Source: Candidatus Multivorans sp.
GTDB taxonomy: Bacteria; Acidobacteriota; Thermoanaerobaculia; Multivoradales; Multivoraceae
DNA: 64,000 bases
NCBI GenBank assembly: GCA_965203495.1
Contig: CBDBDB010000002.1
Coordinates: 3,115 to 67,114 of the forward strand
Direction: 5' to 3'
The translations under genes and the position numbers were made by a program. The notes beneath the pieces were generated by a model. It saw only the letters and a list, made by a program, of their open reading frames with translations. It had not been told where the DNA came from and ran no database searches. Below are positions 1 to 64,000 of the stretch, piece by piece. The stretch's first letter is position 1, and every line of letters begins with the position of its first letter.

Positions 1-1572
1 CTCTCCGGGCTCGACACCGCGATCGTCCTCGTCTACCTGGCGGGGGTACTGGTCATCGGCGCCGGCTTCAGCCGCTACGTCAGGACCAGCGGCGACTACC
101 TGCTCGCCGGCCGCGCCCTGCCCTTCTGGGCGATCGGGATGTCGATCGTGGTCAGCGATATCGGCGCGACGGACTTCATCGCCGTCGCCGGCGGCACGTA
201 CCGCTACGGCCTCGCCCAGGCCAACTTCGACTGGCTCGGCTCGATGCCGGCCCTGTTGATCGCCGCCTTCCTCATCGTCCCGTTCTACTGGCGCAGCGGC
301 GTGTACACCGTGCCGGAGTTTCTGGGCCGCCGCTATGGCGACGGCGTGCGCAGCTTCCTGGCTCTTGCCTGGGGCGTCATCCTGGCGCTGAACCTCGGGA
401 TCATGATCCACGCCACCGCGCTCCTGATGCGCACGGTGCTCGGCTGGGATCCGCGGTTCTCCATCTGGGTCACCACGGCGATCGTCGGCATTTACACGAT
501 CAGCGGCGGCCTGGCGGCGGTCGTGATGACCGACGTCCTGCAGCTCATCGTCATGTTCGTTGGGGGCGCCGCCCTGGTCGCGCGCGCTCTCCACGAGGTC
601 GGCGGCCTGGGGGCGCTGCGGGACGGCATCCTCAACCAGGGCGCCCAGTACGCCGACCACTTCTCGCTCTACCTGCCCCACGACACGACGACTCCCTTCC
701 CCTGGACCGGCATCGTGCTGGGGCTCGGCATCGTGCTCTCCGTCGCCTACTACACGGGCAACCAGACGATGGTGCAGCGGGCCCTCGGAGCGCGCAGCGA
801 GTGGGACGCGAAGGCCGGCGTGCTGTTGGCGGGCTTCCTGAAGCTCTTCATCCCGCTGCTCGTCGCCCTGCCGGGACTCGCCGCGATCCTGATCGTACCC
901 GACCTTGCAAGCGCCGACGAAGCCGTGCCGAGCCTGATCGCCCGGTTGCTGCCGTCCGGCCTGCGCGGCCTCATGTTCGCCGCCTTCCTGGCGGCTCTGA
1001 TGTCGAGCGTCGACTCGAACCTGAACTCGGCAACGACCCTCTGGAGCCGCGATCTGCTCGGTCGATTGCGCCGACGCCTGGGCGGAGCGGAGTTCGGGAC
1101 CGCGGCGGAACTCCGTTTCGGCCGCATCCTATCGGCCATTCTGTTGCTGACGGCCGCGTTCATCGCGCCCGAGATCGAACAGCGCTTCAGCAACATCTAC
1201 AACGCGATCCAGACCGTCTTCTCGCTGATCCAGGGGCCGACTCTCGCCGTGCTCCTGCTCGGCATCCTCTGGAGGCGAGCGAACCGTTACGGCGGCGCGA
1301 CCGGTCTCGTCGCCGGCGTGGGCCTCTGTCTGCTGCTCAACAGTCCCGCCATGGACGGGTTGTTCCCGTCCGAGGAGCCGTTCCTGTTCGTCGCCTGGTG
1401 GTCCTTCGTGTTCACTCTGGGCGTGACCTGGCTCGTCAGCCGGTTGACGCCGGCCGAGCCGCCGGAACGGCTGCGCGGCCTGGTCTGGGGCGAAGTGCGG
1501 AACGACGAAGCGCTTCAGACCGCACTGCGCAGCCGGGTAGCCGGCCTCCGGCGCGACGGCGGCTCGCGATGA
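1..1572 (+). CDS. Sodium:solute symporter (SSS family), 5'-partial
   Basis: The frame is open from base 1 (LSGLDTAIVLVYLAG...DYLLAGRALPFWAIGMS). It has many TM helices and the SSS motifs YTISGGLAAVVMTD and LMSSVDSNLNS. Confidence 0.93.
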   Translation, partial: LSGLDTAIVLVYLAGVLVIGAGFSRYVRTSGDYLLAGRALPFWAIGMSIVVSDIGATDFIAVAGGTYRYGLAQANFDWLGSMPALLIAAFLIVPFYWRSGVYTVPEFLGRRYGDGVRSFLALAWGVILALNLGIMIHATALLMRTVLGWDPRFSIWVTTAIVGIYTISGGLAAVVMTDVLQLIVMFVGGAALVARALHEVGGLGALRDGILNQGAQYADHFSLYLPHDTTTPFPWTGIVLGLGIVLSVAYYTGNQTMVQRALGARSEWDAKAGVLLAGFLKLFIPLLVALPGLAAILIVPDLASADEAVPSLIARLLPSGLRGLMFAAFLAALMSSVDSNLNSATTLWSRDLLGRLRRRLGGAEFGTAAELRFGRILSAILLLTAAFIAPEIEQRFSNIYNAIQTVFSLIQGPTLAVLLLGILWRRANRYGGATGLVAGVGLCLLLNSPAMDGLFPSEEPFLFVAWWSFVFTLGVTWLVSRLTPAEPPERLRGLVWGEVRNDEALQTALRSRVAGLRRDGGSR

Positions 1573-1808
1573 GAACGATCCTCGAGTTCGTCCTCGGACC
1601 GATCAACGACGCAATGGGCGCCTTGCCGCCGTGGAGCGCCCGCGTCGCCGTGGCCTTGCTCCTCGTCCTGCCCGCGGCCGCCGTGTGGCGGCTCAGCCGC
1701 GACTGGGTGTTCAGCGGCGCGGCCGACCGCGCGAAATGGCGCGACCTCAGGCTCTGGGCGGCGCTGTTCGTCGTGCCCTACCTCGTGATCTACCTGCTGC
1801 TGGCCTGA
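1569..1808 (+). CDS. Small membrane protein (79 aa) coupled to the SSS gene
   Basis: ATGA overlap with the SSS stop. Two hydrophobic segments, ending WRDLRLWAALFVVPYLVIYLLLA. Confidence 0.75.
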   Translation: MRTILEFVLGPINDAMGALPPWSARVAVALLLVLPAAAVWRLSRDWVFSGAADRAKWRDLRLWAALFVVPYLVIYLLLA

Positions 1809-1828
1809 CCAACCGCCCCCGCGACGCA

Positions 1829-2047
1829 ATGACCTCCGACCACGCCAGCCGAGACCGCTCCACGGCCCGCATTCTGGGCATCTTCCTGGCGGCGCTGGCG
1901 ATCCCGGTTCTCGTGGGAGGTTTCTCGGCGGCGGAGACGATCGACCTCGCGCTCGGCGTGGCTGCCGGCGCCGCGCTGCTGCTGGCGGCAGCCATACTCA
2001 TGCTCTACGGCCGCCGCGGCCGCCCCGAACGGACGGAGAGACGCTGA
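1829..2047 (+). CDS. Small two-TM hypothetical protein (72 aa)
   Basis: ATG at 1829 (MTSDHASRDRSTARILGIFLAAL...), two hydrophobic helices, in operon position. Confidence 0.6.
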   Translation: MTSDHASRDRSTARILGIFLAALAIPVLVGGFSAAETIDLALGVAAGAALLLAAAILMLYGRRGRPERTERR

Positions 2048-2604
2048 ATCCGCCGCCGCGGCCGGCGCCGGCGATCACGCCAAGGATCGCCGGCGACGAA
2101 GCACGTCGACGCCTGGCGGGAGGCCGTCTGCGCCGACTCCGAGGCGGGCGGCCCGTCGCCTTCGAACTCCTGTACCTGCCGCACTGGCTCGCCGTCTACG
2201 AAACGCTGGAGACTGCCGCGGGACCACCCACGCCCGGCAGCGGCGCCAGGCCCGGCGACCGGCTCGCCGTACTCGTCTGCCGGCTCAGCGGGCAGGCCGC
2301 GCACATCCGACTGGACAGCCTCGACGTCGCGCCTGGATCAACAGCCCTTCCGCCCGCGCTCCAACCCGCCGAAGCCGAAGAGCGGGCCGCCGACTTCGCC
2401 GATCGCGTGTTGCTGATGGCGGCGCGCGGCAAGCGCCTCCGTGAACGCGGCAGGTTGCTTCGTTCCGAGCCGTGCGGTTACCCGTACTGGGTCGAGTACG
2501 TGGAGCGCGGCCGAAACGTCGACTTCCGCGCCCTCGACGCCGTCTCCGGCAAGCGCGCCGGCGCCGCCGTCCGCGCAGCGGTCGCCCGGGGAATCGCGGG
2601 CTAG
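2044..2604 (+). CDS. Hypothetical protein (about 186 aa), probable CTG start
   Basis: The frame of ORF 2407-2604 stays open back to a CTG overlapping the previous TGA. The translation is protein-like (FELLYLPHWLAVYE...GYPYWVEY...FRALDAVSG). Confidence 0.6.
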   Translation: MNPPPRPAPAITPRIAGDEARRRLAGGRLRRLRGGRPVAFELLYLPHWLAVYETLETAAGPPTPGSGARPGDRLAVLVCRLSGQAAHIRLDSLDVAPGSTALPPALQPAEAEERAADFADRVLLMAARGKRLRERGRLLRSEPCGYPYWVEYVERGRNVDFRALDAVSGKRAGAAVRAAVARGIAG

Positions 2605-2622
2605 CTAGACTTCGACCTGCAC

Positions 2623-4407
2623 ATGGGAAAGCACCCGCCAACTCCCGGCCACCAGCCGGTCCACGGCGAGATGACCTGGGACGAGTCGGTCGCCTGGCTG
2701 ACGGCCCCGGGCGCCGACTGGGAACTGGCGACGGAGACGGTCCGAGGCGTTGCCTACAGGGTCTTCAGGAACTTGCCGCCGACGCTCCGCCGGGTCTACG
2801 ACCAGGCGCGCGAGGACCACCGCGAGAAGGACTTTCTCGTGTTCCAGGACGCGCGCCTGACCTACAACGAAGCGGTCGAACGAGCAGCGGCGCTCGCTCA
2901 CCAGTTGGTCCACCGCTACGGAGTCAAGAAGGGCGACCGGGTCGCCATCGGCATGCGGAACTGCCCCGAGTGGGTCATCGCCTTCATGGCAGTCACGTCG
3001 TCCGGCGCCATCTCGGTTTCGCTGAACGGCTGGTGGTCGGGCGAAGAGCTGGAGTACGGCCTCAAGGACTCCGGCGCCAGGCTCGCCTTCTTCGACCAGG
3101 AGCGCTACGAGCGGGTCGCCGCCAGGCTGCCGGGCCTGGTCGTCAAGAGCATCGGCGTGCGCTGGAAGGAGGAGACGCCCGAGGGCGTGGACGATTTCGA
3201 GGACATCTGGCGCGAAGCCGTCGGTCAACCGATGCCCGACGTCGACCTGAACCCTGACGACGACGTGACGATCCTCTTCACGTCGGGTACCACCGGGTTC
3301 CCGAAGGGCGCCGTCTCCACCCACCGAGGCGTCCTCAGCGGCATCGGCAGCTGGGGCTTCTACAGCGCCCAGCGGATCGCCATGGGGCTGCTCGAGGAAC
3401 CGGAGGAAAACCCGGAGTTCCAGCCGTCGATCCTGATGCCCCTGCCGCTGTTCCACGTCAGCGGCAGTCACGCCGGCCTTCTCGCCTCCTTCGGCGTCGG
3501 CCGCAAGATCGTGATGATGTACAAGTGGGACCCGGAACTCGCCCTGGAGCTGATCGAGCGCGAACGGATCACCTCGTTCAACGGCGTCCCGACCATGACC
3601 TGGGAGATGCTGCAGTCGCCGTCGCTCGAGACCCGCGACCTGCGGAGTCTCATCGCCGTCTCCGGCGGCGGCGCGCCGATTCCCGGCGGCATGGTCGACC
3701 GCCTGCAGACCATGATGCCGGACAAGCACTGGTCCTTCGGCTGGGGAATGACGGAGACGAACGCCGGCGGCGCCGGCAACACGGATGAAGGCCTGGTCGA
3801 GAAGCCGGACAGTTGCGGCAGGCCCTGCCCGATCGTCGAGTTGAAGATCATCGATGACGACGGCGCCGAGCTGCCGCCGGGGGGGCGGGGCGAACTGGTC
3901 ATGAAGTCCTCGATGAACATCCGCGGCTACTGGAACCGGCCCGAGGTGACCGCCGAGACGATCCAGGACGGCTGGCTGCGCACCGGCGACATCGCCGAGA
4001 TCGACGAGGACGGCTTTCTCTACATCCGCGACCGCAAGAAGGACATGGTGCTGCGCGGCGGCGAGAACATCTACTGCGCCGAGGTCGAGCGCGTCGTCTA
4101 CCAGCATCCCGCCGTCTACGAGGCCGCCGCCTTCGGCGTCCCGGACGACCGGCTGGGCGAGGAACTCGCCGTCGTCGTGGTGCCCAGGGAGGGCGCCGAG
4201 CTCGACGCGGCCGGCGTCCGCGCCCACGTCGCCGAGCGCCTGGCCCGATTCAAGACGCCGCGCTACGTGTGGCTCCAGGACGAGCAGTTGCCACGCGGCG
4301 CCACCGAGAAGATCGACAAGCGCGCGCTGCGGGACCGGATGCTCAGGGAAGCCCCGGAATTCCGCCGACGCCGACCTGATCGGACGACCGAGGCGACCGG
4401 CAGATGA
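2623..4407 (+). CDS. Long-chain acyl-CoA ligase (ANL/AMP-binding family)
   Basis: Motifs ILFTSGTTGFPKG, WGMTET, GWLRTGD, DRKKDMVLRGGENIYCAEVE. Confidence 0.93.
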   Translation: MGKHPPTPGHQPVHGEMTWDESVAWLTAPGADWELATETVRGVAYRVFRNLPPTLRRVYDQAREDHREKDFLVFQDARLTYNEAVERAAALAHQLVHRYGVKKGDRVAIGMRNCPEWVIAFMAVTSSGAISVSLNGWWSGEELEYGLKDSGARLAFFDQERYERVAARLPGLVVKSIGVRWKEETPEGVDDFEDIWREAVGQPMPDVDLNPDDDVTILFTSGTTGFPKGAVSTHRGVLSGIGSWGFYSAQRIAMGLLEEPEENPEFQPSILMPLPLFHVSGSHAGLLASFGVGRKIVMMYKWDPELALELIERERITSFNGVPTMTWEMLQSPSLETRDLRSLIAVSGGGAPIPGGMVDRLQTMMPDKHWSFGWGMTETNAGGAGNTDEGLVEKPDSCGRPCPIVELKIIDDDGAELPPGGRGELVMKSSMNIRGYWNRPEVTAETIQDGWLRTGDIAEIDEDGFLYIRDRKKDMVLRGGENIYCAEVERVVYQHPAVYEAAAFGVPDDRLGEELAVVVVPREGAELDAAGVRAHVAERLARFKTPRYVWLQDEQLPRGATEKIDKRALRDRMLREAPEFRRRRPDRTTEATGR

Positions 4408-4901
4408 CCGACGACGAGGTCCGGATCGAACCCGGCGACCCCGCCGACGCCGCCTTCGCGCGCCTCCACGAAGCGCTCGACCGCGAACTCGGCGCGCTCT
4501 ATCCCGCAGACAGCATCCACGGCGTCGCGCCGGACAAGCTGGACGCCCCCGGCTGCTGCCTGCTCATTGGACGCAACGCCGGCGGCGAAGCCGTCGCCTG
4601 CGGCGCGCTGCGCCGCCTGAGCGCCGAACAGGCCGAGATCAAGCGGATGTACGTGGTCCCGGCGTACCGCGGGCGGGCCCTCGGACGACGCATCCTGGAG
4701 GAACTCGAGGCCCGCGCGGCGGCGTTCGGCTACCAGTCGCTGCGGCTCGAGACCGGCGAACACCAGCCAGCGGCGATCGGTCTCTACCGCTCTTGCGGGT
4801 ACGTCCGGATCCCCTGCTACAACGAGTACGCCTATGACCCGCACAGCCTCTGCTTCGAGAAGAAGCTGGCGAACGCACTGCCGCCGCGAGAATCCGTCTG
4901 A
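4404..4901 (+). CDS. GNAT family N-acetyltransferase
   Basis: EIKRMYVVPAYRGRALGRRIL acetyl-CoA-binding motif and LETGEHQPAAIGLY. ATGA coupling to the ligase. Confidence 0.92.
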   Translation: MTDDEVRIEPGDPADAAFARLHEALDRELGALYPADSIHGVAPDKLDAPGCCLLIGRNAGGEAVACGALRRLSAEQAEIKRMYVVPAYRGRALGRRILEELEARAAAFGYQSLRLETGEHQPAAIGLYRSCGYVRIPCYNEYAYDPHSLCFEKKLANALPPRESV

Positions 4902-4965
4902 GTCCGTAGACGCCCGAAGACTGGCCCGAGCCCGGATTGGTCCGTCGCCCACGGAGACCCAGACG

Positions 4966-5685
4966 ATGCAGAGCACTGTAGTAAAGTCGCCTTCGCTCAG
5001 GACGAAGCGCAAGCGCGAGGACACCGGACTCGATGAACGGCAAGCGAAGGCGGCAACGGAAGTGACCGAGGTCGAGCAACCGCCCACCTCGCTTGAGCGG
5101 GATGTCGACGACCTGAAACGGGATGTGGCCGCCCTGAAGCGGACGGTGGTCACGAACGAGCGCTTCGAGAGCTTTCGGGCCGAACTGACGGCTCGGCTCG
5201 AAGCCACCGAGGAGCGCGTGAAGGCGGAGATCGTCGAGCTTCGAGCGGAGACTTGCGGCGAGTTCAAGGCCGTCCGGCACGAGATGTCCGAGCTGCACAC
5301 GGAGACGCACGGCGAATTCAAGGCCATCCGGCACGAGATGTCCGAGCTGCGCACGGAGACCCGCGGCGAGTTCAAGGCCGTCCGGCACGAGATGTCCGAG
5401 CTGCGCACGGAGACCCGCGGCGAGTTCAAGGCCGTCCGGCACGAGATGTCCGAGCTGCGCACGGAGACCCGCGGCGAGTTCAAGGCTGTCCGGCACGAGA
5501 TGTCCGAGCTGCGCACGGAACTCGGCGGCAACATGGAAGGTCTGAGACGCGAAACCGCGGCGAGGTTCGAAAGCCTGGACAGCCGGCTGAAGCTCGTCGT
5601 CGGCCTCCTCTGCGCCGGCCTGACTCTCTACACCGGCACGACCGTCTCGCTGATGATCCTCCTGTTCCGCAACACGATAAGCTGA
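4966..5685 (+). CDS. DUF1640/CCDC90-like coiled-coil protein with C-terminal membrane anchor and tandem repeats
   Basis: ATG at 4966 after GGAG. Short head (GLDERQAKA), long coiled coil with 18-aa repeats, terminal hydrophobic helix. Confidence 0.65.
   Translation: MQSTVVKSPSLRTKRKREDTGLDERQAKAATEVTEVEQPPTSLERDVDDLKRDVAALKRTVVTNERFESFRAELTARLEATEERVKAEIVELRAETCGEFKAVRHEMSELHTETHGEFKAIRHEMSELRTETRGEFKAVRHEMSELRTETRGEFKAVRHEMSELRTETRGEFKAVRHEMSELRTELGGNMEGLRRETAARFESLDSRLKLVVGLLCAGLTLYTGTTVSLMILLFRNTIS
5257..5520 (+). repeat. In-frame 54-bp tandem repeat, about 5 copies (GEFKAVRHEMSELRTETR)
   Basis: Unit ggcgagttcaaggccgtccggcacgagatgtccgagctgcgcacggagacccgc starts at 5257, 5311, 5365, 5419 and 5473. 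There are no spacers. Confidence 0.95.
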
Positions 5686-5788
5686 CGGGCTTCCACCGTT
5701 CCCGCTACCACGGCGGCCGCTTGACTCGGATACGCATCCGCGACCGCAACGGGACATCGATGAAACATGCGGGCTAGTATCCGGCACG

Positions 5789-6505
5789 GTGACCGGCCAC
5801 CCGACCGATTCCATGCAACGCCCGCCGACCCATCGTAGCGGCCGCGTGGGAACGTCCGGGCCGGATGGGAACGGAGGGGCCAGCCATCGACCCGCGACGA
5901 TCGGCCGGCGCCGCGCTCTTCAGGCGCTCGGCGGGGCCGCCGGACTGCCGTTCCTGCCGACGGAACTGTTCGCCGATCCACGCGTCGCGCATCCGCGCCT
6001 GCACCGGCGGCAGGCAATCGGCGACGAACGCGACGCACTTGCCGTGCTCACGGAACATCAGGCGCGCGCTCTCGACGCCATCGCCGAACGCATCCTGCCG
6101 CCGACCGACACTCCCGGCGCCGGAGACGCCGGGATCCCGGCCTTTGTCGACCGCCTGCTGGAAAGCTGGTTGCCGGAAGCGGCGCGGGATCGGCTGCTCG
6201 CCGAACTCGACCGGTTCGATGCCCGTGCCCGCGAGCGCCACCCCGAGGCCGCCGGATTCGTCGACCTCGAAGGTCCGGTTCAGGACGACCTCCTGACCGA
6301 GGCGCAGGAGGAGGCTCTGGCCGAACGCGGCGACCGCGCCTTCTCGCGCAACCCGAACCGGCTCCACGAGCAGCCCTTCTTCGACCTGGTCAAGTGGCTT
6401 GTCCTGTTCGGCTACTACACCTCCGAAGCGGGCATGAAGTCCGAACTCGGCTACCGCATCGTTCCCGGACGCTGGGATCCCTGCGTCGATATCGAGGGCG
6501 CCTGA
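5789..6505 (+). CDS. Gluconate 2-dehydrogenase subunit 3 family protein (start uncertain)
   Basis: Tat-like RRRALQ, ILPPTDTPGAGDAGIPAFVD, FFDLVKWLVLFGYYTSEAG. Lies directly upstream of a GMC flavoprotein. Confidence 0.88.
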   Translation: MTGHPTDSMQRPPTHRSGRVGTSGPDGNGGASHRPATIGRRRALQALGGAAGLPFLPTELFADPRVAHPRLHRRQAIGDERDALAVLTEHQARALDAIAERILPPTDTPGAGDAGIPAFVDRLLESWLPEAARDRLLAELDRFDARARERHPEAAGFVDLEGPVQDDLLTEAQEEALAERGDRAFSRNPNRLHEQPFFDLVKWLVLFGYYTSEAGMKSELGYRIVPGRWDPCVDIEGA

Positions 6506-6521
6506 AACGGCGACGCCCATC

Positions 6522-8240
6522 GTGCAGATCATCGAGCGCAAGATCTGGGACGCGATCGTCGTCGGTTCCGGCATCACCGGCGGCTGGGCGGCGAAGGAAC
6601 TGACCGAGAGGGGCCTGGAGACGCTGGTGCTCGAAGCCGGACCGCCGGTCGTTCCCGAGCGAGACTACAGCGAACACGTTCCGCCCTGGCAGATGCCGTA
6701 CCGGGGCCTGCGGGACCGCCGGCGCCAGGCCGAGCGCCAGCCGATCCAGAGCCGCGCCGCCGCCTGCGACGAGTGGTCGGGGAAGTTCTTCGTCGACGAC
6801 ATCGACAACCCCTACTCGATCGGCGAGGGCGGCCAGGAGTTCCTGTGGATCCGCGCCCGTCTGCTCGGCGGACGGTCCCTGCTGTGGGGACGCCAGAGCT
6901 ACCGGTGGAGCGACCTGGACTTCGGCGCCAACGCCCGCGACGGTCACGGCACGGACTGGCCGATCCGCTACCGGGATCTCGCGCCGTGGTACGACCACGT
7001 GGAGTCCTTCGTCGGCATCGCCGGCCAGCCGGAGAACATGCCGCAGCTCCCGGACGGGAAGTTCCTGCCGCCGATCGCCCAGAACTGCATGGAGGAGAGG
7101 GTCCGCGCGGGTCTCGACCGCGCCTTCGGCGGCACGCGCCGGTTCACGCCGGCCCGGGTCGCCGTGCTCACCAGACACCACCTCGGCCGCCGCGCTTGCC
7201 ATTACTGCGGCATCTGCCGTCGCGGCTGCATCAGCCGGTCCTACTTTTCCAGCCTGAACGCGACGCTGCCGGCGGCCGAGGCGACCGGTCGGCTGACCGT
7301 GCGTCCGAACAGCGTCGTCCGCAGCCTGGTCTACGACGAGCGAACGGACCGGGCAAGCGGCGTCCGCCTGATCGACGCCGACACGATGGAGTCGATCGAG
7401 GAGCGCGGCCGTATCGTCTTCCTCTGCGCGTCGGCGATCGAGTCGGCGCGCATCCTGCTGAACTCCGCCACGCCACGCTTCGCGGAGGGACTCGCGAACT
7501 CGAGCGGACAGGTCGGCCGCAACCTGATGGACCACATCTTCCAGGTCGGCGCGAACGGGAACCTGGACGGCCTGGAAGACAAGACGACCTTCGGCAGGCG
7601 ACCCAACTCCTGCTACCTGCCCCGCTTCGTCAACCTGGACGGCGACGGCGCCGAGGCCACCCGCGAGAAGGACTTCCTGCGCGGCTTCGGCTACCAGTGC
7701 GGCGCAGGCCGCGGCGCCTCGTGGCAGCGCGGCATCGGCCAGCCCGGCTTCGGCGCCGACTACAAGGCGAGCCTGCGCGGGCTCGGGCCCTGGCGGCTCA
7801 ACTTCAGCGGCTTCGGCGAGAACCTGCCGAACCCGGACAACCGCGTGACGATCGATCCGGAGCTCGAGGACCGCTGGGGCATCCCCGCGGCCCGGATCAC
7901 GATGCGCTTCGGCGAGAACGAGGAGGCGATGCGCGCCGGCATCCAGACCCGCGCCGCCGAGATGCTGGAAGCGCTCGGCGCGAAGAACATCCGCACCTTC
8001 AACCGGAACTCCCCGCCAGGGTTCGCGATCCACGAGATGGGCACGGCGCGGATGGGCAGGGATCCCGCGACATCCGTCCTCAACGGCTGGTGCCAGTCCT
8101 GGGACGTGCCGAACCTGTTCATCACGGACGGCGCCGCGATGGCGTCCTCCGCCTGCCAGAACCCGAGCCTGACCTACATGGCGCTCACGGCGCGCGCCTG
8201 CGACCACGCCGTACGTCAGATGCGGCGGCTGGAGCTGTGA
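6522..8240 (+). CDS. GMC family oxidoreductase (glycoside 3-dehydrogenase/gluconate dehydrogenase flavoprotein-like)
   Basis: FAD motif AIVVGSGITGGWAAKEL, GGRSLLWGR, GRNLMDH, HEMGTARMG, NPSLTYMAL. Confidence 0.92.
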   Translation: MQIIERKIWDAIVVGSGITGGWAAKELTERGLETLVLEAGPPVVPERDYSEHVPPWQMPYRGLRDRRRQAERQPIQSRAAACDEWSGKFFVDDIDNPYSIGEGGQEFLWIRARLLGGRSLLWGRQSYRWSDLDFGANARDGHGTDWPIRYRDLAPWYDHVESFVGIAGQPENMPQLPDGKFLPPIAQNCMEERVRAGLDRAFGGTRRFTPARVAVLTRHHLGRRACHYCGICRRGCISRSYFSSLNATLPAAEATGRLTVRPNSVVRSLVYDERTDRASGVRLIDADTMESIEERGRIVFLCASAIESARILLNSATPRFAEGLANSSGQVGRNLMDHIFQVGANGNLDGLEDKTTFGRRPNSCYLPRFVNLDGDGAEATREKDFLRGFGYQCGAGRGASWQRGIGQPGFGADYKASLRGLGPWRLNFSGFGENLPNPDNRVTIDPELEDRWGIPAARITMRFGENEEAMRAGIQTRAAEMLEALGAKNIRTFNRNSPPGFAIHEMGTARMGRDPATSVLNGWCQSWDVPNLFITDGAAMASSACQNPSLTYMALTARACDHAVRQMRRLEL

Positions 8241-8323
8241 TCTCCGTTCGCGGAAAGGGCCGACGCATCCGGCGGCGCAGGCTCTATGATTCCGGACAAC
8301 CGTAACGGAGAGGAGCAACTCCC

Positions 8324-9427
8324 ATGCGCCCGACCCACCGACTCGCAACGACCTGCCTCGCCGTTGCCGCCCTGCCCTTTGGCCTCGCCGCCTGCGAAGG
8401 AGGCGCCGACGGCGGCGGCGACCTCGAAGCGGCGGACGGCGCCGTCATCGATACCGGCGCCCACACCTTCGAGGAAGTCGCGCCCGGCGTCTACTTCATC
8501 GTCGGTACGGGTTCCATCTTCGTGCAGAGCAACGCGATGCTGGTGGTTACGGACGAGGACGCGCTGGTCGTCGACTCCCACGTCACGCCGGCCGCGGCGC
8601 GGGCCCTGCTCGCCTCGATCGCCGACATCACGGACAAGCCGGTCACGCACCTTGTCAACACGCACTACCACTTCGACCACGCCCATGGGAACCAGGCGTT
8701 CCCCGACGAGGTCGCGATCGTCGGCCACGAGTTCACTCGCACGATGCTGATGACGGACGTGATGAGCCAGCCGACCGCCGCGATCTTCACCGGGAACATC
8801 CCGAACCAGATCGCCGCGATGAAGGAGACGGCGGACACGATGGAGGACGGCGAAGACAAGGAAACGCTGATGGAGCAGATCGCGGTCCAGGAGGCGCACT
8901 ACGTTGCGGTCGACGAGACGGCGCCGACGCCGCCCGACGTCACCCTGACGAGCCGCATGACGATCCACCGCACCTTCGAGGGCCAGCACCGGCCGATCGA
9001 GCTCCTCCACCTCGGCCGCGGCCATACCGGCGGCGACGTCGTCGTCCTGCTGCCGAACGAACGGGTCGTCTTCACCGGCGACCTGGTCCTGGCCGGCGCC
9101 GCCTACATCGGCGATGCCTACGTCGACGAGTGGCTCGACACCCTGGACCGCTTCGAGGAGCTCGAGTTCGACCTCATCCTTCCCGGCCACGGCCCGACCT
9201 TCAGCGACATGGCCCAGGTCGACGCCCTCAGACAGTTCCTGTCCGACTTCTGGAATCAGGCGTCCGCCGCCCGGGAACAGGGTCTGAGCCCCGAGGAAGC
9301 GATCGCCGAGATCGAGTGGCAGGGGTTCCTGGCCGCCGCGCCGGACGCCCTGAAGATTCACTGCGTCCAGACGGCGTACAGCAGGATGGACGGCGACGGA
9401 ACACCCGAAGACACCGGTTCGGCATGA
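8324..9427 (+). CDS. Metallo-beta-lactamase-fold hydrolase (cyclase-like), lipoprotein
   Basis: THYHFDHAHGN (HxHxDH), GHTGGD, VVFTGD, ILPGHG. Lipobox LAAC. Confidence 0.88.
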   Translation: MRPTHRLATTCLAVAALPFGLAACEGGADGGGDLEAADGAVIDTGAHTFEEVAPGVYFIVGTGSIFVQSNAMLVVTDEDALVVDSHVTPAAARALLASIADITDKPVTHLVNTHYHFDHAHGNQAFPDEVAIVGHEFTRTMLMTDVMSQPTAAIFTGNIPNQIAAMKETADTMEDGEDKETLMEQIAVQEAHYVAVDETAPTPPDVTLTSRMTIHRTFEGQHRPIELLHLGRGHTGGDVVVLLPNERVVFTGDLVLAGAAYIGDAYVDEWLDTLDRFEELEFDLILPGHGPTFSDMAQVDALRQFLSDFWNQASAAREQGLSPEEAIAEIEWQGFLAAAPDALKIHCVQTAYSRMDGDGTPEDTGSA

Positions 9428-9513
9428 GGCAAGGGGACTCGGAGAAGACGTGCCGATTTCGCCAAGTGCCTCATTCTGTGGTATTTAAAACGAAACCTAG
9501 TTAGCATCCCGGC

Positions 9514-10302
9514 ATGGAACAGCAGCAAGTTGCTCCCCTCCCCGCAGGCGTCTCGGCGCTTGATCGCGCGGTGGAACGCGCCAGCGGCTGGCTGCTGGAA
9601 CGCTACGGCGAGGAGGTCGAATGGGCAATCGAGGACCAGTTCCTGATCGGCCTCGACGACCAGGAACGGATCGACCTGGAAGAGCAGCTTCAGGCTCGGA
9701 GCAGCCGCGACCAGTCCACCTTCTTCGCCAACGCGATGAGCTGCATCCTCGCCCAGGGACGCTTCGAACCCGACGCCGACAACGGCAACTGCCGCTCTTT
9801 CAGCTTCGCCGAGAAGCTGCTCGGACAGGGCGGCCTGCTGCTGGAGGTGACGGAGCGCCAATGGCTCGAGGCGCTGGTCGGATGCACGTTGCAGCTCTAC
9901 CGGATCGGACGCCTGGAGGGGGCCTTGATCCCCCTCGACGAGGTGACCAGTCGCGAGCGCTTCGTGGTCGACGCCCATCCCGCGATGGATCCCCTGGACG
10001 AGGGGGATCTGGTCGGCGCGCGCGTCGTCACCCTGGAGAGCGAGAAGACCGGGCGTCTGTGCGGGGTCTTCGGCTTCCCGACCGGAGACGCCGAGCGCGA
10101 TCTCATCGACCTGGTGGAGACCGCGGCGGCGCACGCTCGGGGCGGCCGCGGCGAGATTCTGGGTATCGCCGAGGTCGTGGCCACGGCCTGGCTGCGTTCC
10201 TTCCTGCCGGATGCCTCCGTACGCGGGCCTCAGGCCCTTGCGGACGGCGGCGGCACATCCAGCGCCCGCCGCATCCTGAAGTGGCCGGCCTCGCGGGACT
10301 GA
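9514..10302 (+). CDS. Hypothetical protein
   Basis: 262-aa ORF with coding-like composition, preceded by an AT-rich promoter-like stretch at about 9478-9505. No recognised motif. Confidence 0.7.
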   Translation: MEQQQVAPLPAGVSALDRAVERASGWLLERYGEEVEWAIEDQFLIGLDDQERIDLEEQLQARSSRDQSTFFANAMSCILAQGRFEPDADNGNCRSFSFAEKLLGQGGLLLEVTERQWLEALVGCTLQLYRIGRLEGALIPLDEVTSRERFVVDAHPAMDPLDEGDLVGARVVTLESEKTGRLCGVFGFPTGDAERDLIDLVETAAAHARGGRGEILGIAEVVATAWLRSFLPDASVRGPQALADGGGTSSARRILKWPASRD

Positions 10303-11777
10303 GCCGCCGGAGGCAGACCACGCCGGTCCTCCGCCGTCGCTTCGTAAAGCAGGTCGACGCCTCCGTCCTCGTCCTGCTGACGGCGGCGACCGGCTTGGCG
10401 GCCGGTCCGGACGGCACTGGCCAGGCCGTCACCCCGGCAGTGGGGATTCGTACGCCGCCGCTCCTGTCGCCGGCGGAGATGGCGAGCGCCGGCATGGATC
10501 CCGAAGTCGAACTGAAGATCGACATCGACGAAGCCGGCGTCGTCAGCCGCGTCCAGGTCCTGGCGATCGAGCCGTCAACCCGGTTCGACGACCTGCTGCG
10601 CTCCGCGGTAACGGAAGGCCTGAAGCGATGGCGCTACGGCCCCGCCCGCGACGCCGAGGACAACCCCGTGCCTTCCAGCATGTCGTGGCGCATGAAATTC
10701 CTGAGCGCGGACAGCCGATCCCGAACCGGACTTGGCGCCCTTGACGTCAAGTTCGACCAGGAACGGCGGACACTGGCTGACTTCGACAGCCCGTCGCTGA
10801 CGGACGCCGGAGGCACGAGCCTGAACCCCTTCACCGACCTGCGAGCACTGGCGGGGGCCGACAGCCTGCCGCCGAACTACCGACCGCTGACGCGGCAGGA
10901 GCGCGCCGAGAGGCTCAGTGAAGTCGTCGAGAGCGCGGAGAAGTACATCGACCGGAACCATCGGCGACGAAGCGAGACGCAGCGGTTCATCGTGATCAGC
11001 GACGCCGAAGAGGCGTCTACGGCGGACACCCTCGCCGGAAACATGGAGTCCGTCTTCGGCGTCTTCCACTCGATCTTCGACGAGCACATCCAGCCGATGC
11101 CCCAGAACTGGAAGCTCGTGGTCTACCTGTACCGCCGGCAGGATTCCCTGAAGCAGCTGAATCAGGACGTCGGCGGCCGAGCCTTCTCCAACGGCTTCTA
11201 CCGCTCGCCCGGGCTGCTCGCCTTCCACCAGGAGGTCCAGTACTACGATCAGCTCCTGAGCACGATGCTGCACGAGGCGTTCCATGCCTTCAGCGACAGT
11301 CACCTGACGGCGCCCGGAAAGCAGCTCCCCAGGTGGGCGGAAGAGGGGTTGGCCGAGTACTTCGGCCACTCGAGAATCGAGGACGGACGGCTGGTCACGG
11401 GCGAGCGGAACCGCGGGCGCTACGTCGTCCCGCACGGCCGCAGCGGCCCGGTACGCCTTCAGAGCGGGTCGGTCTGGAGCGTACGCGAGGCCCGCCTGGC
11501 CCTCAGGCAGGGCGAGGCGCCGTCCATCGTCGAACTGATCGACGCTTCGGCGGACACGTTCTACGGCGAGCGTTACCAGGTCTTCTACGGCTTCTCGTGG
11601 CTGTTCACCCACTTTCTCCGCCACGGCAGGGAAGCCTGGGAAAGCGACGGAACGTTCGTCCGGCTGCTGCTCTACCTGACGGAGGAGTACGCCAGCCGGG
11701 ACGCCTTGCAGACCGCCTACGGTCTTCAGCCCGAAGAGCTGCAGAACGAATTCGAGCGCTACGTCAAGCGGTTCTGA
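10299..11777 (+). CDS. TonB C-terminal domain fused to a HExxH (DUF1570/gluzincin-like) domain (start uncertain)
   Basis: VELKIDIDEAGVVSRVQV...LKRWRYGPAR (TonB_C-like), then MLHEAFHAF and LPRWAEEGLAEYF. The upstream part of the 718-aa ORF overlaps the previous gene and is not credible. Confidence 0.7.
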   Translation: MSRRRQTTPVLRRRFVKQVDASVLVLLTAATGLAAGPDGTGQAVTPAVGIRTPPLLSPAEMASAGMDPEVELKIDIDEAGVVSRVQVLAIEPSTRFDDLLRSAVTEGLKRWRYGPARDAEDNPVPSSMSWRMKFLSADSRSRTGLGALDVKFDQERRTLADFDSPSLTDAGGTSLNPFTDLRALAGADSLPPNYRPLTRQERAERLSEVVESAEKYIDRNHRRRSETQRFIVISDAEEASTADTLAGNMESVFGVFHSIFDEHIQPMPQNWKLVVYLYRRQDSLKQLNQDVGGRAFSNGFYRSPGLLAFHQEVQYYDQLLSTMLHEAFHAFSDSHLTAPGKQLPRWAEEGLAEYFGHSRIEDGRLVTGERNRGRYVVPHGRSGPVRLQSGSVWSVREARLALRQGEAPSIVELIDASADTFYGERYQVFYGFSWLFTHFLRHGREAWESDGTFVRLLLYLTEEYASRDALQTAYGLQPEELQNEFERYVKRF

Positions 11778-11797
11778 ACCGCCGCCACGGCAGCCGG

Positions 11798-13201
11798 CTA
11801 GCGGGATGCGTCGTACGCGGCGCGATGAGTCGCCGCATCGGCCTCCCGGCCCAGAATCTTGTAGCAGACCCAGAGGTTGTAGTGGGCGAGGCGGCGCGCC
11901 GGGTCGAGATCCAGGGTGCGCAGGAAGCGCGGGATCGCCTGCTCCCAGCGCTGCAGCTCGACCAGCGCCAGTCCGCTGAAGAAAACGTTCTCCACTCTCT
12001 GGGGGTTCAACCCGGCCGCTCGGTCGAGCGCCTCCGCGGCTTCCTCCCAGCGCTCCGCCCGATAGGCCGCGAAGCCCAGGTTGTACCAGACCGCCTCCAG
12101 GTGGCCGAGTTCCTCGCTCGCTCGCCTGAAGAGATCCAGTGCCTTGACCGGGTCGCCGGCGCTCAACAGCCTTGCGGCCTCGTTGAGCAGGGTCGTCCCG
12201 TCCGCCTCCTGACCGAACCGCCGCCACGAGTTCTTCAGCAGAGCCGCCCGCTCTTCCTTCGACCCGTAGAGATGCACCAGCGCCCCGTCCGCTTCGGCAG
12301 CGGCCCAGGATTCCGGCGGCGCGAACTCGGAGGCGCGCCTGAACAGGGACTCCGCCTCCTCGACGTGACCTGCGTCCCGGAGGTCCCAGGCCGACGACAG
12401 CACGATCGCGGAAAAGACGAGTCGGGCCTGCTCGCCCTCGTCGTTCCGCTCCTGGCCAAGCAGCTCGAGCTGCCGCTGCGCTTCCTCCAGACGTCCGGCG
12501 CGGGCGAGCCCCCGCACGAAGCGGGAACGCGCGTAAGGTCCACCGGAAGGGGTCAACTCGTCCAGCAGGTCGGCTGCCTCGCTCCATCGGCCCCCGACCT
12601 CCAGCGAACGCAGCAGGAGATGACCGACGATTTCGCTTTGCGGCTCCAGGATGCGCAGCTCGCGCAGCAAAGCCAACGCCTCCTCGAACCGTCCCAGACG
12701 CTCGTTGAGTACGGCCGCCAGCCTCAGGAAACGTGCCCGATCCTCCGCGTCGCCGGCCGCCAGACGGCGCTCGACGAACCGGAGCGCGGCCAGCAGAACG
12801 GGTTCTTCCGCGTCCGCGGCGCGGGCGACATGACTCAGCACCGCCGGCGTCGCCCCCGCCGGATCGTCGAGCGCGCCGACGAGCACGCGGCGAACGTCCC
12901 GGACTTCGGACTCGGGCAGGCCGACGCGCTGATGGAACGTGAGCAGGGCAACCAGGGGCGTGACCGGTTCGTTGCACTCCTCGCGGGCCTTCCTGAGCCA
13001 GGCCAGCTCTTCCGTGGGTCGAGACGCGAGCTCCGCGATCCGGGCCTTCCGCATCAGCCGAAGGCACTCGACGTCCGGCAGCCGCGCGGCGGCGCCGCCC
13101 TCGGTCTGCGCGGCCAGCGGCCCCGCAAGCAGACACGACAGCCACCAGGCCCTCGCGCGACGCCAACGAGGATTGCCCATCTTCGGCGGTCCCGACGTCA
13201 C
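11798..13201 (-). CDS. Secreted tetratricopeptide-repeat protein (start GTG 13201 or ATG 13180)
   Basis: Signal peptide (WWLSCLLAGPLAAQ) and TPR motifs (AVWYNLGFAAYRAERWEEA, LAHYNLWVCY). Confidence 0.85.
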   Translation of the reverse strand: MTSGPPKMGNPRWRRARAWWLSCLLAGPLAAQTEGGAAARLPDVECLRLMRKARIAELASRPTEELAWLRKAREECNEPVTPLVALLTFHQRVGLPESEVRDVRRVLVGALDDPAGATPAVLSHVARAADAEEPVLLAALRFVERRLAAGDAEDRARFLRLAAVLNERLGRFEEALALLRELRILEPQSEIVGHLLLRSLEVGGRWSEAADLLDELTPSGGPYARSRFVRGLARAGRLEEAQRQLELLGQERNDEGEQARLVFSAIVLSSAWDLRDAGHVEEAESLFRRASEFAPPESWAAAEADGALVHLYGSKEERAALLKNSWRRFGQEADGTTLLNEAARLLSAGDPVKALDLFRRASEELGHLEAVWYNLGFAAYRAERWEEAAEALDRAAGLNPQRVENVFFSGLALVELQRWEQAIPRFLRTLDLDPARRLAHYNLWVCYKILGREADAATHRAAYDASR

Positions 13202-14391
13202 GCGGTCTCTACCGCGGTCGCCATCCGCTCCACGATCTCCTCGAGAATGGGCCGCGAGGTGGCGAAGTTGAGCCGCGTGCAGCGCGCGAGCCCGAGCGGC
13301 GAGTCCGGCGGGCCGAACTCCGCCCCGTCGTTGAGCGCGACCTTCGCCCGCTTCAGGAAGAACCGGGAGGCCGGCATCGGCAGGTCGAGCCCGCGGCAGT
13401 CCAGCCAGTAGAGATAGGTCGCTTCCTGGGGTCCGTGCACGACTCCCGGCAGGCGGCGGTTGACGAAGTCCGTGAGGAAGGCGCGGTTCGCGTCCAGGTA
13501 GGCGACCGTCTCTTCCAGCCAGGGGTCGCCGCGGCTCCAGGCTGCCCGCGCCGCCTCGACGCCCAGGATGCCCGGATGCGCGAGAACGAAGCGCGGCAGT
13601 TCGTCGAACCGCTTCTTGAGCTTCTCGCTGCCGAAGACGAGCAACGCGAGTTCCAGTCCGGCGAGGTTGAACGACTTGGTCGCCGACGTGATCGTGACCG
13701 TCCGTTCCTTCACCTCGGGGCCGAGGGTCTCGAACACGGTGTGCCGGTGGCCCGGGAACACGAGTTCGTTGTGGATCTCGTCGGCCAGCACGATCAGGTC
13801 GTGCTCGATCGCCAGTTCGGCCACCGCCTCCAGTTCGCTCCGCATCCACGAGCGGCCGCTGGGGTTGTGCGGGTTGCAGAGCATGAACACGCGGGTCTCC
13901 CCGTCGATCGCGGTTCGCAACTGGTCAAGGTCCATCTCGAACCGTTCCGGCCCCCGGCGAAGCGGCGATTCGACCAGGCGTCGGCCGGCGCCGGAGACCG
14001 CCTCCAGGAAGGGCGGGTAGATCGGAGTCTGGATCACGACCCCCTCGCCCTTCCCGGCGCCCAGCATGACGGCGAGATCGAGGCCCTGGAGCGCGTTGAC
14101 CAGAAAGCGGATCCGCCCCGGCTCGACGATCCAGCCAAGCTGTTCCTCCATTCGCCGGCAGAAGATCTCCGGCAGATCGCCGACCTCCGGCGGCTCGCAG
14201 TAGCCGAGATCGGAGCGCTCGACGAGTCCACCTACCACTGCCCGAATCGGCTCGGCCACGGGAAAGTCCATGTCCGCGACCCATGCCGGCAGGATGCCGT
14301 TGCCGTTCGCCGCGTAACGGCTCCACTTGAACCCGGTGCGGGCCTCCAGGTCCTCTAGCCGGAGGGCGTCGAACTGGTCCTTCAGCGACAC
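13198..14391 (-). CDS. patB: PatB/MalY family PLP-dependent C-S lyase
   Basis: PAWVADMDFP, LCNPHNPSGR, DEIH, SATKSFNLAGL, RLNFATSR. Confidence 0.9.
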   Translation of the reverse strand: MSLKDQFDALRLEDLEARTGFKWSRYAANGNGILPAWVADMDFPVAEPIRAVVGGLVERSDLGYCEPPEVGDLPEIFCRRMEEQLGWIVEPGRIRFLVNALQGLDLAVMLGAGKGEGVVIQTPIYPPFLEAVSGAGRRLVESPLRRGPERFEMDLDQLRTAIDGETRVFMLCNPHNPSGRSWMRSELEAVAELAIEHDLIVLADEIHNELVFPGHRHTVFETLGPEVKERTVTITSATKSFNLAGLELALLVFGSEKLKKRFDELPRFVLAHPGILGVEAARAAWSRGDPWLEETVAYLDANRAFLTDFVNRRLPGVVHGPQEATYLYWLDCRGLDLPMPASRFFLKRAKVALNDGAEFGPPDSPLGLARCTRLNFATSRPILEEIVERMATAVETA

Positions 14392-14563
14392 GGACGCAAG
14401 CTATCAGGGGCTGTCGCTTCGAGTCCCTTCGACGCGCTTGGAGGCGCCCAGGTCACGACCCAACACACATCGGGCCGTTGCGCTAGCGTGACGTTCCGAA
14501 CTCGGCCATCTCGGGCGCGCGTCCGGCGTCGGCCGCCGGTGGCTTCCGATAGGGTCCGGCCTC

Positions 14564-15580
14564 ATGGCACTCAAGCTCGGACTTCAACTCGGCTACTGGG
14601 GCGCGGGGCCGCGTCCCGATTTCCTCGACATCGCCATCGAAGCGGAGGCGCTCGGCTACGACTGCGTGTTCACCGCGGAGGCGTGGGGCTCCGATGTCTT
14701 CACGCCCCTGGCCTGGATCGGGGCGCACACCTCGAATATCCGTCTCGGCACGGGCATCGCCCAGATCTCGGCGCGGACGCCAGCCTCGACGGCAATGCAC
14801 GCGATGACCCTCGACCACCTGTCGAAGGGCCGGGTCATCCTCGGTCTCGGCGTCTCCGGGCCTCAGGTCGTCGAGGGCTGGTACGGCCAGCCCTTCGCCA
14901 AGCCGCTGTCGCGCACCCGGGCCTACGTCGAGATCATCCAGAAGATCCTCGCCCGCGACCAACCCGTGACCCAGCACGGCGAGCACTACCCGCTTCCCTA
15001 CACGGGCGAAGGCGCCTGGGGCCTGGGCAAGCCGCTGCGCTCGATCGTCCACCCGCTGCGTTCCGAGCTGCCCATCTTCCTCGGCGCCGAAGGGCCCAGG
15101 AACGTCGCCCTGGCCGCCGAACTCTGCAGCGGCTGGCTGCCGCTCTACTACTCGCCCTATCGACCGGAGGTGTACGCCGAGTCCCTTGCCGGCCGCGGCG
15201 CCGGCTTCGAGATCGCCTACGGCGCCCGACTCCGCGTCCACGACGACGTCTCCCGGGCCCTCCTGCCGATCAAGCAGTCCCTGGCCCTCTACGTCGGCGG
15301 CATGGGCGCCAGGAACCGCAACTTCCACCGCGAGCTGATGGCCCGCATGGGCTGGGAGGAAGAGTCCCTGCGCATTCAGGAGCTCTTCATGACCGGCAAC
15401 CGCGAGGAAGCCGTTGCCGCCGTCCCCGACGACTTCGCCGACGAGATCTCCCTCGTCGGCTCGGCCGAACGGATCAAGGACCGTCTCCAGGCCTTCGAGG
15501 ACAGCGACGTGACAACCCTCCTCGTCGCCGCCGCCAGCAAGCAGGAGTTACGGCAAGCGGCGGAGATCGTGCTCGGCTGA
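14564..15580 (+). CDS. LLM-class (F420-dependent type) oxidoreductase
   Basis: AEAWGSD, LGTGIAQISARTP, LGLGVSGPQVVEGWYG, GAEGPRNV. Confidence 0.9.
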   Translation: MALKLGLQLGYWGAGPRPDFLDIAIEAEALGYDCVFTAEAWGSDVFTPLAWIGAHTSNIRLGTGIAQISARTPASTAMHAMTLDHLSKGRVILGLGVSGPQVVEGWYGQPFAKPLSRTRAYVEIIQKILARDQPVTQHGEHYPLPYTGEGAWGLGKPLRSIVHPLRSELPIFLGAEGPRNVALAAELCSGWLPLYYSPYRPEVYAESLAGRGAGFEIAYGARLRVHDDVSRALLPIKQSLALYVGGMGARNRNFHRELMARMGWEEESLRIQELFMTGNREEAVAAVPDDFADEISLVGSAERIKDRLQAFEDSDVTTLLVAAASKQELRQAAEIVLG

Positions 15581-15597
15581 GCGTCGCCCGTCCAGGG

Positions 15598-15800
15598 CTA
15601 GTAGCCCCGCAGTTCTTCCGCGAGCGCGCGCAAGCCGATTCCCTCCGCAGTCGCCGAGACCGGAAAGCGGTCTTCCCCCGCATGGACGACAAAGGCACGA
15701 CTGGCGCCGATGTCGGCGCAGGCCATGTGGAATCCCCTTCTGGCTCTGGCGCTCAGGCTGCGCTTGATCTCGATCGCCCATCGCTCGCCGTCGCCGCGGG
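15598..15800 (-). pseudogene. C-terminal remnant of an AAA ATPase/DUF4143 protein
   Basis: Minus-strand translation GDGERWAIEIKRSLSARARRGFHMACADIGASRAFVVHAGEDRFPV...LRGY*. It has no start codon and no ATPase part. Confidence 0.65.
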
Positions 15801-15806
15801 TTCTCG

Positions 15807-16205
15807 TTACGCCCGCGCGAACCGACGGCTGTTTCCGCGGCGCGGTCGGCCCCGAAGACCGACACCGGCGGTCCGGTTGAGCGGTACGCGGCGGCGGCGG
15901 AGGCGAGCCTGGCGCTTGACGCGCCGACGGGCGGTGGCGAACGACTGGTTCACCGCCACCGGGATGGAGGCCGCGGCCGAACGATGGACCACGACGTCCG
16001 GGCCCGGAAGGGCGATCTTGACGACGACGTCGAACGTCAGGCCGCCCCGATGACGGCGGGCCGGCCCGGCGACGGTCACTTCGCAGTCCACGATCCGGGA
16101 GTTGAAGCGTTTCAGCGCCGCCGCCTCGGACTCGATCGACTGCTTCAGGTCGTCGGTCAGTCGGACGTTCCGGGTGCGTATCCTGATCGGGAAGCTAGCT
16201 CGCAT
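15807..16205 (-). CDS. HPF/RaiA family ribosome-associated protein
   Basis: IRIRTRNVRLTDDLK, RIVDCEVTV, VVVKIALPGPDVVV, AVNQSFATARRRV. Confidence 0.8.
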   Translation of the reverse strand: MRASFPIRIRTRNVRLTDDLKQSIESEAAALKRFNSRIVDCEVTVAGPARRHRGGLTFDVVVKIALPGPDVVVHRSAAASIPVAVNQSFATARRRVKRQARLRRRRVPLNRTAGVGLRGRPRRGNSRRFARA

Positions 16206-16304
16206 GTTTCACCGAGGTCCGTAGCGAGGGTTCGTAGCCGCCGCTGGCGCGGGGCCCTCGGACCGAGATGCGGCGCAGGCGTAGCCGGCACGTCGTCGAG
16301 CCGA

Positions 16305-16361
16305 CGCGAGGGAGAAGGTCCCGCTACGGCGAGCGGAGCCGCAGCCGCAACAGGGGATCGG
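16305..16361 (-). repeat. Dispersed 57-bp intergenic repeat, copy A (copy B at 43781-43837)
   Basis: 52/57 identical by hand alignment to the reverse complement of 43781-43837. Confidence 0.85.
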
Positions 16362-16443
16362 TCCGGGCCTGGTTCTCAACGCTTGGGTCCCCCTCCGTTC
16401 CCGTGTCAGATCGTACAACGCACCGGGAGACGGGCCTGATTCC

Positions 16444-17457
16444 TCAGGCATTCAGCGACGTGCCGACCGCGCCCCGCAGATAGACGTCGATCAGCCGCGG
16501 CAACGCGGCCAGGTCGTAGCCGCCTTCGAGCACGGACACCAGCCGACCGTCGCTTGCCTCCTCCGCCAACCCGGCCAGTTCGACGCCGAACCGGTGGAAG
16601 CTCTCCTCGGTCAGCGCCATGCCGCCGATCGGGTCGTTGCGCCAGGCGTCGAAGCCGGCCGACACCAGCAGCACGTCCGGATCGAACGAACGGACCGCCG
16701 GCGACAGCAACTCGGTCATGACCTCGGCGTAGACGTCGCCGCCGCTGCCGGCCGGCAGCGGCGCGTTCACCGTCGTGCCTTCGCCTTCCCCAATCCCCCG
16801 CTCGCTGGCGGCCCCGGTGCCGGGGTAGAAGGGGTACTGGTGGACGCTCAGGTAGGCGACGTCTGCCCGGTGGTCGAACAGGTGCTGGGTCCCGTTGCCG
16901 TGGTGAACGTCAAAGTCCAGGATGGCCACCCGTTCCACGCCGTGCACCTCGATCAGGCCCTGGGCGAGGATCGCGATCTGGTTCAAGTAGCAGAAGCCCA
17001 TCGCCCGGTCCCGCTCGCAGTGGTGCCCGGGCGGGCGGGTCACGCTCATCGCTCGGCGGCCCGCGCCCAGCATGACGTGGTCGCCCGCCGCAAGCGCGGC
17101 GCCGGCCGCGGCCCAGGCCGCGTCCGCCGTCCCGGGCGACAGCGGATTGTCGTTCGTGTCGAGCGTCGGCGACGGTCGTCGCGGGAAATCGCCTTCAGCC
17201 GCCAACTCCGCGACGTCGGCGACCGCCGCCTCCATCCTCTCGATGTACCCGGGATCGTGGACAAGACCTGCCAGACGACGACTCTGCCCGACCATTCCGC
17301 CGGCCGGCCCGTCCGAGCCCGTTTCGACCAGGTCCCAGCCCCGCTCTCGCAGGTGCGGCAGAACGGACTGCAGGCGTTCCGGCCGCTCAGGGAATCCCCT
17401 CGGTACAGTGTGCACCTCACAACGTGGGTCCCAGAAGACGCTCATCGGTGAACTCAT
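16444..17457 (-). CDS. Histone deacetylase family protein
   Basis: RPPGHH, GFCYLN, DFDVHHGNGTQ, SAGFDA, LEGGY. Confidence 0.95.
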   Translation of the reverse strand: MSSPMSVFWDPRCEVHTVPRGFPERPERLQSVLPHLRERGWDLVETGSDGPAGGMVGQSRRLAGLVHDPGYIERMEAAVADVAELAAEGDFPRRPSPTLDTNDNPLSPGTADAAWAAAGAALAAGDHVMLGAGRRAMSVTRPPGHHCERDRAMGFCYLNQIAILAQGLIEVHGVERVAILDFDVHHGNGTQHLFDHRADVAYLSVHQYPFYPGTGAASERGIGEGEGTTVNAPLPAGSGGDVYAEVMTELLSPAVRSFDPDVLLVSAGFDAWRNDPIGGMALTEESFHRFGVELAGLAEEASDGRLVSVLEGGYDLAALPRLIDVYLRGAVGTSLNA

Positions 17458-17523
17458 GCGCTACTCCAAACCTCCCGTTCCAGCTCGACGGAGCCTCAGC
17501 CAATGATCCAAGATACTCCAGCG

Positions 17524-17769
17524 ATGAAGACGTCAACCAACGGTCTCCCGATTCGACGCCTCCTCGCCCTGGTCGTTCTCGCCGCGGCGCCGCGCGACGT
17601 CCACGTCATCGAACCGGGCGCCGAACTGAACGAGATCGCGGTCAACGAACTGGGCGAGACCCTGATGGCGCCCCCCGCCATCTAGGACGGGGTCATCCAC
17701 TTCCGGGCGCGCCGACATCTGGTCGCGGTCGGCGACGGACCCGCGGCCTCGGCCAGCGGCCACGGCTGA
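17524..17769 (+). pseudogene. Internally deleted PQQ-binding-like beta-propeller gene remnant with an in-frame TAG
   Basis: Signal peptide joined directly to VHVIEPGAELNEIAVNELGETLMAPPAI*DGVIHFRARRHLVAVG, which resembles the usual C-terminus of such propeller proteins. Confidence 0.65.
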
Positions 17770-17810
17770 TGGCTGATCAGGTCCTGCGTTTCGGACGTTG
17801 AGGAAACGGC

Positions 17811-18232
17811 GTGACGGACCGGGACATTCTCTGGCGGCCTTCGCCGCAACGGGTCGAAGCCAGCAACCTGACCGGCCATCTGCGCTGGCTGGAGTCCACC
17901 CGCGGCCTGCGGTTCGCCGACTACGACGATCTGTGGCGCTGGTCGGTCGACGATCTCGAGGCATTCCGGGGCTCGATCGCCGACCATTTCGAGATCCGCT
18001 TCCGCACCGCCGGAGCGCGTGCTGGCCAACCGCGCAATGCCCGGCGCGAAGGTCGAGGCGTTCGACGAGAGACGAGATCCGGGCGATTCCCGAGGTCCCG
18101 ACGACGCTCTCCGGCAAGAAGCTCGAGGCGCCGATCAAGCGAATCCTCGCCGGCGAGCCCGTGGAGAACGCCGTCAACGTCGGGACACTGAAGAACCCGG
18201 AGTCGATCAAGGCGCTCGTCGCCGCACTGTAG
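17811..18232 (+). pseudogene. Acetoacetate-CoA ligase remnant: N- and C-termini only, frameshifted
   Basis: N-terminus ILWRPSPQRVEASNL...YDDLWRWSVDDLEAF...VLANRAMPGA. C-terminus IPEVPTTLSGKKLEAPIKRIL...NPES in another frame. Confidence 0.8.
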
Positions 18233-18241
18233 CCGTCCACG

Positions 18242-18271
18242 CGGTGCGCCGGCCTTCCGGCCGGCGCACCG
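18242..18271. terminator. Perfect 13-bp hairpin between convergent genes (terminator or REP-like)
   Basis: CGGTGCGCCGGCC-TTCC-GGCCGGCGCACCG. Confidence 0.6.
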
Positions 18272-18282
18272 ACGACGCAGCG

Positions 18283-21060
<2,778 letters not shown>

Positions 21061-21419
21061 TCGATGTCCTCTTCCTTCCTGGGGCGGCTTCAGTCTAGTC
21101 TAGTGCCTGAAACGGCGCGGTCAAGCGCCGATGCCGCGGCGCCCGTCACCGGCCCGGCCCGCCAGTCCCCGCGTCCCGTGACCTCTTCCCAGGAACCTGC
21201 CGTCACTGCGTGAACCCCCGGCCGATCAGGTCGCCAGCCTGACGACCTCATTGCGGGCGATTCTGGACTTCACGGCCGATCCCCGCCAGCAAGCGCGGCA
21301 TCACCGACAGTTCGGACCTTCGCCACCTTGTGGCATGCGTCTACCACCGCGTTCATGGCTTCGTTACGCGAGACGGCGGGATTCTTCGGCATGCCGAAGC
21401 GCTGCGGGGGGGCGTTCAG

Positions 21420-22352
21420 CCTCCGCGTTGCGGCGGAGCCGGAGGTGCTTCGGCACGTGATCCGGGTGGTACAGCCACAGGTAGCGACTCGAAACCAGGC
21501 TGTCGTCGCTCGCCGCTTGCAGCAGCCGGTGCTCCTGCCGGCGTACCTTGTCCACGGCGCTGCCGAGGTGCGCCGCCACGTGGAACTTGTCGAACGCGAT
21601 CTTCCGGCGGCCATCCGGGAGGCCCGAAGCCGTTGCCGAGATGTACGCCGGCCACATGTCCATCGCCACCGTCTCGATCCGCGACCGCGCGGACCACGAC
21701 AACGACGAGTAATACGAAGCCAGCGCCTCCTTGCCCCCGACCGTCCGCCACGTGGTGCACCCGAGGAGCCTCGCCTTCGATGTCCGCCACCACCGTCAAG
21801 TACTCGTGGCGCTTCTGAAACGACGTCTCGTCCACGCCGAGAACCCGAGACGCCGGAACCGCACCGCGACGAGCAAGACCACGCTGCACCGCACGCTCCC
21901 GCACGCCCGACACCTGGTCCCAGCTCAGGTCCAGCAACCTCGCCACGGCCGAGATCGACGCCTCCTTCAACCAGTCGATCACCAGTGCCTCGAACAACGC
22001 CGTGAAACGAGAACCACGATCCGACCACGGCACCGAGATTGTCCGCACTCCGTGCTCCGGGCAGCGCACCCGAGGAACGTCCGCCGTCAGGATCGTCCGG
22101 TACTGACACGTCGGAAGGTGACGCCAGCGGCGACGACGAGTGTCATGACGGCTCGCCGCATGCCCGCACTCAGGACAGCACAGCGACTCCCCGCCGCCAA
22201 GAACCGCGAGCACCTCCACCTCGCCTGCGTCGAGCCGAAGCTGAACGTCCGTCACCTCCCAAGGAGAGCTGATTCCGAGAATCTGACCGTACAAGTCTGT
22301 GTCACGCATGGCACCAGACTACCCCGAAATCCACCATCAACCCTGAAGAGCC
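21420..22352 (-). mobile_element. Truncated, frameshifted ISL3-family insertion sequence
   Basis: Transposase motifs CPECG, WRHLPTCQY, RVRCPEHGV, LGVDETSFQK, VAMDMWPAY, AFDKFHV. The left end reads GGCTCTTC from 22352 on the minus strand. Frameshift in the C-run at about 21736. The 3' part and right end are missing. Confidence 0.92.
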
Positions 22353-22625
22353 TGGGAGGCTTGGTCCAGCAGGCCCGCCGCCTGGGCGGCCATCTGGACC
22401 ACGCGATGCGCGCGGCGCGCCTGTGCTCCAACGACCCGATCTGCGCCGGTCACGTGCCGAACGAAAGCCGTGAAGACCGCCTGCTCCACGGGGCCGCCTG
22501 CCACGCCTGCACGCTGATTGCCGAGACGTCTTGCGAGATGCGGAACGACTTGCCTCGACCGCGCCCTCGCGGCGCCCACGCTGAGCTCCGCGCCCGGCAC
22601 GGCCTTCTTCGGTCCGGCGGACTGA
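22353..22625 (+). pseudogene. drmB: DUF1998 (DISARM DrmB-like) C-terminal remnant
   Basis: LGGLVQQARR...LCSNDPIC...LHGAACHACTLIAETSCEMRND then, after a frameshift, LDRAL. It starts exactly at the IS end. Confidence 0.8.
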
Positions 22626-22671
22626 CCGGCGCCCGGCGAAGCGGCGACGGGGAGAGAGAGCGCCGGGGATC

Positions 22672-23452
22672 TCACTGGTCCACTTGACACAACCTTTCCC
22701 GCAGGGACTCGGGAAAGCGCGCCAGTATCAGTTGTGCCTCTTCTTCGGAGCGGGAATCCAGCATCTCGGAGAACCACTCCAGTTGCCCTTCGGGGAAAGC
22801 AGTCGCTCTGTAGCACAACAGACCGAGCGCCTCGGCGAGCTTCAGGTCAAAACCACTTGAGAAGTTCGCGACAATCATCTCCATCAGCAGTCTATTGAGG
22901 TCCTCGGATTCGAAGAATCCATTAATCGATCCACAAGACGAGAGCTCGGACTCATCCACTCCCATCTCCAGCGCCACCCTCCGTGTCAGGCTGCAGGTGA
23001 GCCTGCTGTCGAAATAGGCACGCTCAAGCGTCTCGAGTCGTTTCGCGATCTCCTCCTTGAATCGCTCGATCAACTCCTCCTTGCGAGGCTTGGCCGACAC
23101 GAAAGAATCAAAAAAGTATTGATTTGACGAAACGGCGACTTGAACATACAGATCTTTGAGACACGTCCGAATCTTGTAACTGTGTTCAAACATTCCGTAG
23201 GTAGTATCCGCGTTCGGCGGCCACTCGCGATTCAACTCCGCACACTCCCGCGCGGCGGGCAAAGAGCGCTTCTCGCCGCTCATCCTCTTCGCTTGCGGCA
23301 TCAAGCGGCAGCGATGACGGAGCCGCCGCGCAACCAAGGAGACAGGACACCATCAGGAATCTGCCTGACCTGCGGACCCCGCTGCCGGAGACCGACCTGA
23401 GCGACGTGACGGAAGACGCTTCGTGCCGACCACGAACCGAACGCCGCGTCAT
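22672..23452 (-). CDS. Low-GC orphan protein, possibly a frameshifted lipoprotein (start uncertain)
   Basis: Visibly AT-richer ORF (MFEHSYKIRTCLKDLY...). An upstream frame carries RRSGRFLMVSCLLGC and joins it if one G is removed at about 23248. Confidence 0.5.
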
Positions 23453-23629
23453 CGAGAACGGACGACGCAACAACGCGCCGACAAGAGACCCGCGAGACCC
23501 ACCTGCCGCATGAACCATCAAGACTCCTCTTCGAAGAACGCCGGAGACCTCCATTGACCGCCAGTGCGTGTAGGCGGCAACAAACGCACCGGCAAGTCGA
23601 TTCCCGGGCGGCCATGACGAACTCGCGGA

Positions 23630-24935
23630 TCAGGTCAAGCCGGCCAGGCGGTCCTTGGCCTTCAGGTCGTCCTTCACGTACTTCGCCGCCAGCATGAACA
23701 GCGCCAGGGCCAGCAGCTTTGCCATCCCGACCCAGAGCAGCGACCAGCGGATGGCCTCGATGCCGTAGCGCGGCGCCAGGATGTCGTTCAGGGCGCCGAC
23801 CATCTGCGGTCCCAAGCCCATGCCGATCAGATTCAGGACGAACAGCAGGACGGACGAAGCGAGCGCCCGCATGCGCACGGTGACCAAGGCGTGGGTCATG
23901 GCGATCGCCGGGCCGAGGTAGACGGTGCTCAAAGCGAGGACGACAAAGTAGGAGAGGATCGCCGGGATCGGCCGGTCGAGGAGCAGGAACACGACCATGA
24001 ACGGAAAGTAGAACGGCGATCGTGAGGGCGCCGATCCAGACGTACCAACGCGGATCGCGCTTCGCGAGCCGGTCGGCGACAAGGCCGGTGATTATCATCC
24101 CCAGTGCGCCGCCAACGCCGGTTTCGATCCCCATCCACGTGCCGATCTCGCCGCTGCCCATGCCGTGGACGCGGCCCAGGAAAGCCGGCACCCAGGCGCC
24201 GAAACCGTAGGCCGTCAGCGAAGCGATGCCCGAAGCGACCGCCAGCAGCATGAAGGAGCGGAGCGACCTGAGAAACCTGACCACCTCGCCCAGCGAATAC
24301 GACTTCGTGTCGGCGCCGGCCGCCTCGGACATGCCGCGCGGCGGCTCGCGCACGGTGAGCCGCATGACGACCGCCAGCAGAACGCCGGGAATGCCGACGA
24401 CGAAGAAGGCGGCGCGCCAATCGAAGAACTCGACCATCCAGCCGCCGGCCAGGTAACCGAGCGCCACGCCCACCGGAATGCCGATGCTGTAGACCGAGAG
24501 CGCGGCCGCCCGCCGCTCCGGCAGGAAGTAGTCCGAGATGAGGGAGTGGGCCGGCGGGCTGCCCGCCGCTTCGCCGATGCCGACGCCGACGCGCGCCAAG
24601 GCGAGTTGGACGAAGTTCTGAGCGAGTCCGCAGAGCGCGGTCATCACGCTCCACACGGTCAACCCGACCGCGATGATCGATCGCCGCACGCCGCGGTCCG
24701 CCCAGCGCGCGATCGGGATGCCGAATCCGGTGTAGAAGACGGCGAAGGCGAAGCCGGTCAGGAACCCCATCTGGGTGTCCGAGACGCCGAGGTCCTCCTT
24801 GATCGGATCGAGAAGAATCGAGAGGATCTGCCGGTCGACGAAGTTGAAGACGTAGACGAGGAACAGAATTCCCAGCACGTAGCGGGAGTACGCCGGACTG
24901 AACCGTTCCGTGTGCTGCGCCTGCTGAGCGGACAA
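23630..24935 (-). CDS. MFS transporter (spinster-like) with one frameshift at about 24015
   Basis: FNFVDRQILSILL, ARWADRGVRR, GEAAGSPPAHSLISDYF. The C-terminal helices continue in ORF 23630-24082. Confidence 0.9.
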
Positions 24936-24964
24936 GTCCGAGACCGTAGCAGATCGCGGAGGCC

Positions 24965-26245
24965 TCAGAGCGCTCGGAACCCGTCGGGCCCGGCCGAACC
25001 GGCGGTCCGCGCGACCCGGACGGACCGGGCGGCGCGCGTGTCGAGACTGACGCTCTTGAGCAGGGCGAATACCGGCGAACCGACCGCCAGGCCCAATTCG
25101 GCCGCCGACGCCCGCGTGATCCGCGCCCGCAGCCGGTGCGACCCGAGATCGACGATCGCCTCGGCGAAGGCGGTCGACTCGTCCTGCCGAAGCGCCGCGA
25201 GAACGCCGGACAACACGTTGCGGATGCTGGTCGGCGACGGCCGTTCCGCGGCCAGCGAGACATCCCGGGATCGCACCAGCAGTCGGGCCGCCTCGCCAAC
25301 CGCGAGATGCTCGATCCGCGGCACGCTGAGCCGCTGGCCGTCCAGGTCAAGCCACGTCAGCCGGAAGTCGTCGTCGTGAGCGACAACCCGTCCCTCCAGC
25401 ACGGACGCCGCCCGAAAGCGCTCGGTGAGCGGCGCGAGATCGAGCCGCTCGAGCACCTCGACCGTGCCGCCGAATGCCTGGACCCGGCCCTCCGCCAGCA
25501 CCAGGACGCGATCCGCCAGCAACGCGACCTCATCGACGGCGTGACTCACGTAGAGGGTCGGGATGCCGAAGCGCCCCTGCAAGGCCTGGAGCACGGGCAG
25601 GACCTCCGCCTTGCGGCGGCGGTCGAGAGCGGACAGGGGTTCGTCGAGCAGCAGCAGGCGCGGACGGCCGAGCAGGGCCCTTCCCAGCGCCGCCCGCTGG
25701 CGCTCGCCGCCCGACAGCGTCTGCGGGCGGCGCCGGAGCAGCGGCCCCAGGTCCAGTGCGTCGACGACATCGTCGAGGGCGATCGACGACAGCGCGTCCG
25801 GCCCCGACCGGCTCCGCCGATCGGCGTAGCGGAGGTTGCCGGCCACGTCGAGATGCGGAAACAGCCGCCCGTCCTGGAACGTGCAGCCCACGGAGCGCCG
25901 ATGCGGCGGCGCCAGCACGCCGCGCTCGCTGTCGAGCCAGGTGCGGCCGCAAAACGCGATCCGGCCGCGGACGCCGCTCTCGAAGCCGAGGACGGCCCGC
26001 AGCAGGGTCGTCTTGCCGCCGCCCGAAGGGCCGAAGACCGCGGTAACGCCGGACGCCGGGATCGTCTGCGCGACCTCCAGATCGAAGCCGGGGAAGTCGA
26101 CCCGCAGATCGAGTTCCAGGGCGGCGTCGATGCCCTGCGCGCCGCCCGCCCGGTCGACGTCGTTCGCGCGAGTCGTGTCCTTCGGGCGGCCCGGAGCGCC
26201 GGCGTTGTCGACGGGCGCCGCGCCGCTTCCGCCGTCAGGCGACAT
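24965..26245 (-). CDS. modC: Molybdate ABC transporter ATP-binding protein
   Basis: GPSGGGKTT, LSGGERQR, LLLDEP, and a C-terminal TOBE-like region (SIRNVLSG, ARITRASAAEL). Confidence 0.95.
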   Translation of the reverse strand: MSPDGGSGAAPVDNAGAPGRPKDTTRANDVDRAGGAQGIDAALELDLRVDFPGFDLEVAQTIPASGVTAVFGPSGGGKTTLLRAVLGFESGVRGRIAFCGRTWLDSERGVLAPPHRRSVGCTFQDGRLFPHLDVAGNLRYADRRSRSGPDALSSIALDDVVDALDLGPLLRRRPQTLSGGERQRAALGRALLGRPRLLLLDEPLSALDRRRKAEVLPVLQALQGRFGIPTLYVSHAVDEVALLADRVLVLAEGRVQAFGGTVEVLERLDLAPLTERFRAASVLEGRVVAHDDDFRLTWLDLDGQRLSVPRIEHLAVGEAARLLVRSRDVSLAAERPSPTSIRNVLSGVLAALRQDESTAFAEAIVDLGSHRLRARITRASAAELGLAVGSPVFALLKSVSLDTRAARSVRVARTAGSAGPDGFRAL

Positions 26246-26912
26246 GGACCGGCAGCCTTCGGTTGAAGACGTACACGAACACGAGCGTCACGAACGAGAA
26301 CAGCAGCAGCCCCGCCGCCAGCGCATGCGCCTCCTCATAACGCAGGGTCTCGACGTGCTCGTAGATGGCGATGGAGATGACCCTCGTCTTGCCCGGGATG
26401 TTGCCGCCGACCATCAGCACGACGCCGAACTCGCCGATCGTGTGGGCGAAGGTCAGGACGGACGCGGTCAGAAAACCGCGCAGCGAGAGCGGCGCCGCCA
26501 CCGTCAGAAAGGCGTCGAGAGGCGAGGCGCGGAGCGCGGCCGCGGCCTCCAGAGGACCCCGGCCCAGCGACTCGAAGGCGGCCTGGAGCGGCTGCACCAT
26601 GAACGGCAGCGAGTAGACGACGGAAGCGATCAGAAGGCCCGCGAACGAGAACGTCAGGGTGGTGTCCGTGACCTCCACCCAGAGCCCGCCCAGCCACGAT
26701 CTGGGACTCATCAGCAGCAGCAGGTAGAAGCCCAGCACCGTCGGCGGCAGCACCAGAGGCAGGGCCGTCACCGCCTCGATCACCGGCTTCAGCCGCGATC
26801 GGGCGCCCGAAAGCCACCAGGCCAGCGGCGTGCCGAGCGCCAGAAGCACCGCCGTCGCCGACGCCGCGAGGCGCAGGCTGAGCCACAGCGGGCCGAGTTC
26901 GGGCAGATCCAC
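26235..26912 (-). CDS. modB: Molybdate ABC transporter permease
   Basis: LPLVLPPTVLGFYLL, AHTIGEFGVVLMVGGNIPGKTR. Confidence 0.96.
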   Translation of the reverse strand: MDLPELGPLWLSLRLAASATAVLLALGTPLAWWLSGARSRLKPVIEAVTALPLVLPPTVLGFYLLLLMSPRSWLGGLWVEVTDTTLTFSFAGLLIASVVYSLPFMVQPLQAAFESLGRGPLEAAAALRASPLDAFLTVAAPLSLRGFLTASVLTFAHTIGEFGVVLMVGGNIPGKTRVISIAIYEHVETLRYEEAHALAAGLLLFSFVTLVFVYVFNRRLPVHVA

Positions 26913-26924
26913 CGGACGCGTTCC

Positions 26925-27755
26925 TCAGCGGGCGTGCGCGTGGCGGCGTGGCGGACGGCCGCCCGGGGTGGAACCGGAGGCGCCGGCCTCGGGCTGACCG
27001 GCGTCGAGCGGCCCAACTGCCCCGTCGACGACGAAGCCGGACGACTCGATGACGTTCCGGGCCTCCGGACTGGCCAGAAAGCCGTGGAAGTCGCGAGCGG
27101 CCGGCTTCGCTTCCGCGCGCTCCAGCAGCACCGCGTCCTGACGGATCGGCCCGACCATGTCCGGAGGCACTTCCCAGTAGCCTCCGCCCTGGTTCAGGGC
27201 GGACGACAAGGCAACGAAACCGAGTTCCGCGTTGCCGGAGGCAACCATGGCGAAGCTCTGGCCCACGTTCTCTCCCACGACGATCCTCGAACGGAGACTC
27301 TCCCACAAGCCCAGCCTGCGCAGGACGTCCCGGGCCGCGGCGCCGTAGGGCGCGAGATCCGGATTCGCGATCGCGAGCCGCCGGAACGTCCCCGCGCGGA
27401 GCGTTTCGGCGGAGGCCTGGAGCGTCCGGTCGGGGCTCCACAGCACCAACCGTCCGATCGCATAGGTCCGCCGGGATCCCTCGACAGCCAACCCCTGTTC
27501 CACCAGCAGCCGCGGACGTTCCTGGTCAGCGGCAAGGAACACGTCGAAGGGCGCGCCGTGGAGGATCTGCGCGTAGAGCCTGCCCGTCGAACCGACGGTG
27601 ATCGTGACCCGATGACCGGTGCGCCGCTCGAAGTCGGCCGCGAGCGCCTCGACCGCTCCGGCGGCGTTCGCCGCCGCGGCGACCGTGACCTCTCCGGTAG
27701 AGGCCCCCGCCGCAACCAGGAACAGCGCCGGCGCGAACCGAAGAGCCTCCCTCAA
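26925..27755 (-). CDS. modA: Molybdate ABC transporter substrate-binding protein
   Basis: TTG start overlapping the upstream TGA. VAAAAN, GSTGRLYAQI, APFDVFLAAD, IANPDLAPYGAAA, GFVALS. Confidence 0.92.
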   Translation of the reverse strand: MREALRFAPALFLVAAGASTGEVTVAAAANAAGAVEALAADFERRTGHRVTITVGSTGRLYAQILHGAPFDVFLAADQERPRLLVEQGLAVEGSRRTYAIGRLVLWSPDRTLQASAETLRAGTFRRLAIANPDLAPYGAAARDVLRRLGLWESLRSRIVVGENVGQSFAMVASGNAELGFVALSSALNQGGGYWEVPPDMVGPIRQDAVLLERAEAKPAARDFHGFLASPEARNVIESSGFVVDGAVGPLDAGQPEAGASGSTPGGRPPRRHAHAR

Positions 27756-29536
27756 ACGGCGACCGCCTGCGCCGTCCGCCTCGGGTCGCCGCAGGCGACG
27801 GCGCCGTCCTCCTCGATCAGGACGCCTTCGAAGGAGCCGCAGAGCCAGTTCCAGGGATTGACCACTTCGACGGTGGCGCCCGCCTCCTCGAGCCGCCGGA
27901 CCGGCTCGCCGGCGAGGTCGACTTCGACGATCAACGCCCCGGGCACGCTCATCGACGAGCCGCCGAACCGCGGCTTGTGGACCGAGGTCTCCAGGTCGAG
28001 GCCGAAGTCGAGCAGGTTCGTCGTGTTCTGGACGATGTTCTCGGTCAAGGAGACGCTTGGCGAGCCGGAGGCGAGTACCGGGCGGCCGTTCCTGGTGAAG
28101 ATGTTCGGGCAGATCCGGGCGTGAGCGCGGCCGCCCGGTTCGACCGGGCCGGAGCCGAGGTGAACGCCGGAAGCGCAGGCGTAGACGCCGTCGACGTAGA
28201 TGCCGGTTCGGAACGGCATCGACATGACCGAGTGCAGCACGGTGGCGACGTTGCCCGCGGCGTCGACCACGGTGACGTGGTTCGAGCCCGGCGGAGGGGG
28301 CGCCGCCGCTCCCAACGCCTCGTAGCGGTCGTTGGGACTGGCCGGTTTGCCCTCGAGCGCGGCGAAGCGCTCCGCCGCGTACTCCTTCGAGATCGCCCGC
28401 TCCACGCCGGGCAACGTGCCGTCGAAGCGGCCGCCGACCGCATCGGCGTAGACCCGCCCGATGATCTGCATCATCTTCAGCGTCGTCTCGCCGGACTCGA
28501 ACGCGGGGCCCGCCCCCTGGAGGTCCAGCAGTTCGACCATGTTCATGATTTCGACCAGGGCCTGGCCGCCGAAGTCCGGCGCCGGCGAACCGACGACACC
28601 GTACCCGCGGTACGTGCCCTGCACCGGGTCGTCCCAGAACGCCTCGTAGGCCGCCATGTCGTCCGCGGTGATCAGGCCGCCGCGCGCCTGGACCGTCTCC
28701 GCGTAACGGCGGCCGAACTCGCCGCGATAGAAGTGGTCGCCGCCTTCTTCGGCGAGCCGCTCCAGAGTGTCCGCCAGCTCGCTTTGCACCAGCATCTCGC
28801 CGATGTCGCGCAAGGCGCCGCCCTTGAAGTAGATCTCCCGGCTGAACGGCTCCCGCCCCAGGACCGCCGCCTCCACGAACATCTCGCCCCACAGGAAGGG
28901 GTGGATCTCGAATCCGCGGCGAGCGTAGTGGATGGCCGGCGCCATCACGGCGGCCCGCGGCAGCAGCCCGTGGCGGTCGTGCGCCGCCTCGAAGCCGCCC
29001 CAGAAGCCGGGCACGAAACAGAGGGTTCCGTCCGTCTTCGTCATCAGCGCGCCGAAGGCGGCCGCGTCCATGTTCCGCACGTCCGGAACCGCCTGGGGCG
29101 CCGCCATCATGCCGTTGACGTAGGTGTACTCGCCGGAGGCGGCGTCGTGGTAGAGCATCGACAGGCAACCCGACAGGGTCGTCATGTGCGGCTCGACGAC
29201 CGCCTGCGCGATGCTCGCAGCCAGCACTCCGTCGCAGGCGTTGCCGCCGTTGGCGAGCATGTCGGCGGCGGCGGCGGAGGCCAGCGGATGAGTGCAGATC
29301 GCGATCCCGGAAGCGCCCCGGACCGCCTGCTTCGGTCCGAAGCGCGCTGCCGCCACGAGTTCCCTACGCTCCCCGTCGTCCGGCGGCGTCCAGCCGTCGA
29401 GGGGCGCCGGCGCCGAACGAGCGTCCTCCGAGCCGGGGCCGCAGCCCATCGCCATCGCCGCGCCGCCGGCCGCCGCCGTCAGCAGGGTTCGGCGATCCAG
29501 CATGAGGCCCGGATTCGCGTCGAGATCTCTTCCCAT
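27752..29536 (-). CDS. Gamma-glutamyltransferase-family Ntn hydrolase with Tat signal (atypical active site)
   Basis: DRRTLL Tat motif, HPLASAAAADML..GGNACD, VPGFWGG, GSNHVTVVDAAGN, KPRFG. Confidence 0.88.
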   Translation of the reverse strand: MGRDLDANPGLMLDRRTLLTAAAGGAAMAMGCGPGSEDARSAPAPLDGWTPPDDGERRELVAAARFGPKQAVRGASGIAICTHPLASAAAADMLANGGNACDGVLAASIAQAVVEPHMTTLSGCLSMLYHDAASGEYTYVNGMMAAPQAVPDVRNMDAAAFGALMTKTDGTLCFVPGFWGGFEAAHDRHGLLPRAAVMAPAIHYARRGFEIHPFLWGEMFVEAAVLGREPFSREIYFKGGALRDIGEMLVQSELADTLERLAEEGGDHFYRGEFGRRYAETVQARGGLITADDMAAYEAFWDDPVQGTYRGYGVVGSPAPDFGGQALVEIMNMVELLDLQGAGPAFESGETTLKMMQIIGRVYADAVGGRFDGTLPGVERAISKEYAAERFAALEGKPASPNDRYEALGAAAPPPPGSNHVTVVDAAGNVATVLHSVMSMPFRTGIYVDGVYACASGVHLGSGPVEPGGRAHARICPNIFTRNGRPVLASGSPSVSLTENIVQNTTNLLDFGLDLETSVHKPRFGGSSMSVPGALIVEVDLAGEPVRRLEEAGATVEVVNPWNWLCGSFEGVLIEEDGAVACGDPRRTAQAVAV

Positions 29537-29893
29537 GGCTTCCTTCCTCCGTGCGTGTGGCGAAGGAGGTTACCCCGCGTCGGCACCGCGACCGAAGCCG
29601 CGCCTGTGCCGCGGCGTACTTGGCCCTGCCGTCAGATGCTCGACTCGAAAGCACGACAGGAGTCCGCAAGTCATGACCGACCCCGGTCGAATCGTCCGTG
29701 CCTGCGTGTCCACGCCCTACTCAGGATCTTCAGGCAAGCGCTGTACGGTAGCCTTGCAGCGCCTCGCAGAACAAGCGCCCCTGGAATCAGGATCTCCGTC
29801 ATCGGCACATCTGTCTTCAGCGCGCCGGACCCGCGTCGTTCAGGGTCCGCGTGGAGCTGTCTTCTGGGCGCGGTTGCCCTTTCGTCCTCCGTC

Positions 29894-32800
29894 ATGCCGC
29901 CTCCGGTCGCGGCGCAGTCGGCGGCTGACCACGAAGACCACGCGTGGTGCCGCGTCATCGCCGAGCGCCGCGAGGACGCAGAGCCCCACGGCGGCGACTT
30001 CGCCGACGCGAGCCTCACGGCGGCCCATCGTTCGGCGCAGACCGCGGGCAGCGGCGACGCAACCCGCGAGATCACGATCTACTTCTTCTACACCCAGCGC
30101 TTCGTCGACAAGAGCTTCGCCGACACCGGCAACAGCGCGGCAGCCAGACTGGCGGCCCTTGAACGAGAGGTCGAACGATCCGTCCAGCTCACGAACGAGG
30201 CCTTTCGCAACAGCAAGGTAAACGCGAAACTGGTAAACGGCGGGATCGAGAAGAGTGCCGACCTGCCCGACAGCGTCTGGAAGGCGCGGGACTGGATACG
30301 CGACAGCGCCTACGCGAAGTCGGTCCGCAGCGCCCGGGCCGCCGATCTGGTCTACGCGCTGATCGACGACGACGACCGCAGCTACGGAGCCTACGCGTGC
30401 GCGCCGTACCGAGTCCGCGGCGGCTGGGAGGTCGACTTCAATCGCGAAGAGTGCTTCATGGGAATGATCAACTCCCTGAGAGACAACCAGAGCCGCAGGA
30501 TGCCGAATTGGCGATCGATCCTGCGCCATGAGGTGGGTCACAGCCTGGGCCTCCAGCACAGCCCCGAGGAAGGCGCGATCCCGTGGCGCGGCTACCCCGG
30601 TGGAGTCGGCTACCGAAGCCCGCCGTCCCATCCCGGACGCAGCTACGGCACGGCGATGTCCCTGCGGAACACGTTGCCGCGCTACTCCACGTCGGCGGAG
30701 CGTTGGCAAGGGCTGGTCGTCGGGGAGAAGAACGTTCATGAAGCGTCGACCGTCCTGAGGGAGACCGTCGGGTACGTGAGCGAGTATCGCTTCGACAAGC
30801 TGTCGATGCCGAGTCTCGTCTGGGTGAACGAGGCGAACAGCGCGGTGATCAGAGTGTCGACAAGCAAGGCTCTCGGCCACTCCGTCACCTTCAACGTGAC
30901 GTACGGCGGCAGCGCGAGCGGGGCGGCCGATCCGGCTGACGGCGACTACGACAACGACGCCGTGAGCTCGATCACGTTCTCGCCGTCCGACACGCTGAAG
31001 ACCTTCGAGATTCCGATCAACGATGACAAGGAAGACGAGAACGTCGAGACGATCACGGTCACGCTCACGCCGAACGCCCCGCTGCCGGAAGGCGTGGAAC
31101 TCGGCGCCCTGACCGCGACGGTGAGGATCGCGGACGACGACTCCTCGCCGGTGCTGAAGGACATCGGCGCCGTCAGGGTCAAACCGGGAGAGACGGTCAA
31201 CGTCAGGGCTCGCGCGAGCGACCACGACGGCGACGCCATCGCCTACTCCTGGACCCGGAAGGCCGGCGAGCACACGCCCGCCCTGCCCAGGGGCACGAGG
31301 CTGAAACGGGCAAGGCTGACCTTCAAGCCGCCCGGCCCCGGCGTCTACACGATGACCGTGCGCGCCTCCGACCGATACGGCAACTCCGACAGCCAGGTCG
31401 TGGAGATCACGGTCGGAACGCCCGCCGTCCGTACGACGGCCACGGTTTCGGTACCGCGCGGCGTCTCGGTCAACGAGGGGACGGCCGCCGAGGTCGCGAT
31501 CACCGCGGCAAGGGCGTTTGGCCAGGAGGTCGCGTTCGATATCGGCTACGGCGGCAGCGCGACCGGAGCGGCCGATCCGGCCGACGGCGACTACGACAAC
31601 GACGCCGCGACCTCGATCACCTTCTCGTCTTCGGATACGTCGAGGATTCTCACGATCTCGATCGCCGACGACGGCGAGCACGAAGGCGCCGAGACGATCG
31701 CGGTGACCATCGTTCCGTCCGCGGGGCTGCCGGACGGCTTCGTTCTGGGCAACGCCACGACGATCGTGACGATCGAGGACGACGACCACTCGCCGGTGCT
31801 GGCGCCGATCAACGACGTTGCCTACACGGTCGGCGATGCGGTGAGCGTCACGGCGCAGGCCTCGGACGCGGACAACGACACGGTGAGCTACGTCTGGTCG
31901 CGCAAGAGAGGCGAGACGACGCCGGCGATCCCGGACGGCACGGTTCTGAACCAGGCGCGACTTGCCTTCACGCCGCCCGCCGCCGGCGTGTACACGATGA
32001 CGGTGGCGGCTTCGGACAGCGCCGGCAACGAGGATGCGGAAGACGTGGTCATCACGGTTTCAGCGGCGAATCCGGGCGACGACAGTTCCGACGAAAGCGA
32101 CGACGGTTCGGACGGGGGCGCCGGCGACGGGCAGGGCGACGACGCCGATGGTGCCGGCGGACCGCCTCCGGGCGGCGACGGCACTGGCGGCGGTGGCGGC
32201 GGACTGCCTCCGGGCGGTGGCGGATCGGGTGGCGGACCAGGCGGCGACGCGGGCAACAGTGGCAGCGATGATGACGGCGGCCCGGGTGGCGACGGCGCTG
32301 GCCCGGGTGGCGGCCCGGGGCTTGGCGGCGGCGCCCTGCACGCATCCTTCACCCTGGATGCAGCCTGCGCCGACGGTCTCTGCCGCGCGCGGACCGGCGT
32401 CGCCGTGTCGTTCGACGACACGAGCGGCGGCCCCGTCTCGTCGCGGAGATGGGACTTCGGCGACGGCGGGACGTCCCGCGACGTTTCGCCGGAGCACGCC
32501 TGGTCCGTGCCCGGCTTCTACACGGTGTCCCTGACCGTCGGCAGCCAGGGGAGAGCGGACACCGAGTCGCGGAAGGTGCTGGTCACGTCGAACACGCCGG
32601 CCGGGACCTGCGTGTCGGACGCCGAGACGCTGTGTCTCCAGGACTCCCGCTTCTCGGTGGCGCTGGAGTGGTGGACGGCCGACGACCAGCGCGGCGTGGG
32701 CAGCGTGGTCCACGAGGGGACGAACGACTCGGGCCTGTTCTGGTTCTTCGGCGCGGCGAACTGGGAGCTGCTGGTCAAGGTGCTGGACGGCTGTTCGGTG

Positions 32801-33190
32801 AACGGACACGTATGGGTGTACGGCGCCTCGGCAACGACGCTGGGCTACTCCCTGAAGGTGACCGATACGGTGACGCGGGCGGTGCGGGTGTTCCGCAACG
32901 AACCGGGCGAGCAGGCGCCGGCGTTCACCGACAGCAAGGCGTTCCCGGTCGCCTGCGCTGGCGGCGCTTCGGTCGCCTCGTCCTCTTCGCCGGGCGACTT
33001 CGGCAAGGCCGGCTCTGCGCCCGGCGGCCCGGATCCCGCCGCGAGCGGTGCGCCGCCGGCCAAGGCTCCGGCGGAACGGACACCGGCGGCGCGCCCGGGC
33101 CGCCGGCACGCCGGCCCGGGCGCTGGTCGACCTGTCGACGTTTCCGTGAGCGTGCCGGCTCTGAGTGCGGCGGTATCGTCCGCACGGTAA
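29894..33190 (+). CDS. Large surface protein: reprolysin-like metzincin + 2x(Calx-beta/Ig-like) + Gly linker + PKD + unknown C-terminal domain (true start probably further upstream)
   Basis: HEVGHSLGLQH with YGTAMS Met-turn; IPINDDKEDENVETITVTL; WDFGDG...PGFYTVSLTV; SGLFWFFGAANWELLVKVLDGC. 29894 is the nearest ATG, but a signal-like stretch (CLLGAVALSSSVMPPPVAAQ) begins before it. Confidence 0.85.
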   Translation: MPPPVAAQSAADHEDHAWCRVIAERREDAEPHGGDFADASLTAAHRSAQTAGSGDATREITIYFFYTQRFVDKSFADTGNSAAARLAALEREVERSVQLTNEAFRNSKVNAKLVNGGIEKSADLPDSVWKARDWIRDSAYAKSVRSARAADLVYALIDDDDRSYGAYACAPYRVRGGWEVDFNREECFMGMINSLRDNQSRRMPNWRSILRHEVGHSLGLQHSPEEGAIPWRGYPGGVGYRSPPSHPGRSYGTAMSLRNTLPRYSTSAERWQGLVVGEKNVHEASTVLRETVGYVSEYRFDKLSMPSLVWVNEANSAVIRVSTSKALGHSVTFNVTYGGSASGAADPADGDYDNDAVSSITFSPSDTLKTFEIPINDDKEDENVETITVTLTPNAPLPEGVELGALTATVRIADDDSSPVLKDIGAVRVKPGETVNVRARASDHDGDAIAYSWTRKAGEHTPALPRGTRLKRARLTFKPPGPGVYTMTVRASDRYGNSDSQVVEITVGTPAVRTTATVSVPRGVSVNEGTAAEVAITAARAFGQEVAFDIGYGGSATGAADPADGDYDNDAATSITFSSSDTSRILTISIADDGEHEGAETIAVTIVPSAGLPDGFVLGNATTIVTIEDDDHSPVLAPINDVAYTVGDAVSVTAQASDADNDTVSYVWSRKRGETTPAIPDGTVLNQARLAFTPPAAGVYTMTVAASDSAGNEDAEDVVITVSAANPGDDSSDESDDGSDGGAGDGQGDDADGAGGPPPGGDGTGGGGGGLPPGGGGSGGGPGGDAGNSGSDDDGGPGGDGAGPGGGPGLGGGALHASFTLDAACADGLCRARTGVAVSFDDTSGGPVSSRRWDFGDGGTSRDVSPEHAWSVPGFYTVSLTVGSQGRADTESRKVLVTSNTPAGTCVSDAETLCLQDSRFSVALEWWTADDQRGVGSVVHEGTNDSGLFWFFGAANWELLVKVLDGCSVNGHVWVYGASATTLGYSLKVTDTVTRAVRVFRNEPGEQAPAFTDSKAFPVACAGGASVASSSSPGDFGKAGSAPGGPDPAASGAPPAKAPAERTPAARPGRRHAGPGAGRPVDVSVSVPALSAAVSSAR
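32150..33140 (+). repeat. About 1-kb direct repeat shared with about 36150-37155 (Gly linker-PKD-C-terminal domain cassette)
   Basis: Long near-identical nucleotide runs at an offset of about 3990, e.g. tccttcaccctgga...gccgacggtctctgccgcgcgc and gactcccgcttctcggtggcgctggagtggtggacggccgac. Confidence 0.9.
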
Positions 33191-33404
33191 GCGGTCGTAT
33201 CGCCCGCACGGTCGTCTGGACCGGACCAGAGCCACCATCTGGGGCCGGCACTCTGCCGGATACTTGCGCCTTGACCTCGGCATTGCGGCCGCCTCCTCCT
33301 GCAAGGAGCAAGGGAGGCAGCGCGGACTGTCCGCCAAACCGGATGAAGCGGTTCACTCCCGGGCGTCCGTTGCGATGCGCGACCCGCACTGAGAAGATCC
33401 TGAC

Positions 33405-36400
33405 GTGTATTGGCCAGCGGTTTCGAGAGGCGCCCTCGCCTTCGCGCTGCTTCTGTCTCAGGCGTCGACAGCCGACGCCGACGCGACCGACGACACCGCG
33501 ACCTTGACGCACGACGCTCCGAGCGGCGGCGGCGACTCGCCGAACATCGACGATACCGGCGTCAAGGCAACCCAGGCCACGACCGCCGCCGCTCCCGGCC
33601 CCCCGCCATTGATCTCCCCTCGGCTGGCGGGCGACGGCAGGGTCACTCTCAAATGGTGGTCACCGCGGAATGAGGACATCCCCATCACCCACTGGCAGTT
33701 CCGGCAGAAGGCGGATGGGGGAACCTGGTCGGGTTGGACGAACATCAGCGGCTCGAACGCGGACACGAGGAGGCACAGGATCACGGGCCTGAAGAACGGC
33801 ACGCAGTACACGTCCCAGGTCCGCGCGGTGAACGACGCGGGACCCGGCGCGCCGTCGTCCGAGGTGACGATGACGCCAATGGCCCGTTCCTTCACGCTGA
33901 CGCCTGACAACTCCAGCGTGACGGAAGGAGATTCCGGGATCGCCAGCGTCGCGTTCACCGTGACGCTCAGCGAAGACGCGCCGTCGGGGGGAGTCGTCGT
34001 CTGGATGACGGGTGAGAGTCAGACACGGGCTGGCATAGCCACCATGTTCGAAGCGACCAGTTGCCCCCACGCCTCCCAGCCCGAGGACACGGACGTGTGC
34101 TACCCGTCGGGAGACCAGATTGTCATCCCCGAAGGCAGTCGGACCGGAACCCTGACGCTTGGAGTTCAGGGCGACAACCGGGACGAGCCGGAAGAGAGCG
34201 CGGTCGTCCTGGTCAGTACGCGCAGCTGGGGCGGCGATGCGATCCTTCTCGCCATCGTCGACGATGACGACGCTCCGCCTGACGCACCGACCGGTCTGGA
34301 GGCCGAGGCGGGAGACGGCCGGGTGACACTCCGCTGGAACGACCCGAAGGACGCCAGCATCACCGGCTACGAGTTGCAACGCAAGGGGAAGGAGAAGTGG
34401 AGCGAGTGGGACAACATCGACGGTTCCGACGCCTCCACGACGCAGTTCACGGCAACAGGCCTGAACAACGGCGCCGAGTACCGCTTCCGGATCCGCGCCA
34501 GGAACGGCGCAGGCGCGGGTGACCGGTCGGACGCGGTGACGGCAACGCCGGCGCCGGGCTTGTCCCAGGTCGCGCTCACGTTCAGCAGGAACGACGTTGC
34601 GGTAGCGCCGGACGAAACCGCGACCTACACGGTGCGCCTGACGCGGGCCTTCGCGGGCACGGTCCGCATCGCCAGCGCCGCCACCGACACGGCGACCGTG
34701 ACGCCCGCCACTCTGGACTTCACCACCGCCGACTACGCTTCGCCGCAGACGGTGACAGTGACCGGGAAGGCGGTCGGCGGAACGACCATCGGCCACGCTC
34801 TCCGGCGAGCGGGAGCTTCGGTTGACACGATTTCGAACGCCGGCACGGTGACCGTCACGGTCAGCGCGGCCGGCCCTCCCGCGCCGACGGGGTTCACCAC
34901 GGCGGCGGGCAACCGGCAGGTGAGGCTCCACTGGAAGAATCCCGGGAACGCCAGCATCTCCGGGTGGCAGTTCCAGCAGAGGGAGGGCGGCGGCAACTAC
35001 GGGGCCTGGATGGACATTCGCGGCTCAGGCGCCACGACCACCAGCCACACGGTGACGAGCCTGAGCAACGGCACGCTTTTCTTCTTCAGGATCCGCGCCG
35101 TGAACGCGGATGGCGCCGGCGCGGCGTCGGGCGAGGTGTGGTCGATTCCGGCGGCGCCAGGACCCGTGACGTTGACCGCGACGCCGGGAGACAGAGAGGT
35201 GACGCTGTCCTGGGTCCTCGACTCGCAAGAGGCCGACGTGACGAGCTTGTGGCGTTACCAGATGAAGTCCGACGGAGGCAACTTCGCCGGGTTTCAGCAT
35301 CTCTATGTCGCCGGCCGGGCCGGGAACACCAGGGTGACAGGGCTGATCAACGACACTCCCTACACCTTCCACATGTTGAACAACGGTCCCGAGGAAGGAG
35401 TTACCAATCCAACGAGGTGACGGTGACGCCGATGGCGCCGGCATCGGGCGTGACGGTGACGCCGACGGCGCTGACGATAGAGGAAGGCTCGAGCGGCATG
35501 TACACGGTGAAGCTGGACGCCGAGCCAGCGGGGAACGTGACGGTGACGGTGGCCGGCGCCGCGGGCGACGTGACGGTGAATCCGGACAGTCTGACGTTCA
35601 CGGACCAGAACTACGGCACGGCGCAGACGGTGACGGTGAGCGCGGCGGAGGACGAGGACGCGACGAACGACGCGGCGACCCTGACGCACTCCGCTTCGGG
35701 CGGCGGCTACAACGGCGTGACGATCCCCGATGTCGATGTCACCGTGACGGACACGACGCCGGTGCTGCAGTTGACGACGGATCCTTCAGCCGTGACGGAG
35801 GGGACGCCGATCAGCCTGACGGTGACCTCGGACAAGGCGCTCACGGGCACGCTGGAGGTGAGCCTGACTCTGGCGGACCGGGGGTCGAGCGGCTTCGGCG
35901 CGGCCGACATTCCGGGCGGGCTGGGCCCGCGGACCTTCAACGCCGACTTCGGCGCAGCGCCGAGCCGGACGGGCACGGTGTCGATCCCGACCAGCTCGGA
36001 TTCGTCGGCGGAGAGCGCGGAGACCTACCGGATCACGCTGAACGACGCGGCTACCTACGAACCGGGCACGGACAGGAGTGCGGACGGCACGCTGAACGAC
36101 GGGAACGGCGGCGACAACTCGGGCAACGACAACGACGGTGGCAACGGCGGTTCGCCTCCAGGAGGCGGCGGTGGCGGTGGACCGCCTCCAGGCGGCGGCG
36201 GTGGCGGCGGACTGCCTCCAGGAGGCGGCGACGCGGGCGACAGCGGCGGCGATGACGACGACGACGATGATGGCGACAGCGGTGGTGATGGCGGTGGCGG
36301 CAGCGGCCCGGGGCCCGGCGGCGCCCTGAGCGCTTCCTTCACCCTGGACGCGCCCTGCGCCGACGGTCTCTGCCGCGCGCGAACCGGCGTCGCCGTGGCG

Positions 36401-37177
36401 TTCGACGACACAAGCAGCGGGCCCGTCTCGTCGCGGAGATGGAACTTCGGCGACGGCGGGACCTCCCGCGGCAGGTCGCCGGAGCACGCGTGGTCCGTGC
36501 CCGGCTTCTACACCGTGTCCCTGACCGTCGGCGGCCAGGGGAGTTCGGACACGGCGTCGCGGAAGGTGCTGGTCGAGTCCAACGCGCCGGCCGGAACCTG
36601 CGTGTCGAACGCCGAGACGCTGTGTCTTCAGGACTCCCGCTTCTCGGTGGCGCTGGAGTGGTGGACGGCCGACGGCCAGCGCGGCGTGGGCAGGGTGGTC
36701 CACGAGGGGACGAACGATTCGGGCCTGTTCTGGTTCTTCGGCACGACGAATTGGGAGCTGCTGGTCAAGGTGCTGGACGGCTGCTCGGTGAACGGTCACG
36801 TGTGGGTGTTCGGCGCTTCGGCGACGACGCTGGGCTACTCGCTGACGGTGACCGACACGGCGACGGGCACGGTACGGGAAGTCCGCAACAAGCCGGGCGA
36901 GCAGGCGCCGGCGTTCATCGACAGCAGGGCGTTCCCGGACGCCTGCGCTGGCGGCGCTTCGGTCGCCTCGTCGTCCTCGCCGGGGGACCTCGGCGACGTC
37001 GGCGCTTCGCCCGGCGGCACGGAAACGACCGCGAGAGGTTCGCCGGCGGCCGAGCCGCCATCGGCCGAGCCGCCATCGACCGGGGCGCCATCGACCGGGG
37101 CGCCGGCGGCACGCGAGCTGACCGCCGGCCCGGGCGCTGGTCGACGTGTCGGCGTTCCGAGGGCGTACCAGCCCTGA
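33405..37177 (+). CDS. Large surface protein: 4x FN3, Calx-beta/Ig-like domains, Gly linker, PKD and the same C-terminal domain; one frameshift at about 35390
   Basis: FN3 motifs (GDGRVTLKW, TGLKNGTQY..QVRAVN). ORFs 33405-35420 and 34964-37177 join at GP(G)GRSYQSNEVTVTP if one base is restored. Confidence 0.85.
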
Positions 37178-37394
37178 GCGGCTGCTGTAGGGTCCGTACG
37201 CGGCGGGATTCTCGCAACTGGCGGCTGGACCAGCGGCGGACAGGACGAACGACGGTGCACACCCCGACCCTCGTGGGCATTTCCAAGGCGCCGCCGCCCG
37301 TCGACGATCCGGCGGAGGCGCGGCCGCCGCTGTGCGAACGGGAGTTCCTCGGCCGACTTGTCCGGATCGGCGGCGCCGGCGGCGCCGTTTGCCA

Positions 37395-39146
37395 GTGACC
37401 GCTCGGCTCGGCGTCGGCGTTCTCGCCGCCCCGCTGCTGACGGGCTGCCTGGGCCATCCCGCCGGCCCGGCCCGGAGCGCGATGTTCGACTACGACCCGG
37501 CCACGGATCCGATCTCCAACCCCGATTCGCTGTTCGCGCCGTTCGACTTGGAGCGGGCCGACACCGAGGCCACGATCAACCGTTACTCGCTCGACCAGCC
37601 GACATCGCTCAACCCGCTCTTCATCCGCGCCTGGACCGATGGCTTCCTCTACCGCCTGCTGTTCGACCCGATCGCCCACCGCGTCTCGGACCTCACCGCC
37701 GAATGGAACCCGGCGATGGTGGCCGAGGTCGAGGAGATGGAAGACGGCCGCGTCCACCGCATCAGGCTCCATGCCGGCATGCGCTGGCACGACGGCGCGC
37801 CGGTCACCTCCGAGGATGTCCGCTTCACCTGGGAAGCGATCGCCGACGACAACGTGCCGGCGGTGGACTACAAGTACAAGGCCGCCGAGATCGAGGACAT
37901 CCGCATCATCGACGACATCACCTTCGACGTCGTCCACCGCCAGGTCTCCGCGCTCAGGATCGACAACCTGTACTTCCCCATCGTCCCGGCGCACATCCTG
38001 AATCATCCCGAGGAGCGCGCGGCCGATCCGACGCTGCGCACGAGCGCCTACTACAACCGCTATCTGCGGGAACTCGGCATTGGCAACGGGCCCTTCCGCT
38101 TCGTCGAGTGGATCCACGCCGACCGCGTGGTCGTCGAACGCTGGGAGGACTACCACCACGACAAGCCGCCCATCCGCCGCCAGGCGATCACCACCCACAG
38201 CGACCGCAACGCCGCCCTGCTCCAGTTCCGCAAGGGACAGCTCGACGACATCTGGCTCACCGTCCAGCAGCACGGCAGCCAGACCAACGACGAGGAGTTC
38301 CACGCCGCCGGCGTCAAGGCGTGGGGGCCGCGCTGGATGCAGGCCTACATCGGCTGGCAGCAGGGCGGCAACAACCACTTCTTCGGCGACGTCCGGGTGC
38401 GGCGCGCGATGGCCCACGCCTACGACGCCGAGCGCGTGCTGCGGCAGGTCAGCTGGAACGTCTACACCCGCTCCAACGGCATGTTCCCGCCCAGCCACTG
38501 GAGCCACAACCCGAACGTCGAGCCGCTCGAGTACGACCTCGAGAAGGCCGCCGCGCTGCTCGACGAGGCCGGCTGGCTGACCAGCCCCGACGACGGCTGG
38601 CGGTACAAGGAGGTCGACGGCGAGCGGATCCGCTTCCACTTCCTGATGAACCTGCCCCAGTCCTTCGTCGACGCACGCCGCATGGTCGACCTCTACCGCG
38701 AGGACCTGCGCCGCATCGGCGTCTCCTTCGAGACGGAGATTCAGGAGAACGCGAGCCGCTCGCCGCTCCTGATCCAGCACGAGATGATCGCCCACGTCGA
38801 CACGTACCAGGTTTTCTCCGACCCCGACATCTGGCGCAACTTCTTCCACAGCGAGGCGATCGACAACGGCCGCAACTACGACAGCTACGGCAACCCCGAG
38901 GTCGACGAACTGTTCGACCGCTCCCGCATGGAACTCGACCGCGACCGCCGCGCCGAACTGCTGCGCGAACTGCAGGCCCGCGTGCAGGCCGACCAGCCGG
39001 CCCTGTTCCTTTGGAACTACAGCACCACCTGGGGTTTCAGCAAGCGGATGCGAGGCGTCGAGCTCGGCCCGTCGGGCGTCACCGCGTTCGTCCCCGGGAC
39101 GCGGGGCTGGTGGGTTGAGCGGGCGGATCAGGCACACAGCCCCTGA
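37395..39146 (+). CDS. Peptide/nickel ABC transporter substrate-binding lipoprotein (family 5)
   Basis: GTG start, lipobox LTGC, LRWHDGAPVTSEDVRFTW, GNGPFRFVEW, DVRVRRAMAHAYD, LLDEAGW. Confidence 0.9.
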   Translation: MTARLGVGVLAAPLLTGCLGHPAGPARSAMFDYDPATDPISNPDSLFAPFDLERADTEATINRYSLDQPTSLNPLFIRAWTDGFLYRLLFDPIAHRVSDLTAEWNPAMVAEVEEMEDGRVHRIRLHAGMRWHDGAPVTSEDVRFTWEAIADDNVPAVDYKYKAAEIEDIRIIDDITFDVVHRQVSALRIDNLYFPIVPAHILNHPEERAADPTLRTSAYYNRYLRELGIGNGPFRFVEWIHADRVVVERWEDYHHDKPPIRRQAITTHSDRNAALLQFRKGQLDDIWLTVQQHGSQTNDEEFHAAGVKAWGPRWMQAYIGWQQGGNNHFFGDVRVRRAMAHAYDAERVLRQVSWNVYTRSNGMFPPSHWSHNPNVEPLEYDLEKAAALLDEAGWLTSPDDGWRYKEVDGERIRFHFLMNLPQSFVDARRMVDLYREDLRRIGVSFETEIQENASRSPLLIQHEMIAHVDTYQVFSDPDIWRNFFHSEAIDNGRNYDSYGNPEVDELFDRSRMELDRDRRAELLRELQARVQADQPALFLWNYSTTWGFSKRMRGVELGPSGVTAFVPGTRGWWVERADQAHSP

Positions 39147-39312
39147 GGAGAACCGAAGCACGGAGTGCGCTCGAAGCCGAGCCCTGGCTCCCGGACGAAT
39201 TCCCGACCCTCGTGGCCGACCGAGCCGGGCAAGTCGCACCGATCTCGGCCATCGCCGACCGGCTGCGAACGCGCCGGAGACGACCGGGCGGCGCGGCGCC
39301 TTGCAGGCCGCG

Positions 39313-40851
39313 CTAGTTGAACTGTTCCCGCAGCAACCGCTTCAGGATCTTCCCCGACGGATTGCGGGGCAACTGGTCGATGAAGTGAACGGCGACCGGT
39401 TGCTTGAAGCGGGCCAGCTTGTCCTGGCAGAACTCCAGAATCTCCTCGCCTTCGAGGCTCTCGTCGGAGCGGACGACGATCGCGACCGGGGACTCGCCCC
39501 ACGTCTCGCTCTCGCGGCCGATGACGCCGACCTCGAGCACCTTGGGGTGGCGGCCGATGACCTCTTCGAGCTCCGCGGGATAGACGTTCTCGCCGCCGGA
39601 GATGATCATGTCCTTCAGCCGGTCCTGGATGTAGACGAAACCGTCCTCATCCATCACCGCGCCGTCGCCGGTGCGGAGCCAGCCGTCGACGACCGTCTCG
39701 GCCGTGGCCTCCGGCCGGTTCCAGTACTCCTTCATCAGGTGGCGGCCAGCGACCAGGACCTCGCCCGCCTCGCCGGGAGCGCAGTCTGCGCCGTCGTTGT
39801 CGACGACCCGCACGGAGGTATGAAAGAAGGCCTTGCCGGTCGAACCGGCCTTTCTGATCGCGTCTTCCGGCGAGATCACGCAGGCCGGGCCGCAAGTCTC
39901 GGTCAGGCCGTAGACCTGGTGGACCTCGATGCCCAGGTTGTCGTAAGCCTCGATCAGGCTGACCGGCACCGGCGCCGCGCCGCTCATGCACCAGCGGAGC
40001 CGCTCGTGCCCGCAACGCTCCGGGTCGTGGACCTGGAGCATGAAGTTGAGCATCGCCGGGACCTTCAGCATGATGTCGATCTTCTCTTCGCTGACCAGCT
40101 GCCAGACCCGGACGGGATCGAAGGAGCGCATCACGACGCTGGTGCAGCCGGCGTGCACGTTGCAGGTCGCAGGGGTCAAGGCGCCGACGTGGAAGAGCGG
40201 CAGGGAGACCAGAAAACGGTCGCCGTAGCGGAAATCCGTGGTCGCCATGATCGTCAGGGACGCCCACAGCGCGGACTCGTGCGTGTGGACCGCGCCCTTG
40301 GGAAGACCGGTCGTTCCCGAGGTGTACATGATGTAGAGCAGGTCGCTGTTCGCGGCCGCGATCTCGGGCTCGCCGGCGCTCGCCGCCGTCGTCGCGTCGA
40401 GGTACGACAGGCAACCGTCGGGCCGCTGCTCGTCCGGGCCGACGTGGAGCCAGCGCTTGACGTTCGTGCCGTTCTCGCCGCCGCCGCGCGCGATCAGGTC
40501 CAGCGCCTGGGGCCGAAACTCGTCGCCGAAGATCAGCGTCCCGGCGCCGGCGTCGCGGATGATGAAGGAGAGTTCCTCGGGCGTCAGCCGCCAGTTGAGC
40601 GGCACGCAGACGGCGCCGATCTTGGCGACCGCGAAGAAGGTCTCCATGTACTCGACGCTGTTCATCAGCAGCAGCGCCACGCAGTCGCCCTTGCCCACGC
40701 CGAGTGCCCGGAGCGCGTTGGCGGTCCGGTTCGAGCGGAGGTTCCACTCCGCGAACGTGAAGCGGCGGTCGCCATCGACGTCGACGAAGCCCTCCATGTC
40801 CGGCGACAGGGAGGCGCGCTTGGTCAGGATGAGTCCGACGTTGTCTTGCAT
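39313..40851 (-). CDS. Long-chain fatty acid-CoA ligase
   Basis: YTSGTTGLPKG, YGLTET, GWLRTGD, DRLKDMIISGGENVYPAELE, LPRNPSGKILK. Confidence 0.93.
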   Translation of the reverse strand: MQDNVGLILTKRASLSPDMEGFVDVDGDRRFTFAEWNLRSNRTANALRALGVGKGDCVALLLMNSVEYMETFFAVAKIGAVCVPLNWRLTPEELSFIIRDAGAGTLIFGDEFRPQALDLIARGGGENGTNVKRWLHVGPDEQRPDGCLSYLDATTAASAGEPEIAAANSDLLYIMYTSGTTGLPKGAVHTHESALWASLTIMATTDFRYGDRFLVSLPLFHVGALTPATCNVHAGCTSVVMRSFDPVRVWQLVSEEKIDIMLKVPAMLNFMLQVHDPERCGHERLRWCMSGAAPVPVSLIEAYDNLGIEVHQVYGLTETCGPACVISPEDAIRKAGSTGKAFFHTSVRVVDNDGADCAPGEAGEVLVAGRHLMKEYWNRPEATAETVVDGWLRTGDGAVMDEDGFVYIQDRLKDMIISGGENVYPAELEEVIGRHPKVLEVGVIGRESETWGESPVAIVVRSDESLEGEEILEFCQDKLARFKQPVAVHFIDQLPRNPSGKILKRLLREQFN

Positions 40852-40920
40852 GGGCTTCTTCTCCTCAGGCGCTCAGCGACTTGCTGCCAGCCAAGCTAGC
40901 AGGTGCGCCGCCGTCGGGCT

Positions 40921-40973
40921 GCGCCGTCGCGCAGGGAACACACCCCTGAAGGCCGACGAGGGCGTCGGCGCAC
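40921..40973 (+). repeat. 53-bp double-hairpin repeat, copy 1 (inverted copy at 43980-44032)
   Basis: 48/53 identity by hand. Contains the hairpin GCCGACG-AGGG-CGTCGGC. Confidence 0.85.
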
Positions 40974-41045
40974 CCAGGGCGAGGCTGTTCGTTCCTTGCA
41001 ACCCTCGGCGTGACGGACCGGGCGCCCGACGTTCGCCACGGGCTG

Positions 41046-42185
41046 CTAGACCGAGCGCTCGGCCAGCCATTCCTCGAGGCGCGGCTACAGGCGGCGCACC
41101 GCGTTCGCCCCGGCGACCAGACTGACGTGGCCGCCCTTCAGCACGAGTTCCCGCTTGTCCTCGGCGCCGACCATTTCGACCAGGTCGCGGGCCGCCTCGT
41201 ACGGCACGATGTGGTCGTGCTCCGCGACGACGTGAATGAAGGGAACCCGGATGTTCGAGAGGTCGACGAGCCTGCCGTCCAGCCGGAATTCGCCCTTCAT
41301 CAGCAGGTTCCGCTGTTGGAGCTCCTTCGTCGTCTGACGGAAGCACTCGCCCGGAAAGGGGATCTGGTCGGCTGCCCAGCGCTGGAGCCTGCGGTACGAC
41401 GTGACGAACTCGTCGTTCCACATGTTGTCCCAGAGCCGCACCCGGCCCGCGACCTGTGACGCCGGACGCAGGGCGTTGAAGGAGGCGTAGAGCATCTGCG
41501 GCGGAACGTTGCCCAGTCGGTCGACGATCCGGTCGACGTCGAAGTGGGCCGGATCGGTCCAGGTCCTGAACAGGCCCATCCCGTCGTAGTTGACGGGCGT
41601 CGTGAAGCAGGCCAGATTGCGCAACCGCCCGCCGGACGACACGTCGGGATGAAGCGCCGCGTAGAGCGCGGCGAGAAGACCGCCCATGCAGTAGCCGACG
41701 ATCGAGACGTCCGGCTCGCCGCTCCGCTCGTGAACGACCTCGACGCACTCGGGAATGAAGTCGAGCACGTAGTCCTCGAGACGCAGGCGGCTGTCCTCGG
41801 ACCGGGGCGTGCCCCAGTCGATCATGTAGACGTCAAAACCGCGGTCGAGCAGAAACTCGATCAGGCTGTGGCCCGGGGCCAGGTCGAGAATGTAGGGCTT
41901 GCTGATCAGGGACATGACCAGCAGGATCGGTGTCCGATACACGTCGTCCACCCGCGCCCGATAGTGGTACAGGCGGAGGACGCCCCGGCTGTGGACCGCG
42001 TCCTTCGTCGTCAGGCCTACTCCCGGATCGCCTGTCGAGATGTACTCGAGACCATTGAAGCGTCGACGGACGGCGCGCTCGACCTCGCGCCGGACGCTCC
42101 GCGCCACGTCCTGGGCGGCGTCGACGGCCCCATCCAGGACCGGCGTCTCTCCTCGGCCCGACGCGCCGCCCGGCGGACTGGTCAT
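41046..42185 (-). CDS. phaC: PHA synthase catalytic subunit, class III type; premature TAG at 41085-41087
   Basis: Lipase box GYCMGG, AEHDHIVP (Asp), GGHVSL (His), PYILDL, DVYMIDWG. The frame continues after the TAG: AVRRL*PRLEEWLAERSV*. Confidence 0.92.
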
Positions 42186-42649
42186 TCCGAGGCCGTCTCG
42201 CCCGCGGAAGCCGCCGGAATCTCGGTCACCCGCTGCTCCCCGGGACCCTGGGACGCCGCCTCCGCCGGCCGCCGGGGCGGCGGACGGCGGGTGCGAGCCG
42301 GCTGCCGCGGCGTCGGCTTCGCGTCGCCCTTCCGGCCGATGGCCTCGGCCAGCAGCCCCTCGATCCGCAGCAGCCTCTCCTCCACCGCCGTCAGCCGCTC
42401 CGCCAGTTCGCCGAGATCGTTGCGCGTCGGGAGGTTCACCGCCTGGAAGTAGCGTTGCGCGCCCTCGTTCACTGTCTGCTGGAACATGGCCATCGCCTCG
42501 ACCCAGCCGCCCGAGGCGCGGGCGAACTGCTCGGTGCTCATCATGTCGTTGAACACCTTGTTCATCTGGTGTTCGGACTGGGTGACCCACTCGCGCCAGG
42601 CGGCGAACGGGTCGGGCGGCGGCTTCGAAGGCGGGCGGTCGTCGGCCAT
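42182..42649 (-). CDS. phaE: PHA synthase PhaE-like second subunit
   Basis: DPFAAWREW, NLPTRNDLGELAERLTAVEERL. Coupled to phaC by an ATGA overlap. Confidence 0.75.
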   Translation of the reverse strand: MADDRPPSKPPPDPFAAWREWVTQSEHQMNKVFNDMMSTEQFARASGGWVEAMAMFQQTVNEGAQRYFQAVNLPTRNDLGELAERLTAVEERLLRIEGLLAEAIGRKGDAKPTPRQPARTRRPPPRRPAEAASQGPGEQRVTEIPAASAGETASE

Positions 42650-42659
42650 GACGTCGCCT

Positions 42660-42995
42660 CTAGTAGGACGACTCCTCCGTCTGCGCGGTGAGCGAATCGA
42701 GGTAGCTGTTCGCTAGGCCGAAGCTGGCGTCGACCGCGGAGCGGTAGGAGCTGCGGCCGTCCTGGAACAGCCGAATCCACTCCTGGACCAGTCCCTTGGC
42801 CTCCGCCGGAAGCCGCTCGGAGTTCTCGGTCCACCTGGCGACCGCCTCTTCGCTACGCTCCTGCATGGAAGCCACCATATCGAAGCTCGTGTCGAAGGCG
42901 CGCTTCTGGAAGTCGAGCGCTCGTCGGTTGGCGTCGATCATCGCTCCGCGCAGAGGCCGGCTCGGGCTGGTTGTCGTGGTCGTGCTGGTCGTCAT
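42660..42995 (-). CDS. Phasin-like granule-associated protein
   Basis: Small amphipathic helical protein (ALDFQKRAFDTSFDMVASMQE) with an AGGAG RBS, inside the PHA cluster. Confidence 0.65.
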   Translation of the reverse strand: MTTSTTTTTSPSRPLRGAMIDANRRALDFQKRAFDTSFDMVASMQERSEEAVARWTENSERLPAEAKGLVQEWIRLFQDGRSSYRSAVDASFGLANSYLDSLTAQTEESSY

Positions 42996-43129
42996 CCGTA
43001 ATCTCCTGAGTGGTACGATCCGTTGCTCGGACGACCCACGCGCCCCGGCCCCTCAAGGGACCTCCGGCGCGCAGGCCGACTTCGAAGATTGCACGGCAAC
43101 GGCCGCCTTGGTTGACGGCACCCTCTTTG

Positions 43130-43169
43130 TGCAGTGCAGCAAGAACTCTGCACATTATGCTGCGCTGTG
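43130..43169. promoter_or_regulatory. Putative PhaR operator between the divergent phasin and phaR genes
   Basis: TGCAGTGCAGCA at 43130-43141 and an inverted partial copy at 43158-43169 match the TGC-rich TGCRNYGCASMA-type consensus I recall for alphaproteobacterial PhaR. Confidence 0.55.
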
Positions 43170-43185
43170 TCAACCCCCCCTCCGC

Positions 43186-43767
43186 ATGACCGACCCGATC
43201 GTCATCAAGAAGTACGAGAACCGCCGGCTCTACGACACCCACAGCAGCCGCTACGTGAATCTCGACGGCGTCGCCGAACTCGTCCGCGGCGGCCGGGACA
43301 TCCAGGTCCTCGACTCGAGGACGGGAGAGGACGTCACCCGTCACGTCCTGACCCAGATCATCGTCGACGGCGCGAAGGATCCCGAGCAAGGACCGCCGCT
43401 CGAGTTCCTCCGCGACCTGGTGCGGACGCGGGACCAGGCGGGCCGGGACTTCTTCCAGTGGTACCTGAAGAGCGCCGGCGAGGTCTACGAACGGATGCGG
43501 GAGACGATGCGGCGCAGCCCGTTCGCGCCGGATCCGTCCTGGATGCGGCTCTGGGACCCTCGCGCCATGGCGGAGGAGATGCACGCGAAGATGACGCGGC
43601 AGATGGAAGCGGTGTTCGGCGGAACCGGCGGCGGAAAGACGCGGGAACGCCCGGTCCCCGCGCTCCCGACGGCCGTGCGGAAGGACGACGGCGACGCCGC
43701 CCGCGCCGAACTCGATGAGCTGAAGAGGCGGCTCCAGGACCTCGAGCGGCGCCTCGCGGACAGCTAG
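43186..43767 (+). CDS. phaR: PHA synthesis regulator/repressor
   Basis: IVIKKYENRRLYDTHSSRYVNLDGVAELVRGG...DSRTGEDVTRHVLTQII. Confidence 0.93.
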   Translation: MTDPIVIKKYENRRLYDTHSSRYVNLDGVAELVRGGRDIQVLDSRTGEDVTRHVLTQIIVDGAKDPEQGPPLEFLRDLVRTRDQAGRDFFQWYLKSAGEVYERMRETMRRSPFAPDPSWMRLWDPRAMAEEMHAKMTRQMEAVFGGTGGGKTRERPVPALPTAVRKDDGDAARAELDELKRRLQDLERRLADS

Positions 43768-43780
43768 CCCGCACATCTCG

Positions 43781-43837
43781 CCGATCTCCTGTTGCGGCTG
43801 CGGATCGGCTCGCCGTAGCGGCACCGTCTCCCTCGCG
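43781..43837 (+). repeat. Dispersed 57-bp intergenic repeat, copy B
   Basis: Matches the reverse complement of 16305-16361 at 52/57. Confidence 0.85.
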
Positions 43838-43979
43838 GGCGACGTGTCGGCGTTCCCGGAGGCCTGCGGCCCGTAGCGCGTCCGGAGCCCGGCGCTTCGC
43901 GCCGGATGCCGGCGGGGACGCCCGGGGCGCCCAGTCTGTTCTGCCGCGGGTTCTGCATGGAGCAAACACGGCGCACCGT

Positions 43980-44032
43980 GTGCGCCGACGCCCTCGTCGG
44001 CCTTCCGGGGTGTATTCCCCGCACGACAGCGC
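43980..44032 (-). repeat. 53-bp double-hairpin repeat, copy 2
   Basis: Inverted copy of 40921-40973. Confidence 0.85.
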
Positions 44033-44180
44033 GGCTCCGCGGCTGCGAACGCTGCCAGGACTGAGCCGCCCGCCACTCGCTGCGGCGCGATGCCCGAGGA
44101 CGGCGGTCGTCGAGGCGCCGGCGTCGCGTAGAGTACCGGCCGTCGACAACCACTGAACCCACACACGGAGACAGGCAGAG

Positions 44181-45092
44181 ATGGGAATCCTCGACGGCAG
44201 GTCTGCGATCGTCACCGGCGCCGGCCGCGGCATCGGCAAGGGAATCGCGCTCAAGTTCGCGGAAGAGGGCGCCAACGTCGTGGTCAACGACCTGGGCAGC
44301 GCAACCGACGGCACCGGCGGATCGCGGATCGCCGACGAAGTGGTCGACGAGATTCGCGGCGCCGGCGGTTCGGCGGTTCCGAACCACGATTCCGTGGCCA
44401 CGGTCGAGGGCGGTCGAAACATCTTCCAGACGGCGGTCGACGCGTTCGGCGGCCTGGACATCCTGGTCAACAACGCGGGCATCCTGCGCGACCGGACGAT
44501 CTTCAAGCTGGACGAGGCGGACTGGGACGCGGTGCTCGACGTCCACCTGAAGGGCCACTACTGCTGCATCCGGCCGTTCGCCCGCTACATCCGGGAAACG
44601 AACCGCACCGGCTGCCGGATCATCAACTTCTCGTCCGTGTCGGGCCTCTACGGCAACTTCGGCCAGTCGAACTACGGGGCCGCCAAGGCGGGAATCGCCG
44701 GACTGTCGCGCGTGCTGGCGCTGGAACTCGCCAAGTACGGCTGCACCGTCAACACGATCTCGCCCGGGGCCACGACCCGCATGACGGCGGACCTCCGGGC
44801 CTCGCGCGGCATGGAGGTCGACGAGGACGCGCCGGAGCAGAGCCCGAATCAGATCGCGCCGGTCTGCGCCTGGCTGGCATCCGACGCCGGCAGGGACATG
44901 ACCGCCCAGATCATCGACGTCATGCGGGGCTGGATCGGCATCATGCAGCAGCCCAAGGTGATCCGGAAGTTCAGCAAGGACGGCATGTGGGACAACCGCG
45001 ACATCGACCTGATCATGCCGCAGCTCCTCAAGGCGAAGCAGGACCACGACGCCGCGGTCGACGCGGGGGCGGAACCGACGCCGGTAGGCTGA
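44181..45092 (+). CDS. SDR family oxidoreductase (MFE-2 type 3-hydroxyacyl-CoA dehydrogenase-like)
   Basis: TGAGRGIG, VVVNDLG, NNAGILRD, GNFGQSNYGAAK (YxxxK). Confidence 0.9.
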   Translation: MGILDGRSAIVTGAGRGIGKGIALKFAEEGANVVVNDLGSATDGTGGSRIADEVVDEIRGAGGSAVPNHDSVATVEGGRNIFQTAVDAFGGLDILVNNAGILRDRTIFKLDEADWDAVLDVHLKGHYCCIRPFARYIRETNRTGCRIINFSSVSGLYGNFGQSNYGAAKAGIAGLSRVLALELAKYGCTVNTISPGATTRMTADLRASRGMEVDEDAPEQSPNQIAPVCAWLASDAGRDMTAQIIDVMRGWIGIMQQPKVIRKFSKDGMWDNRDIDLIMPQLLKAKQDHDAAVDAGAEPTPVG

Positions 45093-45107
45093 CCCCCAAT
45101 CGGGCGA

Positions 45108-45344
45108 TCAAGTCAACCAGCGGACGTACCAGGGCGCTCCGTCGACCTTGAGCTGTTCCTTGTGGCGCTGGCGCTCCAGCTTCCGCAGAAACGCCTCGCC
45201 CTTGTCGAAGCAGCAGTCCTTGTACTTCCTGCCGCTGCCGCACGGGCAGGGTTCGTTGCGCTGCACCTTGTTGAAGCGCCGCGGCGCCGTGACCACCGAC
45301 CTGCGGGTCGAGATCGCGTTGCTCAGCCGTCGTCCGCCCTTCAT
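45108..45344 (-). CDS. Small SEC-C motif protein
   Basis: KVQRNEPCPCGSGRKYKDCC. Confidence 0.85.
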   Translation of the reverse strand: MKGGRRLSNAISTRRSVVTAPRRFNKVQRNEPCPCGSGRKYKDCCFDKGEAFLRKLERQRHKEQLKVDGAPWYVRWLT

Positions 45345-45441
45345 TGACTCACCGTCGCCCTTCGTGTGTCCTCGATCCCGCGCCGCCTCCCGACCCCGGA
45401 AGGGGCGACCCGCTCCAGCCGCTGTTATATAACAGCCGACC

Positions 45442-46752
45442 GTGAGAATCTGCGTCGTCGGCGCCGGCTACGTCGGCTTGGTCACGGGCGCCTGCCTCGC
45501 CGACTTCGGCATGGAGGTCGTCTGCGTCGACCAGGACGAGTCGAAGATCGCGCAGCTTCAGGCCGGCGACATCCCGATATACGAACCCGGCCTCAAGACC
45601 CTGGTCGCCAAGAACGAGGAAGCCGGACGGCTCGGCTTCACCACGGAACTGGCGCCGGCGCTCGAGTCCGCGGTCGCCGTGTTCATCGCGGTCGGCACTC
45701 CGCCCCGCGAGGACGGCTCGTCCGATCTCCGCTACGTGCGGGACGTGGCCCGGGCGATTGCGGGCCAGCTCAGCGGCTACAAGGCGATCGTCACCAAGAG
45801 CACGGTGCCGGTGGGGACGGGCCGGATGATCGAGGAGATCATCGGCTCGGGCCGCTGCCGCAGCTTCTCCGTCGTCAGCAACCCCGAGTTCCTGCGCGAG
45901 GGTTCGGCCATCGAGGACTTCATGCGCCCCGACCGACTCGTCATCGGCAGCCGCGATCAGCGCGCGACGAACATCATGCTGGAGATCTACTCTCCGCTCC
46001 GCGCCCGCGGCGTCCCGATCGTCGTCACGGACATAGAAACCGCGGAGATGATCAAGTACGCCTCGAACAGCTTTCTGGCCACCCGCATCTCCTTCATCAA
46101 CGAAGTGGCGGAACTGTGCGAACGAACCGGCGCCGACGTGCAGGTGGTCGCCCACGGCATGGGACTGGACCGGCGGATCGGGCCGTTGTTCCTGCGACCG
46201 GGACCGGGGTTCGGCGGTTCCTGCTTCCCCAAGGACACGCGCGCCATGGCGTCGATGGCCCGGGACGCGGGCGCCCGGGTCCAGATCGTCGAGGCGACCC
46301 TCGAGGTCAATCGCAGGGTTCAGAAGCGGATGCTGACCAGGATCGAGGCCGCGCTCGGCGACCCCAGGGGGCGAACCGTCGCCATGCTCGGCCTGGCGTT
46401 CAAGCCCGATACGGACGACATCCGCGAGTCTCCGGCTCTGTTCGTGCTGGATCGCCTCCTGTCCGGAGGCGCCGCCGTGCGCGCGTACGATCCGGCCGCA
46501 ATGGACAACGCCCGCCGCCTGCGGCCCGAGGCGATCTACTGCGGCGATCCCTACGAGGCCGCCGAGGGCGCCGACCTTCTGGCCATCCTCACCGAGTGGA
46601 ACCAGTTCCGCGCACTCGAGTTCGACCGTCTCCGCCGCCTGCTGCGCGAGCCGTCGATCGTCGATCTCCGCAACCTCTACGAGCCGGAACGAGTGGCCGC
46701 CGCCGGCTTCCGGTACGCCTCGCTCGGCAGAGCCGACGGAATTCCCGGATGA
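45442..46752 (+). CDS. ugd: UDP-glucose 6-dehydrogenase
   Basis: [48 protein letters not shown]. Confidence 0.95.
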
Positions 46753-47714
46753 GCCAGCCGCTCTCCGTCGTCACCGGCGGAGCCGGGTTCATCGGCTCCC
46801 ACCTCTGCGAACGGCTGCTCGCCGAGGGGCACCGCGTCTACTGCGTCGACAACTTCATCACGGGCAACCCGGCGAACATCAAGCACCTGCGCGACGACGA
46901 GCGCTTCACCCTGATCGAGCACGACGTCAGCAAGCCGGTCTACGTCGGGCCCCACGTGGACAACGTCCTCCACTTCGCCTCCCCCGCCAGCCCGGTCGAC
47001 TACCTGGAGCTCCCGATCCAGACGCTCAAGGTCGGATCGCTCGGCACCCACAACTCGCTCGGCCTGGCTAGGCGCCACGACGCCCGCTACCTGCTTGCCT
47101 CGACCTCGGAGGTCTACGGCGATCCCCTCGTCCACCCGCAGCCGGAGTCCTACTGGGGCAACGCGAACCCCGTCGGTCCGCGCGGCGTCTACGACGAAGC
47201 GAAGCGCTTCGCGGAGGCGATGGTCATGGCCTACCACCGGATTCACCGCCTGGACACGCGGATCGTCCGCATCTTCAACACCTACGGGCCGAGAATGCGG
47301 CTCCGCGACGGCCGCGTCGTGCCCAACTTCATCCGCCAGGCCCTCTCCGGCAAGCCCCTGACGGTCTACGGCGACGGCGCCCAGACCCGCTCCTTCTGCT
47401 ACATCGACGACCTCGTGGAGGGAGTCTGGAGGCTCCTCGACTCCTCGGAGACCGATCCGGTCAACCTGGGCAATCCGCGCGAGATGACCGTGCTCGAGTT
47501 CGCCCGGGTGATCCAGGACCTGACCGGACGCCGGAGCGAAATCGAGTACCGGCCCCTGCCCGTCGACGATCCGAAGACGCGCCAGCCCGACATCGGCCGA
47601 GCCACGAGTCTGCTCGGCTGGTCGCCCCGGATCGACCTGGAGACCGGCCTCGACAAGACGATCCGCCACTTCGCGGCGCTGCTTGACGGACAGGGCCAGC
47701 AGCCCGAGCGGTAG
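46749..47714 (+). CDS. UDP-glucuronate decarboxylase (UDP-xylose synthase-like)
   Basis: [53 protein letters not shown]. Confidence 0.92.
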
Positions 47715-47738
47715 GGTCGGACCGAAGGAACGGCAAGG

Positions 47739-48689
47739 ATGCGCACGGCAATCGGCATCGGGAGCGCCTACGCCTCCGGAACGAACTGGGATGCCCTGGC
47801 GGAGTACGTCGTCGAGGCGGACCGCATGGGCATCGACGATGTCTGGTCGGCCGAAGCCTGGGGCACGGACGCAGTCACTCCGCTCGCCTTTCTCGCCGGG
47901 CGCACCGAGCGCGTTCGCCTGGGCACCGGGATCATGCAGATCTCGGCGCGGGCGCCGTCGATGACCGCCATGACCGCGATGTCGCTGGCCTCGATTTCGA
48001 AGGACCGCTTCGTGCTCGGCCTCGGCGTCAGCGGTCCTCAGGTGGTCGAGGGGCTCCACGGCGTGCCCTTCGCCATGCCGCTGGGCCGTTTGCGCGAGTA
48101 CATCGACATCCTGAAGATCGCCCTGTCGGGCGAGAAGATCGTCTACGACGGCAGGCACTACGTCCTGCCCCGTCCGGGAGGCGAGGGGAAGGCGATCCGC
48201 ATGTCGCAACCTCCGCGACCCGAACTGCCGATCTATCTCGCGACCCTCGGACCGAAGTCCCTGGAGTACACCGGCGAAGTCGCCGACGGCTGGCTGGGCA
48301 CGTCCTTCATCCCGGAGCACACCGAGGCCTTCTTCCCGTCCATGCGAGCGGGCGCCGAGCGAGTCGGCAGATCGTTCGGGGACATCGACATCCAGGTCGG
48401 CGGCGACGTCGAGTTCGGCGACGACCTGGAGCGGATGGCGGCCCGCCGCAAGCCGGTGATGGCCTTCACGCTCGGCGCCATGGGCTCGGCGCGGGTTCCG
48501 GACGAAATGGTGCTCGGCGCCGCTCTGATCGGCGACGAGGCCCGCCTGCGCGAGCGCATTCGCGCCTACCGCAACGCCGGCGTCACCACGCTGCGCCTCA
48601 ACCCCGCCGGAGACGCCGTCCGCGAGCGGCTCGACACCCTGGGCAGATTCCTGGAGCTGGTCCGCGAGGAAACGTCCCCGGCCGCATGA
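47739..48689 (+). CDS. LLM-class oxidoreductase with an apparent in-frame internal deletion
   Basis: AEAWGTD, LGLGVSGPQVVEGLHG. GAMGSAR is joined directly to VPDEMV. Confidence 0.85.
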   Translation: MRTAIGIGSAYASGTNWDALAEYVVEADRMGIDDVWSAEAWGTDAVTPLAFLAGRTERVRLGTGIMQISARAPSMTAMTAMSLASISKDRFVLGLGVSGPQVVEGLHGVPFAMPLGRLREYIDILKIALSGEKIVYDGRHYVLPRPGGEGKAIRMSQPPRPELPIYLATLGPKSLEYTGEVADGWLGTSFIPEHTEAFFPSMRAGAERVGRSFGDIDIQVGGDVEFGDDLERMAARRKPVMAFTLGAMGSARVPDEMVLGAALIGDEARLRERIRAYRNAGVTTLRLNPAGDAVRERLDTLGRFLELVREETSPAA

Positions 48690-49366
48690 GCTTTCCGGCG
48701 CGGCACGGCTCGAAACTCCTCGCGCACGCCGAGCGGAACCTGGGGCGTTTCGAGCGGCGAGCGCTCGACCCAGAAGCCGCGGCGGCCCGGGCCGCGGAGG
48801 CTTCTGGCCACACCGGCGCGGCGCCGGCCAACGCGCACGCCGCGGTCGCCGTGACGCTGCTGCCGGACAAGGGCGGCCGCGGTTGCTTCCTGCTCACGCG
48901 GCGGTCGCTACGGCTGCGGCGGCACCGCGGCCAGTGGGCTCTGCCGGGCGGCCGGATCGACGAGACGGAGACACCCGAGCAGGCGGCGCTTCGCGAACTC
49001 CACGAAGAGGTCGGTCTGGACCTCGACTCCTCCGCCGTCCTCGGCCGACTCGACGACTTCGGCGCCAGGTCCGGGTTCATCATCACGCCGGTCGTCCTCT
49101 GGTGCCGCGACTACCGCGAACTGGCGCCGAATCCGGCCGAGGTCCACCGGGCCTACCGCATTCCCCTGATCGACCTGGACCGGCCGGACGTGCCGGTGCT
49201 TCGCGAGATCCCGGAGAGCAAGAACCCCGTGCTCTCCATGCCGATTCGCGGCGGCCTCGTCCATTCGCCGACCGCGGCGATCGTCTACCAGATGCTCGAG
49301 GTCGTGCTCCGCGGCAACGACGTCCGCGTGGCCCACTACGAGCAACCGGTCTTCGCCTGGCGCTGA
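48686..49366 (+). CDS. Nudix hydrolase (CoA pyrophosphatase-like)
   Basis: Nudix box GQWALPGGRIDETETPEQAALRELHEEVGL; NPAEV. Confidence 0.9.
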   Translation: MSFPARHGSKLLAHAERNLGRFERRALDPEAAAARAAEASGHTGAAPANAHAAVAVTLLPDKGGRGCFLLTRRSLRLRRHRGQWALPGGRIDETETPEQAALRELHEEVGLDLDSSAVLGRLDDFGARSGFIITPVVLWCRDYRELAPNPAEVHRAYRIPLIDLDRPDVPVLREIPESKNPVLSMPIRGGLVHSPTAAIVYQMLEVVLRGNDVRVAHYEQPVFAWR

Positions 49367-49454
49367 CCGGCCGGCCGCGGGCCGACCTCTGGACCTGCGT
49401 CCCGGCAGCGGCCGTCAAGCAGGCGCGGCGTGGAAGCGGCGTGGGGGCCGACGG

Positions 49455-49483
49455 TTGACACCTGATGCGTGATGCGTGATGCT
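49455..49483 (+). promoter_or_regulatory. vapBC promoter with a tandem operator
   Basis: TTGACA (49455-49460), 17-bp spacer, GATGCT. Three TGATGC(G/T) direct repeats overlap the spacer and the -10 box. Confidence 0.6.
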
Positions 49484-49489
49484 CACGGC

Positions 49490-49720
49490 ATGCGCACTAC
49501 CGTGAACCTGGACGACGACGTCCTCCGGGCCGCCAGGGAGCTCGCCGCGCTGCGGAGGGTCTCCATGGGCCAGGTCCTCTCGGAACTGGCCAGGAAGGGG
49601 CTGAAGCCAAGGGCCAACCGAATCGCGACGAGAAACGGCGTACCGCTCCTGCCGCCGCGCGACCATGCCCGGCCGGTCTCGCTCGCCGCGGTCAACGCCC
49701 TTCGAGACGACGAACCCTGA
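49490..49720 (+). CDS. vapB: RHH-type antitoxin (VapB-like)
   Basis: MRTTVNLDDDVLRAARELA...SMGQVLSELARKGL...RNGVPLLP. Confidence 0.88.
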   Translation: MRTTVNLDDDVLRAARELAALRRVSMGQVLSELARKGLKPRANRIATRNGVPLLPPRDHARPVSLAAVNALRDDEP

Positions 49721-50151
49721 CCGCGCTACTCGACGTCAACGTGCTGATCGCGCTCTTCGACAGAGAGCACATCCACCACGAGACAGCCCATGACTGGTTC
49801 GGGAGCGCCGCACGCGGCCCTTGGGCGACTTGTCCGCTGACCGAGAACGGTTTCGTTCGGATCGTCGCGAACCCCAGGTATCCCGGACGCCGGACCACCG
49901 TGGCCGACGCCGCCGAACGCCTGCGGCGCTTCTGCACGTCCGACGATCACGTCTTCTGGTTTGACTCGCTGTCGCTGCGCAAACGGGAGCACCTCATCGC
50001 CGCTTCGCTTCGCGGCTTCCGCCAGATCACGGACGCCCACCTCCTGGCTCTGGCCGTCCACAACGACGGCGTCCTGACCACGTTCGACGACTCGATTCCC
50101 ATCTCGGCGGCGCCGGGAGCGGACGACAACCGAATCGTCCGACTCGCATAG
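49717..50151 (+). CDS. vapC: PIN-domain toxin (VapC family), CTG start
   Basis: (M)TALLDVNVLIAL, TCPLTENGFVRI, QITDAHLLALA, TTFD. Confidence 0.9.
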   Translation: MTALLDVNVLIALFDREHIHHETAHDWFGSAARGPWATCPLTENGFVRIVANPRYPGRRTTVADAAERLRRFCTSDDHVFWFDSLSLRKREHLIAASLRGFRQITDAHLLALAVHNDGVLTTFDDSIPISAAPGADDNRIVRLA

Positions 50152-50195
50152 AGCCGCCAGGTCCGGCCCCGGCGAAGCATGAGGGCCGACCCCGG

Positions 50196-51083
50196 CTACA
50201 GCGTGGCGTGGCCCGCCACCAGCGTGGTCCAGATCAAGGGCAGCACGACCAGCGAACCCAGAAAGAGGATCCGCGCGCGTACGGGGCCGCGGTCGAGGAC
50301 GAAGCGAACGGCGAGCAGAGAGAAGGCGCCGCCGAGACACGCCGAGGCGATGGCGAAGGCCGGAGGAGTCAGGCCGACCGCCGACGCGGGAAGACACAGG
50401 ACGGCGAGCAGGAGAGACCAGAGAAGAGAGTGCGTTGCCGTCCGTCCGCCGTCCGGATCCGTTGCGGCCAACACCTTGAACCCCGCCCTGGCGTAGTCGT
50501 CGCGGTGGAGCCAGGCCAAGGAGTGGAAGTGCGGAATCTGCCAGGCGAAGACGATGCCGAAGAGAAGCCACGCCTCGACCGTCACGGCCCCGGTCGCGGC
50601 GGCCCAGCCGATGACCGGCGGCAGGGCGCCCGGAACCGCGCCAACGAGGACGGCCGCCGATGTTCGGCGCTTGAGCGGCGTGTAGATCCAGGCGTAGCTG
50701 ACGAGGGTCGCCAGGGCCACGACCGCGGAGAGCGGGTTGGCGCCAAGAGCAAGGACGACGAGGCCCGTGACGCTCAAGACGGCGGCAAAGAGGGAACCTG
50801 CCGCCGGCGACACGTCTCCCAGGGGCATTGGCCGGGACCGGGTACGGGCCATCAGGGCGTCGAGGTCGCGCTCCGCGACCTGGTTGAACGCGGCGCCCCC
50901 CGCGGCGACGAGACCGGCGCCGACCAGCACGGAGAGCAGGACTCCCAGGTCGAGCGCGCCGGCGCCGAGGTAGTAGCCGATGCCCACCGTGCCAACGGCC
51001 AGGGCATTGAGCCGCGGCTTGGCCAGTGCCAGCCACGGGGCCGTGCGGCTGGGCCGGGCCGCTTCGGAGGCAATCAGCGTCAC
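50196..51083 (-). CDS. cyoE: Protoheme IX farnesyltransferase (heme O synthase)
   Basis: LAKPRL, NQVAERDLDALMARTRSRP, YTPLKR, GAVPGALPPVIGW, WQIPHF. GTGA overlap with the upstream gene. Confidence 0.93.
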   Translation of the reverse strand: MTLIASEAARPSRTAPWLALAKPRLNALAVGTVGIGYYLGAGALDLGVLLSVLVGAGLVAAGGAAFNQVAERDLDALMARTRSRPMPLGDVSPAAGSLFAAVLSVTGLVVLALGANPLSAVVALATLVSYAWIYTPLKRRTSAAVLVGAVPGALPPVIGWAAATGAVTVEAWLLFGIVFAWQIPHFHSLAWLHRDDYARAGFKVLAATDPDGGRTATHSLLWSLLLAVLCLPASAVGLTPPAFAIASACLGGAFSLLAVRFVLDRGPVRARILFLGSLVVLPLIWTTLVAGHATL

Positions 51084-52063
51084 GCCGGGACCCGTCCGGG
51101 GCCGCCGCTGACGCTCGGGGCGAAGCGGGCCGAACGGATCGCCGAAGCGTCGCCGAACCAGGCGCGGTGCACCCGCAGCGCGAGCGCCACCGAAACGACC
51201 CACAGCAGACCGCCGGTCGCCACGTGCGCCGTGTTGACGTGCGGCTGCAGGCCGCTCCAGACGGTCCAGGCGCCGAGACCGATCTGAGTCAGCAGCACGG
51301 CGCCCAGAAGCAGCGCCGGGCGGACGAGTTCCGGCCGGTGGCGATGAAGCCGGAGAACCCGCGCGATCAGGGCCGCGGCCGCGACGGCCACCGCGAGAGC
51401 GCCCAGTCGATGCGCGAAGTGAAGCGAGATGCCCGGATTCCACTCGGGCGGGAACAGCCGACCGAAGGCCAGCGGGAAGTCCGGGATGGCGAGCCCGGCG
51501 TCGTTGTGACGCATCGTCGCGCCGAAGAGAATCTGGACGTACACGAGAACCGGAACGGCCAGCGCCAGTCGGGCCAGCAGCGGGTCGGCCAGCGGTACCG
51601 AGCGTCCGAAGCCGGCGCGCCAGCCCGGCGACGTGAAGACGCCCAGGCTCACGACGAGGGCGAAGAAGAGCTGGGCCAGACCGGCATGGCTGATCGAGAT
51701 CGGTTTCGGCAGCAGGTAGATCACCGTGATGCCGCCGAGCAGTCCCTGCGCAACGACCGCGGCGAGCGCCGACCAGGCCAGCCGACGCACCCAGGCGCGG
51801 GTCTCGACGCGCGCGGCCCACACGGCCAGACCGATCGTCATCAGACCGACGACGCTCGCGATCAGACGGTGACCGTGCTCGTAGAGGATGCCGCCCACCA
51901 TCTTCGAGAACGGGAAGGAGAACATGAAGTAGCCGTACGTGTTCGGCCAGTCGGGAACCGCGAGTCCCGAGTCGGTGCTCGTGACCAGACCGCCGGCCGC
52001 GATCAGCAGCAGGGACGCCGCGGCCAGCAGCCGGAGGTAGTAGTGCAGCCAGCGCACAACCAA
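51080..52063 (-). CDS. ctaA: Heme A synthase (COX15/CtaA family)
   Basis: GGLVTSTDSGLAVPDWP, EHGHRL, LLGGITV, HAGLAQ, HFAHR, HVATG. Confidence 0.9.
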   Translation of the reverse strand: MVVRWLHYYLRLLAAASLLLIAAGGLVTSTDSGLAVPDWPNTYGYFMFSFPFSKMVGGILYEHGHRLIASVVGLMTIGLAVWAARVETRAWVRRLAWSALAAVVAQGLLGGITVIYLLPKPISISHAGLAQLFFALVVSLGVFTSPGWRAGFGRSVPLADPLLARLALAVPVLVYVQILFGATMRHNDAGLAIPDFPLAFGRLFPPEWNPGISLHFAHRLGALAVAVAAAALIARVLRLHRHRPELVRPALLLGAVLLTQIGLGAWTVWSGLQPHVNTAHVATGGLLWVVSVALALRVHRAWFGDASAIRSARFAPSVSGGPGRVPA

Positions 52064-52147
52064 CCCACTCTATCCCCGCCGGTCGGACCCTTCCAGGCCC
52101 TTCCGGCCGGCCGCGAAGCCTCGGGCCGGGCCGCCTCGGCCGACGAT

Positions 52148-52315
52148 CTTGACAGCCCGTGGCGAAAGTCGCGCTGCATTCGAGCGGCCATGCATCCCGC
52201 CCGGCATCGTTGCTCCTCGGTCGAAGTTGGCCCGAACTGCTCCCTCGTCGCGCCTTGCCGGGCGGGCGCCTGACCACTCTCGGCGCCACGCGCACTTCCA
52301 CCACGGACTGTCAAG
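52148..52315 (-). ncRNA. Putative structured RNA or palindromic element (168 nt, unassigned)
   Basis: Nested inverted repeats: a 22-bp outer stem, a 10-bp middle stem and a perfect 11-bp inner stem. All non-Watson-Crick pairs in the stems are G-U on the minus strand. Confidence 0.5.
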
Positions 52316-52335
52316 GCGGCGCGGGTCATCGATCT

Positions 52336-52361
52336 CGGCGGCGGTCCCGCAGCCGCCGCCG
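52336..52361. terminator. Hairpin downstream of map
   Basis: CGGCGGCGG-TCCCGCAG-CCGCCGCCG, about 25 nt past the map stop. No U-tract. Confidence 0.4.
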
Positions 52362-52384
52362 CTCGTTCATCCCGGCATCGCCCG

Positions 52385-53131
52385 CTACGGCAGCGTCATC
52401 ACCAGAGGCTTCCCGCGCGTGACGACGATCGTGTGCTCGAACTGGATCGTCGTCGTTCCGGGCTTGTTGAGCAGCGTCCAGCCGTCCCTGGCGGTCTTCG
52501 CCTGTTCGCGGCCATCCGTCAGAAAGGGCTCGATCGTCAGCGCCATGCCGTCATGCAGGAACCGGTCGTCAGCCGGATCGTCGAACCCGGGCACGAACTT
52601 GGGATCCTCGTGAAGCGAGCGGCCGATGCCGTGCGAGCCCAGGTTGCGAATCAGGCCGAAGCCGGCCCGGCTTGCCGTCTCCTCGATCGCGCGGCCGATG
52701 CCGCGCAGGCGGCGGCCGTGGCGAGCCTGTCGCATCGCGGAGCGCAGCGCGCGCCGGGTGGCCGAGATCATGCGCCGCCGCACTTCGTTCACCGGCGGCA
52801 CCGCGTACGCCGCGCCGGTGTCGCTGAAGTAGCCGTCGAGTTCGAGGGACACGTCGATGTGGACCAGGTCGCCAGCTTCGATCCGCCGCCCGCCCGCGAT
52901 GCCGTGTGCGACTTCCTCGTTGACGCTGATGCAGGTGGCCGCTGGGAAGTCGTAGCACAACTCGGGCGCCGAACGCGCGCCGCGAGCTTCCATGTACTCG
53001 CGGCCGATCAGGTCGAGCTCGGCGGTAGTCATGCCCGGCACGAGAGCCGCGCCCATCCGCGCCAGACACCGGGCCGCCACCCGACCCGCCCGACGCAGCC
53101 CGTCCAGGTCCTCGCGGCCATCGATCGTCAT
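52385..53131 (-). CDS. map: Type I methionine aminopeptidase
   Basis: CISVNEEVAHGI, DVSLELDGYFSDTG, SHGIGRSLHEDP, TIEPFL, QFEHTIVV. Confidence 0.95.
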   Translation of the reverse strand: MTIDGREDLDGLRRAGRVAARCLARMGAALVPGMTTAELDLIGREYMEARGARSAPELCYDFPAATCISVNEEVAHGIAGGRRIEAGDLVHIDVSLELDGYFSDTGAAYAVPPVNEVRRRMISATRRALRSAMRQARHGRRLRGIGRAIEETASRAGFGLIRNLGSHGIGRSLHEDPKFVPGFDDPADDRFLHDGMALTIEPFLTDGREQAKTARDGWTLLNKPGTTTIQFEHTIVVTRGKPLVMTLP

Positions 53132-53907
53132 GGTCCGTCAGGCAGCACGAGGATGCGCAGGTTGCGGAACCGGATCTCGTCGCCGTGGTCCTGAAGCGCG
53201 ATGTGACCGGTCTCCATCATCCCGTAGTCGGGCATGGAGGCGAACTTGCTGGCCGCGACGAGTTCCTTCCACTCGTCGTCCTGGAGCGTGTACTCCAGTG
53301 CCTTCTCGCCGTTCAGCCAGTGCGTGACCGCGGCGCCATCGACGCGCAGCGCACTCGCGTTGAACTCGCCCACGGGCGCCAGTTCGCCGCCCCGCCGAGC
53401 GTGAAGGGCATAGTTCGAGGCCGCCGAGGTTTCCATCCGCTGACCGTCCCGGTGCCCGCCATCGTCCAGGATCTGGTACTCGGGGCCCGTCGCCCAGGAG
53501 GCCGGGGCGTCCTCGGAGACGTGGAACATCACGCCGCTGTTTCCCCCCGGCGTCACCGCCCACTCGAAACGGAACTCGAAGTTCCGGTACTGCTCCCGAG
53601 TCAGCAGGTCGGCTCGCGGACCGGCGTCGTCGTCGGTGGGCGGCAGAAAGCGGACTGCGCCGTCGGCCGCCGACCAGCCCGCCGGAACCTGATCCAGTCT
53701 GAAGCCGCGCCAGCGGTCCAGCGACTCGCCGTCGAAGAGCGACTGGAATCCCGCCTCCGCCTCCTCGGCGTCGAGCCCGGCCGCGGCCGGGGCGACCGCG
53801 ACCTCTTCGGTTTCGGCCTCATCCGGGGCGCCTACCCGAATCTCGACGCAGGCAAGCGCTCCGCTCGCCAGCAGCACTGCAACGACAACCGTCAACACCG
53901 TCTTCAT
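53128..53907 (-). CDS. DUF1080 (3-keto-disaccharide hydrolase-like) lipoprotein
   Basis: Lipobox ALAC, SLFDGESL, GGNSGVMF, EYQILDD, HWLNG, GHIALQDHG..IRFRNLRI. Confidence 0.9.
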   Translation of the reverse strand: MKTVLTVVVAVLLASGALACVEIRVGAPDEAETEEVAVAPAAAGLDAEEAEAGFQSLFDGESLDRWRGFRLDQVPAGWSAADGAVRFLPPTDDDAGPRADLLTREQYRNFEFRFEWAVTPGGNSGVMFHVSEDAPASWATGPEYQILDDGGHRDGQRMETSAASNYALHARRGGELAPVGEFNASALRVDGAAVTHWLNGEKALEYTLQDDEWKELVAASKFASMPDYGMMETGHIALQDHGDEIRFRNLRILVLPDGP

Positions 53908-53919
53908 CCGTTCATCCTC

Positions 53920-55935
53920 CTACTGTCCATAGCGAATCCCTATTCTTGCGGACGGTTCGGGGCCCGGGAAGCCAACCTGCGTCTCGTACGACTCATCGAG
54001 AACATTGTCGGCGCGCAGGCTGATCCGCCACCGGTCCGCGGCTCGCCAGGCGACCGACAGGCCGACCAGATTCCGGGCGGCGACCGACGTCCGGTACGGC
54101 ACGGGTATCTGCTCGTCGAGATAGGCGCCGGCGTGCCGCGCCTCGATGCCGAGCCGGACCGACTCGCTCAGGTCGAGCCGCAAGCCGACGCCGCCGTGGA
54201 GGTTCGGCCGGCGGCGGAGCGTCCGTCCGGTAGCCAGATCCTCGGTGTCCTGCGAGGTGAGGCGAAGATCGATCCCGACGCGCTCCGAGGGATTCCAGAC
54301 GAGAAACGCCTCCACGCCTTCGGCCTCCACGTTGCTCCGGTTCACGATCCGGAAGGCGTCGAAGTCGAAGTCGATCAGGTTCTCGAACCGGTTCGAGAAC
54401 AGGGTGACGCCGCCCCTGATCGAACCGCCTCGTTCCGACGCCGACCGCGTCCGGAACTCGACCCCCAGATCCGCCCCGGCGCTCGTCTCCGGCCGCAGGT
54501 CCGGGTTGCCGCCGATCGCTCGAGGAGTCGCCAGCGCGTGGAGACTCGGCAGCTTGAACGCCTCGCCCGCGGACGCCCGCACGGACCAGGCGCCGCCCTC
54601 GGCCGTGTAGCGGACGCCAACGCGTGGGCTCACCTCCTCGGTCCCTCCCCCGAGCGCCCCCGGGCCGTCGAAGACGTCGGCCCGCGCGCCGAGTTCGGCG
54701 ACGAAACCGCCGCGGCGCCAACGCCATTCGGCGAACGCTCCGGCACGCTCCCGCCTGATCAGATAGTCGCCGGCGAGCGGGCCGCCGAGCCCGGGAGGCA
54801 GCAGAAGAAGACTCCGGTTGCGGCCCTCCTCCGCGAGACCTTCGACGCCTAGGCTGATGTCGCGCGGCGCGCCGCCGACCGGAGCGAAGGCGCCGGTCCA
54901 GGCGACCCGCAGGTCGTTGAACTCCGTGGACTCGGTGGTCGGCGGCACGACGGGAACGATCGGAGGACTGGTCCTGTCGAGGGTGTGTTCGTAGAACGTG
55001 GACCGCAACGTGTGGCGCCATGCCTCCCCGGCGCCGACGTCGAACGTTGCGGCGAGGCCGAGATCGCCGTGGTCGGACTTCCGCAGCTCTCCACTCCCGA
55101 AGACCGGGCCGCCGCCGCCGTCCGCGTAGTCGTCCGTCCGCCAATCGACGAGGCGGCCGGAGAAGCGGAACGCGGAGGCCGCGCCCAGGTTCCGGCCCCA
55201 ACGCGCGCCGAGCGTCCGCTGCTCCAGCGCGTCCTCGCCCACCCGGCCCTGCTCCTCGCGAACCGCGGCGCTGATCGAACCGTGCGACGACTCGCCGGCG
55301 CGTCCCCAGGACAGGCGGCTGCTCAGATGGTCATGCTCTCCGACGTGCGCGCTCCAGCCCAGAAAGGGCGCCTCGTTGCGCGGCGCCGCGGTGATCAGCT
55401 GGACGGCTCCAGCCAGGGAACTCGACCCGTAGAACGAGGACAGCGGGCCGCGGACCACCTCGACGCGCTCGATCTCGTCCGCTCCGACGCTGCCGAGCGG
55501 GAAGGCGCCGCCGTACTGATCGGTGCTGTCCGCCATCGGCACGCCGTCGATCAGGACGAGGGAGAAGTTCGCGTCGCCGCCGCGCAACGAGACGCCCGAG
55601 GGAGCGGCGCCGGAGTCGTTCCCGAGCACCCAGGCGCCGGGCGCCAGCCGCAACGCCTCGGCCGCATCGCGCAACGCAAGGCGCCGCAGATCGTCCGTGT
55701 CGACGATCTGGACCGAGGCGGTCGCGCCCTCCAGCGTCCGAGCCCGTACGGTGGCCGTCTCGTAGAACACCGCCTCCGGCGCCGAGCCGTCCCGATCCCC
55801 CGCGTCCGCCGGGTCCGGCCCCTCATCCTGCGCGGCGAGAGCCGACGCGGCCAGCATCGCGAGCGCCACGCGGGCGACCGCGCGCCGCGCACTCGGGACG
55901 GCCGGAACACTCGACGAGCCGGTCCTGAACACCAC
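53920..55935 (-). CDS. TonB-dependent outer-membrane receptor (BtuB-like size and architecture)
   Basis: Signal peptide, plug RGGDANFSLVLIDGVP, IERVEVVRGPLSSFYGS, NPDLRPETS, DNVLDESYE. The substrate is not determined. Confidence 0.9.
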   Translation of the reverse strand: MVFRTGSSSVPAVPSARRAVARVALAMLAASALAAQDEGPDPADAGDRDGSAPEAVFYETATVRARTLEGATASVQIVDTDDLRRLALRDAAEALRLAPGAWVLGNDSGAAPSGVSLRGGDANFSLVLIDGVPMADSTDQYGGAFPLGSVGADEIERVEVVRGPLSSFYGSSSLAGAVQLITAAPRNEAPFLGWSAHVGEHDHLSSRLSWGRAGESSHGSISAAVREEQGRVGEDALEQRTLGARWGRNLGAASAFRFSGRLVDWRTDDYADGGGGPVFGSGELRKSDHGDLGLAATFDVGAGEAWRHTLRSTFYEHTLDRTSPPIVPVVPPTTESTEFNDLRVAWTGAFAPVGGAPRDISLGVEGLAEEGRNRSLLLLPPGLGGPLAGDYLIRRERAGAFAEWRWRRGGFVAELGARADVFDGPGALGGGTEEVSPRVGVRYTAEGGAWSVRASAGEAFKLPSLHALATPRAIGGNPDLRPETSAGADLGVEFRTRSASERGGSIRGGVTLFSNRFENLIDFDFDAFRIVNRSNVEAEGVEAFLVWNPSERVGIDLRLTSQDTEDLATGRTLRRRPNLHGGVGLRLDLSESVRLGIEARHAGAYLDEQIPVPYRTSVAARNLVGLSVAWRAADRWRISLRADNVLDESYETQVGFPGPEPSARIGIRYGQ

Positions 55936-56206
55936 GGGCGAGGAGCTTAGCCGAGGCGTCCCCGAAGGCCTCGATCTCGCCGTCCTCCAGCAGGCGCCGG
56001 CGGCGCTCGACCTCTACCGACTGGGCACGCGAGGCGTCAGCTCCGACAACCTCGACTCCGGCTTCCCGACCGAGGTCGACGCGGCGGCCCAAGGCAGCAA
56101 CAACCCGGATCGAGCTGTTGCCCGCTCCCAAGGACCAGCGGCGTTCGCAGCCGCGGCGTCGGGCGCTACACTGGCAACCGCCCCCACGAACCAAGAGGAG
56201 TCTCAC

Positions 56207-56611
56207 ATGCATGCAGCCGACCTGAACTGGCTTGCGGTCGTCGTGTCCGCCGTCGCCTTTTTCGCCTTGGGCGCCGTCTGGTACTCCTTCCTCTTCGGCA
56301 AGGCCTGGGCCGCCGAGATGGGCATCGACGTGGAGAACCCGCCGGAATCCAGCATGGTCAGAACGATGGGCGGCGCGTTCGTTCTGGAGTTGATCGCGGC
56401 GATCGCCGTCGGCATGGTCATGACGGACATGGGCGGGGGCTACCTGGTCGGAATCCACGTCGGTCTCCTTCTCGGTCTCGGCATCGCCTCGGTCCTGATG
56501 GGGGTCAATTACCTGTTCGAACAGCGATCGCTCAAGCTGTGGCTGATCAACGCCGGGCACATGACGATCGGCCTCGCCGTCGTCGGCGCGATCCAGGGGG
56601 CCTGGCAGTAG
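56207..56611 (+). CDS. DUF1761 family membrane protein
   Basis: NWLAVVVSAVAFFALGAVWYS.LFGKAW...LWLINAGH; GAGGAG RBS. Confidence 0.85.
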   Translation: MHAADLNWLAVVVSAVAFFALGAVWYSFLFGKAWAAEMGIDVENPPESSMVRTMGGAFVLELIAAIAVGMVMTDMGGGYLVGIHVGLLLGLGIASVLMGVNYLFEQRSLKLWLINAGHMTIGLAVVGAIQGAWQ

Positions 56612-56720
56612 CGGCCACCGGCACGCGGGCCGTTCGTTGAGGCGGTCAATGACCCGCTGATTGTCGGTCTGCCGCCGACGAGAGGCGTCGTCGGGCCGAA
56701 GCAGCGCCGGGACTTCACTC

Positions 56721-57950
56721 ATGGAACTGGTTTGCGGCGCGCACACGCTCGCGCTTGGCGATCGCCCCCTGGTCATGGGCGTCCTCAACGTGACGCCCGA
56801 CAGCTTCTCCGATGGCGGTCTCTTCGACCGCCCGCACAGGGCGATCGAACAGGCGCGACGCATGGCCGGGGAGGGCGCCGACCTGATCGATGTCGGCGCC
56901 GAAAGCACCCGGCCGGGAGCGACGCCGGTCGACCTCGAGGACGAGCTCGAGCGCCTGCTGCCGGTGATCGAGGGGATCGCCCGGCTGGACCTCGGCGCGC
57001 CGCTGAGCGTCGACACGGCCAAGCCGGAAGCCGCCGACAGGGCGCTGGGCGCCGGCGCGGGAATGATCAACGACGTCTCGGGCGCCGGCGAGGCGATGCT
57101 GAAGGTCGCGGCTCGTCACGGCGCGCCGGTCGTCGCGATGCACATGCGCGGCGAACCCCGGACGATGCAGCGCGCGCCACGCTACGACGACGTCGCGGGA
57201 GAGATTCGCGGCTACCTGGCCGGGCGCGTCGCGGCCGGCCGCGGGTTCGGCGTCAAGGTGCTCGTGGACCCGGGCATCGGCTTCGGGAAGACCCTGGAGC
57301 ACAACCTCGACCTGCTGGCGAACCTGCACGAACTGCGCGAACTCGGGGCGCCGATCGTACTCGGCGTGTCCCGCAAGTCCTTCCTCGACCGCCTGCTCGA
57401 CGGCGTGCCGGTCGGGGAGCGGTTGGCCGGAACCCTGGCGGTCAACGGCTGGGCGGCGGCCACGGACGCCGTCGACATCCTGCGGGTCCACGACGTGCGG
57501 GAGCACCGGCAACTGGCGGAGAGCATCGCCGCTCTGCGCCGTCGTCGCCGGGCGGCGCCGCGGCGACGGGTGCTCGCACGCGGCATTCCCTGCCGATGCC
57601 GCATCGGCGTTACGGCGACGGAACGCTCGACGCCCCAGGACCTGGTGGTGGACGTGGAGGTGAACATGGCGGCCGCGGCCCTGGGAGCGCCGGACGGTCT
57701 CGGCGAAACCGCGGACTACGCCCGGATCGCGGAACTCGCCCGGACCGTGGCGGCCGGAGACGAGTATCGACTCGTGGAAACGCTCGCGGAGCGGATCGCG
57801 GTCGCCGTGGCCGACGCCGGCGCAACGCCGGCGGACATCCCGGCGGTTCGCCGACGGATCGAATCGCTGCGAGTCCGCGTCGTCAAGCCGGGGGCGGCCC
57901 GCGAACTCGGCGTCGGCGAAGCCGGGGCGGAGATCGACTGGCGGCCGTGA
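56721..57950 (+). CDS. folP: Dihydropteroate synthase fused to a C-terminal dihydroneopterin aldolase
   Basis: VMGVLNVTPDSFSDGG, DPGIGFGK, GVSRKSF, LRVHDV, then with no stop a FolB-like region (RIGVTATERSTPQDLVVDV, DYARI, LVETLAERIA, VRVVKP). Confidence 0.9.
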   Translation: MELVCGAHTLALGDRPLVMGVLNVTPDSFSDGGLFDRPHRAIEQARRMAGEGADLIDVGAESTRPGATPVDLEDELERLLPVIEGIARLDLGAPLSVDTAKPEAADRALGAGAGMINDVSGAGEAMLKVAARHGAPVVAMHMRGEPRTMQRAPRYDDVAGEIRGYLAGRVAAGRGFGVKVLVDPGIGFGKTLEHNLDLLANLHELRELGAPIVLGVSRKSFLDRLLDGVPVGERLAGTLAVNGWAAATDAVDILRVHDVREHRQLAESIAALRRRRRAAPRRRVLARGIPCRCRIGVTATERSTPQDLVVDVEVNMAAAALGAPDGLGETADYARIAELARTVAAGDEYRLVETLAERIAVAVADAGATPADIPAVRRRIESLRVRVVKPGAARELGVGEAGAEIDWRP

Positions 57951-58429
57951 CCCGCACCCGCGCGTTCATCGCCCTGGGGTCCAACCGGCGGCCGCGGAGC
58001 GCGAATCTGCGCGCGGCGCTTGCCCGCCTGCGCCGGGTCGCGGACGTGAGCGCGGTCTCGCGGTTCCTCCGCACGGATGCCGTGCCCGAGCGCGGCGTCG
58101 CCGCCGGCGATCCCGATTTCCTGAACGCCGCCGCCTCGCTCGAGACCGATCTCGACGCCCACGGTCTGCTGGCCGCCCTGCTCGACATCGAAGCCGCTCT
58201 CGGCCGCGACCGGACCGCCGGCGGCGCCGGTCCCCGGACGATCGATCTCGACCTGCTCCTCTTCGGTTGCCGCATCATCGACGCGGCCGGTCTGGTCGTG
58301 CCGCATCCCCGGTTGCACCGACGCCGCTTCGTCCTCGAACCGCTGATCGAGATCGCCCCGAGCGCGTGGCATCCGGGCCTCCGGAAGACGGCGGCAGAGC
58401 TGCTGGCGGCGTTGCGCCCGGGTCAGTAG
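57947..58429 (+). CDS. folK: 2-amino-4-hydroxy-6-hydroxymethyldihydropteridine diphosphokinase
   Basis: AFIALGSN, DFLNAA, GPRTIDLDLLLF, VPHPRLHRRRFVLEPL. GTGA overlap. Confidence 0.93.
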   Translation: MTRTRAFIALGSNRRPRSANLRAALARLRRVADVSAVSRFLRTDAVPERGVAAGDPDFLNAAASLETDLDAHGLLAALLDIEAALGRDRTAGGAGPRTIDLDLLLFGCRIIDAAGLVVPHPRLHRRRFVLEPLIEIAPSAWHPGLRKTAAELLAALRPGQ

Positions 58430-59592
58430 CTCTTCGGCAAGCCCAGCACCTTCTCCGCGATGTGGCAGAGAATGAGCTGCGGACTCACCGGAGCGAGCCG
58501 CGGGATCATCGCTTCCCGCATCAGCCGCTCGACGTGGAACTCCTTCGCGTAGCCCATGCCGCCGTGCGTCATGACCGCCTGCGTGCAGGCCTTGAAGCCG
58601 GCTTCGGCGCCGAGATACTTCGCTGCGTTGGCGTAGTGACCGCAAGGTTCGCCGCGGTCATACAGGGACGCGGCCTTCATCGCCATGAGGAACGCGGCCT
58701 CCAGTTCCATCCAGCACTCCGCCAGCGGATGCTGAATCGACTGGTTCCGGCCGATCGGCCGACCGAAGACCCGGCGCTCGCGGGCGTAACCCGTAGCCCG
58801 CTCCAGCGCATTGCGGCCGACCCCCACGGCCTCGATGCCAATCAGGATCCGCTCCGGGTTCAGGCTGTGCAGGACGTACTCGAAGCCCCGACCCTCCTCG
58901 CCGATCAGGTCCTCGGCCGGCGCCTCGAGTCCGTCGATGAACAGTTCGTTCGAGTCCACGGCGGCCCGGCCCATCTTCGGAATCCGCCGGACCTCGACTC
59001 GGGACCGATCGAGCGTCGTGTAGAACAGGGAAAGTCCCCTGGTCGCCTTCCCCGTATCGGCCCGCGGCGTCGTCCGCGCAAGCAGCATGACGCGGTCCGC
59101 CTCCTGGGCGGTCGTGGTCCAGATCTTGCGGCCATGGACGACGTAGCCGCCGTCCGGCCGCCGCTCGGCGCGGGTCGTGATCGCCGTGGTCTCCAGCCCC
59201 GCGTCGGGCTCGGTGACCGCGAAGCAGGTCTTCGCCCGACCCTCGATCAGTTCCGGCAGGAACCGCTGTCGCTGCTCCTCCGTCCCGAAGACGACGATCG
59301 GGTGCGGACCGAAGATGTTGATGTGGATCGCCGACGCCGCGCTCATGCCGCCGCCCGCGCGGGCCACCTCGTGCATCGCCAGAGCGGCCTCGGTGACGCC
59401 CAGGCCGGAACCGCCGTACGCCTCCGGGATGGCGATGCCGAGCGCGCCGCACTCGGCCATGGCGCGGTGGAACTCGTTCGGGAATCGCGCCTCCCTGTCC
59501 ACCGCGAGCCAGTACTCGTCGTCGAAGCCCGCGCAGGTGCGCGCGATTCCCTCGCAGAGGGCCCGCTGCCGTCCGGTGAGGGCAAAGTCCAT
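58423..59592 (-). CDS. Acyl-CoA dehydrogenase
   Basis: IPEAYGGSGLG, FAVTEPDAG, GRKIWTT, LNPERI, FGRPIGRNQSIQHPLA, HGGMGYAKEF. Confidence 0.93.
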   Translation of the reverse strand: MDFALTGRQRALCEGIARTCAGFDDEYWLAVDREARFPNEFHRAMAECGALGIAIPEAYGGSGLGVTEAALAMHEVARAGGGMSAASAIHINIFGPHPIVVFGTEEQRQRFLPELIEGRAKTCFAVTEPDAGLETTAITTRAERRPDGGYVVHGRKIWTTTAQEADRVMLLARTTPRADTGKATRGLSLFYTTLDRSRVEVRRIPKMGRAAVDSNELFIDGLEAPAEDLIGEEGRGFEYVLHSLNPERILIGIEAVGVGRNALERATGYARERRVFGRPIGRNQSIQHPLAECWMELEAAFLMAMKAASLYDRGEPCGHYANAAKYLGAEAGFKACTQAVMTHGGMGYAKEFHVERLMREAMIPRLAPVSPQLILCHIAEKVLGLPKSY

Positions 59593-59647
59593 CGCTACGC
59601 CGCGCTCGCTTGCGCCTCGCTCATCAGTCGATCGCCTCGCTCGCCCG

Positions 59648-59989
59648 TCAGCCGGGCGCGGAAGGCAGGAGGACATACCGCGCCAGCGCGGCGAAACCGC
59701 CGATCAGGATCAGCGCCGCGGTCCAGATCAGCGTCAACCGCTGCCACCGTTCCAGGTGGTCCAGCGCCCGGACCCGCCGCAGGAGGCCGCGCAGCAGGAA
59801 CGGCATGGACGCGCCCCAGACCAGGAGCAGACCCAGGAGCAGCCACGAGGTCGGCGAGAAGCCCTGCAACACGGCCAGCGCACCGATCGCGAAGAGGAGC
59901 GCGATTCGCACCACGACGCGCACGAAGCGCAGGCTCCCGGCCTGCTGCCGACTGAGCCGATCCCGCCGGTCGCTGAAGTCGATGGCCAC
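59648..59989 (-). CDS. Small hypothetical membrane protein
   Basis: 113 aa with three hydrophobic segments, in operon orientation. Confidence 0.6.
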   Translation of the reverse strand: MAIDFSDRRDRLSRQQAGSLRFVRVVVRIALLFAIGALAVLQGFSPTSWLLLGLLLVWGASMPFLLRGLLRRVRALDHLERWQRLTLIWTAALILIGGFAALARYVLLPSAPG

Positions 59990-60000
59990 CTCCCGGCCCC

Positions 60001-60402
60001 TCAGACGCCCGCCGTCCGCGCGCGCAGCGCGTCGACGTTCGCCTCCCAGTTCACGCCGTCGAAGGGAAAGACATCGATCGCCTCGACCGTCTCCCGATCA
60101 AGGCAGCGCGCATTGACGCTGTAGCCGTCCGGGTGGGAGCGCGGAACGTAGAACGACTTGATCCCGCACACCGAGCAGAACAGATGGTTCGCCGCGCCGG
60201 TACCGAACCGGTAACTGGTCAGGGCGGCCTCGCCGCCGAGCAGCCGGAAACCCGCCTTCTCGACCAGCAGGTGCAGGAACCCGCCGCGGCTGCAGACCGA
60301 GCAGTTGCACTCGGCGACCCGAAGTCGAGCCGGCGCCTCGACCTCGAAACGCACCCGGCCGCAGTGGCAGCCGCCTCTGTGCGTGACCTGCCCAGCCGTC
60401 AC
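60001..60402 (-). CDS. GFA/CENP-V family protein
   Basis: GGCHCGRVRF, CNCSVC, HLFCSVCG, YVPRSHPDG. Confidence 0.92.
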   Translation of the reverse strand: MTAGQVTHRGGCHCGRVRFEVEAPARLRVAECNCSVCSRGGFLHLLVEKAGFRLLGGEAALTSYRFGTGAANHLFCSVCGIKSFYVPRSHPDGYSVNARCLDRETVEAIDVFPFDGVNWEANVDALRARTAGV

Positions 60403-60413
60403 GACGGTCTCGA

Positions 60414-62582
60414 TCAGGAGTCGCCGAGACCGGCCAGATCGAGCAGGAAGGCATAGACCAGGGCCGTCTCGCGGTAACGGTCGTAGCGCCCGGACGCGCC
60501 GCCGTGGCCGGCGCCCATGTTCGTCTCGAGCAGCAGCAGGTTGTCGTCCGTCTTCCTGGCCCGCAGCCGCGCCACCCACTTCGCCGGTTCCCAGTACTGG
60601 ACCTGGGAGTCGTGCAGACCCGTTGTCACCAGCAGGTTGGGATAATCCCGCGCCTCCACGTTGTCGTACGGCGAGTAGGAGAGCATGTAGTCGTAGTACT
60701 CGCGAACCCTCGGGTCGCCCCATTCGTCCCACTCGAAGGTGGTGAGCGGGATGCTCGCGTCCAGCATCGTGGTCACGACGTCGACGAAGGGAACTCTGGC
60801 CACGACGCCGTCCCAGAGGTCGGGCCGCATCGTGAACACCGCGCCCGCCAGCAGGCCCCCGGCGCTGCCTCCCATCGCGTAGATCCGGTCCGGATCCGCG
60901 TAGCCTTCGGCCACGAGGCGCTCGGCGACGGCGATGAAGTCGGTGAACGTGTTCTTCTTGTGAAGCAGCTTGCCGTTCTCGTACCAGGATCGGCCCATCT
61001 CCTCGCCGCCGCGGACGTGGGCTATCGCGTAGACGAAGCCGCGGTCGATCAGGCTGAGAAGAGACGAACTGAACGACGCATCCATGCTCGCGCCATAGGA
61101 ACCGTAGCCGTAGAGCAACAGCGGAGCCGTGCCCTCCCCGGTGCGCAGGTCGGGCCGGTAGACGAGCGACACCGGCACCTGGACGCCGTCCTCGGCCGTC
61201 GCCCACAACCGTTCGCTCCGGTAGTTCGCGGCGTCGAAACCGCCAAGCACCCGGTCCTGCTTGCGCAGGGTCTTCTCCCGGGTCGCCGGGTCGTAGTCGA
61301 ACACGGAACGCGGCGTGGTCAGCGACTGGTAGACGTAGCGGAGCGTGCCGGACGACGGGTCCGGGTTGACGCCGATGCCGGCCGACCAGGTCGGTTCGCC
61401 GAAGTCCAGGTCGTGGCCCGTGACGGCGCCGTCCCCGGCGCCGGGCTCTCCGCCTCGCGGCTCGACGCGGAGGCGTTCCAGACCCTCGCGCCTCTCCGCC
61501 AGCACCAAGAAGCGATCGAACAGCTCGAAGCCCTCGAACAACACGTCGTCTCGGTGCGGCAGTTCCTCGCGCCAGGCCGCGCGGTCGGTGTCTCCCTCGG
61601 CGGTCGACATCAGCCGGAAGTTCGGCGCCCCGTCGTTCGTCCGCACCCAGAAGCGGTCGCCCAGGTGATCGACGCCGTACTCGTGGCGCTCTCCACGCGG
61701 CTCGAAGACGACGAAGTCTCCGTCCGGATCGTCGGCCCGCAGGATGCGCACCTCCGTGCGCAGCGTGTGAACCGAAGTCGCCAGCAGGTACTTCCGCGAC
61801 TGCGTTCGCCCCAGGAACACGCTGAACGTCTCGTCCGGTTCCTCGTAGACGAGTTCGTCCGGCGCGGTGGAACCCAGGCGGTGGCGGTACACCTGGTATG
61901 CGCGCAGCGTGTCGGGATCCTGGCGAACGTAGAACAGGGTCGCGCTGTCGGCGGCCCAGACGAGATTCGCCGTCACGTCCGGGATCTCGTCCGCGAGGAT
62001 CTCGCCGCTTGTCAGGTCCTTGAACCGAACGGTGTAGAACCGGCGCCCCACGTCGTCCACGGCCCAGGCCAGGATCCGGTGGTCCGGACTGACGGATGGA
62101 CGGACCGCCGTGTACTCCTTGCCGGCGGCGACCTCATTCACGTCGATCAGCACCTCCTCGGCGTCGGGATCCTGATCGCCGCCGAAGACGTCGCCGGCGG
62201 CCGCCCTGCGGCCGTGGATCGGGTACTGCTTCCCCTCCTCGTAGCGGGTGTAGTACCAGTAGTCCCCGTCACGGTAGGGAACGGACGAATCGTCCTCGAC
62301 GATCCGACCGCGGATCTCCGCGAACAGGCTCTCCTGGAGCGCCTCGGTGTGCGCCATGGCGGCGTCGACCCAGGCGTTCTCCGCTTCGAGGTGCGCGATC
62401 ACCTCCGGGTTCTCTCGTTCCCGGAGCCAGTAGTACTCGTCGACCCGCACGTCGCCGTGGGTCTCCAGCTCGTGGGGGCGCGGCTCGGCGAGCGGCGGGT
62501 CGCCCGGGCCCGCCGCGGGGGCGGCGCAGGACGTCACGGCGGCGACGGCCAGAAGAAGGAAGGCGGCAGATGTCCTTGACAT
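60414..62582 (-). CDS. ptrB: Oligopeptidase B (S9A), lipoprotein
   Basis: HGDVRVDEYYWLR, YGYGSYG, HVRGGEEMG, KKNTFTDF, GGSAGG, HDSQVQYWEPAKW, GHGGASGR. Lipobox VTSC. Confidence 0.93.
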   Translation of the reverse strand: MSRTSAAFLLLAVAAVTSCAAPAAGPGDPPLAEPRPHELETHGDVRVDEYYWLRERENPEVIAHLEAENAWVDAAMAHTEALQESLFAEIRGRIVEDDSSVPYRDGDYWYYTRYEEGKQYPIHGRRAAAGDVFGGDQDPDAEEVLIDVNEVAAGKEYTAVRPSVSPDHRILAWAVDDVGRRFYTVRFKDLTSGEILADEIPDVTANLVWAADSATLFYVRQDPDTLRAYQVYRHRLGSTAPDELVYEEPDETFSVFLGRTQSRKYLLATSVHTLRTEVRILRADDPDGDFVVFEPRGERHEYGVDHLGDRFWVRTNDGAPNFRLMSTAEGDTDRAAWREELPHRDDVLFEGFELFDRFLVLAERREGLERLRVEPRGGEPGAGDGAVTGHDLDFGEPTWSAGIGVNPDPSSGTLRYVYQSLTTPRSVFDYDPATREKTLRKQDRVLGGFDAANYRSERLWATAEDGVQVPVSLVYRPDLRTGEGTAPLLLYGYGSYGASMDASFSSSLLSLIDRGFVYAIAHVRGGEEMGRSWYENGKLLHKKNTFTDFIAVAERLVAEGYADPDRIYAMGGSAGGLLAGAVFTMRPDLWDGVVARVPFVDVVTTMLDASIPLTTFEWDEWGDPRVREYYDYMLSYSPYDNVEARDYPNLLVTTGLHDSQVQYWEPAKWVARLRARKTDDNLLLLETNMGAGHGGASGRYDRYRETALVYAFLLDLAGLGDS

Positions 62583-62613
62583 GGGTGCGAGAGTGTAGCC
62601 CGCCGATCGGCCA

Positions 62614-63552
62614 TCAGCTGCGCTCCCACAGCAGAATGGCGGCAAACAGGTCCTCCAGTGCGGCGCCGACCGACTTGAACAGCGTGATCTCGGACGCGTC
62701 ACGGCGGCCGTCGTGCCGACCGCTGCACAGCTCGTGGAGATCGCCGGCCACGTCGTCGGCCTTCAGCGCGCCCGACTCGATCGGTTGAACGAGGTCGCCG
62801 GCCTCGACCAGCGCACCGTCCCGCGTGTCGACGAACACGCTGGAACGACGCACCGCCTCGTCGTCCGCCTCGCGCATCGCCGGCGTGAAGCCGCCGACCA
62901 GGTCGACATGCATGCCGGCGCGCAGCCAGTCGCCCGGAATCAGGGGTTCCGTGGCCAGGGTCGCGACGCTCACGATGTCGGCCCCGCGAACCGCCGCCTC
63001 GAGCTCGCTGGCCGTCCTCGTCGAGAGCCCTTCGAGCAGCGGCGACCGAGACGCGGCGAGCGCGCGCTCGGGCCGGCGACCCCAGAACTCGACCTCGAGT
63101 TCGGGGCGCACGGCGGCGTGCGCCCCGGCCAGATGAGGCGCCAGATTGCCCGTGCCGACCACGAGCAGGCGGCGGGCGTCCGCACGGGCGAGGAACCGCG
63201 CCGCGAGCGCCGACGCCGCCGCGGTGCGCCGGAGCGTCAGTTCGAGACCGTCGATCAGGGCCAGCGGCTCGCCGGTCTCTCCCGACGCCAGGATGTAGCT
63301 GGCCTGAACGGCGCCGAGGCCGCGCGAGGCGTTGCCCGGGAACACGGACGCCACCTTGACCCCAAGGTAGCCGCCAACGGTCCAGGCCGGCATCAGGAGC
63401 AGCGTCGCTTCGGGGTCGCCGGCCGGCGCCTCGACCCCATGGTGGTGGCGCACCGGCATCTCGCAACCCTGGCGGAAACCCGCTGCGAGGGCGTCCACCA
63501 CGGCGGCCCAGGGGAGCAGCTCGGCGGTCCGGGCGGCATCGAATACCTTCAT
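62614..63552 (-). CDS. Ornithine cyclodeaminase/mu-crystallin family protein
   Basis: LLMPAW, GVKVASVFPGN, RRTAAASALA, HVDLVG...MREAD, LFKSVGAALED. Confidence 0.92.
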   Translation of the reverse strand: MKVFDAARTAELLPWAAVVDALAAGFRQGCEMPVRHHHGVEAPAGDPEATLLLMPAWTVGGYLGVKVASVFPGNASRGLGAVQASYILASGETGEPLALIDGLELTLRRTAAASALAARFLARADARRLLVVGTGNLAPHLAGAHAAVRPELEVEFWGRRPERALAASRSPLLEGLSTRTASELEAAVRGADIVSVATLATEPLIPGDWLRAGMHVDLVGGFTPAMREADDEAVRRSSVFVDTRDGALVEAGDLVQPIESGALKADDVAGDLHELCSGRHDGRRDASEITLFKSVGAALEDLFAAILLWERS

Positions 63553-63680
63553 GACGCTGGCGGAGGATAGTCTCACTCGCGATGACTCACCACAAGGAAC
63601 TCGAAGAGAACGCCCACGGCATCCACTCCCGGTTCACGGGACACGCCGACGAACGCCGTCCGTCGCGGACGCTCCGGAAC

Positions 63681-64000
63681 ATGAACAGGCGCCGGTTGTG
63701 GCCGGCGCTGGCCGCGGCGCCGCTCGCCCTGGCCTGCGCCGCCTTGGCCTGCAGCGTTCCGGCCGACGCCCCGGGTACCGAAGCGGCCGGCGGAGGCGCC
63801 GCCGTCGGCGCAGTCCCCGAAGGCGCGCCCCGGCTCGTTCTCCTGATCGTCGTCGACCAGATGCGCGGCGATTACCTGGAGCGCTTCGGCCCGCTGCTGA
63901 ACCACGGGCTGGCCCGGCTGCTCCGCGAGGGCGTCGTGTTCACGGATGCCCACCACTTCCACGCCGCCACCGAGACCGCACCCGGACACGCGACCCTGGC
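63681..64000 (+). CDS. Alkaline phosphatase superfamily protein (PafA/phosphodiesterase-like), 3'-partial
   Basis: Signal/lipobox (ALAC), RLVLLIVVDQMRGDYL, TETAPGHATL (Thr nucleophile motif). Confidence 0.85.
   Translation, partial: MNRRRLWPALAAAPLALACAALACSVPADAPGTEAAGGGAAVGAVPEGAPRLVLLIVVDQMRGDYLERFGPLLNHGLARLLREGVVFTDAHHFHAATETAPGHATL

Follow-up and report, generated by a model that had tools for sequence, protein, structure and literature searches.

The question raised by this locus is whether a long hairpin, lying just upstream of the genes for heme A/O synthesis in a sponge-associated bacterial lineage, regulates those genes or is an object of another kind. The hairpin occupies positions 52148-52315 of the window, as we call the whole analyzed stretch of 64,000 nucleotides from Candidatus Multivorans sp., and lies within the 320-nt spacer between map and ctaA; map, ctaA and cyoE are all encoded on the minus strand. 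An initial annotation, made from the letters of the sequence, had proposed an undescribed sRNA, a cis-regulatory leader for ctaA-cyoE, or a palindromic mobile element. In the following paragraphs we set out why the hairpin is very probably one copy of a CTAG-associated, non-coding hairpin MITE, present here as a lineage-specific insertion, and no conserved regulator of heme A synthesis. The features of the locus, listed in the direction of the minus strand, are these:

52385-53131, minus strand: map, methionine aminopeptidase (Peptidase_M24, Pfam), the upstream neighbor
52353-52370, minus strand: remnant of a CarboxypepD_reg gene, its first six codons (ATGAACGAGCGGCGGCGG), at the left edge of a 3.0-kb deletion
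52316-52352, minus strand: left flank of the hairpin, a remnant of the 3' end of a CoA-transferase gene (CoA_transf_3), homologous to the relatives' ...GCCGAGATCGACGAACTGCGCCGCC...
52148-52315, minus strand: the whole hairpin, that is, the probable MITE copy with 5-nt variant ends CTTGA...TCAAG (from sequence and RNAfold)
52153-52310, minus strand: the 158-bp core common to the repeat family (from the depth step, the loose-end consensus and alignments)
52289-52315, minus strand: 5' terminal inverted repeat, outer stem arm (CTTGACAGTCCGTGGTGGAAGTGCGCG)
52207-52255, minus strand: conserved apical core, with the two purine-rich strands CGACGAGGGAGCA and CCGAGGAGCAAC
52148-52174, minus strand: 3' terminal inverted repeat, outer stem arm (...GCGCGACTTTCGCCACGGGCTGTCAAG)
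52136-52147, minus strand: right flank, the last CoA-transferase codons (ATCGTCGGC), followed by CGA versus the relatives' TGA stop
52067-52096, minus strand: promoter-like motif CTGGAAG-N17-TAGAGT, 9 nt before the GTG of ctaA (52057)
51080-52057, minus strand: ctaA, heme A synthase (COX15-CtaA), with a GTG start as in the relatives
50196-51095, minus strand: cyoE (UbiA), directly after ctaA

The structure itself is as it had been described. Folded with RNAfold, the minus strand of 52140-52325 forms a single long nested hairpin of -116.2 kcal/mol, compared with a mean of -83.3 for dinucleotide shuffles (z -7.77), none of 200 shuffles being as good, whereas the plus strand reaches -88.2 kcal/mol (z -2.35). 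DNA parameters give the same asymmetry, with -57.7 for the minus and -45.4 for the plus strand. The outer arms span 22-27 nt and differ at 3 positions over their first 22 nt, and the inner stem of 11 nt is perfect; arms and inner stem are found once each in the window, with chance expectations of 0 and 0.19. Depending on whether the variant ends are counted, the element measures 158-168 bp in the window. The nested pairings of the 168-nt hairpin and the two GGAGCA motifs at its apex are all present, and the statement that the non-Watson-Crick pairs are wobble pairs on the minus strand also holds, since the window copy, laid on the aligned rod of the family, has 8 G-U pairs and 0 A-C pairs.

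Known RNA families and coding capacity were considered as explanations of such a structure. Rfam returned no family match for the hairpin region on either strand, even at E<=10, which agrees with the earlier remark that SRP, 6S and riboswitch signatures are absent; at gathering score, the whole window yielded nothing relevant to the hairpin, and five other copies of the family had no match. Open reading frames across the element have no Pfam match, and no reading frame is conserved among the family copies. Downstream of the hairpin there is no U-tract 3' of the stem (AUCGUCGGCCGAGG / AUCGUCGG stand there instead) and no terminator was called, nor did a simple consensus scan call a sigma-70-type promoter on the element.

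The nature of the element emerges from its copies elsewhere. Run X1 is the run that contains the window (91-95% of its sampled words), and its contigs were placed on window positions 51700-52800. Their summed depth is 4-5 in map and ctaA and 300-900 exactly over 52153-52310; as X1 resembles a metagenome, this depth stands for many copies in the sample and not for the copy number of one genome. In all, 117 contigs were placed, about 100 contigs have differing flanks, and contigs break inside the element. Those of 1-12 kb, at depths of 3-8 (the window's own being 4-5), leave the element into mutually disagreeing sequence, and in four runs (X1, X7, X16 and X2) the consensus next to the element is CTAG on both sides.

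Copies were also searched for in assembled genomes, by a 17-mer pattern scan of one genome per species with subsequent sorting by BLAST and nhmmer. Among the 118 matches listed, 109 were chance matches in GC-rich genomes and 9 were members of the family. In all, at least seven full and three partial copies come from four other assemblies. Six full copies are among the matches listed, namely L053 in a Holophagales MAG, L077, L050 and L028 in one Thermoanaerobaculia MAG, and L009 and L060 in a MAG titled Pseudomonadales; the seventh lies on the haplotig L125. The neighbors of these copies, as identified with Pfam, are unrelated to heme A. They include a beta-lactamase-like gene, two ABC permease genes of one operon, Rieske and PQQ dehydrogenase genes, ccmF, an MFS transporter gene, luciferase-like and pectinacetylesterase-like genes, and phaC together with an acetyltransferase gene. 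A 22-mer scan of metagenome contigs gave one chance-like match of 22 nt, a scan of viral contigs gave two chance-like matches and no further copies, and blastn of plasmids with the family consensus found neither copies nor IS ends. The best named relatives of CtaA are sponge-derived Holophagales MAGs, and most runs having words in common with the window are labeled as sponge or coral-reef metagenomes; the family occurs in Acidobacteriota associated with sponges, as well as in some other bacteria, including at least one gammaproteobacterial MAG (as titled). Many scattered copies, which the initial annotation had named as the observation that would speak against a regulator, are thus what was found: the roughly 100 X1 contigs with different flanks and the full copies in four other assemblies bear out its third proposal, the palindromic mobile element, and leave the regulator reading without support.

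All members share one architecture. The terminal inverted repeats are about 25 nt long (CAGCCCGTGGCAGAAG...), with arms conserved across eight copies, and the interior is self-complementary as well, so that a rod can be formed by either strand of the DNA or by a transcript. Family copies can be aligned from CAG to CTG, and beyond the stretch equivalent to 52153-52310 most of them read CTAG. This palindromic tetranucleotide borders most copies on both sides, often at the stop codon of a gene, and because it is a palindrome, direct and inverted duplications of it look the same. A longer subfamily of 236-256 bp, comprising L077, L050, L028 and L125, carries an extra 70-95 nt in the apex. The additional sequence is inserted at one fixed point after GAGGAGC and itself forms two GC-rich hairpins.

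The window copy and L050 depart from the CTAG pattern, with CCTTGA preceding the initial CAG and TCAAG following the final CTG. The same TTGA...TCAA variant ends occur in a minority of contigs of X1, X16 and X24, where the contigs bearing them have a depth of 8-24 at 52148-52150, compared with more than 200 just inside the element. These variant flanks are inverted and not direct, and a simple target-site duplication does not account for them. The initial claim that there is no target duplication can therefore be kept in part: no direct repeat borders the window copy, but its flanks do form the inverted pair CTTGA...TCAAG. In L050, the gene upstream uses the TGA in the flank as its stop codon, and the left flank of the window copy also resembles host sequence of the relatives (CCTGGACA and CCTGAAGA). 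Several target-site models were tried and rejected. Duplications of 4 bp (CTAG), 2 bp (TA) or 3 bp (TNA), a blunt cut between the CT and AG of the tetranucleotide, and a host-derived CTTGA each fail to fit the window copy and L050 cleanly, and the loci compared offer no clean example of an empty and a filled site with an exact duplication.

How the element came to lie beside ctaA can be reconstructed from ten orthologous loci of relatives, whose CtaA proteins are 82-92% identical. In all ten, map forms a single block with a CarboxypepD_reg gene (600 aa) and a CoA-transferase gene (393 aa), and in the closest relatives ctaA follows directly after the CoA-transferase gene. The window is without 3.0 kb equivalent to L120 6956-9956, and the CarboxypepD_reg and CoA_transf_3 genes are largely gone. 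About 55 nt of the CoA-transferase gene are left, joined to the six CarboxypepD_reg codons, and the element sits inside this remnant. In the relatives, the end of the CoA-transferase gene is uninterrupted (CGCCGCCTGAAGATCGTCGGTTGA / ...GCCGAGATCGACGAACTGCGCCGCCTGAAGATCGTCGGTTGA); at the same site the window reads ...GCCGAGATCGATGACCCGCGCCGCCTTGA, then the element from CAG to CTG, then TCAAGATCGTCGGCCGA. The element is found at this site in none of the ten relatives, the sole match in them being the phaC-adjacent copy in L125, and its absence from ten orthologous loci identifies it as a lineage-specific insertion. The element entered the last ~15 codons of the CoA-transferase gene, in the window lineage only, and a 3.0-kb deletion removed most of that gene and of its neighbor, leaving the element between map and ctaA. 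An IS-mediated adjacent deletion, with the element exactly at the deletion joint, was considered and rejected, since 37 nt of CoA-transferase remnant lie between the two; at that distance, simple deletion of sequence adjoining the end of the element does not describe the event. L050 was also considered as an orthologous insertion and rejected, the upstream gene there being luciferase-like.

The orthologous region varies in other respects among the relatives. In the closest of them, a ~30-nt unit (CCGCTGGGTGCGCGGGTCTTCCGAC...; L129:4433-4696) is repeated in tandem about eight times in the spacer that separates the CarboxypepD_reg gene from the CoA-transferase gene. A BrxC/PglY-type (BREX-like) defense gene lies directly beside map in L124 (16473-20978) and L129 (1-1631), while the window and other relatives have 3-keto-disaccharide hydrolase or Rieske/TPP genes in that place.

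The window holds the trace of another insertion of the same family:

41024-41049, plus strand: isolated right end (CCGACGTTCGCCACGGGCTGCTAG) of a second, older copy, located at the stop of phaC

At this site a full copy is present in L125 (541-776), 26 nt are left in the window, and 14 nt in L124 (~720-740), the sister haplotype of L125, which retains only CCACGGGCTGCTAG at the phaC stop codon. The series of full copy, 26 nt and 14 nt shows that the element has repeatedly undergone internal deletion. Orthologous sites are polymorphic for the insertion in two places, at the 3' end of the CoA-transferase gene and at phaC.

Other repeats of the window are noted here for completeness. Two inverted repeats that bracket the PHA genes, 40896-41049 and 43925-44058, resemble a related MITE family bounded by CTAG/CTGG and have the core GGAAGGCCGACGAGGGCGTCGGCGCAC in common; the first of them starts with CTAG followed by CAGGTGCG and ends with the right end of the hairpin family, CCACGGGCTG, followed by CTAG. 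The inverted repeat pair 16305-16361 / 43781-43837 (57 nt, 91% complementary, 27 kb apart) is probably another small dispersed repeat. A tandem array at 5173-5583 has a 54-nt period, with about six overlapping copies of 63-91% identity.

Dispersal does not by itself describe this family, as the fold is maintained from copy to copy. On eight aligned copies, a rod of 50 pairs has 93.7% of its cells paired, and in a control in which the partners were slid by 1-3 columns pairing falls to 31-44%. Ten pairs of the rod have compensatory changes on both sides, a number that none of 500 shuffles reaches. Some of these pairs are located in the terminal repeats, the two ends of which must fit one transposase, and are alone no proof of selection for pairing; others, such as 44/227 and 62/207, belong to the inner stems. 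Identity among the copies is 100% in the unpaired bulge, 87-88% in the purine-rich apical strands and 79-83% in the outer stems.

The preference for one strand is likewise a property of the family. On the element strand that corresponds to the minus strand of the window, the eight copies have 47 G-U versus 12 A-C cells, or 31 versus 12 when two invariant G-U pairs are set aside; counted by columns the figures are 14 versus 11, which is not significant, and the cells are not independent of one another. Three two-step compensatory paths were observed, all three via G-U intermediates. Six of the eight copies fold better on that element strand, by 5-31 kcal/mol, and four of these six are antisense to host genes. 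In L053, L077, L028 and L125 the element strand runs antisense to the genes on either side; in the window and in L050 it is the sense strand, and in L009 it has the same direction as the downstream ccmF. Because the G-U excess stays on the same element strand even in antisense copies, the bias is that of the element and not of host transcription, and the link that had been drawn between the G-U pairs and the coding strand of map and ctaA reflects a coincidence of orientation. The bias may be inherited from a master copy or may be selected. We regard it as possible, although rather unlikely, that one element strand, as ssDNA or RNA, acts as a functional folded module with conserved purine-rich loops and is selected wherever the element is inserted; if so, such a module could serve as an intermediate of transposition or as a site bound by a protein.

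The promoter-like motif listed above is located downstream of the hairpin, between it and the ctaA start. In seven of seven aligned loci TAGAGT does not vary and CTGGMRG is kept as the first block, even where a NUDIX or PIN gene, and not the CoA-transferase gene, precedes ctaA. Judged by this conservation, CTGGMRG-N17-TAGAGT, although not called by the consensus scanner, would be a promoter belonging to ctaA itself, followed by a very short leader, and its placement 9 nt before the GTG suggests a nearly leaderless ctaA-cyoE mRNA. If this interpretation is right, the hairpin lies outside the ctaA transcript unless transcription of map reads through; at most, map read-through transcripts would carry a very stable stem-loop. 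As ctaA keeps this conserved motif downstream of the element, we infer that the element has no evolved role for ctaA-cyoE. The proposal of a cis-regulatory leader is not supported, given the position of the motif as well as the ten orthologous loci, in which homologues upstream of ctaA were looked for and none carries the hairpin there.

A more modest role, acquired after the insertion, deserves separate consideration. The copy in the window strain might have been co-opted, such that its stem-loop in a map read-through transcript, serving as a processing site, stabilizer or roadblock, alters the expression of ctaA-cyoE or of map. In this strain the better-folding element strand is the coding strand, the deletion placed the element directly between map and ctaA, and Correia and ERIC elements affect neighboring mRNAs in such a way. 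Family copies are also plentiful in one sponge metatranscriptome, where their summed depth is 700-3000 and that of the relatives' map and ctaA 36-52, but these contigs are undirected, may include DNA and derive from loci other than that of the window; the family copies are probably transcribed somewhere. Further points weigh against co-option: orientation is a coin toss, with three copies sense, four antisense and one upstream of a divergent gene, the motif retained by ctaA stands downstream of the element, and the hairpin is not followed by a U-tract. We therefore consider co-option of this copy unlikely.

An ordinary MITE copy thus remains the preferred reading, and the family has the corresponding properties, being shorter than about 600 bp and non-coding, with terminal inverted repeats, dispersed copies and insertion polymorphism. 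In Type II bacterial MITEs, similarity to autonomous IS is limited to the terminal inverted repeats (PMC10969869). Like them, the element is small and non-coding, has terminal inverted repeats, occurs in many dispersed copies that are intergenic or at gene ends, differs in presence between relatives, and forms a hairpin as transcript or single strand. Unlike them, it is maintained as a rod through its entire interior, and not only at its ends, with purine-rich internal loops that are conserved.

The source of its mobility may be sought in its termini, which are possibly of the IS1182 type; mobilization would then occur in trans, by an IS1182-type DDE transposase. ISKpn6 (IS1182 family) in pKpQIL has CTAG at both ends, as most copies of the element do, and its ends read GAGCCTGCGCGGCAGAAG / GAGYCTGCGCGGCAGA..., compared with CAGCCCGTGGCAGAAG in the element, with AGCC...CG.GGCAGAAG in common. 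The alignment of these ends has 16/22 identities with two gaps, which 467 and 1052 of 5000 shuffles reach, and as this similarity is not significant the IS1182 link is no more than suggestive. ISKpn6 itself, which unlike the element is 1.5 kb long and encodes a transposase, is not the parent, and a search of the retrieved loci for an IS with the element's ends found none.

Comparable objects are found in other bacteria. The Correia elements of Neisseria (CREE/NEMIS) are ~100-160 bp long with terminal inverted repeats of ~26 bp, insert at a short TA-containing palindrome and are co-transcribed with their neighbors as hairpins, and they are documented to be processed by RNase III and to create promoters. 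The element resembles them in size, in its terminal repeats and in the TA-containing palindrome CTAG beside most copies, although there is no sequence similarity. ERIC/IRU sequences of enterobacteria are imperfect palindromes of ~127 bp in transcribed intergenic regions, with a G-U excess on one strand. The imperfect palindrome and the one-strand G-U excess recur in the element, whereas sequence, hosts and ends differ; moreover, the orientation of ERIC relative to transcription matters, while that of the element looks random (3 sense, 4 antisense).

A further comparison is with the RAYT-mobilized REPINs, hairpin-forming repeats which also have a strand-specific fold. On this model the element would consist of two inverted REP-type units, moved as ssDNA by RAYT or by an IS200/IS605-type tyrosine transposase. 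A long imperfect hairpin in many copies would be expected of such a unit, the strand asymmetry follows the element, with G-T pairs tolerated on one strand in six of eight copies, and the TTGA...TCAA variant ends are inverted and without direct duplication. However, at 158-256 bp the element exceeds typical REPINs, its terminal repeats are DDE-IS-like and together with the CTAG flanks resemble those of IS1182-type IS, and no RAYT gene was noticed in the window or the retrieved loci; the same genome may also hold an IS1182-like element with AGCCCGTGG termini. A REPIN-like origin accordingly appears very improbable to us. Least credible of all is a locus-specific structured RNA, be it an undescribed sRNA or a heme- or metal-responsive cis-regulatory leader of ctaA-cyoE, which has the strong strand-asymmetric fold and the position upstream of ctaA in its favor, but against it the ten orthologous loci that have no element upstream of ctaA, the similar copies beside unrelated genes in four other assemblies, the location within the remains of a pseudogene, with the conserved promoter-like motif of ctaA downstream of it, and the lack of an Rfam match.

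The hairpin MITE is a real feature with an exceptional fold, and yet it is an ordinary kind of object. In the literature searched we found no description of this hairpin family, which seems to be undescribed, even though the kind of element is known. At the window locus, the notion of a leader that senses heme or metals ahead of the heme A/O synthesis genes is a false lead, and the hairpin marks a lineage-specific insertion beside a 3-kb gene loss. The family as a whole is a high-copy, structurally maintained MITE, the annotation of which would keep its copies from being mistaken time and again for a "novel structured RNA".
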